A stretch of 64,000 bases of DNA, taken from positions 76,800 through 140,799 of IMG/VR virus record IMGVR_UViG_3300042384_000211. One strand, given 5' to 3'. Numbering within the stretch: position 1 is the stretch's first letter; each line of letters starts with the position of its first letter. Under the pieces are notes generated by a model, which did no database searches, was not told the origin of the DNA, and was given only the letters and a program-made list of their open reading frames with translations. The position numbers and the translations under genes were made by a program. Shown here in pieces: positions 1 through 64,000 of this stretch. Source of the DNA: a virus.

Positions 1-305
1 ATAGCAAGATCAATTAATTCACCACGAGTCAGCTGTTTAACGCTGCGCGGTAACCGAGTGTGATACTTATTAACCATTCTACGATCAAGTGTGATCATTT
101 CATCTAAGTTTTGGTTGGCATCTAACACCACCATCACTGTCATTAGTTTAGTAATGCTGGCAATAGGCTGTACACGATCAGCATTCTTTTCTAGTATAAC
201 TTCGCCTGTGTTATCTGCTACTAAAAAACTTTTAGCAGTAATAGGCTTTGCTACTACTGCGGTGCAGAATAGTAGCAGTATGATGAAACTACTTGCTCGT
301 AGCAT
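1..305 (-). CDS. D-alanyl-D-alanine endopeptidase/carboxypeptidase (peptidase S11, PBP7-like), runs off the window edge
   Basis: Manual translation, not in ORF track: MLRASSFIILLLFCTAVVAKPITAKSFLVADNTGEVILEKNADRVQPIASITKLMTVMVVLD; signal peptide and SxxK motif (ASITKLMT). Confidence 0.85.
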   Translation of the reverse strand, partial: MLRASSFIILLLFCTAVVAKPITAKSFLVADNTGEVILEKNADRVQPIASITKLMTVMVVLDANQNLDEMITLDRRMVNKYHTRLPRSVKQLTRGELIDLA

Positions 306-2301
306 GATATGTTCCATCAAAATTTGCAGGAACACCCTGTTCCATACGCTCAATCATTAGTTCATAATAATGTTTAATATCAACATCATCGTTGTTGACT
401 AATTTTTTAGCCCATACAATAGCCTTGCCCCACGAACCTCGAGTATATTCTTTGCGATACTCTTCGTGCATATACAGATTAGTACGACCAACTGTATAAA
501 TGTCAAGACCAATTGTTTTACCTTTAACAGCAATGTTATCTAGCCATACTACAGGAAATGCATCTTTACAATACTCAGCAGTTTTAGGACCAATGATTAG
601 TAGGACACCATATGATTTAGTCTGTCCTTCTAGTCGAGCCGCTGTACTTACACTGTCACCTAATACGTCATAGCCAAACTTGCTCTTAGCACCAATGTTA
701 CCAATTAAGGTTTCACCAGTGTTGACACCCGCACCCATACCAACTGGCGGACGACCACTGGCTACAAGTTCTACGTTAAAGTCCTCAATGGCTTTGATCA
801 TTTCAAGTGCTGTCTGTACAGCAGTCTTGGCGTGATTAGCATCATCTAATGGAGCACCGTGTACGTGTAGTGACGCATCACCAATGAACTTAATCAGAGT
901 ACCGTCGTTCTTAAGTACAGGAATACTCAGTGCTGTCATGTAGTCGTTCATGATCTGTGTGAGACCTTCTACATCATCTCCAAAACTTTCACCGAGTGTA
1001 GTAAAGCCACGTAGGTCAGTCATAACAATTGATAACTCTCGACGTTCACCACCTAACTTAATTAAGTCTGGATTCTTTTGCAAGCGTTCAACAATAGTAG
1101 GGTTAACATAACTACCAAATTGTTTCTTGATCTGTTGTTTCTGTAGGAACTCTGATACAAACTTAACGCCGTAAGCATGTAGCATAACTAGAACTATGCC
1201 TGCCGTTGGTACAATAGCATCAATTAAAAATTTGTAGTGCGAGAACAGGTACATACTAGCAGGAATTAAACTAGCAGTTAATACAATACCTACACCAAGT
1301 CCTACATAGACCCAACGGCTTAAGAACAAGATGATCAAACTGATAGCGATAAGTGCCAACAGTTCAGCACCAGGTGCCCAATCGGGACGTTCAATGTTTA
1401 CATTGTTGGCTAATGTGCCAATTACAGCGGCCTGCATATCTTGAGGCCACACGTTACCTTTACTTGTTGCTACAGGATTATTAGTACCTGCGGCTGTAGT
1501 GCCCACAATAACAATATTGCCACCAAAATCGTCGGGCAAATCAACTGCCGATACTTGACGATTAGTCTGACTCCAGTCTACCCAGATACGTCCTTGACTG
1601 TCTGTACTGATAGGATTAAAGCCAGGAATACGCATCTTCTCTACACCTTGCGCATTTAACTTAACTTGGAAAGTATTAGTGTTGACTAAGACTCGCAGAA
1701 CTTCTAATGGTATACTAGGATATACATTATTGTCGTAGCCCACAAACAATGGCAGTCTACGGTTAACCCCGTCTATTTCTGGAAATGTGTTAGCAATACC
1801 AACACCAACAGCATTCTGCTCTAAACTAGGAATGTTAGCAATGATGCCTGGATATTGTACAATAGTGTCAATGTACTCTGAGCCAATAACAGCACTACCT
1901 GGCTTACGTGGAATATTCTTAGTTGCTTGGCCGGGCATGTTGGTTAAGATAACAGGAAAGTCTGTTAATGCTTCAGCAAGGTAAGCATCACCACCTTGTC
2001 GATCAGTCTCTGGCATCATAACAGTCCAAACAACCAGACCAGCATTATGACTATACAGGTCGCTGATCAGGTCTGCGTAAACATCACGTTTGAATGGCCA
2101 CTGTCCAAACTTGTCTAGAGTGGCTTCATCTATGTTTACAGTGTAGATATTATTTTCTACCGGGGGTTGACTGGTAATAAGCTGATCAAAATATCGTAAT
2201 TTAACGCTTTCTACAAACGTAGGACCAGTAATAGTAATACCGACAATCAGTGCTAGGGTTAGGACCGCAGTCCAAGGTGAGAGTAAGATTTTTTTAAGCA
2301 T
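289..2301 (-). CDS. CHASE2-domain class III adenylate/guanylate cyclase
   Basis: N-terminal TM, CHASE2 (IDEATL..FGQWPFKR), three TMs, cyclase motifs TDLRGFT, KFIGDA, GNIG, YDVLGDSVSTAARLEG. Confidence 0.92.
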   Translation of the reverse strand: MLKKILLSPWTAVLTLALIVGITITGPTFVESVKLRYFDQLITSQPPVENNIYTVNIDEATLDKFGQWPFKRDVYADLISDLYSHNAGLVVWTVMMPETDRQGGDAYLAEALTDFPVILTNMPGQATKNIPRKPGSAVIGSEYIDTIVQYPGIIANIPSLEQNAVGVGIANTFPEIDGVNRRLPLFVGYDNNVYPSIPLEVLRVLVNTNTFQVKLNAQGVEKMRIPGFNPISTDSQGRIWVDWSQTNRQVSAVDLPDDFGGNIVIVGTTAAGTNNPVATSKGNVWPQDMQAAVIGTLANNVNIERPDWAPGAELLALIAISLIILFLSRWVYVGLGVGIVLTASLIPASMYLFSHYKFLIDAIVPTAGIVLVMLHAYGVKFVSEFLQKQQIKKQFGSYVNPTIVERLQKNPDLIKLGGERRELSIVMTDLRGFTTLGESFGDDVEGLTQIMNDYMTALSIPVLKNDGTLIKFIGDASLHVHGAPLDDANHAKTAVQTALEMIKAIEDFNVELVASGRPPVGMGAGVNTGETLIGNIGAKSKFGYDVLGDSVSTAARLEGQTKSYGVLLIIGPKTAEYCKDAFPVVWLDNIAVKGKTIGLDIYTVGRTNLYMHEEYRKEYTRGSWGKAIVWAKKLVNNDDVDIKHYYELMIERMEQGVPANFDGTYHATSK

Positions 2302-2312
2302 AAGATTATTTA

Positions 2313-2564
2313 TTATCTGCTTTGACGTAATCGATCTAAATATTCTCGGCCAATCTTACCCTCTTCAAGTTCTTGCAGTGCAGCACTAACAGTACGATTA
2401 CGGTATTTTAGGTTTGAATCAGCATTCTGTGCAATACGTCTAGTAGACTCAATCTCACGTGCTCGTGTAGCGGCAATTAAAATCATTTCAAATCTATTAC
2501 CCCCTACATTAACCAATGCCCGATCTACGTCAATTTCTGTGCCTAATTTATCGATGTAACTCAT
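2313..2564 (-). CDS. rpoZ: RNA polymerase omega subunit
   Basis: GGNRFEMILIAATRAREI and ALQELEEGKI match the omega signature; AAGGA RBS. Confidence 0.85.
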   Translation of the reverse strand: MSYIDKLGTEIDVDRALVNVGGNRFEMILIAATRAREIESTRRIAQNADSNLKYRNRTVSAALQELEEGKIGREYLDRLRQSR

Positions 2565-2596
2565 TGCTGTTCCTTATATTGTTTAATAGTACAACT

Positions 2597-2625
2597 ATTA
2601 TACAGTCGTTAGAAATAAAAGTCAA
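2597..2625 (-). promoter_or_regulatory. sigma70-type early promoter of rpoZ
   Basis: TTGACT-N17-TATAAT, with GACTG just 5' of the -10. Confidence 0.8.
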
Positions 2626-2652
2626 GAGAAAGCCCACTTAGTTGGCTTTTTA

Positions 2653-2689
2653 ATTGTATTTTTAAATGGCGACAATAAGAAAAATTTAT
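2653..2689. promoter_or_regulatory. OxyR-type box (copy 2)
   Basis: ATTG-N7-AAAT-N7-ATAA-N7-TTAT; near-duplicate of the box upstream of ahpC. Confidence 0.5.
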
Positions 2690-2789
2690 AAGCAGTAGGC
2701 ATGACTGTTTCATGAAGTCAAGAGAAATTTAATCAAATATATTTTAAGTGTTAAATACTATGCAAGTCCAACTTTTATGAAAGGTTTAT

Positions 2790-3086
2790 ATGAAATTAAT
2801 CTTAACAGTATTATTATTAGGTAGTTGTATTACAGCAAATGCTAATCAAGCACTAGCACAAAAAAGTGGTTGTCTGGCATGTCACGCAGTTGATCGTAAA
2901 ATCATAGGACCATCATATCAAGATGTTGCTAAGAAATACAAAGGTCAAGACGTCGAAGCAAAATTAGTAGACAAGGTTAAGAAGGGTGGTAGCGGAGTAT
3001 GGGGTCCCATGCCTATGCCAGCACACAGTCCACAGGTTAAAGACGAAGATATTAAAACACTTGTTAAATGGGTGTTAGCGCAGTAA
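2790..3086 (+). CDS. Periplasmic class I cytochrome c (c551/c552, c8 family)
   Basis: Signal peptide, CLACH heme motif, GGSGVWGPMPMPAH with Met axial ligand. Confidence 0.92.
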   Translation: MKLILTVLLLGSCITANANQALAQKSGCLACHAVDRKIIGPSYQDVAKKYKGQDVEAKLVDKVKKGGSGVWGPMPMPAHSPQVKDEDIKTLVKWVLAQ

Positions 3087-3087
3087 T

Positions 3088-3114
3088 AAAAAGCCCCTTA
3101 ATTGGGGCTTTTTG
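3088..3114. terminator. Bidirectional intrinsic terminator between cytochrome c and ahpC
   Basis: AAAAAGCCCC-TTAATT-GGGGCTTTTT between convergent genes. Confidence 0.85.
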
Positions 3115-3117
3115 TTT

Positions 3118-3684
3118 TTATAGTTTACCAACTAGGTCCAAACTTGGTGCTAGTGTAGCACTACCTTCTTGCCATTTAGCCGGGCATACTTCACCCGGAT
3201 GTTCACGTGTGTATTTTGCCGCTTTAACTTTACGTAATAGTTCTTTTGCATCACGACCAACACCACCTGGATTAATCTCAATAATCTGTACTACGCCATC
3301 TGGGTCAATAACAAATGTACCACGGTCAGCCAGGCCTTCTAAAGGAATAAGCACACCAAACTGTTCACTTAGCTGATGATTAGGATCACCAATCATTGTA
3401 TATGTGATGTTACGGATTGTGTCTGTAGCATCTGCCCATGCTTTGTGTACAAAGTGTGTGTCTGTGCTTACGCTGTATACTTCTACACCTAATGCTTTAA
3501 AGTCACTAGCGTATACGTCTTGCAAGTCTGCTAGCTCTGTTGGGCAGACAAATGTAAAGTCTGCTGGATAGAAAAACACCACTGACCAATGGCCTTTTAA
3601 ATCTTGCTCTGTTACTTCTACAAACTGACCTTGACGATATGCTTGTGCTTTGAACGCTTGTACTTCTTTACCGATTAAACTCAT
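3118..3684 (-). CDS. ahpC: Alkyl hydroperoxide reductase C (2-Cys peroxiredoxin)
   Basis: [14 protein letters not shown] and GEVCPAKW motifs, C-terminal LDLVGKL. Confidence 0.97.
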
Positions 3685-3756
3685 TTACTTCTCCTTATTA
3701 AATTGTTAATGTACATATATTATATATTAAAATTTTTAATAAAAAAAGCCCGATTA

Positions 3757-3806
3757 ATAGGTTTTTTTAATTGTATTTTTTAATGACCGCAATAAGTTTT
3801 GTTTAT
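3757..3806. promoter_or_regulatory. OxyR-type box upstream of ahpC
   Basis: ATTG-N7-TAAT-N7-ATAA-N7-TTAT (3770-3806) plus ATAG-N7-TAAT (3757-3771); minus-strand TATAAT at 3719-3724 with a poor -35. Confidence 0.65.
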
Positions 3807-3837
3807 AGGTTATGAAGTAACAATGATAAATAACTGT

Positions 3838-4305
3838 ATGAAACATATACATCACATCTTACCTCAATACCTAGGCGGCACTGACGATCCTAGTAACCTA
3901 ATAGAACTTACTGTAGAAGCTCACGCAGAAGCGCATCGCTTATTATACGAGCAACACGGCAATTGGCAAGACTATTGTGCGTGGCAAGCATTGTCCGGAC
4001 GTATTGGGCAAGAAGAAATATTAAGGATGAAACAAGGTATGGCTAATAAAGGTAGAAAGCGTACACCAGAACAGATTGAAAATATTAAAGCAGCCGCAAG
4101 GAAACGAGTCGAAAGACATCGCGCTGATGGTACATTAGAACGTGCAGCTATTAAGCAAAGTGCATCAATGAAGGGAAAAGTAAAATCTGAAGAACATATA
4201 GCTAATTGGGCGGCTAGTCGAAAAGGGCATGCGGTATCTGAAGAAACACGAGAAAAAATAAGAAAGACATTAGCAGAAACTAGAGCCAATAAAAAAGCTC
4301 TATAA
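3838..4305 (+). mobile_element. Free-standing HNH homing endonuclease with NUMOD3-type repeats
   Basis: HIHHILP..LGGTDDPSNLIELTVEAHAEAH; basic repeats such as SEETREKI; ATG 3838 lies 5 nt after ATAAATA. Confidence 0.85.
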
Positions 4306-4316
4306 AAGAGCTTTTA
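4291..4316. terminator. Bidirectional terminator between the HNH gene and pqqA
   Basis: AAAAGCTCT-ATAAA-AGAGCTTTT inverted repeat. Confidence 0.7.
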
Positions 4317-4333
4317 TTATCATGTGTTAAATC

Positions 4334-4405
4334 TTAACGATTCATTACATAAAGAGTCACTTCAAAACCGAAACGCATTTCTGTTGCTGCTGGTGTAGTC
4401 CACAT
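4334..4405 (-). CDS. pqqA: Pyrroloquinoline quinone precursor peptide PqqA
   Basis: Manual translation MWTTPAATEMRFGFEVTLYVMNR (23 aa); W..P.....R.GFEVTxY signature with the Glu-X3-Tyr pair; AGGAG RBS 7 nt upstream; terminator downstream. Confidence 0.95.
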   Translation of the reverse strand: MWTTPAATEMRFGFEVTLYVMNR

Positions 4406-4552
4406 AATAATTCTCCTAGATAAAAGTCTAAAACAACGTTGTGTTGTTACTAGTACTTATACATATAATAACACCAATATGGCCTAAATAACATACGTAA
4501 AATCATTAAAGACCGATAATTTTCTTGCGATTAGTTTAGATTGCTATATCTG

Positions 4553-4726
4553 TTATTTTTTCAAACACTGTGCGTGTACTTTAAATGTATCAAATTTTAA
4601 CCAATAGGTCAATGATTGTTTAGCATCTTCACATTGCGTTTCATTGGCAAATTCAAGTGTAACCTTGCCCGGTATATCTTTTGGGTCAGTTATGTTTACC
4701 ACTAGTATCAATAGTATCCAACTCAT
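4553..4726 (-). CDS. Small hypothetical protein with hydrophobic N-terminus
   Basis: MSWILLILVV start overlaps the upstream stop as ATGA. Confidence 0.65.
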   Translation of the reverse strand: MSWILLILVVNITDPKDIPGKVTLEFANETQCEDAKQSLTYWLKFDTFKVHAQCLKK

Positions 4727-5490
4727 TGGATTATGTGATTCCAGTAGACTATAGCCCAACGCCCATCGTCGTGTTCAACAAGCGCACTACAACTTTCTAC
4801 CCAGTCACCATCGTTCATATAGATCATACCGTTGGGCATGTGTTTGATTTCCGGAGTATGTATATGTCCGCAGATTACACCATCGTATCCACGTTTGGCC
4901 GCATAGTCAGTTAGATTAGTTTCAAATTTAAATACAAAGTCTATTGCTTTCTTAACTTTATGTTTGAGATACTTACTAAGACTCCAATAGCCAAATCCCA
5001 ACTTACTTCTGCAGTAGTTAAAATAGTTGTTAAACCATAAAGCTACATCGTAGGCCTTATCACCTAAAAATCCAATCCATGGTGCTAACCTAGTAATACC
5101 ATCAAACATATCGCCGTGTGTAATTAGAAACAATTCTCCATCTACACTGCGATACTCTGCTTGATTAACAATACGTATACGGCCTAGACTAAAATGATGT
5201 TGTACCAGAGGACGGAGGAATTCGTCATGGTTACCGGTCACATAGGTTACATTACATCCTCGTTTACTGTAGCCTAGTATTCGTCGAATAACATTAGTGT
5301 GCGATTGTTTCCATGCCCACTTGTTCTGTTGTATCTTCCACCCATCAATGATGTCACCTATTAGGAATAGATTATCACAGGTGTGATGTTTGAGAAAGTT
5401 ATTCAGCAATTCAGCTTTAGCATCTTTAGTGCCAAGGTGAAAGTCAGATATACAAATTGTTTTGTATCTAATTAAGGGAACAGTGACCAT
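4723..5490 (-). CDS. Metallophosphoesterase, PlcP/LpxH2-like phospholipase C
   Basis: SDFHLG, GDIIDGW, GNHDE, HGDMFD, GYWSLS, GHIH, NDGDWVESC motifs typical of the PlcP/LpxH2 group. Confidence 0.8.
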   Translation of the reverse strand: MVTVPLIRYKTICISDFHLGTKDAKAELLNNFLKHHTCDNLFLIGDIIDGWKIQQNKWAWKQSHTNVIRRILGYSKRGCNVTYVTGNHDEFLRPLVQHHFSLGRIRIVNQAEYRSVDGELFLITHGDMFDGITRLAPWIGFLGDKAYDVALWFNNYFNYCRSKLGFGYWSLSKYLKHKVKKAIDFVFKFETNLTDYAAKRGYDGVICGHIHTPEIKHMPNGMIYMNDGDWVESCSALVEHDDGRWAIVYWNHIIQ

Positions 5491-5561
5491 ATGCCAATGG
5501 CCGCCATGATCGCTAATATACCACTAATTTCTTTTACAGCTTCTATAAAAATCTCAAACAT
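5472..5561 (-). CDS. 29-aa membrane peptide
   Basis: Manual translation MFEIFIEAVKEISGILAIMAAIGIWSLFP; AGGA RBS; fills the porin-phosphoesterase gap. Confidence 0.55.
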   Translation of the reverse strand: MFEIFIEAVKEISGILAIMAAIGIWSLFP

Positions 5562-5572
5562 AGTTTTTCCTA

Positions 5573-7000
5573 TTAGAAGTTGTACTGCAATTGCACACGT
5601 AGGGCATCTGCTTTAAAGTTAGCATAGTCTTGTTTTGCTATTGTAGTAGCAGTTGCTCCTGTTACTAAATTGCTACGGTTCATCATATGATAGTAAGCCA
5701 CAAGTTCAACTTCTGGAGCAATTTGCCATTCAGCTCCTATCTCCCAATCGTTAACCTTGTTCATCGGTGAGTTAGTTTCTGCTTTTGACGCACCATCAAA
5801 GTATTGCCATCTAACAAATGGAATTAAAGTACCATTAGTATCTAACACTTTGAAGTTGTCAATCTTATACATAGTTTGAATGTAGCCACCGTTTAAGTTA
5901 GTTTCTTTGATAATACCATCAGTGCTAGCAGTAGTATCTAAGCCAGGAGTTTTACCCCAGTTCCACTCACCTTGTAGACCTAATGGCTGTGGGTACATCA
6001 TAAAACTTACACCCACACGTTGATCTTTAAAACCAGTTGTGTTGCCTGCTTCTAATGTTGGTGTTTTAGTTGCGTAAACATTGTTGCCCATATTTTTTCT
6101 ATATGCACTACCTGTTCTTACATACTTGCCCGAGTAACCTTGTACACCAGCTTCGTAGATTTGACCGCTTTCGGTTTTCCATGGGTAAGTAGCACGTGCC
6201 ACAACGTGGTAGTTGTCATTACGATCTTGTTGGTTAGCACCTTGACCATTATAAACACCCAAGGCAACCATACCGTAGTTACCCGAATGTTTTAAACCGC
6301 CGTCTTGAATTTCTTTAAAGAGCTTTTGAACGTTGTCCGGTGTGTAGTAATAAAACGCACCCAAATCACGCTCGTCACGTACTGCACTATTAAATGCGTC
6401 AGCGCGATCAAGTGCTAGACGATTTTGTGAAGATTGTAAGTTTTCAAAGCCATATGGTACTTTACTTTGTCCAACACGAACGCGGTGTACTTTGTCTTTG
6501 GTCAAGTTAACATCACCATAAGCATCACGCAGTTGCGCTACGTTACCTGTGGTACCTGCTGTACTAGCAAAGTCAGGTTGAATATAATAATCCAAACGCT
6601 CACCAGCTGAACCAGAAATGATCACACGTGCTCGACGGATAAGAAAGTTTTTGTCTTGATCAGCAAGAGAGTTTTTATTACCTACAGATCGATCTGACCA
6701 AAGGTTGACTCCTTCGTCACCACTAAGCATAGTAGTATTGCGCACTTGTAAATAGCCACGAATGTTCATTTTACTAGCCGCATGTACAGTGGTATCTTTT
6801 TCTTTTTTAACTGCGCCTATTTCACCAGTATGGCCTTTGTTTAGCAGTGCGCCTTCTTCTTCTGTAAGTACACCTTTCATAACCAGTGCATTAACAATGT
6901 CTGTGGTACTGTCTGCGTGAGCTTGTTTTAATCCTGCCATTGATAGTGCAAATGCTATTACTACATAATACATTATTGATTTAACTTGTTGTATGGTCAT
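5573..7000 (-). CDS. Phosphate-selective porin (OprO/OprP family)
   Basis: Signal peptide, FLIRRAR, RDAY, RVGQSKVPYGFENLQSS..R..LDR, RDLG; C-terminal Phe. Confidence 0.85.
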   Translation of the reverse strand: MTIQQVKSIMYYVVIAFALSMAGLKQAHADSTTDIVNALVMKGVLTEEEGALLNKGHTGEIGAVKKEKDTTVHAASKMNIRGYLQVRNTTMLSGDEGVNLWSDRSVGNKNSLADQDKNFLIRRARVIISGSAGERLDYYIQPDFASTAGTTGNVAQLRDAYGDVNLTKDKVHRVRVGQSKVPYGFENLQSSQNRLALDRADAFNSAVRDERDLGAFYYYTPDNVQKLFKEIQDGGLKHSGNYGMVALGVYNGQGANQQDRNDNYHVVARATYPWKTESGQIYEAGVQGYSGKYVRTGSAYRKNMGNNVYATKTPTLEAGNTTGFKDQRVGVSFMMYPQPLGLQGEWNWGKTPGLDTTASTDGIIKETNLNGGYIQTMYKIDNFKVLDTNGTLIPFVRWQYFDGASKAETNSPMNKVNDWEIGAEWQIAPEVELVAYYHMMNRSNLVTGATATTIAKQDYANFKADALRVQLQYNF

Positions 7001-7037
7001 TAATATTCCCCTTATATATATTATTTAAACACACAAA

Positions 7038-7066
7038 GATTACAGTAATGTTACAAATAGATTAAA
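7038..7066 (-). promoter_or_regulatory. Pho-box-like direct repeats
   Basis: Three 11-bp-spaced units; the minus strand contains TTGTAAC-ATTA-CTGTAAT, similar to the CTGTCAT-N4-CTGTCAY Pho box. Confidence 0.65.
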
Positions 7067-7087
7067 TTTTTAATACACATAGCCAAA

Positions 7088-7113
7088 ATAAAACCCGCCT
7101 CAGCGGGTTTATT
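7088..7113. terminator. Intrinsic terminator
   Basis: AAACCCGC-CTCA-GCGGGTTT hairpin flanked by A/T runs. Confidence 0.8.
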
Positions 7114-7125
7114 GTTTTGAAGTAG

Positions 7126-7287
7126 TTAGATCCTAACCACTGACCACTTACCATTGAACGGCTTACCTTCGGCCTTGTGTTTCAGTATCTTCGTAAACTC
7201 TTTTTTCTTAAGTTTAACAATGGTTTCTGTATCATGGTCGAGACAAGCACGATATAACTTAGTGAGTAATTTACTCTGTTTCATCAT
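7126..7287 (-). CDS. 53-aa basic hypothetical protein
   Basis: Manual translation MMKQSKLLTKLYRACLDHDTETIVKLKKKEFTKILKHKAEGKPFNGKWSVVRI; AGGAGG RBS; own terminator. Confidence 0.7.
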   Translation of the reverse strand: MMKQSKLLTKLYRACLDHDTETIVKLKKKEFTKILKHKAEGKPFNGKWSVVRI

Positions 7288-7331
7288 GATGTCCTCCTTG
7301 TGTACTATTTACACTAATTGTTAAAATAAAA

Positions 7332-7361
7332 GATTACAATTTAGATTACATATAGATTAAA
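7332..7361 (-). promoter_or_regulatory. Second Pho-box-like repeat set
   Basis: GATTACA (7332), GATTACA (7344), GATTAAA (7355) on the + strand; same units as 7038-7066. Confidence 0.5.
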
Positions 7362-7385
7362 AAAGCCCCAGTTAAGGGGCTTTTT
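7359..7385. terminator. Intrinsic terminator after the porin gene
   Basis: AAAAAGCCCC-AGTTAA-GGGGCTTTTT. Confidence 0.85.
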
Positions 7386-7409
7386 AATTATTAGACTAAG
7401 AAGTAAATC

Positions 7410-8621
7410 TTAGAAGAATAAGATAGCACCTGCTGATACTGAACGTGATTTACCTTCTGCACCGTTTTGTGCTTCTGATTTAACGTCTGAGTATTCAGCA
7501 ACTAAGTTCACGTGTTTTGTGAGTGGGTGATAAGCACCAACAGTCCACATTTCGTTTTTCGAAACTAAAGCTGTAGCTGTTTCGCCACTGTTACGATCTA
7601 ATTTACTTTGACCATAACTTAGACCAAGTTTGGTAGCAGTAGGCAATGTGTATGTACCTTGCACGTAGCCGCCATTTGAATCACGACGTTTACCTGTAGC
7701 ATCAAAGCCGTCTAGTAATTGTAGTGAACGGCCAATACCTTTACCATCAAAGTAGTAAGCAGTTAACCCGTATGGACCAGCAGACAAGTTTGTACCAACG
7801 TCCCATGCATAAGCACGGCTGTCGGCGTTAGCACCAGATAGGCCTTCAACTTTTTGTGAAATAGCACTTGACCAAACTTTAGCAGCAATAGGGCCTGCTA
7901 GTGAGTAAGATACTTTACCTTCGAATGCTGGTTGAGCGCCGCCACGTCCTGTTGAAGTAGCTGAAGCAGCTTGTACACCTGCTGTTACTGCATTTAAGTC
8001 AGCTGTTTGAGCATTCCATGCTTGTGTTACACCAGCAGTGAATTGGAAGCCGTCGAAGTTTGGTGATGTGTAGGCAACTTGTGATTTCCAGTCAGCGTAC
8101 ATATAACCAGTCCCAATACGACCTAACGTTGTTGTGTTACCAGCTAGTGCACCAGCGCCTGCACCAACACCCAGCAATGTCATGTCGTTAAGGATTGCAT
8201 CAGAAGCGTAGATACCTAAATCTTTACCTAGTTTTACACTACCCCATGATTTATCACCGATGGTTAAGAATGCTTGACGATTTTCTTGGTTAGCTGTTTG
8301 AATACCGGCTTGTGTTGTAGAAGCACCCGGATTGATAGCAATTGTAAAACCGATGTCTAGATCATTTTGACGTGACTTACCAGAAACTGATAATACGTTT
8401 GGTAATAAACCAGTTGTGATATTTGATTCGTTACGTTGACCTGTAGCATTAGGTCCACCTAGACCACCAACTACTGCACTGCCTGTGCCGCGTGTGTTTG
8501 TGTAGTAAGCGTTTACAACGCCACCGATGTCTAGTGTCCAATCACCAGCTGGAATTTGAATGCCAGCGTGAGCAGTTGAATACATACTTGCTAATAATGT
8601 TGCTAATAATAATTTCTTCAT
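7410..8621 (-). CDS. Gram-negative general porin
   Basis: MKKLLLATLL signal peptide after an AGGAG RBS (start 8621 preferred over 8651); WGSVKLGK, YTSPNFDGF; C-terminal Phe. Confidence 0.88.
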   Translation of the reverse strand: MKKLLLATLLASMYSTAHAGIQIPAGDWTLDIGGVVNAYYTNTRGTGSAVVGGLGGPNATGQRNESNITTGLLPNVLSVSGKSRQNDLDIGFTIAINPGASTTQAGIQTANQENRQAFLTIGDKSWGSVKLGKDLGIYASDAILNDMTLLGVGAGAGALAGNTTTLGRIGTGYMYADWKSQVAYTSPNFDGFQFTAGVTQAWNAQTADLNAVTAGVQAASATSTGRGGAQPAFEGKVSYSLAGPIAAKVWSSAISQKVEGLSGANADSRAYAWDVGTNLSAGPYGLTAYYFDGKGIGRSLQLLDGFDATGKRRDSNGGYVQGTYTLPTATKLGLSYGQSKLDRNSGETATALVSKNEMWTVGAYHPLTKHVNLVAEYSDVKSEAQNGAEGKSRSVSAGAILFF

Positions 8622-8668
8622 TACGATACTTCTCCTTTTATTGGATAACACTAATATGTTATACTATC

Positions 8669-8697
8669 AGTGTATAGTATTTATAATGATGTGTCAA
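8669..8697 (-). promoter_or_regulatory. Combined sigma70 and late promoter for the porin
   Basis: TTGACA-N17-TACACT with TATAAATA inside the spacer. Confidence 0.65.
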
Positions 8698-8772
8698 CCT
8701 TTTGTTGTTTTTTGATAACATTGTTGTAAAAATACAACAGTTATTAATACCGTTACAGTATCGATTCTGCTG

Positions 8773-10128
8773 TTATTGCCCTTGTATTACAGTTATTGCC
8801 TGACAGGCACTAGCGCAACTACTATTAATACTGTAAAACTGTTGCACTGTACCTTGCTGATTTAAGTTTAAACTTCTAGCACCTGCTCCACTTAGAGTAA
8901 TGTCAGCCATGTGTGCAGCACTGCCCTGTTGAGTTATGTCTACTGTCTTATTACCGCCACTTACTGTCAAATCTAAGTGGTGATTGCCTGCGTCTTTCTG
9001 CAAGACCGAGACTGTATTAGCATTATTGTTAACTGTCGCGTATACACCCTTGGCGCCGCCTGTACTCTGCTGGATAACATCAACGTTATTATTGTTACCG
9101 AGAATATTTAAATCGGTATAGTTTGCAACAGTTGACGCTGTACCAGATTGGGTTATATCAACTGTATTTGAACTACCATTTCCGTAGTAGTCAACATAGT
9201 TATTTCTTGTGCCGGTTTGATTTACCACAATGGTATTGTTGTTGCCTATCTGTTCAATGTACACCTGACTGTCCTGTGTTGTCCTATTGATAAAGGCCTG
9301 CATAGAAGCTGATTTTTCAACGTCTATAGAAAAGGCGGCTGAACTACCGCCACAACATAAACTAGGAGCAACTGGTTCTGCAGGTGGAGCAGTAGACCCG
9401 GCATTAGGAGCCACAGCACCAAATGTCTGCCCATTCAATGCAGTAGTGCCCTGAATTTCATCTATAAACAACATCGGGCTTAGTGCTGTATCACCAAGAT
9501 TAAATGAGGCAAATCCTAATATGTACGTACCAGTTTCTGGCACTGTAAAGCGAGCCTGTTGCCACCCAGTTGAACCATAAGAACCTGTAGCATAGTTACC
9601 TGTACCAGGATTAGTAAATCCCAGTAGAGCATAGCGTTGTTGACTGTTGTTTAAGTTAGGAGTAATACCACCATTGGTAGCATGTGTCAGAGTCATCATA
9701 CTGCCGTCATTAAAGGGTGTATAGTCCGTACTTAAATAATTCCAACCAAATGTATATGTGGTTCCTGCTTGTAGAGATATTTCTCGTTTGATCCAAGAAG
9801 CATTAGTAGGAGTAGCATTACCACCACCTCCATTTTGACTTTGAAATGTTAAGTAGTTTCTTATGGCTGTATTTTCTACTGAAGTTAATCCTAACTGAGT
9901 AGTGGCCGTATTGAACTGCACACTGCCTGTGGGTTGAAGACGACCCATCTTTGTACCATAAGGATTCACTGTCCAATTCTTTCCGCCACCGGGACTGACA
10001 CTGGTAGTGCCCAATACTGTAACATCACCGCCGCTTGCGGTCCAGCCAGTTAAATTGCCAGACTCAAACCCCAACTGGGCCAGAGCATTATTACATATGA
10101 ATAACATAACAAGTGCAATTAATCTCAT
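8773..10128 (-). CDS. Secreted protein with an N-terminal beta-rich domain and C-terminal curlin repeats
   Basis: Signal peptide; GFESGNLTGW domain; Pro-rich linker; repeats YIEQIGNNN, VNQTGTRNN, DITQSG, DITQQG, NLNQQG. Confidence 0.7.
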   Translation of the reverse strand: MRLIALVMLFICNNALAQLGFESGNLTGWTASGGDVTVLGTTSVSPGGGKNWTVNPYGTKMGRLQPTGSVQFNTATTQLGLTSVENTAIRNYLTFQSQNGGGGNATPTNASWIKREISLQAGTTYTFGWNYLSTDYTPFNDGSMMTLTHATNGGITPNLNNSQQRYALLGFTNPGTGNYATGSYGSTGWQQARFTVPETGTYILGFASFNLGDTALSPMLFIDEIQGTTALNGQTFGAVAPNAGSTAPPAEPVAPSLCCGGSSAAFSIDVEKSASMQAFINRTTQDSQVYIEQIGNNNTIVVNQTGTRNNYVDYYGNGSSNTVDITQSGTASTVANYTDLNILGNNNNVDVIQQSTGGAKGVYATVNNNANTVSVLQKDAGNHHLDLTVSGGNKTVDITQQGSAAHMADITLSGAGARSLNLNQQGTVQQFYSINSSCASACQAITVIQGQ

Positions 10129-11213
10129 CTGCGTAACACTCCAGAATTCTGTTTAATACGCACTACATTACCACCCGGATCACCCGAACCAATTATAGCC
10201 GAAGCTATGTTGTCATCATGTGTAATTTCAATCGAAGTATTACTTTCGTAGCCCTGTGTTTTAACTTCAGCATAGTGATCTTCGCTTTGGCGGAACGCAA
10301 CGCCTCGACCACGTGCTTGAATAGTATCACCGTCGGGTCGTTCCCATCTCACACAGATATTAGTTGTTGGATTACAACCGGTTTTGCCGCTATCGAAACT
10401 GTAAGGTAGTACCACAGCCTTAGCGTCGGGTTCGTTGTCCATACGCTGTGACATTTGACTGACCTGTATAGCTTCCAATTCTTCTTGTTCTAGTTCGCGT
10501 TTACTTTTTGCCGCGTCTTTACTAGCTCGAATAATTTCTGGCGGGCGAGCAATAATAAGACTGTTGCCAATCTTACCTTCAACTGTATTAATAATAACCG
10601 GAGGACTAGGCATCATGTTAGCACTGGTTACATAGGTACCTTCAAATGCTTTGTCTAGGGTAACTATGCCAGCAAGTGTACTGACTTCAATCTTGCCTAC
10701 TTTACATAAGTTTTCTTCTAGCTCGTATTCTTTGATCTTTTCGCCTTCTTTACAGCTAGGTACAAGAATTACTAGACTCTGCCCTGCTTCGTCTACAGTC
10801 ATGTTAAAGTCTGTACCTCGAACAGCAATTGATGCTGTGGGGGTTTTAATGTCTACTCGTTGTGGATTATTTTTAGCAATTTGTCCACTGGCATAACGTA
10901 CTGTGCCCATACCTACTTTAAGAGCTAGCTTGCCTGCATCGGATTTTTTAGGATCAAAAACAAAGTCGTCTATCATTAGTCGACTGTTTTCTGTTATTTT
11001 TACTTTGGTGTCATCTTTAAATGTAATGTTGCTAACACAGCCGCCTGTAACATAGGTATCCATACTTTCTATGGCGGCACCTTTATTACCAGGCAGGGTC
11101 TGTTTAGCACGCTCTATTGAGCAAGCGGTACCTTTAGTATCGCTTACTGTCCCAATGCCCGCCCATGCGTTAGTAACTGCTACTAAGCATGCTATTGCAA
11201 GCAATAGTTTCAT
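10125..11213 (-). CDS. FecR-domain protein
   Basis: Signal peptide; ITFKDDTKVKITENSRL, GTVRY, IKTPTASIAVRGTDF. Confidence 0.85.
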   Translation of the reverse strand: MKLLLAIACLVAVTNAWAGIGTVSDTKGTACSIERAKQTLPGNKGAAIESMDTYVTGGCVSNITFKDDTKVKITENSRLMIDDFVFDPKKSDAGKLALKVGMGTVRYASGQIAKNNPQRVDIKTPTASIAVRGTDFNMTVDEAGQSLVILVPSCKEGEKIKEYELEENLCKVGKIEVSTLAGIVTLDKAFEGTYVTSANMMPSPPVIINTVEGKIGNSLIIARPPEIIRASKDAAKSKRELEQEELEAIQVSQMSQRMDNEPDAKAVVLPYSFDSGKTGCNPTTNICVRWERPDGDTIQARGRGVAFRQSEDHYAEVKTQGYESNTSIEITHDDNIASAIIGSGDPGGNVVRIKQNSGVLRR

Positions 11214-11216
11214 TGA

Positions 11217-12002
11217 CTATCTCACTATTGCTGATACTGGACTTACTATAGCGCCGCTACTCGAACGAACAGTAATTGTATTATTATTACCGGTTGTGCT
11301 GATATTAAATGTAGTATCATTTGTACCTTGTTGCTGTGTAGTAATACTGTTAAAATCACCTGTAGTTGAGGTAACTAAACTATGACCAGCACTACCTGCA
11401 GCATCAATTTGTTGTATATTGAATATGTTGTTACTACCACTAATAGTGTTGGTAATATCAGCGTTGCTAGTAGTTACAGTAGTGGTCAATTGGTTACTAC
11501 CACCGTTAATAGTAGTTGATAATGCATTATCACTACCAACAATATTAGTAATCAACATATTAGTACTACCAGTAACAGTTTCAGTAACAGTATTACGCAT
11601 ACCATTAGTGTTAGTATCACCGATTGTAAGTTTGCTTTGATTACCGTCACCAGTTAGAGTACTTGTAAAGCTATTATTTCCACCTTTGATGTTGTACTGT
11701 GATTGGTTATCATCGCCGGTTTGTGTAATAGTAACACCGTTATTGCTACCGTTAATTGTAGCATAATTACTTGTACTAGGTGCTGTTACTGTTAATGTAC
11801 TTAGACCTGTTGCGTCAACTGCTACACTACCAGCAATACCACCAACATCGTTTGTGCCGCCGACTTGTTCAATTGTAACAATATTGGTGCTACCTAATTG
11901 TTCAATGTAAACACGGTTAGGTCCTGTTGGACCTGCGGCCATCAATGATGTTGATAACGCTAAAAACATCATACTTACTGTTGCTTTTAAATTATATTTC
12001 AT
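11217..12002 (-). CDS. Curlin-like subunit (CsgA/CsgB-like)
   Basis: Signal peptide; Asn/Thr/Gly-rich repeats YIEQLGSTN, TIEQVGGTN, TITQTGDDN, TTQQQGTN; next to csgG. Confidence 0.75.
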   Translation of the reverse strand: MKYNLKATVSMMFLALSTSLMAAGPTGPNRVYIEQLGSTNIVTIEQVGGTNDVGGIAGSVAVDATGLSTLTVTAPSTSNYATINGSNNGVTITQTGDDNQSQYNIKGGNNSFTSTLTGDGNQSKLTIGDTNTNGMRNTVTETVTGSTNMLITNIVGSDNALSTTINGGSNQLTTTVTTSNADITNTISGSNNIFNIQQIDAAGSAGHSLVTSTTGDFNSITTQQQGTNDTTFNISTTGNNNTITVRSSSGAIVSPVSAIVR

Positions 12003-12035
12003 CGTCGTGCTCCTTGGATTTTTAAAATCCTATTA

Positions 12036-12902
12036 TTATTTTATTGTTTCTAACAGCGGGTATGTTATACCATCTGTTTGTACTACAGGCTTAGGTTCTT
12101 CTTTGTAAGACCAATGCCCTTTACGAACCCCTTCTCGAATAGTAGCAATCACGGCCGCTTTTACTGCTAGGCTTGTTGCTTTATTGATACTTTCATTGAT
12201 ACTCATACCAGTTTCAGCTTCGACGGCTTTTGTGCCTTCTTCAACAAACTTTAATACACCAAGTTTGTCCATGTAGCTTAATACTGTTTTAGTAACTGTT
12301 ACAGTTGTTAATACTTCACCTGTATTAACACTTACTGTTCTTAATGTAACCGTTACTGTATCACTTTGGTATTGCGTTTGTGCGCCAATACCTAGTATAC
12401 GAACACCACTACCACCCGTAAGCAGGTTACTATCGTAGCCTGTTATACTTCCTTCAACAATAACACCAGCAAACATCATTGGTGGTAATGCCTTAGCTTC
12501 ACGACCTTGATATTGTTCACGCATCTGACGAATCATCTGACGTTCTTTAATCAAATTGTCTAACCCTACACGTTCTAACACAGTAAACCAACGTTGGTCG
12601 CCTACATCTTGTAGGGCGCCAATTAGGTATGCTTCTGCACCTTGCGATACTGCTGTACTAAAACTAGCCACGTTGGGTACATTTTTACGCTGTCCGGTTT
12701 TATCTAAGAAACTATATACTGCTACCGGAACGGGGCCGCCGCTCGGAGGTAATACCTTATTCTCTGGTTTAGTAAAGTATGTTTCACGTACTATCTCAGG
12801 TTTATCAAATTGCTCACTTGTTATTTGTTCACGGATAGCACTACTTGTTGCACATCCTGTTAACAGTGCGGTTATTAATAAGGATATAAGTGTTTTATTC
12901 AT
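12036..12902 (-). CDS. csgG: Curli secretion channel lipoprotein CsgG
   Basis: Lipobox LLTGC; AVYSFLDKTGQRK, FSTAVSQGA, WFTVLERVGLDNLIKERQMIR. Confidence 0.95.
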   Translation of the reverse strand: MNKTLISLLITALLTGCATSSAIREQITSEQFDKPEIVRETYFTKPENKVLPPSGGPVPVAVYSFLDKTGQRKNVPNVASFSTAVSQGAEAYLIGALQDVGDQRWFTVLERVGLDNLIKERQMIRQMREQYQGREAKALPPMMFAGVIVEGSITGYDSNLLTGGSGVRILGIGAQTQYQSDTVTVTLRTVSVNTGEVLTTVTVTKTVLSYMDKLGVLKFVEEGTKAVEAETGMSINESINKATSLAVKAAVIATIREGVRKGHWSYKEEPKPVVQTDGITYPLLETIK

Positions 12903-12911
12903 GTATATTCC

Positions 12912-13409
12912 TTAAAAATAAAATGAGCCTGCAGGCACTTTCATTGTTGTAATATTATTAACGTTAGCTAGGTCCTGTATAGTGATGATAATTAACCCAT
13001 TATCATTACCTGCACCCAAACTCCATTGAATACTATTTCCGCCTAAGTTTGGAATATTACCGCATACTACACCCGCTGTAGTACAAGTAGCACCTTCTCC
13101 AAACATACTGTCAGTTAGTTGTTTAGCCAACTGACTATAAATTCTTGATTCCAGATTAGCAATAAAGCGTGCCTGCGGAGTATTAAGTGCAGCAGATTCT
13201 GCTTTATCTCGAATAGCTTCTGCGGCAGATTCGCGCTTGTCTTTTGCTTGATCCTCTAATTGTTTAATCGTAAGGGCATGTATACCAAATCCTTGTCCGT
13301 GAAATGCCGGACTATTAAAGGTGTGTACCATTTCTGCGGCCTGCGCAATATTAGCGCCAGCAGTTAGCACGACGACCATTAAAAGATTGTAGAACATAGA
13401 TTTAATCAT
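12912..13409 (-). CDS. csgF: Curli assembly protein CsgF
   Basis: Signal peptide then EMVHTFNSPAFHG; FIANLESRIYSQLAKQL; upstream of csgG. Confidence 0.85.
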   Translation of the reverse strand: MIKSMFYNLLMVVVLTAGANIAQAAEMVHTFNSPAFHGQGFGIHALTIKQLEDQAKDKRESAAEAIRDKAESAALNTPQARFIANLESRIYSQLAKQLTDSMFGEGATCTTAGVVCGNIPNLGGNSIQWSLGAGNDNGLIIITIQDLANVNNITTMKVPAGSFYF

Positions 13410-13414
13410 GTGAA

Positions 13415-13444
13415 AGCCCCTGTTAGTATTATTTAACGGGGGCT
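13415..13444 (-). promoter_or_regulatory. RBS-sequestering hairpin enclosing a late promoter
   Basis: AGCCCC-C-GTTA-AATAATAC-TAAC-A-GGGGCT; 3' arm holds the AGGGG RBS of csgF, TAAATA lies within the hairpin. Confidence 0.55.
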
Positions 13445-13480
13445 CATTGATAAATTATAGTGTATTATTACTTAACCGTT

Positions 13481-13807
13481 TTAGTCGGATACTACTGCTT
13501 CTGCTTCGTTAATACGTCTGATAATTTCTTCGTAAAATGTATCTACCTCACCACCAAATTTACCTATTAGATAATTAGCAGCATCTCGACAGTAACTATA
13601 CTGTTTAGACTGGTATCCGTTAATAAACTCATGATGTAATTTAACCCACGATTCTAATTGTGGCATGTCAGTTAGCGTTATTTTATCTGCAGGTATAACA
13701 CAAAATACTGCCAATGGTTGGCCTTCGACATCTATTGTTTCTAGATCTAGTACTGTGTATTTTTCTCGGAGTTTTCCTGCATTTTCTTTACCGAATATAA
13801 TTTCCAT
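13481..13807 (-). CDS. Hypothetical protein resembling the C-terminal part of the CHASE2 cyclase
   Basis: By-eye alignment to the last ~105 aa of 289..2301. Confidence 0.6.
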   Translation of the reverse strand: MEIIFGKENAGKLREKYTVLDLETIDVEGQPLAVFCVIPADKITLTDMPQLESWVKLHHEFINGYQSKQYSYCRDAANYLIGKFGGEVDTFYEEIIRRINEAEAVVSD

Positions 13808-14344
13808 TTATCTTTTCTCCGTAATGCCTGCTTGTTTGTACACATATTGTACTGCCTGTGCTTGACTTACTGCGTCTTCTAATGCATTGTGTAGGCCTGC
13901 TTTGTTCTTTTCACGTGGGTCACCTAGACTACTTAATAAGGTGCGACTGTCTCGAATCTGCCAAAACTGCCACGGACATGGTAAGCCCATCTGACGATAT
14001 AGGTTCTCTAAAATAACAATGTCAAACACAGGACCCTGTGCCCAGATATTATCTGCCCCTACTATAAATCTATTTAATTCTTTTGAAAACTGTTCTAACG
14101 AGATACGATTACCTTCACCAAGTGCTTCTTCACGGACATCTTCTGCTTGATTACCCCACCAAGCAATAGTATTATCATCAACGTGACGCCCTAAGGTGAT
14201 TTGCTCATCGATGTCAATACGGAAGTAGATACCGTCTACAATGTCATTTTGATTGTAAGGACTAAACTTGCAAGCACCAAATGTACAGATAGTAGCATCT
14301 GGGCGGGTTGACAAAGTTTCCAAATCGATCATTATATCGGACAT
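13808..14344 (-). CDS. DEDDh 3'-5' exonuclease
   Basis: MIDLETL, WAQGPVFD, RDSRT, HNALEDA. Confidence 0.88.
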   Translation of the reverse strand: MSDIMIDLETLSTRPDATICTFGACKFSPYNQNDIVDGIYFRIDIDEQITLGRHVDDNTIAWWGNQAEDVREEALGEGNRISLEQFSKELNRFIVGADNIWAQGPVFDIVILENLYRQMGLPCPWQFWQIRDSRTLLSSLGDPREKNKAGLHNALEDAVSQAQAVQYVYKQAGITEKR

Positions 14345-14823
14345 TATTTGTCACCTTTCAATAATTTTACAGTTTCAGCATGTGCTACACGTTTACGCAA
14401 ACTTGAACTAGAGAAACTGTGATCGCGACCATTAAACACTAGTTCAATGCCACGCACAAAACATTCTGCTTTTCCGGTAAACTCACTGTGCTCATATTCT
14501 ACACCTAGGATACGTACATCTAACGGCAATATTAATAACAGGTCAATTAGGTCTTGTTCTGTTTGATAGATTGCAACTTCATCTACATAACGACACGCGG
14601 CTAATTGGATCTGACGTTCAACAATACTTTGAATAGGTTTATTCTTAGTATCAGGACGGTCGATAGTTGGATCTGTTTGTAGGCCACAAATTAGGTAATC
14701 GCAGTGATTTTTAGCTTCACTTAGCATGGCTATATGCCCGGCGTGCAACATGTCAAAGGTACTAAAGGTTATGCCAATTTTTTTACCATCGGCTTTGAGT
14801 TCTTTGATTTTGTTAAAGATCAT
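14344..14823 (-). CDS. Cytidylyltransferase (TagD-like)
   Basis: FDMLHAGH (HxGH motif), ERQIQL, SSSSLR. Confidence 0.88.
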   Translation of the reverse strand: MIFNKIKELKADGKKIGITFSTFDMLHAGHIAMLSEAKNHCDYLICGLQTDPTIDRPDTKNKPIQSIVERQIQLAACRYVDEVAIYQTEQDLIDLLLILPLDVRILGVEYEHSEFTGKAECFVRGIELVFNGRDHSFSSSSLRKRVAHAETVKLLKGDK

Positions 14824-15125
14824 GCATCTGGCTCTAGTTTAATCACCAAAGGAAATCCATTAGTGCGAGCTAACTGTGTAACTTCTACACCTTTTTGTTC
14901 TGCCATTTCGTAGGGCAAAACTGCTACTGCGGCTGACCCTTCATCATGAATCTTTTTAGTTATTTCTGAAGCTGTGTCGGCAGAATGATTGAACACTACC
15001 ATAAGGCTTTCAATAACAAATTCCATAGTAGTTACATTATCGTTGAGATACAGCACTTTGAACATAGGAGGTTCTTTCACACCCATATTTACCTGTGGCT
15101 TTACTCTGGTTACGGCTTTGCCCAT
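14820..15125 (-). CDS. clpS: Clp protease adaptor ClpS
   Basis: PPMFKVLYLNDNVTTMEFV, IHDEG, AEQK, GFPL. Confidence 0.93.
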   Translation of the reverse strand: MGKAVTRVKPQVNMGVKEPPMFKVLYLNDNVTTMEFVIESLMVVFNHSADTASEITKKIHDEGSAAVAVLPYEMAEQKGVEVTQLARTNGFPLVIKLEPDA

Positions 15126-15188
15126 ATATGCTTCTCTCTATTTGTGTTGATAATAGGTGGAGTTTCCTCCACCCTTATAGTTATTATA

Positions 15189-15653
15189 CTATTTTTCGAA
15201 TGAAATTGCAACCTTTTGTCTAACTGGCTCAGGTATAAATTGAACCAATTTAACTGTTAGGATGCCATTTTTAACGTGCGCTGAGTTGACTTCTACTCCT
15301 TCAGCAAGTTTGATACGTTTGACAAAATCACGAGCAGCGATACCACGATGAATGTACTCTACTGGATTTTCGCGTAATTCTTCAAATGCCTCTTCTAAGC
15401 TAACTTCACGGTTAGTGCCACGGATAACTAATTCACCGTTTTCGATTTCTACATCTAATTCGTCTTCAGCAAAACCAGCTACTGCTAGTTCAATAGCGTA
15501 GTTATTTTCGTTTAGTTTAATTAGATTAAACGGTGGGTAGCCACTGTCCTTACCACGTTGCTCTAAGTGTTGCAGTTGTGCAAACAAATCATCAAAGCCA
15601 ATAGCAAATTTATAGATGCTAGGGATATCAAGGGTTGTGTAAACTTGTTTCAT
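15189..15653 (-). CDS. Small heat-shock protein (Hsp20/IbpA-like)
   Basis: YPPFN, IELAVAGF, YIHRGIAARDF, NGILTV. Confidence 0.95.
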   Translation of the reverse strand: MKQVYTTLDIPSIYKFAIGFDDLFAQLQHLEQRGKDSGYPPFNLIKLNENNYAIELAVAGFAEDELDVEIENGELVIRGTNREVSLEEAFEELRENPVEYIHRGIAARDFVKRIKLAEGVEVNSAHVKNGILTVKLVQFIPEPVRQKVAISFEK

Positions 15654-17572
15654 TATTTACTCTCCTTGTTAACTTCTGTGAATTCAGCATCCACAACACC
15701 ATCTTGCGCATCCGTTGGTGTCTGCTGACCCGGCTCAACTGTTGCTGACTCTTGTGCTTGTTTAGCTTGGTAGATTGGTGCTACTGGTTCTGCTAATTTT
15801 ACCATTGCTGATTTAATTGCTTCTGCATCATCACCTTTAATGGCTTCTTCTACAGCGGCAATAGCATCATTGATTGCAGTATGTTGTTCAGCAGTTACCG
15901 AGTCACCAGCTTCTTCTACAGTTTTCTTAACATCGTGAACCTGTGCTTCAGCTTGGTTACGTGCATCAACTAATTCACGCAATTTTTTATCTGCATCGGC
16001 ATTAACTTCTGCATCCTGTACCATTGCATCAATTTCTTCTTCAGTTAAACCTGAGTTAGCTTTGATAGTAATCTTGTTTTCTTTGCCAGTTGCTTTATCT
16101 TTAGCACTTACTTTTAAGATACCATTAGCATCAATGTCAAGAGTAATTTCAATTTGTGGTTGACCACGACGTTGCGGTTCGATACCTTCTAAGTTGAACT
16201 GGCCAAGTACTTTATTGTCTTTGACAAACTCACGCTCACCTTGTGCTACCATAACAGTAACAGCTGGTTGATTGTCCTCTGCTGTAGAGAATGTTTGGCT
16301 TGCTTTGGTAGGAATGGTTGTATTTTTCTTAATCAGCTTGGTCATAATACCACCCATTGTTTCAATACCCAATGATAGTGGAGTTACGTCTAGTAACAAT
16401 ACATCAGTTTTATCGCCGCCTAGTACAGCACCTTGAATAGCCGCACCGACTGCTACAGCTTCATCTGGGTTAACGTCTTTACGTGGAGCCTTACCAAAGA
16501 ATGCTTCAACAGCTTCTTGTACTTTAGGCATACGTGTTTGACCACCGACTAAGATAACATCGTCAATGTCACTAATGCTAATACCAGAGTCTTTAACAGC
16601 AATCTTACATGGATCAATTGAACGTTTGATTAAATCTTCAACTAGACCTTCAAACTTGCTACGTGTTAGTTTAACTGATAAGTGTTTAGGACCAGTAGCA
16701 TCAGCAGTAATGTATGGTAAGTTTACATCTGTCTGTGTTGAACTTGACAATTCAATCTTAGCCTTCTCAGCTGATTCTTTAAGACGTTGTAAGGCCAGCA
16801 TGTCTTGTTTTAAGTCAATGCCAGATTCTTTCTTAAACTCGTCTACCAAGTATTCCATAATACGTTGGTCAAAGTCTTCACCGCCTAAGAATGTATCACC
16901 ATTAGTTGACAATACTTCAAATTGTTTTTCACCGTCGATGTCACTGATTTCAATAATACTAATATCAAATGTACCACCACCTAGGTCATACACAGCAATC
17001 TTACGGTCTTTTTTATCACCTTTATCGCAACCAAATGCTAGTGCAGCCGCAGTTGGTTCGTTGATAATACGCAATACTTCTAAGCCTGCAATACGACCTG
17101 CATCTTTAGTTGCTTGACGTTGGCTGTCATTGAAGTAAGCAGGTACTGTAATAACTGCCTGCGTTACACTGTAACCCAAATAGTCTTCTGCTGTTAATTT
17201 CATTTTGCGCAGAACTTCTGCTGAAATTTGTGGAGGTGCTAGTTTGTCACCGTTGACTTCGACCCATGCATCACCATTTTCGTTTTTAACGATTTTGTAT
17301 GGCATTAGGTCAATGTCTTTTTGTACTGCTGGCTCGTCAAACTTACGACCAATTAGTCGTTTGCTGGCGTAGATTGTGTTTTTTGGATTAGTAACTGCTT
17401 GGCGTTTAGCACTAGCCCCCACAATGATTTCATCGCCGTAGGCAACGATACTTGGTGTAGTACGAGCACCTTCGTTATTTTCAATTACACGTGATTTATT
17501 GTTTTCAAGAATTGCGACGCAACTATTTGTAGTTCCAAGGTCTATGCCCAGAACAGGTGATTTTCTTGTCAT
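15653..17572 (-). CDS. dnaK: Chaperone DnaK
   Basis: [37 protein letters not shown]; start at ATG 17572 after an AAGGAG RBS. Confidence 0.98.
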
Positions 17573-17651
17573 ATATTTCTCCTTTAAGTTAAGCAAGAAT
17601 AAATTAATTACGAACCCTATTATAGGCATTCGTATTACTATTTATCATTAA

Positions 17652-17680
17652 AGTATAACACTTCTTTATTTTTTTGTCAA
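17652..17680 (-). promoter_or_regulatory. sigma70 promoter for dnaK, overlapping the HNH 3' end
   Basis: TTGACA-N17-TATACT; late-type ATAAATA follows at about 17639-17645. Confidence 0.65.
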
Positions 17681-18415
17681 CAATTTTTGCCACTTTTCTC
17701 TATTATAATTAGTTTTACCGTGGCAGGCTTTACATAACGGAATAAGATTTTCTAATAGATTATTTGTTTTATTGTAATCTATATGATGTATATCTAATTC
17801 TTCTGTTACAGTATTACATAGTTGACAAGTCAGATTATGTGCTTCTTTAATTTTATATTTTAATTCTTTATTAAATTCTAAACCGTATTCGCCATTGGAT
17901 ATTCCGCCCAGCCAATTTGGATGATTTTCTTTCTTGGGTGTATTTTGTGTTTGCTTTTCTTTTTGCTCAGGTGTATATGCCCATTTGCCTTGTTTGGTTT
18001 CTCTGAGATGTTGTTTGGTTTCTTCGGAATGAGTGTGTCCGAAAAATCCATTATTTTCGCCAAGCCTGGCTTGGGGATTTTCTGCCAGATATTGCGTTAA
18101 ACTTTTACTAATTTTTTCAGCAACACCCGGAAAAGTCGAAGGATTATTAGTAGATGATAACTCACTCATCTTTTTCCTAAATTCAGCAGCAAATTCTTCA
18201 CCTACTCGTTGTTCCCACGAGATTGATTTTTGCCAATATTTGTGACATTCACGAGAACAGGCGAGTTTTCGCCTGTCTGTTGTCACAGGAAGATTGTAAT
18301 CTTCACTGTTTTTATCGCCTATCATTCTTATTGGGAAGTGATTATTACATTGGGGATTAATACATTTTTTATTTTGAATGTATGTATATTTTCTATCGAA
18401 GTTAAACTTAGCCAT
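17666..18415 (-). mobile_element. HNH homing endonuclease with NUMOD3
   Basis: HTHSEETKQH, CQLC, IHHIDYNKTNN..ENLIPLCKACH. Confidence 0.9.
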
Positions 18416-18439
18416 ATATTTTTCCTGGTGCTAAGTTTA
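18403..18439 (-). promoter_or_regulatory. Translation-blocking hairpin overlapping the late promoter of the HNH gene
   Basis: Perfect 10-bp TAAACTTAGC/GCTAAGTTTA stem enclosing AGGA and ATG; the 5' arm overlaps ATAAATA. Confidence 0.7.
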
Positions 18440-18470
18440 TTTATCAGTTCTAAGTCAATACCTATTATTC

Positions 18471-18707
18471 TTAATAAAGTTTTGCTGGTAAGTGTTGGCT
18501 AGATAGTTTCTTTTTCCAACGTTGTTTTGCAGCTGCTTTTTTGCGTTTTTTAGCCACAGTTGGTTTTTCATAAGATTCGCGATCACGCAATTCTTGTAAC
18601 AATCCAGAATCTTGAACTTTCTTTTTTAATTTACGAATAGCTTGCTCTACGTTGTCGTTTTTAACGTAAACAGTGCATCCATAGACTTGTGTATTATCGA
18701 GTGACAA
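18471..18707 (-). CDS. rpsU: Ribosomal protein bS21
   Basis: VYVKNDNVEQAIRKLKKKV..SGLLQELRDRESYEKPT..KKRKKAAAKQR. Confidence 0.92.
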   Translation of the reverse strand: MSLDNTQVYGCTVYVKNDNVEQAIRKLKKKVQDSGLLQELRDRESYEKPTVAKKRKKAAAKQRWKKKLSSQHLPAKLY

Positions 18708-18731
18708 ATTAAATTTCCTTAGGTAAAATAT

Positions 18732-19037
18732 TTATACTTCTTGTGGAGTTGCATCAAAATTTTGAAAATAATCTAATAAATTATTTACTTGTAGATTATT
18801 AGTGTCCTTAACCAATGTGCAGTCTAAATTATCATTAATATCATTTAACCAACTTGAATCATCTATATCTTGTTTGTACAAGTAAACATCATAATTTTTA
18901 GCACTAACTTTACAAAACATGCCTATGTTAATAACATCGTCAGTGTCTGCATCAATTATTAGGACTGTGTGACTATTTGGTGACTTTGGTTCAATGCTAG
19001 GGTGAGTTATAAATCTACTGTTTGTTTGGTGAGTCAT
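18732..19037 (-). CDS. Hypothetical protein
   Basis: Overlaps upstream gene in operon fashion. Confidence 0.7.
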   Translation of the reverse strand: MTHQTNSRFITHPSIEPKSPNSHTVLIIDADTDDVINIGMFCKVSAKNYDVYLYKQDIDDSSWLNDINDNLDCTLVKDTNNLQVNNLLDYFQNFDATPQEV

Positions 19038-20595
19038 TTAGATACCTTTGAATTTGCTCTTGTTCTGTATCGGTAAGTAATTCGATATCATACTCACCAA
19101 GGTCAATCTTTTCAATAAGATGTTTGATATATAGCTGATCATAGGCAAATTGATCAGTTTTTTCTTTGTCTACTTCTATCCACTTTTTATCGTTCCATTT
19201 ATACAGACGACTGGGCAAATAGTCCACACGCAGAAATATATCTCCGCGCTGGGGTGCATCCGGAAACGCTGTACCAAACCCTGCTTGTGCGGCCATGGGT
19301 TCTTGATCTGTAATACCAAAGTCCGGAATAGTTACTGCGTTAGTATTATATCCCGATACTATTGGCTCTGGATCATCTGCAGGAGGAGGCACAGGGCGAA
19401 TTGGTTGCGGGTCGTATTGGCTGTTATCGATAGCAGTTTGTGCCCACATTTCCTCACCTTCAAGTACAGGAATATCTAAAGGATCTTCAACAGAAGATTC
19501 TTCTTCAACTTCTTGTTTAGGTACAAAGCCGTCAGTTCCAGCAAACTTAAACCACGATACTGGACTTTTTAGGTATGCTTGTGTGCTAGCATAGTTGTCT
19601 GGTAAGAGATCTTCTTTAGCATCTAATTCTTTGGCTACTTCTTTACCGTGAGCAAAAAACTCTTCCGGTGTGTCAAACAAATGTTCGGACATTTCCATAT
19701 TCTGGTCTACTCCCGATTGTTTTCTAATTTCTTCTATATCAGGAAAGTCTGGTTCATATGGTGGCCATGCTTCACTGGTAGGTTGCCAAACTTGTTGCCA
19801 CCCCTCACGTTGCTCTTTTTCTTTAGGTTTATTTTTATCTTCACGAGACCATTGAATAGTCTGCTCTGCGGCTAAGATTAAGATAAGTGCCAATGGATCA
19901 AATACAAACACTAATAAGATAATTACCCAACGGACAGCACGTTCTAGTAAGTTCGCATCTGGGTTATCACCGTAGATAAGTGCGGCTATGTAACGGATAG
20001 GTCCGACTTCTGCTTCAATCTTACGATTTTGTGCGGCCAGAGGAGCACGTTCTGCTTGTAATGCTGATATATTCTTTTGTGCAGCTGTGATGTCTGCTTG
20101 TAGGCTTTTACGTTCTTTGGCTTGATTCTTGCGAATCTGCACAGCACGATTAGCACCTCGGTCGTCTGTGGTACGACCCAACATTTGGTCCACTTGTGCG
20201 GCCATTTGTTGTAGGGCTCGTTTGTTTACGCTGATATTATCCTGTTCTGTTTTAATCTTTTCATCTAAGATCTGCACCTGAGCGGCACTATCGCCTACCG
20301 TAATGTTTTGATCCATGTGGGCTTTGCTCAAAAATCCGAAGATCCCCATTGAGGTAATCAGCATCAGCACTAAAATGGCAGGAACAAGATAAAGTTTAAA
20401 TTGTATGTTAGCACGATGCCAAAATTTGTGTAACCATACAGTAGCGGCAATTTTACCTACTTCTAGTACAGCACCCATAATGATAATAGGCACTACTGCC
20501 GCGGCAAAAATAGCTGTTAATCCAGCTATGGAATAGTATGCGGCCACGGCTGAAATGCTTAAAGCCACTGCTAAGATGAATAATCCAAATAACAT
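19015..20595 (-). CDS. Multi-TM coiled-coil membrane protein
   Basis: Three N-terminal TMs, coiled coil, another TM, acidic linker, C-terminal GFGTAFP..P.RGD.F.R module. Confidence 0.75.
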   Translation of the reverse strand: MLFGLFILAVALSISAVAAYYSIAGLTAIFAAAVVPIIIMGAVLEVGKIAATVWLHKFWHRANIQFKLYLVPAILVLMLITSMGIFGFLSKAHMDQNITVGDSAAQVQILDEKIKTEQDNISVNKRALQQMAAQVDQMLGRTTDDRGANRAVQIRKNQAKERKSLQADITAAQKNISALQAERAPLAAQNRKIEAEVGPIRYIAALIYGDNPDANLLERAVRWVIILLVFVFDPLALILILAAEQTIQWSREDKNKPKEKEQREGWQQVWQPTSEAWPPYEPDFPDIEEIRKQSGVDQNMEMSEHLFDTPEEFFAHGKEVAKELDAKEDLLPDNYASTQAYLKSPVSWFKFAGTDGFVPKQEVEEESSVEDPLDIPVLEGEEMWAQTAIDNSQYDPQPIRPVPPPADDPEPIVSGYNTNAVTIPDFGITDQEPMAAQAGFGTAFPDAPQRGDIFLRVDYLPSRLYKWNDKKWIEVDKEKTDQFAYDQLYIKHLIEKIDLGEYDIELLTDTEQEQIQRYLNDSPNKQ

Positions 20596-20662
20596 AGTTA
20601 ATTATTTATTGAGTTGTATCTGATAGTTTAACATGGTAGTTTATATTAGTCAAGAGTTTTGG

Positions 20663-23600
20663 TTAAACTCTAGTAACCATGACAATAGTTGATGGACTAG
20701 CAGGTACAGGTGGTACAGTGCCGGATCCAGTTTTGGCTGCAATACCCTGTAGTGATATATGGCTATCAAGACCGACCCACATCAATTGATAGTAGTCACC
20801 TGAGGTAATAGTGCCATCAATAAATGGACCCACCGCACAGATATAGCCGTTGACCGAGCCCTGTGCCGGTAGAGAAAAGTAACTGGCGCTTTGAGCAATA
20901 TCACTACCATTCTTACGCAACCATACTGCCACTTTGTTTGTTTTATTATCAGTGTTTTGAAATTGTAGGCTGTAGTCAAGTTTATAGCTACCGTTAGCTG
21001 AGAATGTGATACGGTTACCACTGGCAATAGTCACACCAAGGTTGCCATAGGTGTTGGCAATAGGCACAGTGTTAATGATGGCCAAGTTAGCATTTTGTGT
21101 GACTGTGGTATTATCCCAGAAACTGCCAAAGTATCTAATATTACCCGTGCTACTGGCCTGTAGGTTAGCAATGTTGGCAGTGATAGCATTGATTTGATTT
21201 GATTGTATGGTGTTAGCCGATGTCCAGTTATTAGTAACTGTAGATATTTGACTGTCAACATAGCCTTTCATCGCCACGTTGGCATTGGCAACATTACTGC
21301 TCCACGCATAGATAGCAAGGTTGGCAGGTGTAAATGTAAATGCTCCATTAGACAATGTTAAACTTTCAGTGCCCGGGCTAGCAGTTGTGACACTTAGGTA
21401 ACTATTGACATTGGCATTACTGTAAGCATAACTAGGAAGTTCTGTCAGGTATCTACCACTGGCTACAATATAGTTAGTGTAGACGTTGGCATTGAATATA
21501 CCGTGGCTAGTTGTACGAACATAGTTGGCTGTGACATTACCTGTGACATTTAAGTTTACTAAATTACCCACTGTGGTTAAACTACTGCCTATGACTGTGG
21601 AATTCAAGTAAGTGCCTGTTAGTAGACTAGCGTTGGCACCGATCTCAATGTTAGTGACACCATCAAATAAGGTGCCATTAATAGTAGCACCTGGATTTAG
21701 ACGATCAGCATAGCTAGCACGATTGGCGTACAGGTTATTAACTTTGGTAGTGCTGGCAATAACTAAAGGTGCTGTACCAGTAGCAACAGTTGATATAATT
21801 TGAACGGATGTGGTTAAACTAGTATTACTAAATGTAGCTATAACATCATTGGCTGCTCCGCCACCGGCAATAAACTTAACAGTGCGCCCCGGAGTGTTGG
21901 TACCAATGGTTAGGTTACCACCAGGTGCACTGGTGTTGCTGAGATTTCCTTGTATGTACAGGTAAGCATCATTCTTGTTAGTGCTGGTGCCTAGACTGTT
22001 AATGGGATTAGTATTGTCAAAGTTACTGCCATTGATGCCCATGTCCACATAGAATTCTGTGTCGCTTCCATTGTTGCTAGTGGCGATGAAATCAGTGCTG
22101 GCAACAGTTCCAGGGCTTAGGTTTTGGTGGACAATCTGTGCGTAGCTGTTAATACTGTCAAATGCTTGTATACTAGCGTCAGGGAAATTGTAGCCTGTAT
22201 AGAATCCGCCAAATCGTCCTGTGCCAGCAATATCAATATTACCAGTTATCCAGGCATCTGTGGTCATTATGTGTTCAGTTTGAAATCCAGTGGTTGCGTC
22301 TGTGTACCAGTAGTCGCCATGAACACCAGTAGTACTATAGAGTAAGCTGCGACGATAGCTTTCTAAGACATTGCCAAGAACAATGCCGCCGCCGTTGATT
22401 TCTGTGCTTGATGTTGAGTTGTTGGCTAGGTATAAAATCTTACCAAATACTGTAGCACTAGTATTATAAGTTAAATTACCCAAAACATTCATATTGTTTA
22501 CAGTAACGTTACTGAATGTTGGACTTGAGTTGGCAGCAATTTCTTGTGCTAGTTGTAAGCGTAGATTATTGCTGCCAGTGTCTGTAATGGTTAGGCTGTA
22601 GCTGTCACTGGCCAGAGTGTGTACATCCGAGGTATCTAAACTAACATTACCATAGTAACTACCCGGATTTTGGAATCCTACACCAGTGGTGATTTTATTT
22701 ACATTGTCACTGGGAACCCATGCTGTATCCTGGAATGAATCATCGGCAAATGTAATACCACCCAATCCAGTTCCACCTTGTGCGACACTAGGTATAACTA
22801 GACCACCATGACTTAGCATTAATCCTTTATATTCTACTCCAGTCCCGCCTATTTTTTGACTGAATATTTCAATATGCCCTGCTTGAGAAGTAGCGTTGAA
22901 TGTTTCATCTGCAACGAACAACATTCTAGCACTTGATGTAGTAGGTAATCCTGTTGGGGTAGTAGCATTCGCATAGCCAGCAGCAGTTATAGTTAATATA
23001 TTATCACCTGCTTGCAAGACTGCTGGTGCGGCAATAGTGCCACGGAATCTACGACCAATAAGACTGACTGGTAAAGGAGCATAATCTCCAAAACTATCAA
23101 ATGTAAGCAATGGTGGAATATTATGTTTATTAGTGACGTGTACTAAACTACCACCTGCTATTTGTGGCACAGCGTAGGTCTCACTGTTGGTATCAGCAGT
23201 AATACTCAATGCCGTTTTACCAATTGCGAGATCAGGTATACTAATAGTGGTCATACCATCACGGTTAACCCCAAATGATGGATTACCTGTCTCACCACTT
23301 ATTACTTGAATAGGTCTATTGAATACTATATTGCCTGTAGCAGTTGGTATACCAATGACAATATCTCTGGTAGGATCAGTAATTTTAATGGTATTATCGT
23401 GTAAAGTGAATTGACCAACAACTAATCCTGCTCCGCCAGCAATAACAAAGTCGCCATCAATTGCTGTCAATCGTAAATCAATGCCCAATGTTTCATCTTG
23501 TACAAATATAGAGCCCGCACCCATCCATAGTCGTTTAAAACGTTTAGTTGGTGTGCCTAAGTCATATATGTCATTTTCTATCGGAGAAATTGTACCGTGA

Positions 23601-24439
23601 GTAATAACCCTGGCGTTTGCTCCAACCGATAATGAAATATCAGTACTAACTGCTGTGGCTATTGTCATACTAGCATTAACTATCGGACGGACTGTGTATA
23701 TGGTTTCACCGGGAGTTGGTAGAATCATCGGCACTGAAAAAGGAATGGTCTTATCGGTAATAATAATATTAGCATACATACCTACGCCAACATATAATAT
23801 ATTGCTGTAGGCAGGTACATTAACTCCAGATATAACATCTTCAGATTCGAGCTGAGGAAGGGGATTGGTTGAAAATTGATACACGCACCATCCTGTGCCT
23901 GTTCCCGAAATACCATTTGGCAGACCATAATCACCCGCTGCTAAATTATCACTTTCGCTAGTGCTATAATCAACCACATAATCTAATATTAAGTTATCTA
24001 CGATAACTTCAATACTAGCAGATTGTTGAACTAAACTACCAACGGGCAATTTAAGATTTGGAACTGATACAAATCCACTACCTGCTGGTAGTAAAGTTAT
24101 ATCACGATCCGCTATCTTGCCGCCAATGGTTTCATCTGTGATGTACAAATTGCCTAGGTTTAAATTACCAGTGATTGACGTTGTGTTTAGATAGTTAGCA
24201 ACATTAACATTACTATAAGGACCAATGTTATTAACTGTTAGGTAAGAAGCTACATTAGAGTTGCTGTAATTACCGCTGACTCCTTCACCGGCAATAATAA
24301 TACCACCAGGCGTTGTGCCATCGCTGATTCTAATTGTTTGTGTAGTACTATCGTACCAAAGACGATCGGTTTCTCCGATACGAGTGGTACCATCATCTTG
24401 GTTGCGTCTACTTGTGAATAAATCTTGCGTGAAAGCCAC
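20663..24439 (-). CDS. Tail fibre-like virion protein
   Basis: 1258 aa, Thr/Asn/Gly-rich; LWYD..IRISDGTTPGG N-terminus; YDLGTPTKRF; YSNSNVASYL-type repeats. Confidence 0.75.
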   Translation of the reverse strand: MAFTQDLFTSRRNQDDGTTRIGETDRLWYDSTTQTIRISDGTTPGGIIIAGEGVSGNYSNSNVASYLTVNNIGPYSNVNVANYLNTTSITGNLNLGNLYITDETIGGKIADRDITLLPAGSGFVSVPNLKLPVGSLVQQSASIEVIVDNLILDYVVDYSTSESDNLAAGDYGLPNGISGTGTGWCVYQFSTNPLPQLESEDVISGVNVPAYSNILYVGVGMYANIIITDKTIPFSVPMILPTPGETIYTVRPIVNASMTIATAVSTDISLSVGANARVITHGTISPIENDIYDLGTPTKRFKRLWMGAGSIFVQDETLGIDLRLTAIDGDFVIAGGAGLVVGQFTLHDNTIKITDPTRDIVIGIPTATGNIVFNRPIQVISGETGNPSFGVNRDGMTTISIPDLAIGKTALSITADTNSETYAVPQIAGGSLVHVTNKHNIPPLLTFDSFGDYAPLPVSLIGRRFRGTIAAPAVLQAGDNILTITAAGYANATTPTGLPTTSSARMLFVADETFNATSQAGHIEIFSQKIGGTGVEYKGLMLSHGGLVIPSVAQGGTGLGGITFADDSFQDTAWVPSDNVNKITTGVGFQNPGSYYGNVSLDTSDVHTLASDSYSLTITDTGSNNLRLQLAQEIAANSSPTFSNVTVNNMNVLGNLTYNTSATVFGKILYLANNSTSSTEINGGGIVLGNVLESYRRSLLYSTTGVHGDYWYTDATTGFQTEHIMTTDAWITGNIDIAGTGRFGGFYTGYNFPDASIQAFDSINSYAQIVHQNLSPGTVASTDFIATSNNGSDTEFYVDMGINGSNFDNTNPINSLGTSTNKNDAYLYIQGNLSNTSAPGGNLTIGTNTPGRTVKFIAGGGAANDVIATFSNTSLTTSVQIISTVATGTAPLVIASTTKVNNLYANRASYADRLNPGATINGTLFDGVTNIEIGANASLLTGTYLNSTVIGSSLTTVGNLVNLNVTGNVTANYVRTTSHGIFNANVYTNYIVASGRYLTELPSYAYSNANVNSYLSVTTASPGTESLTLSNGAFTFTPANLAIYAWSSNVANANVAMKGYVDSQISTVTNNWTSANTIQSNQINAITANIANLQASSTGNIRYFGSFWDNTTVTQNANLAIINTVPIANTYGNLGVTIASGNRITFSANGSYKLDYSLQFQNTDNKTNKVAVWLRKNGSDIAQSASYFSLPAQGSVNGYICAVGPFIDGTITSGDYYQLMWVGLDSHISLQGIAAKTGSGTVPPVPASPSTIVMVTRV

Positions 24440-24450
24440 GGAATTTCTCC

Positions 24451-24777
24451 TTAGCCTTCTAGTGGCTCATCTTCGTCTGCTGCAATCGCAGTCGACAACC
24501 CTGCGTTTTGTTTGATTATATCAAGTTCATCTGGTTCCTCATCGTCGACAGGAGCATAAACTGAATCTACTCCGTGTGCTTTTTTAGCCAACTCAATTTT
24601 TTGTTGTAGTGGCGGAACCATAACTCCCAATTCATTATCAGCCACAGGAGTTTCTGTAGATTGGTCTTGTGCAGTATCACCATTATTGATGTTTACTACC
24701 ACTGGTTGCTGTTGAGCTTCATGCTCTTCTGCATCTAATAAATTAAGTATATTGCGTAATATTTCTGCTGTTTTCAT
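24451..24777 (-). CDS. Acidic hypothetical protein
   Basis: Late promoter 6 nt upstream; MKTAEIL start. Confidence 0.7.
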   Translation of the reverse strand: MKTAEILRNILNLLDAEEHEAQQQPVVVNINNGDTAQDQSTETPVADNELGVMVPPLQQKIELAKKAHGVDSVYAPVDDEEPDELDIIKQNAGLSTAIAADEDEPLEG

Positions 24778-24790
24778 AATATGTATTTAT

Positions 24791-25051
24791 CTATTCCCAT
24801 GGTCGGCCTGTGATCAATACATTGCCATCAACGATGTTATCAACAACAACATTACCTACATATTTTGTTGGCAAAATGCTGATATTGGCTGTGTTTAATG
24901 TACGATAAAATGGCTGACTAGTATTGGCCGACCCACTAATTGTGCCATCAATGGCTACTATTTTGCCTTGACGTTTGGCTTCTGCAATGTCGAGCTTGCT
25001 TTCTTGTTTAAGCTGTTTAGTTAATAATGTAGATATTCCGTTTGCTGACAT
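24791..25051 (-). CDS. Hypothetical protein, probably virion-associated
   Basis: Late-type CTAAATA upstream; structural-gene context. Confidence 0.65.
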   Translation of the reverse strand: MSANGISTLLTKQLKQESKLDIAEAKRQGKIVAIDGTISGSANTSQPFYRTLNTANISILPTKYVGNVVVDNIVDGNVLITGRPWE

Positions 25052-25081
25052 AACTATTCTCTTTAGTGTATTTAGCTACCT

Positions 25082-25360
25082 TTACAGGCTGCAACTACTT
25101 CTTGCACCACCATTGTGTTCTACAACTGTGACTGCACCAGGTTCGTTGACTGCTAATACAGCTATACAACTGCATCTGACTGGCAATCGTAGCTCTAAAG
25201 TTTCACCTGCACGTAGGACTGCACAGTTCTTGTTATTGGCCACGGGATTTTCACCTACGACCCAGTAGATACTGACACTGGCGTAGACTCGCACTGTGCC
25301 CTTTTTAAGTTTAGGACTCTGCTGACTAACTGAAGTTGCTGACAATGAATATGCTGCCAT
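25082..25360 (-). CDS. Hypothetical beta-rich protein
   Basis: TATAAATA and GAG RBS upstream. Confidence 0.65.
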   Translation of the reverse strand: MAAYSLSATSVSQQSPKLKKGTVRVYASVSIYWVVGENPVANNKNCAVLRAGETLELRLPVRCSCIAVLAVNEPGAVTVVEHNGGARSSCSL

Positions 25361-25395
25361 AATATATCTCGTAAACTAATATTTATAGTCAAAAT

Positions 25396-25416
25396 AAAAG
25401 GCTCCGAAGAGCCTTT
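25396..25416 (-). terminator. Intrinsic terminator
   Basis: AAAGGCTC-TTCG-GAGCCTTT-T on the minus strand (UUCG loop). Confidence 0.85.
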
Positions 25417-25444
25417 GGTTAGGTTAATAATAGGGTTTCTCGAG

Positions 25445-25654
25445 TTATATATTACGCACTGCGTATTCTGAAATCTTACGTTCAATCATACCAGGGATAC
25501 TCAGCGCAGGCCATTCAAGTTCAAACGGGCAAGGTGTATCTCCCCACGAACCAGTTGTGATAAACTGTTTGTAAACTGCCAAGTCTGCTTTCTTAGTTGG
25601 GTCAAACTTGCGTTTTACAAAAGCATTTTGCATCGAATAAAGTGTATTAACCAT
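25445..25654 (-). CDS. Early hypothetical protein
   Basis: Downstream of the promoter at 25685-25713; start uncertain (25654 or 25666). Confidence 0.6.
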   Translation of the reverse strand: MVNTLYSMQNAFVKRKFDPTKKADLAVYKQFITTGSWGDTPCPFELEWPALSIPGMIERKISEYAVRNI

Positions 25655-25684
25655 TGCTTGTTCCATTGTGTTAGTGTTTAACAT

Positions 25685-25713
25685 AGTATACAGTCCTTTT
25701 TAATAAAAGTCAA
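25685..25713 (-). promoter_or_regulatory. sigma70 early promoter
   Basis: TTGACT-N17-TATACT with GACTG before the -10. Confidence 0.75.
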
Positions 25714-25883
25714 TATGTTTCTTTGGTAATGTAAAATTCAGTAGTAGGATACTTTTCTTTAAATTCGTCAGTAGCAACGTATTGATTTAACCCAGTCATA
25801 TTAAAGAATTGTTTATGGAATGCTGTCTTGTGTGTTTCTTTAACTGATACTGTTAGGTATACCGAAGTTGCTTTGCCTGCCAT
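25710..25883 (-). CDS. 57-aa hypothetical protein
   Basis: Manual translation MAGKATSVYLTVSVKETHKTAFHKQFFNMTG...; AAGGAG RBS; not in ORF track. Confidence 0.7.
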   Translation of the reverse strand: MAGKATSVYLTVSVKETHKTAFHKQFFNMTGLNQYVATDEFKEKYPTTEFYITKETY

Positions 25884-25884
25884 A

Positions 25885-26088
25885 TTAGTTCTCCTTATTG
25901 TTATCGCGTTCGCGTAAAATTACTAAAATAGCCTGTGACATCATTTCTAATTCAACATTATTAAACTCGAACTCTTCCAACCAATTGATGCAGTTGGTAA
26001 TAGCAGAGTCCTCACCTTGAATTGCAATGTCAGCATCAAAGATTGCCTGACTGATATTATTAGTAATAATCATATCATCAATATTCAT
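25885..26088 (-). CDS. Hypothetical protein
   Basis: Operon-coupled ORF. Confidence 0.65.
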   Translation of the reverse strand: MNIDDMIITNNISQAIFDADIAIQGEDSAITNCINWLEEFEFNNVELEMMSQAILVILRERDNNKEN

Positions 26089-26360
26089 TATACTGCCTCC
26101 AACATACTAGCTGGTACACGATACGCACCTAGTGGAGTATCTACAACAATATTTTTAATAGCAAGTTTGCGCACTGTGCCTGTGATTGTTTGGCCGCTAC
26201 GTGAGCTAGCAAAACGAACTTTGTCACCAACAGACAAGCTACGTTTAGTTGCTTTGCCTAAGTTTAAACGAGCATACTTAACAGCATCAATAATGCTGGC
26301 TAATTCTTCGCTGGTAAAAGTACCTTGAATTAAAGCAGTAGTAATTTGTTTAGCGTTCAT
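26088..26360 (-). CDS. Hypothetical protein, SH3/KOW-like
   Basis: LSVGDKVRF...TGTV; AGGAG RBS. Confidence 0.7.
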   Translation of the reverse strand: MNAKQITTALIQGTFTSEELASIIDAVKYARLNLGKATKRSLSVGDKVRFASSRSGQTITGTVRKLAIKNIVVDTPLGAYRVPASMLEAV

Positions 26361-26393
26361 TTATTGCTCCTGTGTTGTTAGTGTATGTATAGC

Positions 26394-26422
26394 ATTATAC
26401 AGTCATTTTACCAAAATGTCAA
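26394..26422 (-). promoter_or_regulatory. sigma70 early promoter
   Basis: TTGACA-N17-TATAAT with GACTG. Confidence 0.8.
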
Positions 26423-26814
26423 CCAAAAAGTGCTAATTCCTGCAATACTTCATCAAATTCTTTAGCATAACTGTATGGTAGACCTAACTTGTAGCAGATG
26501 TAATCACCACCGTACATTTTATCTGAGTCTGTAAGAGCCAAACCTTCAACAATCCATCTAATAGATTGTTTACGTGAGTTACTAATTGACTCTAAAGAAG
26601 TAACATGTTTTTCAAAACTAGCGATTGCCTGTTGTTCACGGGTTTGTTCTTCTTTGACTGCAACATCAAGTTCACCCAATAAACGTTCCCAAATCAACTG
26701 TTTGCCTGCGGCATCAATGTTGGTCCATTCTTCCCAAAAGTATTCATCTGGGCGTGAACCACGTGCATCTTTGTGCAGGTCGCTAACTAGGTTTTCATCA
26801 AATGTATATGTCAT
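26419..26814 (-). CDS. Early hypothetical protein
   Basis: GGAG RBS before ATG 26814; SDLHKDARGSRP. Confidence 0.7.
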   Translation of the reverse strand: MTYTFDENLVSDLHKDARGSRPDEYFWEEWTNIDAAGKQLIWERLLGELDVAVKEEQTREQQAIASFEKHVTSLESISNSRKQSIRWIVEGLALTDSDKMYGGDYICYKLGLPYSYAKEFDEVLQELALFG

Positions 26815-26846
26815 AGTGTGCTCCATTGCTTTAGTGTATAAGTGCT

Positions 26847-26875
26847 ATTATACAGTCATTAGACCAAAAAGTCAA
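26847..26875 (-). promoter_or_regulatory. sigma70 early promoter
   Basis: TTGACT-N17-TATAAT with GACTG. Confidence 0.8.
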
Positions 26876-26888
26876 CCAAAATATTCTA

Positions 26889-26917
26889 TTGACTTTAGAG
26901 TAATATGAGTATATAAT
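26889..26917 (+). promoter_or_regulatory. Divergent sigma70 promoter for the + strand cluster
   Basis: TTGACT-N17-TATAAT, ATG 6 nt downstream. Confidence 0.8.
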
Positions 26918-26923
26918 ACAAGT

Positions 26924-27151
26924 ATGAAAATCCTATTAGAACACGAAGGCAAGCACTTAGTAATGAGTGTTGTGCATAATGACAGTCACGCCGACGATAT
27001 GCGTTGGGATATCTTTGTCAACGACATGGCAGAAGAACTAGCCCATAGAAAGGGTGTTAAGCGTATGAGCTATAGCACTTGGCACTGGGATGAACGTAAA
27101 CACGTTGAAGCAGAAGAATATATCACATACTTTTATTTGAAGCACGAATGA
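26924..27151 (+). CDS. Small hypothetical protein (F-x-L-K family)
   Basis: Ends TYFYLKHE; ATGA-coupled to the next gene. Confidence 0.65.
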   Translation: MKILLEHEGKHLVMSVVHNDSHADDMRWDIFVNDMAEELAHRKGVKRMSYSTWHWDERKHVEAEEYITYFYLKHE

Positions 27152-27351
27152 AGATTAGCATTAAACAATTAACCTATCCTGAGATCGATCAGCGTATGCA
27201 GTGGCTTGAGAATAACGTTGGCCCACGTAGGTATGTGCTACATAATCAAACAGGCGGACATGGATGGTGGTATTACAGTCCTGATAGAGTTATAGAAATA
27301 GAAAATGAGCAGTGGGCCACGATGTTTTTGTTAAAGTTTAGTAGTAGATGA
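27148..27351 (+). CDS. Small hypothetical protein (F-x-L-K family)
   Basis: W..NNVG..., ends ATMFLLKFS. Confidence 0.7.
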   Translation: MKISIKQLTYPEIDQRMQWLENNVGPRRYVLHNQTGGHGWWYYSPDRVIEIENEQWATMFLLKFSSR

Positions 27352-27575
27352 AAATAACCATGCAGGAGTTTGAGAAATTTGAACAAGAGTTCATATTTGA
27401 CTTAATTAAAAATCCACACTATCGTCTCGGGCAGGCAGTTATTAACACCTATCCCAAGATCAGTCGTAGTATGGAAGATGATGGTGACCTTGGTTATATG
27501 CAATGGCAAGAATTGTGGGAGTGTAAAGATCGTAAACGTGTATTAGAGATAATTGATTGGTATATTATTAAATGA
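27348..27575 (+). CDS. Small hypothetical protein
   Basis: YRLGQA motif; ATGA-coupled. Confidence 0.65.
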   Translation: MKITMQEFEKFEQEFIFDLIKNPHYRLGQAVINTYPKISRSMEDDGDLGYMQWQELWECKDRKRVLEIIDWYIIK

Positions 27576-27808
27576 GTTTACTAGACGGTGCTAACGGACG
27601 TAGGTTTATCGCCTCGGGTCCATTTGATGACGAAATGCCTTGGCACTATCTTGTTATTGCTGATATTAGTTATTGGCTAAAACATGAACCAGAGATCTAT
27701 GCGTGGATGGATGATAATTTACCTAGAGGCAGGTTACACCAACAGGGTATGACTTTGGAATTTGAAACTGATGAACAAGTAACTTTGTTTGTCTTGAGGT
27801 GGGCATGA
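27572..27808 (+). CDS. Small hypothetical protein (F-x-L-K/R family)
   Basis: Ends VTLFVLRWA. Confidence 0.7.
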   Translation: MSLLDGANGRRFIASGPFDDEMPWHYLVIADISYWLKHEPEIYAWMDDNLPRGRLHQQGMTLEFETDEQVTLFVLRWA

Positions 27809-28923
27809 TAACAGATTTACATCGTACTTGGGGAGTAGTGCAGTACGCAACTCAACCGCAGTTTACCTGCTACGAATCAGTGCAGGATCGATTAGACACC
27901 TATACAAAAGAACAGTATCTTAAAGATCCAGAAGCAACGGTACAGCAGGTGTTTGACATCTATCGTAGCATTAACATTACGCCGATTGTTTATTACACAG
28001 AAGAAGGATTAATAGCTGCTATTAAAGATTTGTCTGAGACTGTTACAAATAGTGTTAAGAATAATGTTATCAACTTAGGCAACAATCAAGGACAGGGTAT
28101 TAATAGATTCTTGTTCCCAAATATGATGACTGCCGAACCCAAAGGTCGTGGCAGTAATAGTCTTAAAGATCGCTTCTTAAATGATGCAAAATTACGTCGT
28201 GCTATCAATTTATGCTTTGAATACAGAGAAGGTAACAATCTAGTTAGCCCAACTGCACTGCGTCGTGCTTTGGAGTTAGTCACAGGTGAGAATGTACAGA
28301 ACTTTAAGAGTTTAAATGCACGTGCTATCGTAGAACACTTATGCCCTGTGCTATGGGGCAATGTCTATGACTACAGTGCGGGCTATGGCGGACGCATGCT
28401 GGGTATAACAACCAGTAACATGCGTTATAACTACCAATGTATCGATCCTAACACAGAAACAGTCAAGCACTTAACATACTTGAGCGAGTTAATAGAACAA
28501 GCAGTGGGTAATCGTGGATTAATTACACAGGCAGTTAGTGAAGAATACGAACCTGTTGATGTCGACCTTGCGTTTAGTAGCCCGCCATACTTTAACCTAG
28601 AAAAGTACAGTGATGAACCAACACAGTGCATGGTTCGTTATACTACATTAGATGAATGGTTTGAGGGCTATGTTGTGCCCACTATGCGGAACATCTACAA
28701 AGGCTTAAACCCAGACGGTGTGTTTGCTACTAACATTGCAGACTACAAGTCATATGGTAATAAAGAATACTTTGTATGCGAACGTTGGATCGCTACTGCC
28801 GAGAAGTTAGGCTTTAAACATTCGGGCACGATTAAGATGATGCTTAACACTCGCCCAGGTGTAGGCAACGATAAGACTGCTGGGCGTGAAAAATGGGAGG
28901 GAGTATATGTCTTTACAAAATAA
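27805..28923 (+). CDS. Amino-type (N4-C/N6-A) DNA methyltransferase-like protein
   Basis: SAM-binding YDYSAGYGGR, then catalytic FSSPPYF; ATGA-coupled start at 27805. Confidence 0.75.
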   Translation: MITDLHRTWGVVQYATQPQFTCYESVQDRLDTYTKEQYLKDPEATVQQVFDIYRSINITPIVYYTEEGLIAAIKDLSETVTNSVKNNVINLGNNQGQGINRFLFPNMMTAEPKGRGSNSLKDRFLNDAKLRRAINLCFEYREGNNLVSPTALRRALELVTGENVQNFKSLNARAIVEHLCPVLWGNVYDYSAGYGGRMLGITTSNMRYNYQCIDPNTETVKHLTYLSELIEQAVGNRGLITQAVSEEYEPVDVDLAFSSPPYFNLEKYSDEPTQCMVRYTTLDEWFEGYVVPTMRNIYKGLNPDGVFATNIADYKSYGNKEYFVCERWIATAEKLGFKHSGTIKMMLNTRPGVGNDKTAGREKWEGVYVFTK

Positions 28924-29401
28924 TACAATATTTTTAGATATGGACGGAGTGGTAGCAGACTTTGATGCTTATGCTAAAAAGGTAGTAGGCTACAGTACAT
29001 CAGGTGGCAAAAGGTATCCATTAGAAGATTGGTCTAAGATAGCCGCTAATCCAAGATTTTACTATGAATTAGATATATGCCCTTGGGCCAATCCGTTAGT
29101 TGATGCGTGTGTAGAGTTAGCTGCTGATGTTAAATTTTTAACTGCTATACCCAGAGCTAATGATGTGCCTTGGTGCTTTTCAGATAAAGTATTATGGGCA
29201 CAAGAACGTTGGCCTAATATTCCTGTATGGTTTGGACCATATAGTCAAGACAAACATCATCACTGCAGGACTGGTGACATTCTTATTGACGATCGAGATG
29301 ACAATATTAACGATTGGTGCCGGGCAGGCGGGCAGGGTATACTGTTTCAAGGTGATGTAACCGACACTATCAACAAATTGAAAGAAATAATACGTGGCTA
29401 A
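28907..29401 (+). CDS. HAD-family 5'(3')-deoxyribonucleotidase
   Basis: FLDMDGVVADF, FLTA, ILIDDR. Confidence 0.85.
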   Translation: MSLQNNTIFLDMDGVVADFDAYAKKVVGYSTSGGKRYPLEDWSKIAANPRFYYELDICPWANPLVDACVELAADVKFLTAIPRANDVPWCFSDKVLWAQERWPNIPVWFGPYSQDKHHHCRTGDILIDDRDDNINDWCRAGGQGILFQGDVTDTINKLKEIIRG

Positions 29402-29660
29402 AACAATCACACTAAGTTTAGACAATTGGCATAAACTTCAAGAGAAGATCGTAGAGGATCATGGTCGTACTACATTACTAATCAGCTGGAGACTACGTGA
29501 TACTTTGGGATTTACTGCACGCGAGCATATAGATTATGCACATGATGATTGGAAAAAGACTCATACTATTCGGTTGGATTTTTGGGATGATGCTATGCAG
29601 ACTTTGTTTCTATTGAAGTACAGTGATTATCTAAAGACTCAAGATAAGCAAGACGTTTAG
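29394..29660 (+). CDS. Small hypothetical protein (F-x-L-K family)
   Basis: LDFWDDAMQTLFLLKYS. Confidence 0.7.
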   Translation: MAKTITLSLDNWHKLQEKIVEDHGRTTLLISWRLRDTLGFTAREHIDYAHDDWKKTHTIRLDFWDDAMQTLFLLKYSDYLKTQDKQDV

Positions 29661-30243
29661 TAATCTTTTTAAGCAGACGTCGCACTATCCAATGGTCCGC
29701 GCCAAATGTTCTACGGTAATTGTCTAAATCTAAACTGGTATGCTGTTTGGTAAGATAAAATCTAACTGCTATGTTTACTGAGAAAGCATCTATTTCATCC
29801 ATCTGACCTAAATATTCTTGATCATCATGTAGTTCGAGGTCTTGCTCAAGACTTCGATATGGTGCAGCTAATCCATAGTTTCTTGCGCGATATTGATAAG
29901 CATGTTGATATTCGTGGGTCTCTGCTTCGATAATTTCTAATGCCAATTTATCAGCTATTGCAGCTGTTATCAGCCATTTACTGTCTAAAGAATGATTAAT
30001 AAACAAAGAAAACCTAATAGGCTTCTCACCTTGCTCATCACGCCATACATCATATAATGCCGCTATGGTAAAGTCGCCGGCGGCTAACACAGTGCTGTAG
30101 GCAACGTCAAGTTTAATTTTATGTCGTTTATTGAGAAACTTGCCCAGACGTCGAGTAAATTTTTTAGGAGTTGTAGTTAATCCAGCATGCTGTCCTAACC
30201 AATGAGTAATTATATTATACTCAATGATTGGGTCTATTAGCAT
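29593..30243 (-). CDS. Hypothetical protein with a zincin-like HExxH motif
   Basis: HEYQH followed by EIDA. Confidence 0.6.
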   Translation of the reverse strand: MLIDPIIEYNIITHWLGQHAGLTTTPKKFTRRLGKFLNKRHKIKLDVAYSTVLAAGDFTIAALYDVWRDEQGEKPIRFSLFINHSLDSKWLITAAIADKLALEIIEAETHEYQHAYQYRARNYGLAAPYRSLEQDLELHDDQEYLGQMDEIDAFSVNIAVRFYLTKQHTSLDLDNYRRTFGADHWIVRRLLKKITKRLAYLESLDNHCTSIETKSA

Positions 30244-31787
30244 TAACTTCCGCCGAGTAAAGCACTGGCACTGCCTAAACTGTTGATAGATCCAGCACTT
30301 GGTAAGTTTTTAAAAGGAGTTTCACCAAAATTCGGAGGCTTAATACCATTGGCCATCATTAAAGATTTGTTTTTACCTTCTGCTAGACTTGCTACAATAG
30401 CATCGCCATAATGACTGTCTGTATTGGCCATAGTTTTTAGTATATCAGCAACACCACCAGATCCGGCAGATCCGATAGAGGCCGCGCCATACTTGTGTAG
30501 GCCAGTAGCAAATGTTAGACTTGTACTTAAGTTGGTTCCTGGTAAACTAGATAAGTCTATCCCAACGTTGCCCAACAATACCTGTGTCTTAGTTAACGAA
30601 TTCTCTAAAGCAGTAATCTGTGCTGGTGTTATATTATTTCCAGATGCAGCTAAAGCTGCCAATTCTGGGCCGCCACTAACTGCATGAGTAAAATCGGTGA
30701 TACTAGGCAACCCATCAGCACCATTTAAAGACGATACCCCAAATCCACTGCCTGTTAGATTTTTTATGTCGGGTGCTAGCCCAGCTGTAAATGAGGATAG
30801 ATCAGATGCAGCAGAATTCAATTTAGGTATACTGGGTATTTCAATATTGTTTAACATTCCTGCTGCAGCTGAAGGACTAGGAAAGCTAGCACCAAGATCG
30901 CTAAATTTAGTTGCTATACCCGACAGTCCGCCAGTTAGTCCTGCTACTGAACTAGGGCCAGCAAGTTTAGTAATGTCAGTTAGATCATTTAAATTTTGAA
31001 TACCACCTGGAGGATTAATTCCCAATTGACCTGTAACATCTTTAAGAATTTTTGGATCACTGATAGAACTTAATGTTTTAGTAATAGTTGCACTGTATAC
31101 CGGATCGTCCATGCTGTCTAAATCTACACCATTTGCTGCCAATGCTTGATTTAACCCTGAAAAATTACCAAGTTTAGAACTTTTTAATTTGTCAACTAAT
31201 CCAGCAGCTGATCCTATGCTGCTAGGATTAGCCATATCAAAACAAGGGCCTGCCGCAGTCATAGCACTTGCAGCCGCTGATAAACTTCCAAACTGAGAAT
31301 CAAGTCCACGAGTAGCCATAGAACTCATGTTAGTAACACCAGACCCAAAATCAGAGAATTTGGAACCTGCTAAAAACTTTTCTACAGATTTGATTTCTGT
31401 AGCATCCTGTATGTGTCCTTGTGCCTGACTAATAATAGCACCAAAGTTACCTAAATTGCTACTTCCGGGAGATCCTGTAACACCCATACTGGACTGTAGA
31501 CTAGTTAAGTTAGTTAATGCGGCGTTGGCACTACCAGCCGATCCACTAATTCCTTCTATCCAGCCTGCTTGAGTACTGTTTGCTAGATTGCTATGGAACC
31601 TTAAATTATCCATTGCACCTGTGACTGTGGGAGCTAACGTTAGAGCTTCACCTTTGTCGATGCCAACCATTGCTGTGAGTGTTGCAGGAGTTATACTACT
31701 AGCAGGAGTAGCTAAACTTAACTTTAAATTTTCAGCAACAACACTGCCAGCTTTTGCTGTTACTAAACTATAGTCTTTTTCGGACAT
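30243..31787 (-). CDS. Gly/Ser/Ala-rich putative structural protein
   Basis: 514 aa, low-complexity composition. Confidence 0.6.
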   Translation of the reverse strand: MSEKDYSLVTAKAGSVVAENLKLSLATPASSITPATLTAMVGIDKGEALTLAPTVTGAMDNLRFHSNLANSTQAGWIEGISGSAGSANAALTNLTSLQSSMGVTGSPGSSNLGNFGAIISQAQGHIQDATEIKSVEKFLAGSKFSDFGSGVTNMSSMATRGLDSQFGSLSAAASAMTAAGPCFDMANPSSIGSAAGLVDKLKSSKLGNFSGLNQALAANGVDLDSMDDPVYSATITKTLSSISDPKILKDVTGQLGINPPGGIQNLNDLTDITKLAGPSSVAGLTGGLSGIATKFSDLGASFPSPSAAAGMLNNIEIPSIPKLNSAASDLSSFTAGLAPDIKNLTGSGFGVSSLNGADGLPSITDFTHAVSGGPELAALAASGNNITPAQITALENSLTKTQVLLGNVGIDLSSLPGTNLSTSLTFATGLHKYGAASIGSAGSGGVADILKTMANTDSHYGDAIVASLAEGKNKSLMMANGIKPPNFGETPFKNLPSAGSINSLGSASALLGGS

Positions 31788-31799
31788 ATCTGCTTAATC

Positions 31800-32111
31800 C
31801 TAAATTATAATTCCGCCTGCACTAACTGGTTCAATTCCAGTAGTTGTTTGAATGTAATGATTTTTGATAGCATCAATAGTCACGCTGTGTATCATTACAT
31901 GGCCTTTGTCGAGAGTTATACTCTTATTTAAGTCACTGGTAAACAGACTTTGCATTAGGCCTATTCCTTGTTGACTTGGCATTACTGTACATGGTTTACT
32001 TACTATGAAACTACCTGCATTTTCTTCAATAATTTTAGCAACAATTTCGTCACCGTTAACTAATTTAAAACTTACTACTGTATCTTTTGCGTAACCTTGT
32101 TTCTCAAGCAT
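31800..32111 (-). CDS. Hypothetical protein, Sm-like fold
   Basis: SFKLVNGDEIVAK pattern. Confidence 0.6.
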   Translation of the reverse strand: MLEKQGYAKDTVVSFKLVNGDEIVAKIIEENAGSFIVSKPCTVMPSQQGIGLMQSLFTSDLNKSITLDKGHVMIHSVTIDAIKNHYIQTTTGIEPVSAGGIII

Positions 32112-32361
32112 TTGTTGCTCCTATGCGTTCTTGAATTTGTTCAGCGTTTAATTTAGCTAAACCTTGATATCCACCTTCTACTAACAAACGACCATTGTTG
32201 TAGATCTGTGGGGCTGTGCGGTGACCCTCATTGATCAACCATTCACGTGCTTCTGGGTCTTCATCGATTTTAATTTCTTCGTAGGCAAACCCATTAGTCT
32301 TTAAGTAGTGTTTTGCTTGATCGCAAAACGGACAATTGTTTTTACTATATACTGTTAACAT
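32104..32361 (-). CDS. Glutaredoxin (RNR electron donor)
   Basis: MLTVYSKNNCPFC, RTAPQI, GGY; start 32361. Confidence 0.92.
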   Translation of the reverse strand: MLTVYSKNNCPFCDQAKHYLKTNGFAYEEIKIDEDPEAREWLINEGHRTAPQIYNNGRLLVEGGYQGLAKLNAEQIQERIGATNA

Positions 32362-32371
32362 TTCTTCTCTC

Positions 32372-33472
32372 TTATAATTCTGGTAGTTCATCGTAGTTGA
32401 GAACTTCGGACATTGCTCCCAATACATAGTTAGTGCTTTCGCTTTCTTGTAGAGCTGTTTGTTTCTTACTTGTGTCGCTGTGCTTGTTAAACCAAGGAAT
32501 AGGTGTTGTTTTAGGCGCAGGTTGGTTGTAACGTATGCCAATTTGTTTTAGTGCATCAACGGCTGTATAATCAACAAAATCCTTCAAAATATTAGCGTTT
32601 AGACCAATAACTGGGCCCATTTTGAATAGATAATCGGCCCAATCTTTCTCTTCTTTGATAACTGACATATACATAGCGTATACTTCATCTTCACATTCTG
32701 CTTTAATATCAGCAAAGCGTGGGTCTTCTTTGACCACTTGGTTGATCAAGAACGCTGTCCATTCTTTGTGTAGTAACTCATCTTGTAGGATCAAGCTGAT
32801 AATGTTACCGTTGCCGATAAAGATCTTGTTCTCAACCATGGCCAAACTAGTAGCAAACGATACCATAAAGCGGAATGCTTCTAGACCGTAGCTGGCATGT
32901 AGAGCTAACCAGATAGCTTTGATATGTTCTTTTTCACTAACTTGCTCACCTAACTCTTTACGGCAGTTGATTTGATGTAGAGCATCGTAGTAATTGCCAA
33001 TGTTACTGGCCATGCCAACAATTTCTTGTGTATCATGGATAGTGTTGAATACATCTTTAGGCACATTGTAGATGTTACGGATAATATGACTGTAGCTTTT
33101 ACTGTGAATGTTAGTTTCAAAGAAACTCCAGTTACTAATTAAAGCCTCTAATTCTGGTAAACTTACCACCGGTCCAAACACCTGATTAGGCGCACGCCCT
33201 TGCAGACTGTCAAGAGCTGTTTGACGTAGTAGGTTACTGGTAAAGATATGCTTAACTGCATCTGACGCATCTTTGAAGTCGTTTGAATCTTTACTTAGAC
33301 TAACTTCTTCTGGTTGCCAAAAGAATCCCCTGGCAGTAGCTTCAAAGTTGGCGATTTTATTATACTTAACTTCCTCAAATCTCTGAATGACCACCGGGCC
33401 TGCTGGATCTAAGAACATCTTACGCTGTAAGTAATTTGACGGGGTACTCAAATCATATTGCTGTCTACTCAT
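32372..33472 (-). CDS. nrdB: Class Ia ribonucleotide reductase beta subunit
   Basis: FFWQPEEV, LDSLQGR, ETNIHSKSY, LEAFRFMVSFA, DELLH. Confidence 0.97.
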   Translation of the reverse strand: MSRQQYDLSTPSNYLQRKMFLDPAGPVVIQRFEEVKYNKIANFEATARGFFWQPEEVSLSKDSNDFKDASDAVKHIFTSNLLRQTALDSLQGRAPNQVFGPVVSLPELEALISNWSFFETNIHSKSYSHIIRNIYNVPKDVFNTIHDTQEIVGMASNIGNYYDALHQINCRKELGEQVSEKEHIKAIWLALHASYGLEAFRFMVSFATSLAMVENKIFIGNGNIISLILQDELLHKEWTAFLINQVVKEDPRFADIKAECEDEVYAMYMSVIKEEKDWADYLFKMGPVIGLNANILKDFVDYTAVDALKQIGIRYNQPAPKTTPIPWFNKHSDTSKKQTALQESESTNYVLGAMSEVLNYDELPEL

Positions 33473-33482
33473 ATTTTCCTCA

Positions 33483-34175
33483 TTAATGTTTGTGAAATCT
33501 TGATAATCCCATTGGGTTAGTTTCTTTCTGGCATATAATACAGCATACTTTAGTTTTAGCAGGATTATTATTTATTAAATAATAATCGCCTTGTTCTATT
33601 TGCTGTTGTATCCATTTAGAATGCTCAATACCTCGTTGTTTTTTCCATTCAGGGTCAACAAAATGGTGCGTTCCTGCAGCTACCCTATCCGACGCAACAC
33701 TTGTTCCATCTGGGCGTTTTAATAAATTGTGTTTACCTTCTTTTACTAATTTTTTTGTTACAACACCATTTAAGTTTGCTCTTGGTGGATTAGTTACAAA
33801 ATTATGTGTTCCTTCGGCTAATCTTTTATTAGCACCCTCAGTCCCAGCGTGTTTTAATTTTTTAATTGCTTCATCACTATGGCGATATCCCGACTCGTTG
33901 CCTCTACCGCCATCGGTGCGATTTTGTAGTATGCCTGTACCTAAATCCTTGCGTCCGTATTGTTTAATTAGATCTGATTCGTAATCATATGCTTCTTTTT
34001 CTAATAACGATTCCTTAAGTATAACAATTCTATTAGGATCTTTGGGTAGTAAATTAGTTCCGTTAGATCTAGTATGGGATTTCCGGGCCCTGTCTTTACT
34101 TCCTTTGCCAATATAATATGGAGTTAAATCTTCTCTAAGATATGCGTATACATAAAATATATTTTGTTTTAACAT
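33483..34175 (-). mobile_element. GIY-YIG-type homing endonuclease between nrdA and nrdB
   Basis: [36 protein letters not shown]. Confidence 0.85.
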
Positions 34176-34254
34176 TGTTTACCTTTAATGGGATTGCAAT
34201 ATTATTTATCATTTTACGCTACATATCGTTAAATAGTTACTCATAGTTTACATG

Positions 34255-36579
34255 CTACAATTTGCACCCCTCACAGTCCGATTCGTCATCAAAGTCAATT
34301 ACTTCTAATGGCATATCTGGTATTTCTTCTGCCGCTGCCTTAGCACCTTTTTTATTAATCAATGAGTAGTAAAAAGTTTTTCCACCCCAATACAAAAAGT
34401 TCATTAGGTTTTTAGCAATCAATGTAGTTGGTACTTTACGATCTGCCCAATGCGCCGGGTTGTAGAAAGTATTGGTACTGATACTTTGATCCACATAGGC
34501 CTGTATAACAGCCGCAGTTTTCAAGTAGGCCGCACAGTCAGTTTGTTCCCACATGAGTTGATATTTATTTTTTAACTTGTGATATTCGGGTACAACCTGT
34601 ATAAAACTGCCCGCTTTGGATTCTTTAACCGAAATTAGACTCATTGGCATTTCAATACCGTTAGTTGAGTTAATAACAACTGAACTACTTTCAACTGGTG
34701 CTACTGCCATTAAGGTAGCATTACGTACACCATATTCTTTCATATCTGTACGTAGAGTTTCCCAATCTAATTCTGGAGTAAAGTCTGCTAAATCATTTAC
34801 GCCCTTGGCACGTAATTCCCAAGGAAATATGCCTTGGCCATAGCGTGTGTGTTCACTGTGTAGGCAAGCACCACGTTCTTTGGCTAACTCAACTGTGGCT
34901 TCGGTTAGATAGAATGCTTGATGTTCCATCCACGATTTAACTTCTTGTAAGGCATCTGCTTCGCCGTAGCGTAGACTACGTTTTGCATGCCAATAGGCCA
35001 AGTTAGTAATGCCAATGCCCAATGGTTGTAGTTCATCGTTGCTAAGTTTACTTTGTATGCTTAAGAAATCTTGATAGTCTAAGATGTTACATAAGCTACG
35101 TTGTAGGATGCGACAAGCACGTCGCATGTCCTCTGGATTGCGGAAAGCACCCCAATTTATACTACCGAGTGTACACAGGGCAATGCGACCATTGTCGTCA
35201 TCTAAGCGTTTGAATGGCTTAGTGGGTAGTAAAATCTCGCAACACAAATTACTTTGATAGATTGTATGATACTCAGGATCAAAAGGACCTTGATTTTGCA
35301 CGTTGTCAATAAACACTAAGTAGATACGACCGGTGTCTGTACGTTCTTTTAAGATGCCGCCTCTAAATACTTCTTCGGCACTCATAGTTTTCTTACGTAG
35401 ATCCTTGCGCTTTTCGTACTTGACATAGAGCTCTTCGAATCGCTCTGTGTTTTTGTAGAACGCTTCATACAAGTCAGGTACTTCGTTAGGATCAAAGAAT
35501 GTGATCATTTCTTTGTTCTTAAAACGTCTCCAGAAGAATGCACTCAGCACCACTCCGTAGTCCATATGGCGTACACGAGTTTCGTCTGTGCCTTGATTAT
35601 TTTTAAGTACAATAAGATCATCAAACTGATGATGCCATATAGGATAAAATACTGTTGCACTTGCGTTACGTATACCGCCTTGACTGCAACTACGCAGGTC
35701 TCCGAACCATTTCTTTAAGAACGGAATCATACCTGTGTGCATGATTTCGCCACCGCGGATAGGACTGCCCAATGGTCGTAAGCGTCCAATCTCTAAGCCA
35801 ATGCCAGCACGTTTGCTAGCATACTTGGCCATCATTTCTCCTGAAGCAAATATGCTATCAAGATCATCATCACTACGAATGAGTACACAACTACTAAACT
35901 GTTTAGTGGGTGTGCCCAAGCCAGCAAGCACAGGTGTAGCAAGAGTGAAAAGACCATCGCTAGCAGCATTGTAATATTCCTTAATAAATTTCATACGAGC
36001 ACTATTGGGCTCTTCTCGGTGCATAACTGTTGCTGCGGCAATCATGTAACGCACCTGCGGTGTTTCATATATTTGTTTAGTACTGCGGTTACGCACAAGG
36101 TATTTCTCGATTAACTGTTCAATCGCAGCATAGCTATATGACTCATCTTTTTCATGGTCGATGAAGTCATTCATTTTATTCCACTCATCTTCACTGTACC
36201 ATTCAAGTAGTTCGCTGGTATACAATCCTGTAGCTGAGTTAGTTTTAACAATTTCGTAAAGACTTGGAGGATCGTAGCTACCGTAGACATCTTTACGCAA
36301 CATACTCAGTCGCTGTTTACCTGCTACGTATTGATAGTTTACATGGCCCACATCTGGATTTGACTCTACATCAATCAAGTCAACAATGGCTCGCAGTGTA
36401 ATTTCGTCAATCTCTCTGGTACTGATGCCGTCGTAAAAATGTGGTTGTGCTTTGATTTCAATCATTGATTGACTGACATCAGCAATACCAGCACAGACTT
36501 TAGTAACTTGAGCTTGCCATTTGTCAACTGCCAAAGGCACTCGTGCTCCACTGCGTTTTGTAACTTGAATAGTACTCAA
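34255..36579 (-). CDS. nrdA: Class Ia ribonucleotide reductase alpha subunit
   Basis: ATP cone VTKRSG, FSSCVL, QSNLCCEI, APVESSS, C-terminal CEGCKL. Confidence 0.98.
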   Translation of the reverse strand: MSTIQVTKRSGARVPLAVDKWQAQVTKVCAGIADVSQSMIEIKAQPHFYDGISTREIDEITLRAIVDLIDVESNPDVGHVNYQYVAGKQRLSMLRKDVYGSYDPPSLYEIVKTNSATGLYTSELLEWYSEDEWNKMNDFIDHEKDESYSYAAIEQLIEKYLVRNRSTKQIYETPQVRYMIAAATVMHREEPNSARMKFIKEYYNAASDGLFTLATPVLAGLGTPTKQFSSCVLIRSDDDLDSIFASGEMMAKYASKRAGIGLEIGRLRPLGSPIRGGEIMHTGMIPFLKKWFGDLRSCSQGGIRNASATVFYPIWHHQFDDLIVLKNNQGTDETRVRHMDYGVVLSAFFWRRFKNKEMITFFDPNEVPDLYEAFYKNTERFEELYVKYEKRKDLRKKTMSAEEVFRGGILKERTDTGRIYLVFIDNVQNQGPFDPEYHTIYQSNLCCEILLPTKPFKRLDDDNGRIALCTLGSINWGAFRNPEDMRRACRILQRSLCNILDYQDFLSIQSKLSNDELQPLGIGITNLAYWHAKRSLRYGEADALQEVKSWMEHQAFYLTEATVELAKERGACLHSEHTRYGQGIFPWELRAKGVNDLADFTPELDWETLRTDMKEYGVRNATLMAVAPVESSSVVINSTNGIEMPMSLISVKESKAGSFIQVVPEYHKLKNKYQLMWEQTDCAAYLKTAAVIQAYVDQSISTNTFYNPAHWADRKVPTTLIAKNLMNFLYWGGKTFYYSLINKKGAKAAAEEIPDMPLEVIDFDDESDCEGCKL

Positions 36580-36597
36580 CTTGATAACCTCTTTATT

Positions 36598-37059
36598 TTA
36601 GTATTTTTCTAATTGTAGATCTTTTGTAGTATAACTGTACAGTAATTGCAACTGCTTTTCTTCTATTAGTTCTGTATTTACTATCTTGTAGGGCCAGTAA
36701 TTAAGAATATATTTTCCATGATCAACACTCACTACGTTGGAGCGAGTTTTTGTCTGATAATCATAGTAGATGTGCAACTCTATGTTGATATCTTTATGAC
36801 TACTGAAGTATATAGTGTACATGATCCCAAGAGCTTTTGCAACATCACAATAGTAGTTTTCGGCTAACAATTCCCAGGGATCTGGCCAAACTTCTGTGCT
36901 GTCGTGCGGTAGATAAAAGGTAACAAATGGAGCTGTACTCCACATTGCATTGACTTCAGCTACAGCCTTGGCCAATGGTAGGTCACTGATCTTATGTCGA
37001 AGGTCTTTCCATTGGGTCAGCCTATCGCTGATCCTAAGCATCCAAAAATTTGCCCACAT
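36598..37059 (-). CDS. Hypothetical protein, weakly BTLCP/transglutaminase-like
   Basis: WPDPWELLAENYYCDVAKALGIMYTI resembles the W.TP.E.L....GDCEDYA..Y.L pattern. Confidence 0.55.
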   Translation of the reverse strand: MWANFWMLRISDRLTQWKDLRHKISDLPLAKAVAEVNAMWSTAPFVTFYLPHDSTEVWPDPWELLAENYYCDVAKALGIMYTIYFSSHKDINIELHIYYDYQTKTRSNVVSVDHGKYILNYWPYKIVNTELIEEKQLQLLYSYTTKDLQLEKY

Positions 37060-37060
37060 A

Positions 37061-38629
37061 TTATATAAACGATCTGATATTGTATTTGATAGTAGCGTTA
37101 CTCAAAGGAGCCGAACTAGGCGTAATGTAGGTTAATGCAGCATTTGTGCCAAATGTAGCAAATCCTAAAATTACGCCTACATCTGTATTTTCGCTGTAGT
37201 CATCTTCAAATATAACATTGCCGCTGGTCTGTACTATTCGCATACTGCCTACGCGATAATTACCACCTTTAGTAATAGTATAATCTAAAATACTAGTTGT
37301 ATTACTAGTAAAGGTAATCCCTGTGTTAGCAGCCACTGCTACGTTACCTGTTAAGGTAAGTGCATATCCTGGAGAAGATTGTAGTGCTCCACTGGTACTT
37401 GCTGATGTTTGACTTACTGTAGTTGTACTTAATAATTCAACTAACGGTCTAACAGCAATATTACCAGCATCCCTATCAAATAAATCTCCAACACTGTAAT
37501 TGTTTGATGTATTCCAGGTAAGTACTGAAGTATTTGCAACATTTCCTACTAGGTCTGTACTGTTGCCCATACCCACTGAACGATAGTGATTAAACACACT
37601 AAATGTAGAGCTAGCATTTGCTGAAAAGATAGCTTGTTTTGCTATGCGATCAAACATACTATTTGTCACACGTATGCTTTGCGGACTTGATGTAGTTGCA
37701 GATACGTTAAGTCCTTGATGCAGGTTGTCAAAATAGCAATTATTAAAAGCTACACCACGAACATCACCATTTATACTGCCTGCATAAGTGATGTTTGCAA
37801 AACTACTTTCATTGAAATAAATATTTTGAGTAGTGCTAACTGTGCCTTGCAATCTAACAGCTGCTTTTAAGTTGCCCGATGTTAGTATTGACGAATTTCC
37901 TTCAAAATCAACTCGATTAAAAGAAACAGTGGTTGCACTATCAATGACTACAATATGATCATCTGTCTGATTTTCCAACGACATATCAGTGATATCAATT
38001 TGGTTAGGTAATATAGCACTACTAAATCCTAAACTACCATCACTTTGTCTTAGACTATCGCGTAATTTAATTACTACATTGCTACCAGTAGTATGTTTAA
38101 TAACTGTTGATTGTGCACCGTCACCAAAAATACTAGCGTGACTGGGCAATACTAAACAATTACCTGCTAGGTTGTATATCCCTGCAGGGAAATGTATTCT
38201 ACGTCTAACACCTATTGAATCGTATACTGCACCTAACGGATTGTATATTTGATCAATTGCACGTTGTAATGCAATAGAGTCATCTGTAGACCCGTCGCCT
38301 ACTGCACCAAAATCACGAACACTAATCTGTTCATCTAATTTATGCCCAAAGGTACGCTCAATGAATCCTGTAGCAGTAAGACCTGTTTGACTACCAAAAC
38401 CAGATTCGTCACCTTTGAACTGATAAGCTTCAAGAGCTGAAAGAATATCGCTGTTTGCTGTTAGAATTTCAGTATTGCCAATTAACGGTGCGCCTTCTGC
38501 TAAGGTGCCATTACCAATCCAAAGCCTGCGCTCGTCATTACTCCAGCCCATTTCGCCTGAAGCTAATTGCGGTAAGTTTTCCTGTAGGCCTCTGCGTACT
38601 TGTATCTTAGAAATTTGAATTACAGCCAT
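37061..38629 (-). CDS. Tail/tailspike-like protein with a pectate-lyase-type beta helix
   Basis: IQVRRG..LASGEMGW N-terminus; SVRDFGAVGDGSTDD, FPAGIY. Confidence 0.8.
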   Translation of the reverse strand: MAVIQISKIQVRRGLQENLPQLASGEMGWSNDERRLWIGNGTLAEGAPLIGNTEILTANSDILSALEAYQFKGDESGFGSQTGLTATGFIERTFGHKLDEQISVRDFGAVGDGSTDDSIALQRAIDQIYNPLGAVYDSIGVRRRIHFPAGIYNLAGNCLVLPSHASIFGDGAQSTVIKHTTGSNVVIKLRDSLRQSDGSLGFSSAILPNQIDITDMSLENQTDDHIVVIDSATTVSFNRVDFEGNSSILTSGNLKAAVRLQGTVSTTQNIYFNESSFANITYAGSINGDVRGVAFNNCYFDNLHQGLNVSATTSSPQSIRVTNSMFDRIAKQAIFSANASSTFSVFNHYRSVGMGNSTDLVGNVANTSVLTWNTSNNYSVGDLFDRDAGNIAVRPLVELLSTTTVSQTSASTSGALQSSPGYALTLTGNVAVAANTGITFTSNTTSILDYTITKGGNYRVGSMRIVQTSGNVIFEDDYSENTDVGVILGFATFGTNAALTYITPSSAPLSNATIKYNIRSFI

Positions 38630-38657
38630 GTTCTCAACCTTAATCTATATCTTATAT

Positions 38658-39356
38658 TTAGCTAAGACGATAATACTGCTCGACTCTTTCTAGCCACTTG
38701 GCTGTCCACTTTTCCCATTCTGCGCCTTCAACTGTCCAGGTTTGAAATTGTACTGGTTCGTCGGGCTTAGGCGCCACTGCCATTAGAATAACACCTTGTT
38801 GAATGTCCGTTCCGTGAGTTTCGTTGTGTGCTAATCCATATGCGCATAACTGGAGAAAATAGTCTTCAATCCATTCAGTTTTCTTAGGTTTATTAGTCTG
38901 TTTGTAGTCAATAATAGCTGGTTTTGACTTGTAAACACCGCAGGCATCAGTAGTACCAGCATACAAGCCTTCGACGTATAACGGTACTTCTATGCCCCAC
39001 ATTTCGTCAACGTGTACAAGGCCGTTTTCTACAATACTCTGCGCCATTCTGTGACTTTGTTGGCTAAAAGGATTAGTGCCTGGTTCACCAATAACACGAT
39101 CATTCTTTACATAGTCTTCTAACCACTTGTGCATACGTGTGCCACGGTTAGCGGCTTCTGTGGTAATTTCCTGTGCTCGAGCTTCACCCACTGACCTACG
39201 CCAGTTTTGTAGGGCTTCGACTTTTTCTCGAGGTTTGGTTTTGTCTAAGATTGTAGTAACACTAGGAACTTTGTTACCGCCGGGGGTAGCGTATAAACGC
39301 CGTCCTTCTACGCTTTCACGTAGGATAGGTGTGTAGTTGTATTTTTGTATAAGCAT
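38658..39356 (-). CDS. PD-(D/E)XK exonuclease
   Basis: PSVTTIL, RGTRMH, YAGTTD, IIDYKQ, QLCAY. Confidence 0.9.
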   Translation of the reverse strand: MLIQKYNYTPILRESVEGRRLYATPGGNKVPSVTTILDKTKPREKVEALQNWRRSVGEARAQEITTEAANRGTRMHKWLEDYVKNDRVIGEPGTNPFSQQSHRMAQSIVENGLVHVDEMWGIEVPLYVEGLYAGTTDACGVYKSKPAIIDYKQTNKPKKTEWIEDYFLQLCAYGLAHNETHGTDIQQGVILMAVAPKPDEPVQFQTWTVEGAEWEKWTAKWLERVEQYYRLS

Positions 39357-39362
39357 ATTATT

Positions 39363-39391
39363 AGTATATAGCAGCCATATACTAAAGTCAA
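39363..39391 (-). promoter_or_regulatory. sigma70 promoter, probably leaderless
   Basis: TTGACT-N17-TATACT, ATG 6 nt downstream. Confidence 0.75.
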
Positions 39392-39392
39392 C

Positions 39393-39749
39393 TTATTCCG
39401 AAATATGATCTTTTTTAATTTCTCTTACTGGGTCGTTAAACTGTTCAGCAAGGGCATTTTTAATATCAACTCGCACATATCCAACATCGCGTATGTGTAA
39501 TGCTCTACGCCCAATTTCTTCTAATGGAAGATTGTCTATTTTGGCTTTTTTAAAATCATCTTCTAACGACCAAACATATTCGTGATGTTGGATTAGTTGC
39601 TGTATAAGTGTATGCAGTTTAGATATACCCGTTTCGTCCATTTGCTCACTGTAGAATTTAACTTCTTCGGCATTAGCATCGTTGGTTTTACTGCTTTTAA
39701 CTATAGCAATACAATATCGATCAACTATTTCAATGACTGGGAATTTCAT
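39393..39749 (-). CDS. Hypothetical protein
   Basis: Start MKFPVIEIVDR lies 5 nt after ATAAATA. Confidence 0.7.
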   Translation of the reverse strand: MKFPVIEIVDRYCIAIVKSSKTNDANAEEVKFYSEQMDETGISKLHTLIQQLIQHHEYVWSLEDDFKKAKIDNLPLEEIGRRALHIRDVGYVRVDIKNALAEQFNDPVREIKKDHISE

Positions 39750-39757
39750 ATAGATAT

Positions 39758-40078
39758 TTATACAGTAAAGGACTCTCCACATCCACACCGGGCTGATTCA
39801 TTGGGATTGATGAACTCAAACCCTTCGTTGAGTCCTTTACGTTGATAATCAACTTGCATACCTTCTAGATATACTAGGTCTTTGGTAGAAACAATTACTG
39901 TTACTCCTTGCTGATTAATTTCAATGTCGCCTTCAGTAAGAATATCAGCAAACTCTAAAGTATATGCCATACCGCTACAACCCGTAGTACGAACACCTAC
40001 CCGCATGCCGATACCTTTTCTACGATTGTCTAAGGCGGATTGCATTTTTTCTGCAGCTATTTTAGTTAGTGTGATCAT
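39758..40078 (-). CDS. iscA: Fe-S cluster A-type carrier IscA
   Basis: TTGCSGMAY, NPN...CGCGESF. Confidence 0.95.
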   Translation of the reverse strand: MITLTKIAAEKMQSALDNRRKGIGMRVGVRTTGCSGMAYTLEFADILTEGDIEINQQGVTVIVSTKDLVYLEGMQVDYQRKGLNEGFEFINPNESARCGCGESFTV

Positions 40079-40085
40079 TAATTTT

Positions 40086-40736
40086 TTATTTCCCAGGGTT
40101 TAACTGCCTATAAATATTTAAAACGTGCTGTAATTTACCTGTATCATAGTTCGTAATAGACATAAAATTTGCTATTTTATCAATTAATGTTTGACTATCA
40201 TTTATACTACTAAATTTAATTTCAAGTGTACTATCTTTATGCTTTGGGAGAGAATATACCCAATATGAATATTGATGATTATTAGCTAACCAATTTTGTT
40301 CTCCTGTTGGTATAACAGTGCCAGAGCAAAATTCTTCGTAAGTTGGCCAAGATGATCCTGCCAGTTGAGTATATGTATTTTTATCAGTGAGGTCAATTTT
40401 TGTTTTTTTATTTGCCCGGTAAACCATTTCGTTAATATCGTCCGGTGTAAATGTTATATAAATTACTTTTTTGCCTGTTTCAACTAATAACTCTACATTA
40501 GTAAAATGTCCTATTATAACATCTTTATTTGGTAATTTTTTAATAATTATATCTTGGGGCAAACTCGAATTAACATGTATAAAACCGTGAGCTACCGAAG
40601 AGTGCATTGAGCCGTTTTCGTCGGGATAACTTTCACTATTTCCTAGTAAAATACTGCATAGTGCTCCTATTAAATGCCCTCCGCTTCCCGCAGGAAAGCA
40701 CACAACAATATTTTGGTTTTTCTTATAAGTATTCAT
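40086..40736 (-). CDS. Hypothetical protein, possibly P-loop/sulfotransferase-like
   Basis: CFPAGSGGHLI; AT-rich insertion between iscU and iscA. Confidence 0.55.
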   Translation of the reverse strand: MNTYKKNQNIVVCFPAGSGGHLIGALCSILLGNSESYPDENGSMHSSVAHGFIHVNSSLPQDIIIKKLPNKDVIIGHFTNVELLVETGKKVIYITFTPDDINEMVYRANKKTKIDLTDKNTYTQLAGSSWPTYEEFCSGTVIPTGEQNWLANNHQYSYWVYSLPKHKDSTLEIKFSSINDSQTLIDKIANFMSITNYDTGKLQHVLNIYRQLNPGK

Positions 40737-40753
40737 TTTACTACATTTTATTT

Positions 40754-41026
40754 TTAATTATTTTTCTTACGATAATCCTCTATAGCACTTTTAATAGCGT
40801 CTTCTGCTAGAACACTACAGTGAATCTTAACTGGTGGAAGCGCAAGTTCCTCAGCAATCTCAGAGTTTTTAATCATTTGGGCTTGGTCCAATGTGCGACC
40901 TTTTAGCCATTCAGTGACAAGACTGCTGCTGGCAATTGCACTTCCGCAACCATAAGTTTTGAATTTGGCATCTGTGATGATATTGTTTTCTACTTTTATT
41001 TGAAGTTTCATAACATCACCTGTCAT
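40754..41026 (-). CDS. iscU: IscU C-terminal part (split gene)
   Basis: MTGDVMKLQIKV..KTYGCGSAIASSS..LPPVKIHCSVLAEDAI; ATG overlaps the TGA of the N-terminal part. Confidence 0.9.
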   Translation of the reverse strand: MTGDVMKLQIKVENNIITDAKFKTYGCGSAIASSSLVTEWLKGRTLDQAQMIKNSEIAEELALPPVKIHCSVLAEDAIKSAIEDYRKKNN

Positions 41027-41139
41027 CCGCAAGCTGGGGCACCGACGATTCCGGTCCCAACTTGCGCATTCTCCTTATCTAAAGATCCTACATTTCTTGG
41101 ATTTTCATAATGGTCAAGTACCATTTTTGAATAGCTCAT
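41023..41139 (-). CDS. iscU: IscU N-terminal part (split gene), 38 aa
   Basis: Manual translation MSYSKMVLDHYENPRNVGSLDKENAQVGTGIVGAPACG-stop; AAGGA RBS. Confidence 0.9.
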   Translation of the reverse strand: MSYSKMVLDHYENPRNVGSLDKENAQVGTGIVGAPACG

Positions 41140-41767
41140 ACAACATTTCCTTTGTAATTAAACATTTTGTTCCTTTACTAGAATTTTCTTTAACAGGAAT
41201 AAAGTGTAAATTATATATATGTCCCATAACTTTAGGTGGCACATTATTGTCAAATCCCACTCTTACACTATATTTGTGATCTAAGCTATATCCTATTTTG
41301 CTTCTTTTTTCATAATTCTCTAATACTGATAAATCATTCTTCTCTGACCAATAATGAACTTTACGTCTGTATTTTTTAAATTCTGCATAGGCCAGACTGT
41401 CTGGTGGATAAATTTGTCCTTTTGCAATCCTGGTTGCTCTTGCTTTTCTTTTGCTTTCTTCGGATACAATCCTGCCTGTATTACCTTTGGATATTTTTTG
41501 CTTATGAGATTCAGACATTGTCTTTCCTTCCCAATACCCTCTGGCTAAATTGGCTAAACTATTTGGATGGTTTAAGGACACTCCAAACATAGGATTATTT
41601 TCACCTTGTTTAGCTTCACTTGCTTTTTTACGCCATGCATCTGATCTATTATTAGCTGCCCATCTGCGGGAACAAATAGGCCCGCAAAATCTGCGCCTTA
41701 ATTCTTTTTTTCCTGCTTTGGGTAAAATAAATTTATTACTACAACATTCGCAAATTTTTTCTAGCAT
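41114..41767 (-). mobile_element. Homing endonuclease (Zn finger, NUMOD3, C-terminal HNH) overlapping the iscU start
   Basis: CECC/FCGPIC, SESHKQKIS, YSLDHKYS..HIYNL..IP..EN. Confidence 0.8.
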
Positions 41768-41861
41768 ATAGGATTCTCGTATTGTTCTATTATTTAGTCC
41801 GTTACGAAATTCCATAAGTGTATTACATAGTAACACTATTTATATGGTAGTGTAAATGATT

Positions 41862-42248
41862 TTAAAATAAAGGAGCGCCACGTGTTTTTGCTGCACGTTT
41901 AGCCATATCGTCGACTGTGTCAACTGGGGTATTTAACGTTTCATCATCTACGTTAGTAGTAGTGTCGACTTCATCTGGTTCTTCGTCGCCCCATGGTTGA
42001 AGTTCTACATATTTACGATTGAAGCTTTTGATTAGATTTTTTACTGCTGAGTTTTCTTTGTTAGCTGCTACCAGTGCTTCGTAGTCGAATGTACGATCTG
42101 TATTTAACACCATATTGATTAAACTTTGCGTACCGATCTTTGCCGCAGTCGGTACATCTTTATAGCGATTACGAATAACTGTCAGAGCCGTTAGTAAATT
42201 CGACTCTGGAGTATTAGTAGGACCGTGTGCAAATTCGCTTAAGCGCAT
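41862..42248 (-). CDS. Hypothetical protein, possible head-internal protein
   Basis: MRLSEF N-terminus; late gene cluster. Confidence 0.7.
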   Translation of the reverse strand: MRLSEFAHGPTNTPESNLLTALTVIRNRYKDVPTAAKIGTQSLINMVLNTDRTFDYEALVAANKENSAVKNLIKSFNRKYVELQPWGDEEPDEVDTTTNVDDETLNTPVDTVDDMAKRAAKTRGAPLF

Positions 42249-42931
42249 TAACGTGTTTCACGGCCTAGTTCTTCTGAACCGCCCACTGCGGCATCAGTAG
42301 CCGCAAAGCCGTCAGTATCTTCCGCGTCCAAATCACTCATTGGTGGCATTTCTGCGCCTAGGCCTGCAGTCATGTCAGGTTCGCCACCAAGGTCCATAGG
42401 ACTGTCAACTTGCTCACCGCTTAAGATACGCACACCTGTGTCAACCCCTTCACGTGCTTGTTGTAGGTTTGTCATTAGAGTTGCTAATGTTTCGCCTACT
42501 GCGTTTTTGAATCCGTCAGCTTGTTCACTGCCGATTTGATCACGGATGCTGTCTAACAGTTGTGGTAATTGTTCATTTTGCATTTTACCAACTTTCTCAA
42601 TGGCATCTTGTACGCTATCAACCATATCTTTAGCAGCCAACAATACTTCTGCATTGCTAACTTCACCTTCTATTAGTCGGCGGCGGTTTTCTTGTAGCCA
42701 GGTACTTAAACCTTCTTGAACTGTTAGTAGTTCCATATAACGTGGATTACGTTCTGCTGTGTGGAAATTATTAGTACGACGAATCTTATTAAGATTAGCA
42801 GTAATAGTTTCGCTTAGACGTTTTGCTTTTGCCATTGATAGATTGTTAAAATCAATAGAAAATCCAAATCGACTTTCCATAAATTTGTTAATTCTTTTAG
42901 TAGATGTCAACGACATTTCTGAGAGTTTCAT
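42248..42931 (-). CDS. Hypothetical protein, possible head/scaffold protein
   Basis: MKLSEM N-terminus, LIEGE site, acidic tail. Confidence 0.7.
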   Translation of the reverse strand: MKLSEMSLTSTKRINKFMESRFGFSIDFNNLSMAKAKRLSETITANLNKIRRTNNFHTAERNPRYMELLTVQEGLSTWLQENRRRLIEGEVSNAEVLLAAKDMVDSVQDAIEKVGKMQNEQLPQLLDSIRDQIGSEQADGFKNAVGETLATLMTNLQQAREGVDTGVRILSGEQVDSPMDLGGEPDMTAGLGAEMPPMSDLDAEDTDGFAATDAAVGGSEELGRETR

Positions 42932-42942
42932 AGTTTTAATTC

Positions 42943-43434
42943 CTAAACTTTAATATATTTAGCCAAGTTTTGACTTTTCTTTAATTGTTGCTTAGTCTGC
43001 TCGATGCGAGACATTGTTTCAGTATATTTACTGCTGTATAACCGTAAATCCCAATCATCGTTGGCTTCTTTAGCTTTTTTAAAACGATGTCTGTAAAGTA
43101 TAGCTTCAAAATCCAATCGACTTAATAGGTCATCACCTTCTTTAATTTCTTTAGCTAATACATAATCTTTTTTGTGCATAGCAATACAATAAAATATTGC
43201 ATCTTTTCGTGTAAAAAAATCAAATATCTGTTGATCATTTTCAGTAACCTGCCAACATTTGTCATTGAATTTTTGTATCTTGTATTTATTTCCTACAATT
43301 AATAAATTCGAACCAATTTGATAACAAAACGGTAAAGGTTGGTTGACTAAGCGAGATAATTCATTTTCTGTAAATCTACGAATTTTCTCAACATCTATTT
43401 CAACCAATGGTTTTTTTGTAGTAGATTTTGCCAT
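42943..43434 (-). CDS. Hypothetical protein
   Basis: Operon-coupled ORF. Confidence 0.7.
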   Translation of the reverse strand: MAKSTTKKPLVEIDVEKIRRFTENELSRLVNQPLPFCYQIGSNLLIVGNKYKIQKFNDKCWQVTENDQQIFDFFTRKDAIFYCIAMHKKDYVLAKEIKEGDDLLSRLDFEAILYRHRFKKAKEANDDWDLRLYSSKYTETMSRIEQTKQQLKKSQNLAKYIKV

Positions 43435-43609
43435 CTTGATTAGTACGTAAGAGTACGTCCTTGACTGTTAATTGATTAGCCAATAGTTGTTGTCTCTCAT
43501 CAAGTTGGCTTTTTGCAACGGGGCTATCACCTTCAAAATGAGCTAATAGCTCGTGTTCTTCGTTGGTGATAGGTAATAATATGTTATTTGTTAGTTCTAC
43601 GATTTTCAT
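43400..43609 (-). CDS. Hypothetical protein
   Basis: MKIVEL start; CTAAATA upstream. Confidence 0.7.
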   Translation of the reverse strand: MKIVELTNNILLPITNEEHELLAHFEGDSPVAKSQLDERQQLLANQLTVKDVLLRTNQDGKIYYKKTIG

Positions 43610-43638
43610 ACTGTTAACCTAAGTGTAACAGTATTTAG

Positions 43639-43902
43639 TTAATTGAAAAGACCTTTAGTGATAAATCCAATTAGGCCTGCGGCTAGTACACCAATGACTG
43701 TGGTGAATATACTGATAGTCTGTTTGTTTTGTCCTTCGACTTTAGATGCAAGACTGTTCTTGATGTCTACCATATGTAGCTCAAGTTTGTCTAAACGGTG
43801 CTCTAAATTATCTATTTTAGTTTCCAAGTTATTGTACCTTATGGCACATAATTCAACGTGGGCTTCTAAACTTTCTTTCTCAATATCTGTAGGTGTAGAC
43901 AT
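43639..43902 (-). CDS. Coiled-coil plus C-terminal TM protein (XhlA/holin-like architecture)
   Basis: Heptad LETKIDNLEHRLDKLE followed by hydrophobic IFTTVIGVLAAGLIGFI. Confidence 0.55.
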   Translation of the reverse strand: MSTPTDIEKESLEAHVELCAIRYNNLETKIDNLEHRLDKLELHMVDIKNSLASKVEGQNKQTISIFTTVIGVLAAGLIGFITKGLFN

Positions 43903-43998
43903 AATCGCTTTTCCTGTTAGCGATGCTGTTTTATGAGCCTTGATAGTTTGCCTGTTGTGTGCCTTAATATGTGATGATTAGCATCAAATAATATTTAT

Positions 43999-44430
43999 TC
44001 AATTCGATAGAGTTTTAAAGTATATGTTATTATCTGGTCCACTGGAATAAAATATAGGTTGCAGAAAGTCAGTTGTTTCTGTCAGTCCTGCTATAATAGG
44101 AGTCAATTTAAAATCACTACGCAGTAGGCCAAAAATGTCCGGACCTTTAGTATAAATGTCCTTGTAATCAACTCCCACTACAAAGGTCCATATTTTATGC
44201 ACTCCGGTATAGCTAATTCCAAATTGATAATTTTTAATATCGTCAACAATTATGTCTGTTTTAACTATATTAGGTTGTGTGCGCAGACTAAGAATCTGTA
44301 AGGTTGTTTCCCAGTTGCGTTGTTGATTTCGTTCAATTTCTTTTTTAACAGAATGTACAGTTTGCCCTGTCGGAGTTATGTCTACTAGAGTATAACCTTG
44401 ATATAAATGTAATTGATTAGTCACATTCAT
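43999..44430 (-). CDS. Hypothetical protein
   Basis: TLVDIT..RNQQRNWET..Q..SLR; start 44430 (ATG) or 44424 (GTG). Confidence 0.7.
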   Translation of the reverse strand: MNVTNQLHLYQGYTLVDITPTGQTVHSVKKEIERNQQRNWETTLQILSLRTQPNIVKTDIIVDDIKNYQFGISYTGVHKIWTFVVGVDYKDIYTKGPDIFGLLRSDFKLTPIIAGLTETTDFLQPIFYSSGPDNNIYFKTLSN

Positions 44431-44443
44431 ATTTATAGACAAT

Positions 44444-44471
44444 AAAAAAGGCACTGTTAAAAGTGCCTTTT
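44444..44471. terminator. Intrinsic terminator
   Basis: AAAAGGCACT-GTTAAA-AGTGCCTTTT. Confidence 0.85.
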
Positions 44472-44493
44472 AGTTTTAACTAACTAATTTAAC

Positions 44494-44829
44494 TTAGTAT
44501 GTAAATGCAACTACAGTTGTACCGCTTACGCCTGAACCGTTAACTGCTGTGTTGCAGTAGCCTTGTAGGCTGTTTGCACCAGCTGAAGCAGCAGGAGCTG
44601 CACCAGTGATAGCTACACGGAAAGCACCTGCTGCCGGTGTACCTAATAGTTCAATTGAACCAACTTGGCTAATTGCACGTACTAATTTTTCAAAGTCACT
44701 GTCTACAGCTGCATAACCAGTATGAACATCAGATAATGAAACTGTGTAGTGTGTTAAAGTACGACCTGTAATGCTTACGTTACCGCTGTCTGTTGGACGA
44801 GCCCAACCATTTGTTCTTGTTATTGCCAT
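44494..44829 (-). CDS. Probable abundant virion (decoration-like) protein
   Basis: Own late promoter, 5' GAAA-loop hairpin, AGGAG RBS, own terminator, Ala/Gly/Thr-rich. Confidence 0.6.
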   Translation of the reverse strand: MAITRTNGWARPTDSGNVSITGRTLTHYTVSLSDVHTGYAAVDSDFEKLVRAISQVGSIELLGTPAAGAFRVAITGAAPAASAGANSLQGYCNTAVNGSGVSGTTVVAFTY

Positions 44830-44875
44830 TTTATTTCTCCTAATATGTTTACGCTTTCGCGCATACTTTTATTTA

Positions 44876-46117
44876 TCATCTTGACGAGAAATTAATCCTA
44901 GAGAACTCCAAACGATCAACTAATTTAACCGCGCCGCCAGCGTGCCCAATGGCCACAAAACCTTCTGGTGCTGTTACTTTATAACCGTCATTGGTTTTTT
45001 GAAATGTACCGATACCTTCAACTTTGGTCAATTTAGCTAATAGTATACGTTTAAGTTCTATAATACGTTTATACACTGCTAATATACCCAACAATGCATT
45101 GCTGTTGTCTGCTATCCATTGTTCTTTCTCTTTGATCTTAGCTATGCGCCCTTGTGCGGCACGTCCTTCAATGCCACCCGACAGTGTTTCGATGTCTTTC
45201 ATTAACTCAGTTGTGTAATGTGTTACAAACTGTTTTAGGAATTGTGTTGGATCTGTGACCTGTGAACCTTGACGTACCATTTGATTTATGTACGGTTTAA
45301 TATTACGAGCAAATTCTTTATTAGTTAAAATTATATCAAATCGCTGTTGTCCTACTTTATTCATAGTGTCAGCAGTTGTTTGTAGATATTGTTGTATATT
45401 GGTGTTTTCACTAGGAGTTAGACTAGCAACACCAGTATAATCTTTGTAAGTAGCATCATCAAACCATACGTTAGTGTTTGGTGCAAATGATCCAACGTTT
45501 ACACCAAATGATGCCTGCATAGTAGCTATACTATCTCCGTCGTAGCTAGTATGAAATACAATACCAATTTTAGCACGTGATATACGTTGACCTAGATTGC
45601 TGTTTACTGGTACAGCATAGGTAATAGTGTTGGGCGTAAATACATAACAAAGTTCGTTATCGATTTCAACCGTGGTAACATCACCTTCTGTAAACATTAG
45701 GTCACCTTGTACTACTCCGCCAATGCCCAATTTAGACAAGTATTTCAATGCCTGTGATAACTTGTTAGCCAGCTCTGGTTTGTCACCATAAAAGTCTAAA
45801 ATATCTTCTTGGTCTTTGCATATTTTAGGTTGAGCTTTAGCAAAAACGCTTTTGGTGCCTACGAAAAATTTACTATCTGCAGGATCGATGCCGCAGATGA
45901 TTGCAGGACTACCGTCCCACTTGACTGTTAATTGAGTTGTTGTTCCTACACCGTCAGCTAGCATTTGACGTAGACTTTCTACATAATCTAACGCAGCTTG
46001 GGCTCCTGCATACCCACTGTTAAAGATTAAATCTTCGAGATGTTCCAGGTGTGTATTTTTGGCTGATTCAGTCAGCATCCACGGAGCAGGTTGATTTTTT
46101 ACTTCAAATAGTTTCAT
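44876..46117 (-). CDS. DUF6267-like protein with ligase-type nucleotidyltransferase motifs
   Basis: KNTHLEHLED, TVKWDGSP (KxDG), QGDLMF, PEGFVA, VKLVDR. Confidence 0.7.
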   Translation of the reverse strand: MKLFEVKNQPAPWMLTESAKNTHLEHLEDLIFNSGYAGAQAALDYVESLRQMLADGVGTTTQLTVKWDGSPAIICGIDPADSKFFVGTKSVFAKAQPKICKDQEDILDFYGDKPELANKLSQALKYLSKLGIGGVVQGDLMFTEGDVTTVEIDNELCYVFTPNTITYAVPVNSNLGQRISRAKIGIVFHTSYDGDSIATMQASFGVNVGSFAPNTNVWFDDATYKDYTGVASLTPSENTNIQQYLQTTADTMNKVGQQRFDIILTNKEFARNIKPYINQMVRQGSQVTDPTQFLKQFVTHYTTELMKDIETLSGGIEGRAAQGRIAKIKEKEQWIADNSNALLGILAVYKRIIELKRILLAKLTKVEGIGTFQKTNDGYKVTAPEGFVAIGHAGGAVKLVDRLEFSRINFSSR

Positions 46118-47259
46118 TAGACAGCTACCGATGGGTTAGTTATTGTGTTAGCAGCCATTTGCGCATTTTGTCGGTTTATGGTATATTTGCGTTCAAGCCA
46201 AGCCAGAGCTTTTGGATCTTTAACCACACTATTGCCATCTGCTCCGTACCAATTTCCGTCTTGTTCGTTTTTAGTGACAATATCGCCTGAGTTTAATTTA
46301 ATCTGATTAGGTTGTAGTCCTTGTGGTTTAGGACGCCCGTCTGGGTAAGCCACCCTGCCTGTAAGTTTGTCATATTGCACCTGAAGTTCCTTAGCACGTT
46401 CTGGTTTAATCTTTTCACCTGTGTGGTCATCTCTCCAACTACCGTCTTGGAATCTGCGATAGGTGTACGTGCCAGATGCTCCGATTGCAGTAAGTTTACT
46501 ACTACTAGAATCCCACGACCATTGATCAGGTTGTACTTGTAATTGATATCCATCTACTGGAATGTTTAACTCTGCTATTTTTTTAGCAATTTCTTTTATC
46601 TTGGCATCACGTTTAGTTTTGTCAGCATATAAGCCAGTTTGCGGAATAGCTTTGGCAATTTCAGCCATAGAACTTTTTCTATTTTGTTTAGCACGTTGTA
46701 TTAGTACATCAACAATACGATTATCTTTAGATACTGTATTAGCCATTGTTCCAGCAGGTGCTTGATATCCAGCTACACGCACACCAGACTGGGCTAGTCT
46801 TGAAGCAACATACTCAGCACCCTCTGCAGGTGCTCTATTTTTAACTAATAATTTTTGAATTTCAGCTAATGAAATTGCCGGTACGGCTTCTTCTGCTTCT
46901 GCTACTTGACTCTTAGACCAATTACTGAATGACGACTTAGCCGCAGGCGCAGTTTGCGCTGTTGCCTGACGCTGTTTAATTAAATTTAATGCATCTGCTA
47001 GAGTTTTATCTAAGGCAGCTTTAATTTTAGGATCGTTAGTTAGTGCTTGTTCACCTTGTGCATTACTATATGCGGCTGTTTTACGAATATCATTATAACC
47101 AGCTTGTTGTTTTGCTTTGTTTAGCACACCTTTCATTTGATTAGCTGCGCCGGGCGCAACTACATCACCTAGACCTTTAGCAACCCCACCAGCTACTGCG
47201 CCAGCCATACTACCCAAAGTGCCTAATACACCTTCGTTTAATACTTCTTTAATCTTCAT
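46117..47259 (-). CDS. Hypothetical protein, possible head-internal protein
   Basis: MKIKEVLNEG N-terminus, Ala/Gly-rich. Confidence 0.7.
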   Translation of the reverse strand: MKIKEVLNEGVLGTLGSMAGAVAGGVAKGLGDVVAPGAANQMKGVLNKAKQQAGYNDIRKTAAYSNAQGEQALTNDPKIKAALDKTLADALNLIKQRQATAQTAPAAKSSFSNWSKSQVAEAEEAVPAISLAEIQKLLVKNRAPAEGAEYVASRLAQSGVRVAGYQAPAGTMANTVSKDNRIVDVLIQRAKQNRKSSMAEIAKAIPQTGLYADKTKRDAKIKEIAKKIAELNIPVDGYQLQVQPDQWSWDSSSSKLTAIGASGTYTYRRFQDGSWRDDHTGEKIKPERAKELQVQYDKLTGRVAYPDGRPKPQGLQPNQIKLNSGDIVTKNEQDGNWYGADGNSVVKDPKALAWLERKYTINRQNAQMAANTITNPSVAV

Positions 47260-47497
47260 CTTTCATTTTCCTAATGCCGCGGCTAAATTTCAGTGGGTCC
47301 TGCCCTTTAATTGCGTTCAATAGTCGACGTTCTAATTCGCCTGCTTGCTCGGCATCGTAGTTTTCACGAATGTGATTGATAAGGTTAATAGCACCGTTGA
47401 TAATGTTATTGGCGCGAGATTCTATGAGATTGGCCTTATCCTTATGTACCAGTAGCTCGTCAAGCTCTGTTAGAATACTGCGGGTGCGTTTTTGCAA
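47249..47497 (-). CDS. Hypothetical protein
   Basis: TTG start with GGAG RBS, late promoter upstream. Confidence 0.7.
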   Translation of the reverse strand: MQKRTRSILTELDELLVHKDKANLIESRANNIINGAINLINHIRENYDAEQAGELERRLLNAIKGQDPLKFSRGIRKMKDED

Positions 47498-47520
47498 GGT
47501 CTTACTCCAATTTAGTATAT

Positions 47521-48546
47521 TTATCGCAAGATAGATTTTATTTTATCATATAATTTATGATCATTGAGATAAGTTTTATTCATGTATTCTAATTTAGAAA
47601 TATTTCTAATTAATGTAAGATTTTGATTTAATCGATCATAGAATTGTTCCTTAAGTACTATTTGGCGGTCTAAATCATTAATTAAATCTAAATTTCTTAA
47701 TACTGCTTCTACACATCGTTTTCCTGGATGTTCAATATATTGATAACTATGATCAATGATATCGTCAAATATATCTAATCCAAGTTTAGCGGCTGTTTCA
47801 GCTGACTTCCATCCTCCTACCCAAATTAAAAAATGTCCTGAATATATAGACATAATAGTTTTTTCACTAAGATGATTGCCATTTTCAAAAAATGTGGGTT
47901 CTGTTATTAACGATAGTGTCGCATCTTTAAATAACTGATTATACAAACATTGATCAAAATAAGCAGTATTATCTAACATACTATCATGAAACCCGCTGGT
48001 CCTACGGTCACCCTGGCCTATCCAACGTTTAGCCAGCGTATTTGATGTATCGATAGCATAATCAGTTCCATGTAAAAATTCATCTAAGGCTATTTTATCA
48101 CATTCGTCAGTTGAATATAATATATCTTGTGGAGACATCAAATTGGCTAATGTAGTTGACAAAATTTGTCTATTAGGTCTGATTTTGTTCATCATGGCGG
48201 TTAACTTTTTTGTAGGCCTAACAGTTGGTACACTTGTCCAATCCGGAAACTTCGTTAAGAACTCTTTAGATTCTGTAATTAAAAAATTATTTGTGTATAC
48301 CGCGTGTTCTTTAGAAAAGTCATCAAAACACATATAACTATCAAACACAAAAATTTTTTTAGTATGATCAATATTAGCTGATTGAAATAAATCAAAAATG
48401 GAATTTTTAAAATAAGCTTCTTTACCCTTTATACTTGTTCGTGCATCACTAACTATAGGCATATGATCCTCAACAAATATTATATCACTGTGAACGAACT
48501 CACTATCTAAAGATGTAGTGTGGGGGAATATTGTAGGATAATTCAT
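47521..48546 (-). CDS. Hypothetical protein, possibly glycosyltransferase-like
   Basis: SLITEP..LSEKT..GLDIFDDIIDHSY pattern. Confidence 0.5.
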   Translation of the reverse strand: MNYPTIFPHTTSLDSEFVHSDIIFVEDHMPIVSDARTSIKGKEAYFKNSIFDLFQSANIDHTKKIFVFDSYMCFDDFSKEHAVYTNNFLITESKEFLTKFPDWTSVPTVRPTKKLTAMMNKIRPNRQILSTTLANLMSPQDILYSTDECDKIALDEFLHGTDYAIDTSNTLAKRWIGQGDRRTSGFHDSMLDNTAYFDQCLYNQLFKDATLSLITEPTFFENGNHLSEKTIMSIYSGHFLIWVGGWKSAETAAKLGLDIFDDIIDHSYQYIEHPGKRCVEAVLRNLDLINDLDRQIVLKEQFYDRLNQNLTLIRNISKLEYMNKTYLNDHKLYDKIKSILR

Positions 48547-48605
48547 ATTGTCTTGTTACCTTAGCTTGAATAGTTATTATTCTAAAAAGCAATGTATTTA
48601 TTAAA

Positions 48606-49994
48606 TCATTCTACTTTTTTAAGTCCAGCCAACATACTTTTAAGTTTACTGCTGTTTACTTCTGCATTGATTTTAGGACTGTCGTCTTTGACTGTAGACC
48701 CAGTTTTGATGTTGTTTAATACATTATTGACATTACGTGTTGCACCAAGATTGTCGCCCGACATATCTTCGCCTTCGTCGGTGATACGCATAGTTTCGAT
48801 GTTGTAGGTCAAGTCAATTTTATGTCCTACACCTGTTGAACTACGTGACTTCATACACTGTAGTTGATACTTACCGCGTTCTTTCATAGCACGACTTGTA
48901 AAGATACCAAACACGTTATCAGCTGTGTTGATCTTACTAATACCACCAGCAATATGACTATGGTCAAATTCAATTTCTTCAACGGCACTACGATTCAACT
49001 GTGACGCAGTTACTAGCAAGACATTAAGTTCTTTAGCCAAGTTACGTAGTTCTTCTGCTACATATTTGTCTTTGATAAACTGATCGTTGGGATTAACTTT
49101 AACACTCACCGGCATGACCAAATCTAAATAGTCTACCATAACAAAGTCCACACGAATACCAGTTTGAATCTGTACTTCTTTTAAGTAACTGCGAATGTCG
49201 TTGACTGTGCTCTGTGCCGGAAATCCTTTAACTTGATATTGTCCAGACTTCTTACCTACCATCTTAACTTTAAGTTCAGTTGTGTCAATGTCTTTGCGAA
49301 TGTCTTTAGTACTCATACCTGTTAACATAGCATCAGTTCTAAGACTACATAGTTCTTCACTTAACTCTAAAGTCACATACACACCACTGAGTCCGGCCTG
49401 TAGCCAACTAAGTGCAATGTTCATCATAACCAAACTCTTACCTGAACCAGAACCTCCAGCAAAAATGTTTAGCTCGCCACGACTAAAGCCACCGTAAAGT
49501 ATCTTATCCATCTGAGGCCAGCCTGTTGACACTTGACCACCACTGTTAAAGTACTTGTCAATACGTGCTCTAGGATCATTAAAATAGTTTGTGCCCATGT
49601 CTTTGGTTAGACTAATCTGCACTGCATCTTTGATCAATTTCTCAACTGGATCATAGTCACCTTTTTCTAATAGATCAGCTGCGGCCAAAATAGCACGACT
49701 GATTTCTTGTTGTTTAGTAAAGCCTTCAAACTCAGTCATAAACCAATTATAATGATCTTCAGTTAGATCCGGTACGTGTTTAAGTGTGACTGTGGTCACT
49801 GCTTGTACTTGATCAATAGTAGGCAGTGTTCTATATTCGTCACTGTGCTGTTTGATAAATTTAGCTGCTTCACGTAGACTTCTATCGAAGTTTTCGGGAT
49901 TATAGATGTTTTGTACCCGCACGTAACTCTGCGGGTCTTGTAACATCATTTCTAAAAATAATTTTTGTAAATCGCTTGTATATTCTTTAGCCAT
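48606..49994 (-). CDS. Replicative DnaB-family helicase (T4 gp41-like)
   Basis: GGSGSGKS Walker A, VDYLDL, TASQLNR, KSR. Confidence 0.95.
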   Translation of the reverse strand: MAKEYTSDLQKLFLEMMLQDPQSYVRVQNIYNPENFDRSLREAAKFIKQHSDEYRTLPTIDQVQAVTTVTLKHVPDLTEDHYNWFMTEFEGFTKQQEISRAILAAADLLEKGDYDPVEKLIKDAVQISLTKDMGTNYFNDPRARIDKYFNSGGQVSTGWPQMDKILYGGFSRGELNIFAGGSGSGKSLVMMNIALSWLQAGLSGVYVTLELSEELCSLRTDAMLTGMSTKDIRKDIDTTELKVKMVGKKSGQYQVKGFPAQSTVNDIRSYLKEVQIQTGIRVDFVMVDYLDLVMPVSVKVNPNDQFIKDKYVAEELRNLAKELNVLLVTASQLNRSAVEEIEFDHSHIAGGISKINTADNVFGIFTSRAMKERGKYQLQCMKSRSSTGVGHKIDLTYNIETMRITDEGEDMSGDNLGATRNVNNVLNNIKTGSTVKDDSPKINAEVNSSKLKSMLAGLKKVE

Positions 49995-50000
49995 AATTAA

Positions 50001-50720
50001 TTATATAATCTTTTCTTTGTGTTTGCAATTATTTCCGTGCCATCTGTTAAAATTTGTATTACTAACTTCTTTTTGACAATGTGGACATTTATTTTTTATT
50101 AGTGCTCGTTCTTTTGCTTTCTGCGATTGCAGTGCTTTTGTTTTAATAGATACCAGTTTACCTCGATGAATATCACCTATTTTTTTACATGTATCTAAAG
50201 ACCGTTTTTTTCCTGTATTTTTGGCAACTCTCTTAGCAATAGTCTCCGGTGATTGTGTTGTTCCTGTCCTTGCTTTACGAATTTTGTCCTTTGTACTGGC
50301 AGACAATGCTCTGCCTGATTGGGCCAACGACATTTTTTTTAATGTGTCTTTTGTAAATTTTTTTCGTTTCTTACCTGTGTGTGCATCTGATATCTTTTGT
50401 TTTGTTTCGTCCGAATGAACTCTTCCAATTGTACTCTTAAATCTTTTCTGTCTATAATGGCAATTTTTATTTAATAAAAGAGGATTATTCCATTGCTCAT
50501 AAATTAATTTTTGTTCATAATCATATGCATCATTACCATTATCAAATTCTGCAACTACTATCCATTCAAATTCGTCAAATATAGGATTAACTTTTTTTGA
50601 TGATGTTCTATACTTCACTAAGTCATCTATTCCAGAATCTGTATTTTTCTCTCGATAGCCAATGTAAATTTCCCTTGATACTTTATGTTCACCTTTGTAT
50701 ACGTAAGGTTTTGCCTTCAT
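50001..50720 (-). mobile_element. Homing endonuclease, GIY-YIG-like with NUMOD3 repeats
   Basis: PYVY..IYIGYR, HSDETKQKIS, C-terminal CPHC. Confidence 0.8.
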
Positions 50721-50748
50721 AATGTCATCCTCTTATAACATTATTTAT
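50719..50748 (-). promoter_or_regulatory. Late promoter plus RBS/ATG-sequestering hairpin
   Basis: ATAATGTTA-TAAGAGGA-TGACATTAT(G); 5' arm overlaps ATAAATA. Confidence 0.7.
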
Positions 50749-51781
50749 CAAACATTCTCTTTGAAAGCAATTTAATTTTTAATGCTGACGATTCTCGAGC
50801 TTGTAAAATTGAGGCTAACACGAACAGCTTACCATATTTAACCACAGCATCACTAATGTCCTTGCAGTCTGTGTCTTCTTGCCAAACAGGAAATGCTACA
50901 CTCCATCCATACTTGATGGCTGCATCTACTAACTTACTGCCACTCTTATCAGCATCAGCTACTACAATAACTTCACGGCCAAGTGCGTCAATTATGTCAG
51001 CTTGAACATCACTGACTTCATTGCCCAGCACTGCTACCCCATCTATGCTCATTGCATCAAATGGTCCTTCACAAACAACGACAAACTTCCAATCATGCAG
51101 TTGATTGTTGGTATTGAACACCATATTAGGTTCATAATGGCTGTAATACTTAGGCTTAACTCCATCAGTAAAAGCACGACTGGTATAACCTATAGTCCGT
51201 CCTTCCCAAATCATAGGAATAATCACACGTTGATGTAGGCTGTGCTCTGTTGAGTCAGTCCAATAAAAGTCATATTTACCAGTGTTAATTTTACGAGCCT
51301 TAACATAGTCAACTGCTGAATTTAACAGTGAAGGAACATTATTAAAGTCATCTAATAGATGATGTGTTAGCAGTTGCTGAAAACTTACTGCATCTTTTGG
51401 TAATTCACGAACTTTAAACTCAATCTTTTCTTCTGGTTCTTTTACCTGTTCTGGTGCTACTAGGTCTTTGATACGGATAGCTTCAATTACTAAGCGTTTA
51501 ACATCACTGTCTGCTGCACCCATCCAGGATAATAGTTTACGAAACTTAAATGTTAAGTGCCTACCTGGTTGATAACTGGCTTTGAAATTACAATTAAAAC
51601 ACGAATAGGAAATATTACCGTTATCATCAATATGAATTCCGCCACGGCCTCGGGTATCTGTAGTTTGTCCGTTGTGTGCGCAGCAAACAGCATTTCCTGA
51701 AATCCAGCCAGATGGACTCGTTTTAGTTTTTCTACCTAATTTCCATAAATTCACAGCAAAGTCTGATACAATTTTAATCAA
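50741..51781 (-). CDS. DNA primase (T4 gp61-like)
   Basis: Zn-binding CC.H / CFNC, TOPRIM CEGPFDA, DADKSG, KDISD. Confidence 0.92.
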   Translation of the reverse strand: MIKIVSDFAVNLWKLGRKTKTSPSGWISGNAVCCAHNGQTTDTRGRGGIHIDDNGNISYSCFNCNFKASYQPGRHLTFKFRKLLSWMGAADSDVKRLVIEAIRIKDLVAPEQVKEPEEKIEFKVRELPKDAVSFQQLLTHHLLDDFNNVPSLLNSAVDYVKARKINTGKYDFYWTDSTEHSLHQRVIIPMIWEGRTIGYTSRAFTDGVKPKYYSHYEPNMVFNTNNQLHDWKFVVVCEGPFDAMSIDGVAVLGNEVSDVQADIIDALGREVIVVADADKSGSKLVDAAIKYGWSVAFPVWQEDTDCKDISDAVVKYGKLFVLASILQARESSALKIKLLSKRMFDK

Positions 51782-52433
51782 TGCGCTTTACTTTCCAGTT
51801 ATTGTTATCTTTACGAGTGCGAGTTGTAACTGTATTATTATAACACTTTCTATATGCATTAAACAACTGCCAATAGCCTATTTTTAATTCATTTTCGTAT
51901 AATTTGGCAAAATCTTTTAATCCCAGGTCAGTTTCCCAAATTTGACCATTAGGTGATTCTATTAGATATTTGCCTTTATGTGCGTCACTCTTGCGTTTTT
52001 TTGTTTCTTCTGTATCCGGATTATTTGCATATCGACACAGTTGGCCTTTACTACAATTAGCACTTCGTTGTTCTTTTTTCTTAGGACTCATCGTTCGATG
52101 ATGTTTAAGTGCCAATTCTTTTGCTAACACAGGATCTACACCATCTCCTCCGGTTGTCATATTATATCCCTCAGTAACAGAATTATAGTATTGTATCCAA
52201 AATATTTCTCGTTCGTTTAACTGTTCTTTAGTCCAAGTATCATCTTGTTCTATTATTTCAAACTTCATATTTTGCCAGCTATATTTTTTGATAGCGTTAG
52301 CAACCTTTCTGTCTGTTTTATCGTACTTTTCTAACTTTTTATACCATTTTTCCTTTTCGATAAATGGTATTGAAGATTGACCCACGTAAACTTTAGATGA
52401 CGGTGATGTTATTAGATAAATGAATTTTGACAT
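51774..52433 (-). mobile_element. GIY-YIG homing endonuclease
   Basis: FIYLIT..KVYVGQS, EREIFWI..YNS..GYNMTTGG; ATG 52433 lies 5 nt after ATAAATA. Confidence 0.9.
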
Positions 52434-52457
52434 ATAAGTATTTATGTCAACTTGCAA

Positions 52458-52520
52458 TTAAAACAAATTCTTTTTAGCAGGCAGTAGGCTTTTAACAAAG
52501 TCAGAGATGATATTCAGCAT
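52458..52520 (-). pseudogene. Remnant 5' end of the primase gene (20 aa)
   Basis: MLNIISDFVKSLLPAKKNLF-stop parallels the primase start MIKIVSDFAVNLWKLGRK. Confidence 0.7.
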
Positions 52521-52527
52521 ATACTAT

Positions 52528-52556
52528 ATTATATGCTAATTGTTAGTTTAAGTCAA
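52528..52556 (-). promoter_or_regulatory. sigma70 promoter of the primase-helicase unit
   Basis: TTGACT-N17-TATAAT, ATG 7 nt downstream. Confidence 0.8.
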
Positions 52557-52565
52557 GAGATTTGA

Positions 52566-53003
52566 TTAATAAACGTTTGAGATAACTTGCATTTGTCCGG
52601 CCGCACCCCAATTGTCATCAGTGTATGCAGGTAGTGTTAAGTTACCTACTGCTGGCCCAGTGTAGCTCACTGTGTAATTGTAGTATTCTTGTGTTAGGTT
52701 CGCAACGTTTGCTTGGTCCAATGTAACCGTACCAACCGAAGTAGTTATACTAGTGATATTAGCAGTAGTCGACCATACCGTTACATTACCATCTGTCAGC
52801 GCAAATGTAAAATCTCTACTTACAACATTAGCAGGCTTTTGGTCATTGTTTCTAAATTGAATTGTGATAATATTGTCAATATTTTTATAAACTTTCACTG
52901 TTCTGCTATACACGATTCTATTCCTTGTTTTAATTGTGGGATCATCATCCAATACTTGAACCTCGATAATATTTTCATATAAATATGAAGTAATTTTAGA
53001 CAT
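52566..53003 (-). CDS. Hypothetical beta-sandwich virion-like protein
   Basis: [15 protein letters not shown]; late promoter upstream. Confidence 0.65.
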
Positions 53004-53049
53004 AATAACTAATCCTGTTTATGTATTTATAGTATCAACGGAAGTTTAT

Positions 53050-53550
53050 ATGCATTATTATATCGGTAAGGGTAAGAAAAATCGAGCATACCAAAAACAT
53101 TCATGTTCTGTTCCAACAGACTCGGCTAATATTATATTTCTTGAAACTAATTTATCCGATATAGGCTCACTTGCACTCGAACGACGTATGATTAGCTGGT
53201 ATGGAAGAAAAGATCTAGGAACCGGTATATTACTTAATAGAACAGATGGCGGCGATGGCGCATCGAATCGTTCTATAGAAGCTAAACAAAAACAATCGGA
53301 TAAGATGAAAGGCAGAACGAGTCCTAAACTAGGAATTCCAACCGGGCGCAAGTTAGTGTATTCCGATGAAGCAAAGCAAAAAATGTCTATTGCTAAATTA
53401 GGAAAGGCACGGGCGGCATTTACTGCCGAAACTAAAGAAAAAATGTCAAAATCAGGTAAGGGCAGAATCTTTACAGGCCAGCACCGCGAAAAATTAGCAG
53501 AATCTAATAGAAAAAGATGGGCTGCAATTAAAACTGCGAGTTCTGCTTAA
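53050..53550 (+). mobile_element. N-terminally deleted GIY-YIG/NUMOD3 homing endonuclease
   Basis: [26 protein letters not shown]; paralog of 33483..34175 lacking the first motif. Confidence 0.75.
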
Positions 53551-53590
53551 CACTAAATAAACTGAATAGTTAGTGTTTATACGGAACCCA

Positions 53591-53962
53591 ATGGAAGATA
53601 GTTACAAGAATTTATTAGATCAATACCCGTTTTTAAGTTATCTTACCTATGGCGGCAATGAATATATAGGCATCATACAGAACAGTGATGAAATTATCAC
53701 TACTATCTATGACTATGCCTTACTAAAGACTCTAGACCAAAAAGGTCGTTATTTAGAACTAGCAGATCAGTGGTGGTGGGAAAGTAATAGATTAATACCG
53801 ATCAATGTGTTTTTAAAACAGGATTGGATAGAGTTTAGAGTTTGCTTAAAGACATTCAACAGCAAGGACGTAATTATACAGCACGGTCCTTATATCAGTC
53901 TTAAAGAAATTGCAAACAAACGCAGTAAGCGTCGTAGTATTACCTTAGTTAGGAAGATGTAA
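53591..53962 (+). CDS. Hypothetical protein
   Basis: YPFLS..EYIGIIQN..WWWESNRLIPINVFL. Confidence 0.75.
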   Translation: MEDSYKNLLDQYPFLSYLTYGGNEYIGIIQNSDEIITTIYDYALLKTLDQKGRYLELADQWWWESNRLIPINVFLKQDWIEFRVCLKTFNSKDVIIQHGPYISLKEIANKRSKRRSITLVRKM

Positions 53963-54521
53963 GTAAGTTAAGGTTTATCACAACCAATTGCGAATACGCA
54001 ATCGAATGACTTTTCTTAAAGTAATAAGTATCATCTGCAGGTCGATCCCAAACAGTTTCTGCAACTTCCTTCCAAGTCTTACCAGCTAAGTGTCTTTTTG
54101 CAGGACGTATAATAGCCAAGAACATAGCCAGTCTAGCAATAGTGTCCACAGGTTCGGGCATCTGTAATAACAGATCATAGTGCCCATTAACATGCATTAG
54201 TTTTGCACAGACTTCTGGATCATATAATCGAGCCCAATCCGGCTCTCGCATCAACTCTATTAGGTGAGTTTCGTCACGTACCTGCTTGTATAGATTTACA
54301 TTAAGAAAGTCTAATTTAACATAGCCACGGTCTTCAGCTACATCATAGTCTAAACTTGCCTGTCCGGTAAATGGATCTTGCGGAATGTCCGTTACATAGA
54401 TTCCAGACGCATGTTTTCGAAAATTACCATTGGTTAGTATGCTCGCAGGTACATGATCTATTAAATTCAATATCTCTGTTCGGTCGGCAAAATCTATATC
54501 TATATCACTTTTAAATTTCAT
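53949..54521 (-). CDS. Miniature DNA polymerase III alpha (DnaE)-like protein
   Basis: DIDIDF, KHASGIYV, KLDFL, AIIRP, YFKKSHSIAY. Confidence 0.8.
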   Translation of the reverse strand: MKFKSDIDIDFADRTEILNLIDHVPASILTNGNFRKHASGIYVTDIPQDPFTGQASLDYDVAEDRGYVKLDFLNVNLYKQVRDETHLIELMREPDWARLYDPEVCAKLMHVNGHYDLLLQMPEPVDTIARLAMFLAIIRPAKRHLAGKTWKEVAETVWDRPADDTYYFKKSHSIAYSQLVVINLNLLTSS

Positions 54522-54709
54522 AGTCGTTCTACTCTCATACCAGGCATGTCAGCAAATGGATCCTGTGGCTGTTGTTTAGCATCATGCAACTCTCCAACTT
54601 GCTTTTCTATTTTATCCACGGCAAATTTCATCAATAGTAGTTCAGTTTGTACATTGACCAAATCACCTTTAATTTCATGTAACAGATCACGCAGTTCTTG
54701 GTCAATCAT
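54518..54709 (-). CDS. Small coiled-coil hypothetical protein
   Basis: ATGA-coupled start MIDQELRDLL. Confidence 0.6.
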   Translation of the reverse strand: MIDQELRDLLHEIKGDLVNVQTELLLMKFAVDKIEKQVGELHDAKQQPQDPFADMPGMRVERL

Positions 54710-55446
54710 AAGCCTGCCGCCTTTAAGATCATCTTGATCCATTCGGTATCAGCTACATAGTCTTTGAATCGACGTTGCCAATGGTCTGGGTCAATCCAAC
54801 TAATAATAATAGCTATCTGTTCTTCACTCAATGAATCTAAAAAAGCAATACCCGAATCACAGTTGTAAACAACCCAAGGGCTAATACGGCCGTTGGCTAT
54901 ATGATGGCAGATTCTATTACTGTTGCCACTTTGAAAATATCCGCTGAGTCCTTGTTTAATTTCTGGATGTTCATCCACATACTCCTGCATTTCAATTAAT
55001 GCACGTTCCAATGCGTCTTGTGCCGCTTCACGCTTTAGATACTGATGTAAGTATTCTACATATATTGCTTCATGTGACCATTGATCAAGTTTTTTGTTTT
55101 GTTTGATAACCCAGTCAATAAATGCACGTGGATTAACAGCACGTATAGCCTGCATGTGCCGCCCAAATGCCACAAATGCCAAATAGTATGGACTAGCGAC
55201 AAAGTCTGCGTAGCTTTTTAGTTTTGCACTGCCCTGTGTTACTTCAAAGAAGCGTAGGTATGCTTGAAGTCCAAACTGCACACCCATTTCTTTTTCTTGT
55301 TGCCAGCGACGTTTGGGCTCACACTGATGCGCCGCAAGTGTTGAAAGTTTACGAAAAGATTTTTGGCAATATTTACAAATAGCAGTTTCTGTTGTCATAT
55401 TTTTGTCTTTATTTTCTTGCCAAACTTTAATTATTTGATCTATCAT
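54706..55446 (-). CDS. Hypothetical protein with an N-terminal zinc finger
   Basis: CKYCQKSF....L..H.C; GRISPW. Confidence 0.75.
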   Translation of the reverse strand: MIDQIIKVWQENKDKNMTTETAICKYCQKSFRKLSTLAAHQCEPKRRWQQEKEMGVQFGLQAYLRFFEVTQGSAKLKSYADFVASPYYLAFVAFGRHMQAIRAVNPRAFIDWVIKQNKKLDQWSHEAIYVEYLHQYLKREAAQDALERALIEMQEYVDEHPEIKQGLSGYFQSGNSNRICHHIANGRISPWVVYNCDSGIAFLDSLSEEQIAIIISWIDPDHWQRRFKDYVADTEWIKMILKAAGL

Positions 55447-55497
55447 TGTTTATTTATTGCTCATCTATGCGACATAAATACTATTAAAGGATTTTAT

Positions 55498-56259
55498 ATG
55501 TTTTTACAAAACAAATACACTATATGGTATAATAACATTATTAGTAATGCTATGTCAAGAACTTTGCCTGCAAGTATCTATACTGAAAAACATCATATAG
55601 TACCAAAATGCCTTGGTGGGGCTGATTCAAAATTAAATATAGTTAAACTTACTGCTAAAGAACACTTTATTTGTCATTTATTACTAACAAAAATGTTAGA
55701 TGGTATCAACAAACATAAAATGATTTATGCCGCTAATAGATTATTATGTATTAGTAAAAACCACCAACGTTACAAAATTAATTCAACTACCTACCAATAT
55801 CTTAAAGAAAAAGTAAGCACAGCAAGATCTATAGATCAAAAAGGAAAACCACAAACTATAGAATCTAACAAAAAACGGTCTGCTACATTAAGAGGCAGAA
55901 AAACTTACACAAGAACACCTGAAATTATTGCAAAGATGCAAGCTACTAAAAAAGCAAATCCTCAAGTTCCTTGGAATAAAGGAAAAACAACTCCACAAAA
56001 AGGAAAAACCTACGAAGAAATTTACGGAGAGCAAAAAGCCCAAAAACTTAAAAAGTGCCGATCAGATTCAATGTTAGGAAGGAAAATCTCCGAACAAACT
56101 AAGGGCATTTGGTCCCTTAATCGCAAAGGTAAAAGAACTCTGTCAGAAAATTCAAATGCAACTCCGGTAACTATTAATGGTGTGCTGTATGGTTCAAAAT
56201 TAGAAGCATGCAATGATCTTAATTTATCACTGTATAAATTAAACAAATTAATATCTTAA
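55498..56259 (+). mobile_element. HNH homing endonuclease, inverted orientation
   Basis: YTEKHHIVPKCLGG..N...LTAKEHFICHLLL; PWNKGK; start ATG 55498 after AAGGA. Confidence 0.9.
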
Positions 56260-56729
56260 AGCTCGGCTTTGATTTGCTTATCGTCAAGTCCAAGTTCTCT
56301 TGCCAGGCGTTCAATATCTCTTTTATCATTTATTTGCGCTAACAGATCAATTTCATCTTGTTTAAGGGTTGGATATAATTTTGCTAAAAACTTCTGTGCT
56401 TTGTTATTGCCTTCTTTCTTTTTAGTACCTTGCCAATAATGATGTTGCTTGCCCATTGCAGGACTAACTGAAGTGCATAATAACCATTGTAGTTTAGGAT
56501 GCTTGTTTAGATCAAAGAAATTTTTGTTTACACGATCATTGGTGGCCATTAGATAATATGCCTGTAGATCACTTGATCCAGCAACACTAGCACCATAGCG
56601 CAACATTAGATATGTACTGAACTTTTTCTTTTCTTCATCAGTAAACTTGTCATAGTATGCACGATCTTTACGATCAAATGCTGCCATTTCATTACCAATG
56701 TAAAGTGGATCGTTATAGTCTACAGCCAT
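56256..56729 (-). CDS. Probable clamp-loader small subunit (T4 gp62-like)
   Basis: Size, YLMLRY..S and KHPKLQW patterns, replication context; weak call. Confidence 0.5.
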   Translation of the reverse strand: MAVDYNDPLYIGNEMAAFDRKDRAYYDKFTDEEKKKFSTYLMLRYGASVAGSSDLQAYYLMATNDRVNKNFFDLNKHPKLQWLLCTSVSPAMGKQHHYWQGTKKKEGNNKAQKFLAKLYPTLKQDEIDLLAQINDKRDIERLARELGLDDKQIKAEL

Positions 56730-56965
56730 TATTTGCCTTTGCGTAGGTAGTTAAGCATTTGATTAACGCTCTGTTGCATATCAGCGTACTTGCTTTTTAG
56801 GCTTTGTATTTCTGCATGTTGTTTGTCTACCAGATGCATTAATCGTTCAAGCGTTATAGTTTGTTCGCGTAGTTTTTTGTCTTGACTTAGTAGGTTAGGG
56901 CGAGGCGGAGCATTAGGATCTACCGCACGTTTTTTCTTTTGTTTAAATTGTAGTGGATTAAACAT
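56729..56965 (-). CDS. Hypothetical coiled-coil protein
   Basis: Operon-coupled ORF. Confidence 0.65.
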   Translation of the reverse strand: MFNPLQFKQKKKRAVDPNAPPRPNLLSQDKKLREQTITLERLMHLVDKQHAEIQSLKSKYADMQQSVNQMLNYLRKGK

Positions 56966-57173
56966 CTTTATATTCCTTGCTTAACTTATATATCATTATA
57001 GCATGATCTAGTACTGATTGTAAAGCGATATTTGTTTCAGCAGCGCGACGAATTTCTCCCCACATTTTACTGTCCATTAGATGTTCACGCAACGGACGGC
57101 CATCATAGGTTCTAAGGTCTATATCTTCGTACATCATGTCATCTGTAATTAAGTCAGGATTAATTTCTACCAT
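56958..57173 (-). CDS. Hypothetical protein
   Basis: Operon-coupled ORF. Confidence 0.65.
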   Translation of the reverse strand: MVEINPDLITDDMMYEDIDLRTYDGRPLREHLMDSKMWGEIRRAAETNIALQSVLDHAIMIYKLSKEYKDV

Positions 57174-57667
57174 ATTTTACTGTAGTCCACTACTTCGCTT
57201 TGACGACTGATATCTTTGATAAAATAAGCACATAAAGGATTTTCGCCTTCTGTGATAGGCACTGCCAACATCTGTCCGGGTTTAAGTTTAGGAAAGTACC
57301 ATTTAACATCTTGGTAGATGTCTACAATCTCAATTGGATGAAACTCAGGTTTATAGCTGCCCATTGGGTTAAATGCAAACACACTAAACCCACGATCGTT
57401 GATTGATGTTAAAGGAATGACTTCCAAATCACCAAAGTCTGGCTCACCAATAAGCACCTGCCAGTCCACAGGCATTTTTACCAAATTACCACCAATGTTT
57501 AATACCAGTGCCGGACTGTTAAAACTTTCTAAGAAAATAAGTGGAATAAAGAAGTAGTCTGGATTCTTTGGATCACTGTTGTCTAAAATAGCAAATCGTA
57601 GATCATCTACCTCATCAGGGATCTCGTTCATTTCGTACGCGGTGTTTTCTAAGGTGAGGATGTGAAT
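57167..57667 (-). CDS. Hypothetical protein, probable ATT start
   Basis: AAGGAG-7nt-ATT CAC ATC CTC is in frame with the track ORF at 57631. Confidence 0.65.
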   Translation of the reverse strand: MHILTLENTAYEMNEIPDEVDDLRFAILDNSDPKNPDYFFIPLIFLESFNSPALVLNIGGNLVKMPVDWQVLIGEPDFGDLEVIPLTSINDRGFSVFAFNPMGSYKPEFHPIEIVDIYQDVKWYFPKLKPGQMLAVPITEGENPLCAYFIKDISRQSEVVDYSKIW

Positions 57668-57686
57668 TTTAATGCTCCTTGATTAA

Positions 57687-59144
57687 TTATTTCCATTCTG
57701 TTTTTTCTATTGCATAAGGATATGAGGCCTCGGAATAGAATTTCTTTCTGACTGTAAGATGCCGTTTAGCAAACTTACAAGTTGATGTTACGTCCCAGAT
57801 TTGGACGAAGTCCTTGTCTTCCGCTTTGCGAATGCCACGTCCGATACTCTGGATGACTCTAACAAAAGATTTACCAGGCTCAATGAGCACAAGGTTAAAA
57901 ACACGAGGAATATTGATGCCGACAGCAGCAACACCATAAGTGGCAACAGCAACAAAGTTATCACTGGTTGCAAACTCATCATAACTGTCTTTTCTATCAT
58001 TTGCTTTTGTTCCTCCTGATACAAACACTGCATCTTTGACCAAGTCAACTAATGCCTTGCCTGGAGCAATTCTATCAACTAATACAAGTGTGTTGCCAGT
58101 TAATCTAATACGCTCTATCATTTTACTTATGTAATTGATACGACTATCGGTCTCTAATAGATATTTTAACTCGCTTTGATAATCTTTATATTCAACGTGA
58201 TCAATTAGTTGTACAACGTTTACGTGACAGTTAGCAAGTACACCCTGGTCTTGTAATTCGCTGGCACTTAATCTGCCTAATACCTCACCTAATGAACACT
58301 TTAGAGCCATAAACTCGTACATTTCTTTAGGTATTGTACCAGTTAAGCCCCACCTAATAGGAATGTGTGCCATAACACTAGTAAGTAGTGTTTTAAGTGC
58401 ATCTGCTTTGGCCATGTGTACTTCATCAACCATTACACAAACAACACCTTCTAAAAATTCCATTATGGTAATGTCTGCTTCGTGTGCTTTGGTATTTTTA
58501 AGCAGGATGTTTAGACTTTGCCAAGTACAAATAGTATGTGTATGTCCAAACTCTTTACGGTCGCCAAAGTACACGCCAACATCTAGGCCTAGGTTAATAT
58601 AGTCTGCTTCAGTTTGTGTAACTAAACTTTTGTTCGGTACAATAACAATGGTACGACCATGCGGTTCGCAACTCCAACTCAATGCGGCTGTGATCAGTGT
58701 TTTACCTGCACCCGTGGCAATCTCCTGTAGACATTGTGGGTTGGCCAAGAACTTGTTGATAATTTCAATTTGATAGTCACGTAGCACCACAGGTTCGCCT
58801 GCAATAGGATGTTTAGCAGGCCATACTTTGTGTGCAAAGGTTTCTTCTGTTACTTCTGTAAACTCAAACTGTGTAGGATAATCACGCAGATCATCCAACT
58901 CAATATCATACCCACGTTCATCTAAGTAGGGCAAGATCTCTGGTAGTAGGTTAGTATATGTGCTACCACCTAACTGAGCGTAGGCTATTTTGCCATCCCA
59001 TCGGCCTAAACGAACTGCTGGCAAGTAACGTGCACCTGGAATTTCGTATTTGAATTTATTAACAAGATACTTTCTATCGTGTAAATCTAATCCAATTAAT
59101 TTACAGTTAACTTCGTCTTTGATTTGTATTATACACTTTGCCAT
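57687..59144 (-). CDS. Superfamily 2 DNA helicase (UvsW-like)
   Basis: LRDYQ, ATGAGKT, DEVH, GLTGT, QSIGRGIR. Confidence 0.93.
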   Translation of the reverse strand: MAKCIIQIKDEVNCKLIGLDLHDRKYLVNKFKYEIPGARYLPAVRLGRWDGKIAYAQLGGSTYTNLLPEILPYLDERGYDIELDDLRDYPTQFEFTEVTEETFAHKVWPAKHPIAGEPVVLRDYQIEIINKFLANPQCLQEIATGAGKTLITAALSWSCEPHGRTIVIVPNKSLVTQTEADYINLGLDVGVYFGDRKEFGHTHTICTWQSLNILLKNTKAHEADITIMEFLEGVVCVMVDEVHMAKADALKTLLTSVMAHIPIRWGLTGTIPKEMYEFMALKCSLGEVLGRLSASELQDQGVLANCHVNVVQLIDHVEYKDYQSELKYLLETDSRINYISKMIERIRLTGNTLVLVDRIAPGKALVDLVKDAVFVSGGTKANDRKDSYDEFATSDNFVAVATYGVAAVGINIPRVFNLVLIEPGKSFVRVIQSIGRGIRKAEDKDFVQIWDVTSTCKFAKRHLTVRKKFYSEASYPYAIEKTEWK

Positions 59145-59270
59145 TTATTTTCCTTATAGTATATAATAGCAAATGTACTCAATGAATGTCAACTATATTT
59201 GATAAATAATAGTGTAGTTCGCGGAACGCCAATTCCCAACTACTCTAACATAAAAGGACTATGTCAGCAA

Positions 59271-59903
59271 ATGTATTTACACAACAAGTATACCCGTTGG
59301 TACAATTCTATTATTACCAAAGCTCAGCATCGGGTATTACCAAAAACATTATATACCGAAACCCATCATATTATTCCAAAATCTTTAGGAGGCAACAATA
59401 CTAAAGATAATTTAGTCAGACTTACAGCAAGAGAGCACTACGTCTGCCATGTACTACTAATCAAAATGTTGTCCGAGAAAGAATTAAAAAGAAAGATGCA
59501 GTTTGCATTAAATTCATTTCGTAGGACAAGTAGTAACCAACAAAGATTAATTCTAAATTCTAAACAGTATGAATTTATACGCAAACAAGTATCACAAGCA
59601 AGAAGTGAAGCAAACAAAGGCAATAAATTTGGAGTTGGCAGAATTGTATCAGCAGAGACTCGGGCAAAAATGTCTGCTTCAAACAAAGGAATAAAGAAGC
59701 GACCACGTACATCAACAGAAAAACTATTAATAAGCCAGCAACATTTTGGCAAGACACTTAGCGAAGAAACTAAACAAAAAATGCGAAAACCAAAGCCGTT
59801 AGGGCACGGCGATAATGTACGAAAGGCAAATTTAGGTAAGAAATTGTCAGAAGAAACTAAACGAAAAATTTCAGACGCACACAAAAAAAGAAACGCCGTT
59901 TAG
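59271..59903 (+). mobile_element. HNH homing endonuclease with NUMOD3 repeats, inverted orientation
   Basis: YTETHHIIPKSLGG..NLVRLTAREH; LSEETK repeats; paralog of 55498..56259. Confidence 0.9.
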
Positions 59904-61018
59904 TTATTTTCTCTTAGTAGGGTATTACAAAGGTAAATTACCTTTTCTGCTCTATTGAGCCATTCCATACGTTTGCCGCCAACCATTAGTTCCTGTGTAC
60001 TAACCAACAACGGAACATCATAATCCCATGTTGCAGGAATCTTGTTAGCATATACTACTTTAACATCATGTATGTTATAATCGCTAGTCTTAGTTTTACC
60101 AGATGTATTAAACCGTACTATGTCTGTTTCATCAAAGCGTGATAGATCTACACCTTTTAATCCCGGATCATATATACACACCGGATATCGATTGGTTATC
60201 TCTGCATAGCTAAAGATCAAATCCAGTGCGCCATCCTGTGGTACTACATGTGTGTTGCGCTGATCTTTAAAGATATCTAACAGTGCTGGACGAACTATGT
60301 TCTCATCGTAGGTATATCCCAAGACCCCCGAATAGTCAATAAGTTTAATACCGTTTTCTAGGCCAAATCCGCCCAATCGTTCGTTTACATAATCGATCAG
60401 ACTCTCAGCAGCATTGGTAATTGTATAGCCACTGGCGGTTCTCACCAGTTTGATTTCGTATGGAGTTTGTTCACAACTAAGAATCTGATCCATTAGATTA
60501 GTAATCAAAGGATCTATTTCAAAGTTATAAGTTGATCCCCAGGTAACAGCCCAATTAATGTTGGCTTCAGTTAGGCCAAACCACCAAACCTTTTCTTCAT
60601 TGTCCCATCGAGTGCTGCCTTGGCTTGTTTTCTTATATTCTTGCAGGCTATCTATTAGGCCACGGTCATAGGGAAAGCGTATACCTATACGTTGATCATC
60701 TAACCAAATTTTACGTGTCCGATCTAATTTGCGTACTGGTAGTCGAAATTGAGGAACTTCAACTGCGGTTACATCTACATTTATTTTAGCAAATTGTCTA
60801 CGATATTTGAGTACCAATCTCACACATAAATCTGCCTGACGATCTGTTAAGGCTCCACCAAATATAGTGTGAGAGCTCATACTATCTACAATCTGTATAT
60901 CGTAGCGAGCCAGACTAAAGTTATACTTAGACATTGGTTGCACAAACAAAGCAGTATTGCCAGGCTCGTATCCTGCTAGCAGTTCTAGATAATCTTCGAC
61001 GTGTTGATAGCTTAACAT
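59900..61018 (-). CDS. Hypothetical protein
   Basis: 372-aa ORF; TTGACA-N17-TATACT promoter at 61025-61053. Confidence 0.75.
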   Translation of the reverse strand: MLSYQHVEDYLELLAGYEPGNTALFVQPMSKYNFSLARYDIQIVDSMSSHTIFGGALTDRQADLCVRLVLKYRRQFAKINVDVTAVEVPQFRLPVRKLDRTRKIWLDDQRIGIRFPYDRGLIDSLQEYKKTSQGSTRWDNEEKVWWFGLTEANINWAVTWGSTYNFEIDPLITNLMDQILSCEQTPYEIKLVRTASGYTITNAAESLIDYVNERLGGFGLENGIKLIDYSGVLGYTYDENIVRPALLDIFKDQRNTHVVPQDGALDLIFSYAEITNRYPVCIYDPGLKGVDLSRFDETDIVRFNTSGKTKTSDYNIHDVKVVYANKIPATWDYDVPLLVSTQELMVGGKRMEWLNRAEKVIYLCNTLLRENN

Positions 61019-61054
61019 ATAATTAGTATATGATAAAAAAAATATGTTGTCAAC

Positions 61055-61870
61055 TTATTTAAAGCTCTGCCAACCTTTGGGATATATTAAATCCCAATCA
61101 ATATCAGTGTCGTATGTTTGTCTAAGAGGTATTATAGTTTTATTTTCTTTTAAATTTTCTATAGATGGAATAAATTTGTGATATTTAACATTGTCCTCAA
61201 ATTTACCGTAGGTACTGCTGGTTCTATCTAATATCATTACGTCTGGATAATTGGCATACAACCAAGTACCATACATTTCATATTCAGAGATAGCAGGAAT
61301 TTTGTATTGGTCGGTAGTTGGTGTGTTTTTATCAACAATTGATTTCCAACTGTAATAACTATCAAATGCGGTAGTCGATTTACGCATCTCTTTGAGATAT
61401 TTACTATCGAATATCATAAAATCAGATATAAAACTATCCCACTGTGGTAAAGATTTTTTTAAACCAAAGAAATCAAAAATTGTATCAAAGTATGGCTGAT
61501 AGCACTCTGTTTCTATATAAAATCTGCGAGCAGTATCTTGAGTCAATTTGAGTTCTGTATTAAAAATAATATCTGCGTCAACATTTAAAATTATATCGTC
61601 GTTTACAAGTTTATCTAAATTTAAAATAGCGTATTGTTTGTCAATCCAACTTAATCGATCTGATGGTATATTTAAAGTTTGACATACTTCAGAATCTGAT
61701 AAGAATGTTATCTGATCAAATCCCATCCAATGATAAAAGGATTCTAATCTTTCAACGTGCGGAGTAATTACAACAATGCCGTCTATAGTTTCTTTTAAAT
61801 TGGTTAAGTGTCTGAGACATAACCCACTAATAAACAAATGATTGCTATTAACAAATATAACAGTCTTCAT
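61055..61870 (-). CDS. GT-A-fold glycosyltransferase-like protein
   Basis: W..Q...L, VDAD (DxD), SEYEMYG. Confidence 0.6.
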   Translation of the reverse strand: MKTVIFVNSNHLFISGLCLRHLTNLKETIDGIVVITPHVERLESFYHWMGFDQITFLSDSEVCQTLNIPSDRLSWIDKQYAILNLDKLVNDDIILNVDADIIFNTELKLTQDTARRFYIETECYQPYFDTIFDFFGLKKSLPQWDSFISDFMIFDSKYLKEMRKSTTAFDSYYSWKSIVDKNTPTTDQYKIPAISEYEMYGTWLYANYPDVMILDRTSSTYGKFEDNVKYHKFIPSIENLKENKTIIPLRQTYDTDIDWDLIYPKGWQSFK

Positions 61871-62694
61871 TAAAGCATGCCCCTGTCACTGTGATATTTC
61901 TTTGTTCGATAGTATAATGACCAACCGTGTTTATCACAGTCAAAATACGGAGGAGTGCGTACCTTTGTTTCCCAATCATGCACCCAAGTAATAGTATCAG
62001 ATATGTTAATAGGATGTGATAGCCCTGGATTAATAATTTCATTGACATAACTTAAATGCTGCAATGGTGACGGGTGATTATCTTCCCACGCTTGTGGATC
62101 GTTTTCTGACCATTTGACACAAATTGGGTTTGGGTTTTGCCAGGCATTCTTACCATATAACTCTGCAACCATGCTAGGTTTAATATTTTGATAGTATCTA
62201 TTATAGGTTAAAAATACATCTTGAAAATCAGATCCAGTAAACAACGTGTCATACTCATCAATTTGAGTCATTGGCATCATTGAAGTAAATAGATATTCAC
62301 ACCCAATATTATCTAATAGATGTGTTGCGCCTGCAATAACACTTGATGTTTTTATTAGTGCGCCGCGTAGGTCAAACCATTGTTTAACCCAATCTTGAGG
62401 ATATACGTTTTGTGTGAAAATGTTGCCTGCTGTTTGCCATTCACCGTTAAAATATCTATCTTCTCTAGCAAAATTAGTCCAACAAATTATAACTAAATCA
62501 TCTTTGGTTATGTTAAATCTAGCATGCGCTTCTGTTAATTTATGGAATGCAAATTCATTGCCACTAGCACATAATCCAAAATTAAAGTAGTTATCTTCAA
62601 TGAAGGTTTTACCAATTATGTCAGCCCATGTGGGCCAATGCCAGCTGGTGAAACTGCAGCCAAATGCAAAAAATCTATTATAGGTCTTCATCAA
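61870..62694 (-). CDS. SGNH-hydrolase-like hypothetical protein
   Basis: FGCSFT, NFG..ASGN, DNHPS. Confidence 0.6.
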   Translation of the reverse strand: MMKTYNRFFAFGCSFTSWHWPTWADIIGKTFIEDNYFNFGLCASGNEFAFHKLTEAHARFNITKDDLVIICWTNFAREDRYFNGEWQTAGNIFTQNVYPQDWVKQWFDLRGALIKTSSVIAGATHLLDNIGCEYLFTSMMPMTQIDEYDTLFTGSDFQDVFLTYNRYYQNIKPSMVAELYGKNAWQNPNPICVKWSENDPQAWEDNHPSPLQHLSYVNEIINPGLSHPINISDTITWVHDWETKVRTPPYFDCDKHGWSLYYRTKKYHSDRGML

Positions 62695-62704
62695 GTATTT
62701 ACTT

Positions 62705-62729
62705 AAAAAAAGTCCGGGTAACCCAGACT
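62705..62729 (-). terminator. Intrinsic terminator
   Basis: AGTCTGGG/CCCGGACT stem followed by a T run on the minus strand. Confidence 0.75.
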
Positions 62730-62778
62730 ATAAGACCATCACACTAGGAGCTAGACAATAGCGTATGATGGGGTAAAA

Positions 62779-62954
62779 CTATTTCTGTCCTTGCACCATT
62801 GAGTAGTTAAGAACAATGATAATCAAATCAAAAATAACACCTAACCAATTACCACGAGCAAAGTCCTGGAAAAACTCTGACGTAAAGTAACCGATAAAAA
62901 CCAACTAATTTGAAAATCGTGCTCAACTAACCACTGATAGATTTTATCAAACAT
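62779..62954 (-). pseudogene. Small membrane-protein gene with an apparent 1-nt frameshift
   Basis: MFDKIYQWLVEHDFQISWF continues as FIGYFTSEFFQDFARGNWLGVIFDLIIIVLNY only if one T is added to a T5 run. Confidence 0.45.
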
Positions 62955-63129
62955 TTGTTTTTCCTTTTTCCAACTTGGTAACAGTATCACCAATTGTATC
63001 AATCAACGTATCAATTTGACGCCATGCTGCATGTAGTCGTCCAATGCAGTATCCTGCTATTGCGCCAAAGAACCAAACAGTAAGAGCGAAACTCCAAGCA
63101 CCGTTAGGACTTAATTCTAACCATTCCAT
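62947..63129 (-). CDS. Small membrane protein
   Basis: MEWLELSPNG, one TM, GGAGG RBS. Confidence 0.6.
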   Translation of the reverse strand: MEWLELSPNGAWSFALTVWFFGAIAGYCIGRLHAAWRQIDTLIDTIGDTVTKLEKGKTNV

Positions 63130-63130
63130 A

Positions 63131-63292
63131 TTATTTTGCCTCCGGAAACAATCCACTGGCAATATCCATTAACACCCAACCCATGGCAAAACAACCTATT
63201 AGGCGTTGTGCTTCTGGATTCCAAACACCAATGCTACCTAAAACTACCAAACCCGCCACACCAAATAAAATTCTTTTTATATAAACTGACAT
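63131..63292 (-). CDS. 53-aa two-TM membrane protein
   Basis: Manual translation MSVYIKRILFGVAGLVVLGSIGVW...; AAGGAG RBS. Confidence 0.65.
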   Translation of the reverse strand: MSVYIKRILFGVAGLVVLGSIGVWNPEAQRLIGCFAMGWVLMDIASGLFPEAK

Positions 63293-63302
63293 ATATTACT
63301 CC

Positions 63303-63434
63303 TTACGCTTTACCGCTTGCTAAAAGAATTACAGTGAGTAGGAACCACCATGCACTCCAACCCTGCCAACCTACTAGGTAAACGGTACCCACTAGTAGGA
63401 TTAAATTGTACGTCATTGACAATAGTAATTTCAT
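63303..63434 (-). CDS. 43-aa membrane protein
   Basis: Manual translation MKLLLSMTYNLILLVGTVYLVGWQGWSAWWFLLTVILLASGKA; TAATG-coupled to the ATPase. Confidence 0.65.
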   Translation of the reverse strand: MKLLLSMTYNLILLVGTVYLVGWQGWSAWWFLLTVILLASGKA

Positions 63435-64000
63435 TATGCTGCCGTCATACAAGTTGTACGTGCCATGCTTTCCCAAGTGTTAGGAAAACTCTTGTATAGC
63501 TGTGCTACTTTAATTGCCATACGCAGACTCATTTCACGCATTTTGTTTTGATTAGCATCCAAAAAGTCAATAATAACTTCTTGTCCTACATCACTGATGC
63601 CCAAGTCTTCAAACATAGCACCTTGTTTAGCAATTTGTCTAATACGTAAAATCTTATCACGCATAGTGTCTAAGGTCAAATCTAAATAGTGACAGCGTGA
63701 CTGTAATGCTTCTAAGTGATCTTTCAAACGTTGTGACTTAACTTGGTCAAACTTCAAGTTAGTGATAAAAATTACACTGCCTTTAAAGATAAAACTTGTA
63801 GGAATGTCTTCTTGTTTCAACACACGTGATTCACTCAACCAGCTAATCTTACGTGACTTGCCGCTGTCTAACGCACCTTTTAGCAAGTTCAAACTAACGT
63901 CATCAAACAAGATGCTATCACAGTCATCAAACACTAACACGCTGTTCTCGTCGCTGTATTCGTACAATTTCTTGTACAAACCAATAGCACTAGCACTACC
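63434..64000 (-). CDS. AAA-family ATPase, 5' part outside the window
   Basis: Walker B VLVFDDCD, LLKGALD, IFITN, ALQSR. Confidence 0.8.
   Translation of the reverse strand, partial: GSASAIGLYKKLYEYSDENSVLVFDDCDSILFDDVSLNLLKGALDSGKSRKISWLSESRVLKQEDIPTSFIFKGSVIFITNLKFDQVKSQRLKDHLEALQSRCHYLDLTLDTMRDKILRIRQIAKQGAMFEDLGISDVGQEVIIDFLDANQNKMREMSLRMAIKVAQLYKSFPNTWESMARTTCMTAA

Follow-up and report, generated by a model that had tools for sequence, protein, structure and literature searches.

A large tailed phage, probably of methylotrophic Methylophilaceae, with a stand-alone pqqA gene

Introduction

The cyanophage psbA gene is a host-derived gene for a turned-over component that sustains the energy metabolism of the host; it is maintained by purifying selection, and in T4-like phages genes of this kind are sometimes flanked by homing endonucleases. 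The pqqA gene of phages differs from psbA in that its product is a consumed 23-residue substrate, not an enzyme or a structural subunit, and relies wholly on host enzymes.

In PqqA, the glutamate and tyrosine of an E-X3-Y pair are cross-linked and excised to give PQQ, and one PqqA is consumed per PQQ. The N-terminal leader of the peptide, with a conserved Trp and Pro, is the region recognised by PqqD, and PqqD/PqqE act on this leader and on the Glu/Tyr pair. The Methylophilaceae, including the LD28/Methylopumilus group of lakes and the OM43 group of coastal seas, are major methanol consumers and use a PQQ-dependent dehydrogenase for energy. From 3 to 12 pqqA copies and a single pqqB-G set have been reported for this family (PMC4109929).

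A viral PqqA was described in T4-like Methylophilaceae viruses of Lake Baikal (VP_266), for which a role in PQQ and methanol oxidation was proposed (Coutinho et al. 2020, Microbiome 8:163, PMC7678222), and viral pqqA was listed among phosphorus-cycling genes in a 2026 sediment study. The original prediction for the DNA analysed here, which took viral pqqA to be undescribed, was therefore mistaken on this point. As the basic idea of a viral pqqA was already in print, the gain of the present analysis lies in breadth, host specificity, selection and the correction of annotations, not in a new principle. The present contig contributes a large phage that shows affinities to jumbo phages and has its pqqA inside an island of host-like genes.

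The locus resembles Baikal VP_266 (PMC7678222) in its stand-alone PqqA, its large T4-like contig, its predicted Methylophilaceae host and its reading as an auxiliary gene. A cytidylyltransferase was noted there, and one adjoins pqqA in relatives of the present contig. The Baikal contigs carry methanol dehydrogenase, whereas none was found in the present 141-kb fragment, a likeness and difference drawn from the published description. The cultured Methylophilales phages (P19250A, Venkman, MEP301, MEP401/402 and Melnitz) have peptides 73-91% identical to the present one, with their own Shine-Dalgarno (SD) sequences and without pqqB-E. They differ in belonging to other lineages and in genome size (35-141 kb) and local gene context, and the helicase of the present phage is nearest to those of jumbo phages.

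Identification of the pqqA gene

The 64-kb window, by which the whole stretch of DNA analysed here is meant, is the final part of a 140,799-bp linear IMG/VR record. The gene and its surroundings were located in the window as follows.

4334-4405, minus strand: pqqA coding sequence, 23 codons and TAA, with profile matches and with purifying selection among viral copies
4413-4417, minus strand: Shine-Dalgarno sequence AGGAG, 7 nt before the pqqA ATG
4406-4552, minus strand: upstream intergenic region of 147 nt, between pqqA and the ORF at 4553-4759
About 4288-4321, minus strand: hairpin followed by a U run, a putative intrinsic terminator (-12 kcal/mol, z -2.45 against shuffled sequences)
3799-4305, plus strand: HNH/homing-endonuclease-like gene (phrog_655, 4.2e-19), convergent with pqqA, whose 3' end it adjoins
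4723-5490, minus strand: metallophosphoesterase gene (LpxH-like), upstream of pqqA on the same strand, with a 69% identical homologue in another pqqA-bearing viral contig (L112)

The ORF at 4334-4405 is a genuine and intact pqqA gene. Its coding part (4337-4405) starts with ATG, the TAA stop occupies positions 4334-4336, and the exact reading of the minus strand is MWTTPAATEMRFGFEVTLYVMNR. The peptide scored 37.9 bits against the Pfam PqqA profile PF08042 (cut-off 21.1, E 1.7e-9) and 37.1 bits against NCBIfam TIGR02107 (cut-off 20), and both profiles were matched along their full lengths, which bore out the predicted PqqA peptide on this strand. When the whole 140.8-kb contig was searched in six frames, this single copy was returned with an E value of 4.3e-9 (34.6 bits), so the match is far beyond chance. 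The length of 23 residues falls within the range of PqqA peptides (about 20-40 residues). The E-X3-Y pair is present as Glu15-Val-Thr-Leu-Tyr19, and the W-x2-P of the leader as Trp2 and Pro5.

The exact sequence of the phage peptide was absent from a collection of 15 billion proteins, and a PDB sequence search with it gave no match. It shared 21 of its 23 residues with the commonest Methylophilaceae PqqA, the only differences being M18L and K23R. Position 18 was Met in all 129 sampled host copies and position 23 was Lys in most of them; the combination Leu18/Arg23 occurred in none of the 129.

No pqqB-E genes were detected in the window, as had been predicted, or in the entire 140.8-kb contig, and no methanol dehydrogenase or PQQ-dependent alcohol dehydrogenase gene was found within that contig, both absences applying to a fragment that CheckV estimated to be 40% complete. 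A genomic link of pqqA to pqqBCDE was likewise missing from the fetched flanks of at least 227 viral loci, none of which held pqqB-E. This does not exclude membership of the PqqA family, since at least 68 orphan copies of the hosts were unlinked as well.

Sequence signals around pqqA

The AGGAG ribosome binding site, the free upstream region and the downstream terminator of the original prediction were all recovered at the positions given above. An SD-like motif also preceded pqqA in each of the 119 viral copies of the first IMG/VR sample. A simple terminator scan called a different hairpin, neighbouring or overlapping the first one, at 4302-4281. The terminator hairpin of pqqA extends into the 3' end of the convergent HNH gene and, judged by this arrangement, may be bidirectional.

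The ORF at 4553-4759 (minus strand, 68 codons) ends 147 nt before pqqA. Its sequence is protein-like and shares 37 nt with the 3' end of the phosphoesterase gene; a profile search with it gave no family match.

The upstream region of pqqA contains a -10-like TATAAG at 4456-4461, and a sigma-70 promoter scan near pqqA found nothing above the shuffled expectation. At 4494-4508, TAATGATTTTACGTA was a weak half-match to a palindrome that lies upstream of host pqqA genes. The weight matrix of the host palindrome likewise gave a weak match at the locus that was not significant, about 0.16 such matches being expected by chance. The consensus of the palindrome was TCTnATGAAAATCATTAG. It was located about 124 nt upstream of host pqqA in 73 of 119 host copies, as against 5.6% of control windows, and upstream of viral pqqA in 41 of 115 copies, as against 11.6% of controls. 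Among the relatives of the contig it preceded pqqA in 10 of 18; viral examples are the loci L036, L069, L070, L097 and L132. From this distribution, the palindrome looks like a putative site for a regulator of pqqA that was kept by some phages.

A different arrangement was observed at eight viral loci (L041, L046, L050, L073, L076, L078, L093 and L127), where the stretch 40-90 nt before pqqA contained a TGnTATAAT box and, after it, a leader hairpin. The stem of this hairpin carried compensatory changes between contigs (GTAGA/TCTAC, GCAGA/TCTGC, TTAGA/TCTAA and TTGGA/TCCAA). Rfam assigned no family over the pqqA leaders of eight related loci, and at gathering thresholds it returned nothing on the 64-kb window. 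The leader hairpin before phage pqqA may be a new cis-regulatory RNA. Some lineages may keep either the upstream operator of the host or a structured leader, so that pqqA might still be under control of the host type.

Viral nature of the contig

The pqqA locus is viral. Upstream on the contig, several long-tail-fibre and tail-fibre-assembly proteins are encoded together with a 1222-residue virion structural protein, GroEL, a Clp-type protease and a DNA ligase, and downstream of pqqA there are genes for Hsp70, ribonucleotide reductase, a pectate-lyase-type tail protein and two helicases. The DnaB-type helicase of the contig was 45-50% identical to those of the jumbo phages PA5oct, Atu_ph07 and XaC1. 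One strand carries 165 of the 199 ORFs, and the GC content is even throughout (0.35-0.42).

At least two proteins were shared between the contig and each of 18 IMG/VR loci from other metagenomes, and pqqA was present in all 18. The proteins common to the related loci included the cyclase, rpoZ, AhpC, phosphoesterase, HNH, Hsp20, a clamp loader of the gp44 type, cytidylyltransferase and ribosomal protein S21.

Between 289 and 13409 of the window the phage carries an island of host-like genes, several of which recurred in related viral contigs. Besides rpoZ and a CHASE2 adenylate cyclase, it comprises the genes for AhpC, a small class I cytochrome c, the phosphoesterase, two porins, a curlin-repeat protein, FecR and CsgG, and the HNH gene lies among them. 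The cyclase was a full-length match to phrog_35576, rpoZ exceeded the cut-off of TIGR00690, and AhpC was above its own cut-off.

Joining of host DNA to the phage had been named as a concern with the original prediction. An artefact of assembly or binning would mean that pqqA and the host-like genes were bacterial DNA attached to a phage contig, or the host flank of a prophage. Cellular-looking neighbours such as rpoZ, AhpC, cytochrome c, two porins and the CHASE2 cyclase would fit this explanation, and at least one GenBank 'phage' record with a pqqA match was plainly bacterial and carried the full pqqABCDE operon. However, a host flank or a mis-binned contig was rejected, as phage structural and replication genes stand on both sides of the locus, the helicase is jumbo-phage-like, and the 18 related viral loci all carry pqqA. 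The GC content and strand bias are continuous along the contig, and the same host-like genes accompany pqqA on other viral contigs, where their proteins are 45-85% identical to those encoded here. A porin of the island was only 60% identical to that of the closest tested host, and no integrase was seen among the ORFs scanned around pqqA.

The extent of nucleotide similarity to bacterial loci also argued against a chimera. It was limited to 4341-4418 (up to 91%) and extended to 4285, through the terminator, in two MAG loci (labelled only Pseudomonadota), so that similarity to host pqqA stops at the edges of a cassette of 80-135 nt. The acquired unit was therefore an RBS-ORF(-terminator) cassette and not a stretch of chromosome, and an artefact was considered extremely improbable.

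The assignment of the contig to a Melnitz-like phage, for which the curli genes, a tmRNA note and a size near 141 kb were considered, was unsupported: the genes next to pqqA are arranged differently in Melnitz, and the top helicase matches listed came from jumbo phages.

The Methylophilaceae host

Host copies of pqqA were searched in GTDB genomes with a degenerate DNA pattern for the core EMRFGFEVTxY, which returned at least 120 matches. Nearly all of the matches listed were from Methylophilaceae, with the genera Methylotenera, Methylophilus, Methylobacillus, Methylovorus, Ca. Methylopumilus, Novimethylophilus and Pseudomethylobacillus. The two commonest host PqqA peptides were also the two commonest viral ones, and one of them is publicly named 'MULTISPECIES PqqA [Methylophilaceae]' and is found on hundreds of contigs.

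Among the sampled host copies with viral-type peptides, 26 adjoined pqqB or were linked to the operon, and at least 68 were orphans. Together with the published copy numbers (PMC4109929), this agreed with the expectation that Methylophilaceae carry extra stand-alone pqqA copies very like that of the phage. Five genomes had 3-7 pqqA genes each, one pqqE and XoxF-type dehydrogenases, and the hosts carry several PQQ-dependent dehydrogenases. An auxiliary gene is expected to have a host homologue in a defined pathway, and pqqA has one in the likely host.

The phage copy is like the orphan copies of the hosts in length and in forming a lone RBS-ORF-terminator unit away from pqqB-E. It differs in its location on a phage rather than a chromosome, in Leu18/Arg23 and in its weak match to the palindrome TCTnATGAAAATCATTAG.

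In the streamlined genome of Ca. Methylopumilus universalis (1.3 Mb), pqqA genes were located at 416138, 457444 and 1186267 and pqqE at 578485, none of the pqqA genes being near pqqB-E. Because all of them are distant from pqqB-E, the PqqA supply in this organism comes from orphan genes, in the same layout as the phage copy.

The phage porin encoded at 7410-8651 was 60% and 57% identical to the products of two loci of Ca. Methylopumilus universalis, and the best of the remaining matches in 301 genomes sampled from the class reached 46%. Weak matches in two unpublished genomes were given no weight. These comparisons make a member of the Methylophilaceae the most likely host of the phage, with Methylopumilus the closest genome tested, in agreement with the methylotroph of this kind that had been predicted.

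Occurrence of pqqA in other phages

The search of viral collections proposed with the original prediction was carried out with tblastn and with sequence patterns. Among GenBank phages, tblastn located an intact pqqA in P19250A (91% identity), a Manatee Spring podovirus, MEP301, Venkman, MEP401/402 and four Melnitz isolates, each with its own SD sequence. Every cultured Methylophilales phage returned by the phage-database search had an intact pqqA. In the Baikal study (PMC7678222), phage P19250A was said to encode none of the genes concerned; for pqqA, this is contradicted by the intact, unannotated gene.

In the records of P19250A (KX815270, 28085-28153), MEP301, Venkman and MEP402, no feature is annotated at pqqA. 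In those of Melnitz (MZ577097, 76100-76195) and the Manatee Spring podovirus (MW202481, 2067-2195), a hypothetical ORF on the wrong strand covers the gene. The isolate papers for MEP301, MEP401/402 and Melnitz do not mention pqqA. Two records of 'Acinetobacter phage MD-2021a' (CAKLQF020000010 and CAKLQH020000055) were rejected as phage pqqA, being bacterial chromosome with ppk, pqqABCDE and membrane dipeptidase.

The IMG/VR collection was scanned with the general pattern W-x2-P-x3-[DE]-x-R-x-G-x-EVT-x-Y, which gave at least 120 contigs. A second scan with a sub-pattern that covered 11% of the first sample added at least 107 further contigs, for at least 227 distinct contigs with pqqA. The total number of such contigs in IMG/VR probably exceeds 1000. 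The strict YVMNK type of Methylophilaceae accounted for 186 of the 226 viral ORFs listed, the remainder also having RFGFEVT. The Pseudomonas and Acinetobacter types of PqqA were almost absent among the viral matches listed, though the pattern would have accepted them.

The first 120 viral contigs were clustered by shared neighbours and fell into several unrelated groups. The largest, of 67 contigs, included P19250A, Venkman, MEP301 and the Manatee phage; another had 19 members, 18 contigs grouped with the present one, and several groups were small.

Selection on viral pqqA

A check proposed with the original prediction was for synonymous-only variation among phage copies. Purifying selection was found in the viruses, as is expected of an auxiliary gene. 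In 109 distinct DNA versions of viral pqqA, dN/dS was 0.10 when all codons were counted and 0.21 when the count was limited to the ten that the search pattern left free; pS was 0.58. The Glu, the Tyr and the leader W and P were present in every recovered copy, but the pattern required all four, so this constancy adds no separate support. Of the five other reading frames, four were interrupted in 40-95% of the sequences, whereas one antisense frame was open in 94 of 109 and had a dN/dS of 0.30, above that of the sense frame. The low dN/dS, the nearly saturated synonymous sites and the SD motif in 119 of 119 copies favour selection on a translated peptide and disfavour a DNA-level element.

These values bear on the explanation of pqqA as a neutral passenger or a by-product of mobility, according to which the gene is kept as a target of recombination or homing, or is often picked up, with no metabolic benefit. 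The cassette is tiny, the hosts supply 3-12 donor copies, and in the window and the viral loci L117 and L089 the 3' end of pqqA is adjoined by an HNH-like gene whose orientation differs between them. The conserved pqqA DNA might be a target site of the product of that adjoining gene. However, a pS near saturation beside the low dN/dS and the invariable SD points to selection on translation and not on DNA identity, and pqqA persists in several unrelated phage lineages, mostly without an adjacent HNH gene. A neutral passenger was therefore judged very unlikely.

The HNH-like homologues in question (63-66% identity) lie at 2580-3053 in L117 and at 1717-2190 in L089, where they are in tandem with pqqA; in the window the two genes are convergent.

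Proposed role of the phage PqqA

This genuine pqqA resides on a large tailed phage, most likely one infecting Methylophilaceae, and we consider it likely that its peptide feeds the PqqD/PqqE/PqqB/PqqC of the host, sustaining PQQ synthesis and methanol oxidation. We infer here the expression of the gene, the processing of its product into PQQ and the benefit to the phage. In the proposed sequence of events, the PqqA supply of the host would be the first thing lost when a phage degrades or silences the host DNA. The phage pqqA would then replace the lost template, the peptide being made in the infected cell and passed to the host's single set of PqqD/PqqE/PqqB/PqqC. As no pqqB-E genes were found on the phage contig, the peptide would most likely be handed to the host enzymes. 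PQQ synthesis would continue as host transcription declines, and the PQQ-dependent methanol dehydrogenase (XoxF/MxaF) would stay loaded with its cofactor.

Two properties of the system bear on the choice of PqqA as the supplied component. Because one PqqA is used per PQQ, an extra template would keep PQQ synthesis running, and since the Methylophilaceae multiply only pqqA within the pathway, the template is suggested to be the limit of supply. PQQ is, on the other side, a stable and reusable cofactor, so that a supply limit within a single infection cycle is not obvious. The published growth medium for OM43 includes 1 nM PQQ, an amount that could hide an effect of the phage gene. It is also assumed that the host PqqD/E use the phage peptide, as Leu18/Arg23 was unseen in 129 host copies and the exact sequence was not in the collection of 15 billion proteins.

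The same Leu18/Arg23 lineage, with none of the sampled host copies sharing it, could suggest another role, either as a decoy tying up PqqD/PqqE or in making PQQ for another quinoprotein or for redox protection. The genes for AhpC and a c-type cytochrome, no more than 1.6 kb from pqqA, hint at a redox theme, and the hosts have several PQQ-dependent dehydrogenases. Most viral copies, however, are identical to the commonest host peptides, which would be senseless for a decoy, and Leu is found at the corresponding position of the working PqqA of Klebsiella. A role of this kind was held to be very unlikely. Neither a chimera, nor a passenger or homing target, nor a decoy matches the pattern of selection and the recurrence as well as the feeding of the host PQQ pathway does.

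A broader reading makes pqqA the signature auxiliary gene of phages that infect methylotrophs of the Methylophilaceae type, present in at least five unrelated lineages and encoding a consumed 23-residue substrate, with the PqqA template and not the PqqB-E enzymes limiting PQQ in infected cells; the chances for and against it were weighed as about equal. If methylophages routinely bring PqqA, the supply of a cofactor precursor would be a control point of infected-cell metabolism, and the phage would be a rare case of a virus that supplies a consumable substrate instead of a catalyst. The 69-nt gene, which is missed by gene callers, could be used as a host marker for uncultured methylotroph phages. 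The pqqA annotation of the reference genomes of P19250A, Venkman, MEP301, MEP401/402, Melnitz and the spring podovirus needs to be corrected.

Other observations

The hsp20 gene of the window lies at 15189-15653, where Rfam at gathering thresholds gave nothing. In relatives of the contig, ROSE_3 RNA thermometers were located before phage hsp20, at 1445-1510 in L093 and 4506-4572 in L078, with 54 and 52 bits (gathering score 43).

The set of chaperone and proteostasis genes of the phage was unusually full. It included Hsp70 and ribosomal protein S21, at 15653-17629 and 18471-18707 of the window, and GroEL and a Clp-type ATP-dependent protease, at 56716-58335 and 4471-6780 of the 140.8-kb contig.

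Follow-up and report, generated by a model that had tools for sequence, protein, structure and literature searches.

An iscU gene in the window, the 64,000-nt stretch of viral DNA analyzed here, is interrupted by 8 nt directly after the codons for Cys37 and Gly38, and at least 52 other viral contigs carry an insert of 4 to 9 nt at the same codon of this gene. From the patterns in these sequences, we propose that the insert is probably part of a homing-endonuclease cassette and is skipped in translation by a stop-hop, in which the ribosome would pass from one Gly codon over a stop to a second Gly codon, in a manner resembling T4 mobA/gene 60.

The interrupted iscU gene and its neighborhood

The window comes from a 140.8-kb contig of an uncultured virus in IMG/VR, with an estimated CheckV completeness of about 40%, and contains phage replication, nucleotide-metabolism, and tail genes; no tRNA genes were found within it. 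A megablast search with 10 kb retrieved no close relative among GenBank phages, and GenBank yielded three distant iscU matches only, all of them intact. The gene order along the minus strand is a 227-aa virion-like gene, a 128-aa gene, the endonuclease ORF, iscU, a 216-aa ORF, iscA, a 131-aa ORF, and a PD-(D/E)XK nuclease gene. The iscA-like gene is syntenic with iscU across about 75 loci and is a functional partner of iscU in a conserved phage module. The features of the region are as follows.

41114..41815, minus strand: free-standing endonuclease gene with a NUMOD3 motif, an N-terminal four-Cys zinc finger, and an HNH-type C-terminus (weak match), from ORF, Pfam, and alignment
41026..41139, minus strand: N part of iscU, 38 codons from the start at 41139 to Ala-Cys37-Gly38, from sequence and Pfam
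41071..41076, minus strand: Shine-Dalgarno (SD)-like AAGGAG at the 5′ foot of the hairpin, from allele comparison
41025..41069, minus strand: predicted 5′ mRNA hairpin with an 11-bp core stem and a 5-bp inner stem, its arms at 41066-41056 and 41038-41028, from RNA folding and covariation
41031-41029, minus strand: Cys37 codon TGC, from sequence
41028-41026, minus strand: putative take-off codon GGA (Gly38), from sequence
41021..41025, minus strand: putative untranslated gap, consisting of the stop TGA (41025-41023) and the spacer CA (41022-41021), from sequence
40754..41020, minus strand: C part of iscU, from the putative landing codon GGT through Asp39 to the stop at 40756-40754, from sequence and Pfam
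39758..40078, minus strand: iscA-like gene (Fe-S_biosyn; Pfam PF01521, E 1e-18)

When aligned with intact relatives, the iscU of the window has exactly 8 extra nt, which are made up of the 5-nt gap and the duplicated Gly codon. Both pieces match Pfam NifU_N (PF01592) above the cut-off of 22 bits, the N piece over profile positions 2-35 (E 8e-11, 42.6 bits) and the C piece over positions 34-124 (E 3e-36, 124.8 bits); they are contiguous along the profile and together cover the whole domain. The landing codon lies at 41020-41018, and the frame that begins with GGT GAT GTT ATG (41020-41009) stays open onward to the stop, giving a predicted hop product of 125 aa. The interruption is a real observation. 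A preliminary description of this DNA had reported an iscU split by 8 nt after Cys37-Gly38, with its motifs intact, an ATGA overlap at the break, and an endonuclease ORF running into the iscU start, and we confirmed the split from the sequence and from intact relatives. The three Cys, Asp39, LPPVK, and His-Cys motifs are all present in translations aligned with those relatives, the ATG of the overlap (41026-41024) is in frame with the C part, and the endonuclease ORF overlaps the iscU start by 26 nt.

The endonuclease ORF encodes 217-233 aa, its start being either the first ATG, at 41815, or the one at 41767 (Met of MLEKI), and its stop lies at 41116-41114. The protein matches Pfam NUMOD3 (E 6e-8) and phrog_5104, the same PHROG as a commoner 200-aa protein found upstream of other interrupted alleles. 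An alignment of 20 members shows four invariant N-terminal Cys residues and an invariant D-H...N...N motif. Pfam HNH was matched below threshold in 7 of these 20 members (best E 0.0014), the protein of the window not being among the seven. With a structure model of mean pLDDT 68, VIA-align gave weak matches that are mostly HNH nucleases (5h0o, Z 4.0; 4h9d, Z 3.2), and neither a sequence search of solved structures nor Foldseek with the model gave a match. The assignment of this nuclease to the HNH type is a tentative one, based on the motif and on weak fold matches.

Recurrence of the insert and its accompanying signals

Searching IMG/VR with the C piece returned 80 syntenic loci, 5 of which were interrupted at the same codon, and a DNA pattern scan found at least 51 interrupted iscU loci. 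A second, looser scan fixed the Ala-Cys codons and the Met-Lys/Arg-Leu-Gln codons only, leaving the Gly codons, the stop, and Asp-Val free; it recovered the same kinds of insert together with one new kind, and no interruption of any other design. The survey of phage iscU genes envisaged in the preliminary description thus shows a recurrent insert rather than a one-off lesion. GTDB representative genomes contained no interrupted iscU, with one chance match to the insert pattern outside iscU, and the insert cassette appears to be confined to viral contigs at this search sensitivity.

The matches listed comprise 40 unique interrupted alleles, including that of the window, and 67 unique intact ones. 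Among these matches, the insert measures 7 nt in 28 loci, 8 nt in 20, 9 nt in 4, and 6 nt and 4 nt in one locus each, and inserts are found in all three frames. At least 15-16 insert types follow a single plan, namely a Gly codon, a stop, 0-3 nt, and a Gly codon, followed by the Asp-Val-Met codons. TGA, TAG, and TAA all serve as the stop, which is present in 14 of 15 types, a single locus having the rare codon AGG instead; the in-frame inserts all use TAG. Six further unique alleles, obtained from other samples, share the insert type of the window (GGA TGA CA followed by GGT or GGC). Interrupted alleles fall into at least 8 clusters of the iscU tree, interleaved with intact ones, in a tree that is weakly resolved because the gene is short.

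The Cys-Gly-Asp ligand loop is invariant in the 67 intact alleles, and an exact Gly-to-Gly join restores it in every interrupted allele. When the parts were joined in silico, 39 of the 40 unique interrupted alleles were free of additional stops and frameshifts; only L137 differed, carrying a second in-frame, stop-containing insert in its LPPVK motif (LPP|VK). The spacer bases vary freely and, if read as codons after a +1 shift, would specify Asp, Asn, Arg, or Glu. The base after the stop is C in 10 of 15 insert types as against 8 of the 56 long ORFs of the window (14%), a contrast for which the p-value is nominal and overstated because the insert types are related.

The hairpin predicted in the window has a folding energy of -26.5 kcal/mol (z -4.97), and 0 of 200 shuffled sequences were equally stable. 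The 3′ arm runs as far as the first base of the take-off codon, and weaker outer pairs extend into GGA-T. A strong hairpin with its 3′ arm reaching just to the take-off codon is predicted in all 40 unique interrupted alleles. Over a fixed 52-nt stretch, energies ranged from -30.0 to -21.8 kcal/mol in interrupted alleles (n=40, mean -25.3) and from -24.8 to -6.5 kcal/mol in intact ones (n=67, mean -14.7; Mann-Whitney p 4e-17). The stem is also supported by covariation: 89% of the alignment cells are paired, compared with 31-41% when the partner is slid, and compensatory changes occur at three stem pairs, two of them without any unpaired cell (pair 18:48, with AU 24, CG 7, and UA 2; pair 21:45, with five pair types). 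A change between Gln and His codons covaries with a silent change in the Ala36 codon. Since the G.U pairs are invariant, the selected structure would be that of the sense RNA, not of the DNA. At a distance of 43-47 nt 5′ of the Cys37 codon, 38 of the 40 interrupted but none of the 67 intact unique alleles have an SD-like AGGAG or GGAGG, and this element is kept at the nucleotide level despite a differing codon register (Lys-Glu as opposed to Lys-Gly-Asp).

The insert was also expected to go together with an adjacent nuclease gene, and this correlation proved strong. Of the loci with enough flanking sequence, 28 of 37 with an interrupted iscU have an HNH-type gene immediately 5′ of it, as against 2 of 65 with an intact one (Fisher p 4e-15, for two groups that differ in how they were sampled and that lack phylogenetic independence), and the nuclease ORFs of this slot all end within 35 nt of the iscU start. 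The link is not absolute: L035 and L057 have a nuclease beside an intact, hairpin-less iscU, the one in L035 being a 72% identical homologue of the window's nuclease in the same slot, and several interrupted loci have lost the nuclease. Syntenic genomes differ in what lies between the 128-aa gene and iscU: this slot may contain the nuclease, nothing, a remnant, or another nuclease type. Among the seven alleles of the window's insert type, the window's nuclease is found in the window only; one of the others has a 41-aa remnant of it in the slot, two have the other nuclease type, and in three the slot is empty.

Within one insert type, synonymous difference amounted to 0.05-0.31 for the N part as against 0.61-0.72 for the C part, and the 60 nt 5′ of the insert form the most conserved stretch (identity 0.82-1.00, in profiles that are blurred by the presence or absence of the nuclease). 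The low divergence on the N side relative to the rest of iscU suggests a mobile cassette, as it would result from joint copying of nuclease, N part, hairpin, and insert into diverged resident genes. The insert would then mark the 3′ edge of the co-copied segment. The dN/dS ratio of the N part was 0.13 across the cassette lineage, and that of the C part was 0.04-0.08 within insert types. This latter value is not proof of selection after the invasion because the divergence may predate the cassette, and the C part and the Gly-Asp-Val codons may owe some of their conservation to the time before the cassette invasion.

Expression of the interrupted gene

We suggest that a homing-endonuclease cassette invading the iscU genes of a family of large phages comprises, or gave rise to, the nuclease gene, the first 38 iscU codons, and the 8-nt insert. 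By analogy with T4 mobA/gene 60, an insert placed in the most conserved stretch of iscU would disrupt the target of the nuclease. Translation could then proceed by a hop. With the ribosome at the GGA codon of Gly38, the stop TGA-C, in a weak context, would stand in the A site; the peptidyl-tRNA-Gly would unpair, the mRNA would advance by 8 nt, probably aided by the strong hairpin refolding behind the ribosome, and the tRNA would re-pair at the next Gly codon, GGT. Decoding would restart at Asp39, giving an IscU of the normal 125 aa. A ribosome paused at the take-off codon is expected to leave the 5′ arm of the hairpin free, and an advance of 7-9 nt would let about 7 more stem pairs form. UGA-C is reportedly the weakest termination context in E. 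coli.

The preliminary description had held that a minimal insert leaves the function of iscU intact, either by such a hop or as a two-chain protein. The recurrence of the insert, its link with the nuclease, and the RNA signals speak for this view, and of the two routes we favor the hop because a frame-independent mechanism alone fits every insert length. The hop also explains the duplicated Gly codon, the weak-context stop, the free spacer, and the dedicated hairpin. One weakness lies in the codon pairs with a wobble mismatch, and another in the low efficiency of synthetic stop-hops. The window pairs a take-off GGA with a landing GGT, codons with unlike wobble bases that are normally decoded by different tRNA-Gly species. 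The tRNA class matches between take-off and landing codons in 11 of 15 types (12 of 16 when a TAG-CTG type from an incomplete locus is counted), a number not significantly above the expected value of about 9 of 16, and the wobble class is mismatched in 4 of 15 types, that of the window among them.

The main alternative, which we regard as unlikely but the most serious one, is that translation stops after Gly38 and restarts at the ATG at 41026 or at Met41, the resulting pieces of 38 aa and about 87-90 aa assembling into a working IscU. The ATGA overlap of the window, in frame with the C part, fits such a restart. The ATG of Met41, which lies 6 nt past the landing codon, is kept in every allele, the Gly-Asp codons are often SD-like (GGAG or AGGTGA), and with the hairpin folded AAGGAG would come to lie about 5 nt from the overlapping ATG; split ribosome-binding sites are known in T4. 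The NrdA of phage Aeh1, split by MobE, offers a precedent. This reading was set below the hop because only the 8-nt GGA-TGA types offer an ATGA restart in the right frame. Inserts of 7, 6, 9, or 4 nt either have it in a wrong frame or do not have it; in particular, the 7-nt GGA-TGA types place the overlapping ATG in a wrong frame, and the GGT and GGC types lack it. Restart at Met41 would lose the conserved Asp39, and an SD-like sequence before Met41 is missing in several types (those with GGC GAT following TGA-C or following TAG and 3 nt). No start codon and ribosome-binding site of a second piece were found conserved across insert types. Two chains would leave the second Gly codon, found in at least 15-16 types, without a role, and a weak stop context is not what one would expect of a design that depends on termination. 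The added tails of MobA- and MobE-split genes are likewise absent.

The second insert site bears on the same question. Besides L137, where 6 nt are inserted in frame between Pro and Val of LPPVK, 16 more contigs have an insert at LPP|VK; the window has none there. These inserts have their own covarying 5′ hairpin, which ends before the putative take-off Pro codon, and in 9 of the 17 LPP|VK loci a Vsr-like nuclease ORF lies just 3′ of iscU. Several LPP|VK alleles have no in-frame start codon after the stop, which argues against two chains; the site shows what looks like the same design reused in a form beyond the reach of a restart. Taking both sites together, we lean, a little less firmly than for the cassette of the window, towards the view that the inserts are the first natural family of short stop-hops, spanning 4-9 nt, driven by the refolding of a 5′ hairpin with an SD-like element at its foot, and serving at least two kinds of nuclease as a general immunity device without an intron, at LPP|VK as well as in the Cys-Gly-Asp loop.

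It is improbable that the gene is dead and that the insert is what a selfish nuclease, spreading at the gene's expense, left as a scar or as a sign of immunity in an auxiliary iscU that the phage can dispense with. Homing drive can bear costs, and the low divergence of the N part means that most invasions are perhaps recent, in which case decay might not be visible yet. Against this stand the compensatory upkeep of the hairpin and the retention of the SD-like element across codon registers, which would be needless in a dead gene, and the Gly-stop-Gly plan, which survives changes of stop codon and spacer length. Interrupted alleles outlast the loss of the nuclease, and 39 of the 40 are free of other lesions. 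The second in-frame stop of L137 could be counted as decay, but it is part of a different cassette that also recurs and that has a hairpin of its own, and it is not random.

A mixture of recoding events, with +1 shifting on the 7-nt inserts, -1 or +2 shifting on the 8-nt inserts, and readthrough of the 6- and 9-nt inserts, would add 1-3 residues to the loop, and we consider it very improbable. Each type of event is individually known, the in-frame inserts all use TAG, and the stop after the shift codon together with the upstream SD-like element recalls the prfB +1 site. Three mechanisms would nevertheless be invoked for one conserved architecture, slippery sequences are absent, and the second Gly codon would be purposeless. 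The variable residues (Asp, Asn, Arg, Glu, and others) would moreover enter a ligand loop that does not vary in intact alleles. An assembly or sequencing error, conceivable for a contig of an uncultured virus from a metagenome, has a negligible probability given that other samples yielded 6 more unique alleles with this insert type and that at least 52 contigs carry variants with covarying flanks.

Relation to known bypassing and split genes

In T4, the bypass insert stops MobA from nicking its own genome, and the mobA/gene 60 cassette has a stop or hungry codon directly after the Gly take-off (Manning & Atkins, bioRxiv 10.1101/2022.08.31.505936). The idea in the preliminary description of a self-protective insert linked to a nuclease gains support from our data, and it has a precedent, mobA/gene 60 being just such a combination of nuclease and bypass cassette (bioRxiv 10.1101/2022.08.31.505936). 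In the present case, the insert may protect iscU from cleavage, iscU being a putative target because a nuclease is also found beside an intact copy in L035 and L057.

As in mobA/gene 60, a free-standing HNH-type nuclease gene adjoins a putative untranslated insert in a highly conserved block of codons, the insert frequently persists after loss of the nuclease, and the same role is taken by other nuclease types. The proposed take-off codon is again Gly and is followed immediately by a stop (AGG in one variant), the landing codon is Gly, and the insert comes with mRNA structure and an SD-like element. For gene 60, pairing of the mRNA as it leaves the ribosome has been proposed to drive forward bypassing (Wills et al., bioRxiv 10.1101/2024.12.09.627546), and the refolding suggested above for the iscU hairpin would be in keeping with that proposal. 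The iscU gene has both a slow A-site codon after the take-off and a conserved predicted mRNA structure at it, as expected of gene 60-type bypassing, and the peptide preceding the take-off is ordinary IscU sequence.

The differences are also clear. The gap in iscU is 1-6 nt (a hop of 4-9 nt) and that of gene 60 is 47-50 nt; the host gene is iscU rather than that of a topoisomerase subunit, and the nuclease ORF lies upstream of it instead of splitting it as T4 mobA does. The iscU hairpin is 5′ of the take-off codon and ends at it, whereas the take-off stem-loop of gene 60 starts there, and the SD-like element is 5′ of the hairpin in iscU but inside the gap in gene 60. The hallmarks of the MobA element are a topoisomerase large-subunit gene, a cassette of about 50 nt, and added tails, in place of which we found iscU, a 5-nt gap, and no tails. 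The match to mobA/gene 60 is one of function, as proposed here, and of architecture, not of membership.

Nuclease-split two-chain genes, such as Aeh1 NrdA and the MobA-split topoisomerase, resemble iscU in having a nuclease-associated break with function presumably kept, and the window shares with them an ATGA overlap. Unlike in those genes, no nuclease ORF lies between the iscU halves, tails are absent, and the restart codon is not conserved across types. The byps of Magnusiomyces capitatus mitochondria are similar in that translation skips many short inserts between matching or near-matching codons, with wobble differences tolerated; they differ in being GC-rich, mobile elements of 27-55 nt at many sites in a eukaryotic organelle, described without a linked nuclease gene.

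Efficient bypassing has long been known from T4 gene 60 with its homologues and from yeast mitochondrial byps only, and a full-text literature search found no paper linking IscU with bypassing. If the hop is correct, the iscU inserts would provide a natural series of minimal variants, with gaps of 1-6 nt, three stops, three frames, a covarying hairpin, and an SD-like element, and this series could make the forward drive of the mRNA and the rules of P-site re-pairing directly testable. Recoding as a means of target protection by homing endonucleases may be far commoner than thought, and gene callers would then mislabel such genes as split or as pseudogenes.

Synthetic short stop-hops are inefficient in E. 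coli, at about 1%. Those constructs had matched codons flanking the stop (Weiss et al. 1987, reviewed in Atkins et al. 2016, PMC5009743), and the same review expected shorter natural counterparts of bypassing to exist, with no natural in-frame stop-hop known (Atkins et al. 2016, PMC5009743). The synthetic examples were engineered and inefficient, whereas the iscU family is natural, diversified, and equipped with what appear to be dedicated flanking signals; its 6-nt insert type, GGT TAG GGC, has the exact form of a synthetic stop-hop.

Nuclease and hairpin beside uninterrupted iscU genes

In L004, L035 and L057, either the hairpin or the nuclease gene accompanies an intact iscU. For L004:

L004, about 3890-4270: iscU, intact

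Despite being uninterrupted, this gene carries a cassette-type hairpin (-23.8 kcal/mol), and the locus is devoid of the nuclease; its iscU may represent either the ancestral state or an exact reversion. In L035 and L057, the nuclease lies directly upstream of an uninterrupted iscU that has no hairpin. Because the nuclease adjoins an intact, hairpin-less gene in these two loci, the insert is not always the nuclease target or the basis of its immunity.

The L035 homolog also bears on the start of the window nuclease gene. The two proteins share 72% identity overall, and 16 codons (MEFRNG...) located at 41768-41815 (minus strand), before the start assigned in the preliminary description, are identical in L035, so that the ATG at 41815 may be the true start.

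Additional genes of the iscU-iscA region

Two further ORFs were noted:

Window 40086-40736, minus strand: 216-aa ORF between iscU and iscA
L026:2391-3209 and L035:2352-3170: 272-aa ORF with a CxxxCxxC radical-SAM-like motif

The 216-aa ORF had no Pfam or PHROG match, and tblastn against 80 related loci found no homolog; in most related loci, iscA directly follows iscU with no gene between them. This ORF may be a further inserted gene. The 272-aa ORF, which is missing from the window, separates the nuclease from the 128-aa gene in some of the related loci and is compatible with a phage Fe-S module (iscU, iscA, and an Fe-S enzyme).

Variant inserts in phage iscU

The Gly38 insert also exists in a shorter form:

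L283:5208-5283: Gly38 insert of 4 nt (GGT A GGC)

Here, the codon following take-off is the rare AGG, which replaces the stop and resembles the "hungry codon" variants described for homologs of the T4 bypass gene 60.

Phage iscU is also recurrently interrupted at a second site, seen outside the window in L137 (3467-3492) and L301-L316. The 6-nt, in-frame insert at this site separates Pro from Val in the LPPVK motif and consists of a stop followed by CTN (CCG once), with its own covarying 5' hairpin; several alleles lack a start codon 3' of the stop. In 9 of the 17 loci with this insert, iscU is followed by an ORF of ~243 aa combining an N-terminal zinc finger with a C-terminal Vsr-like motif.
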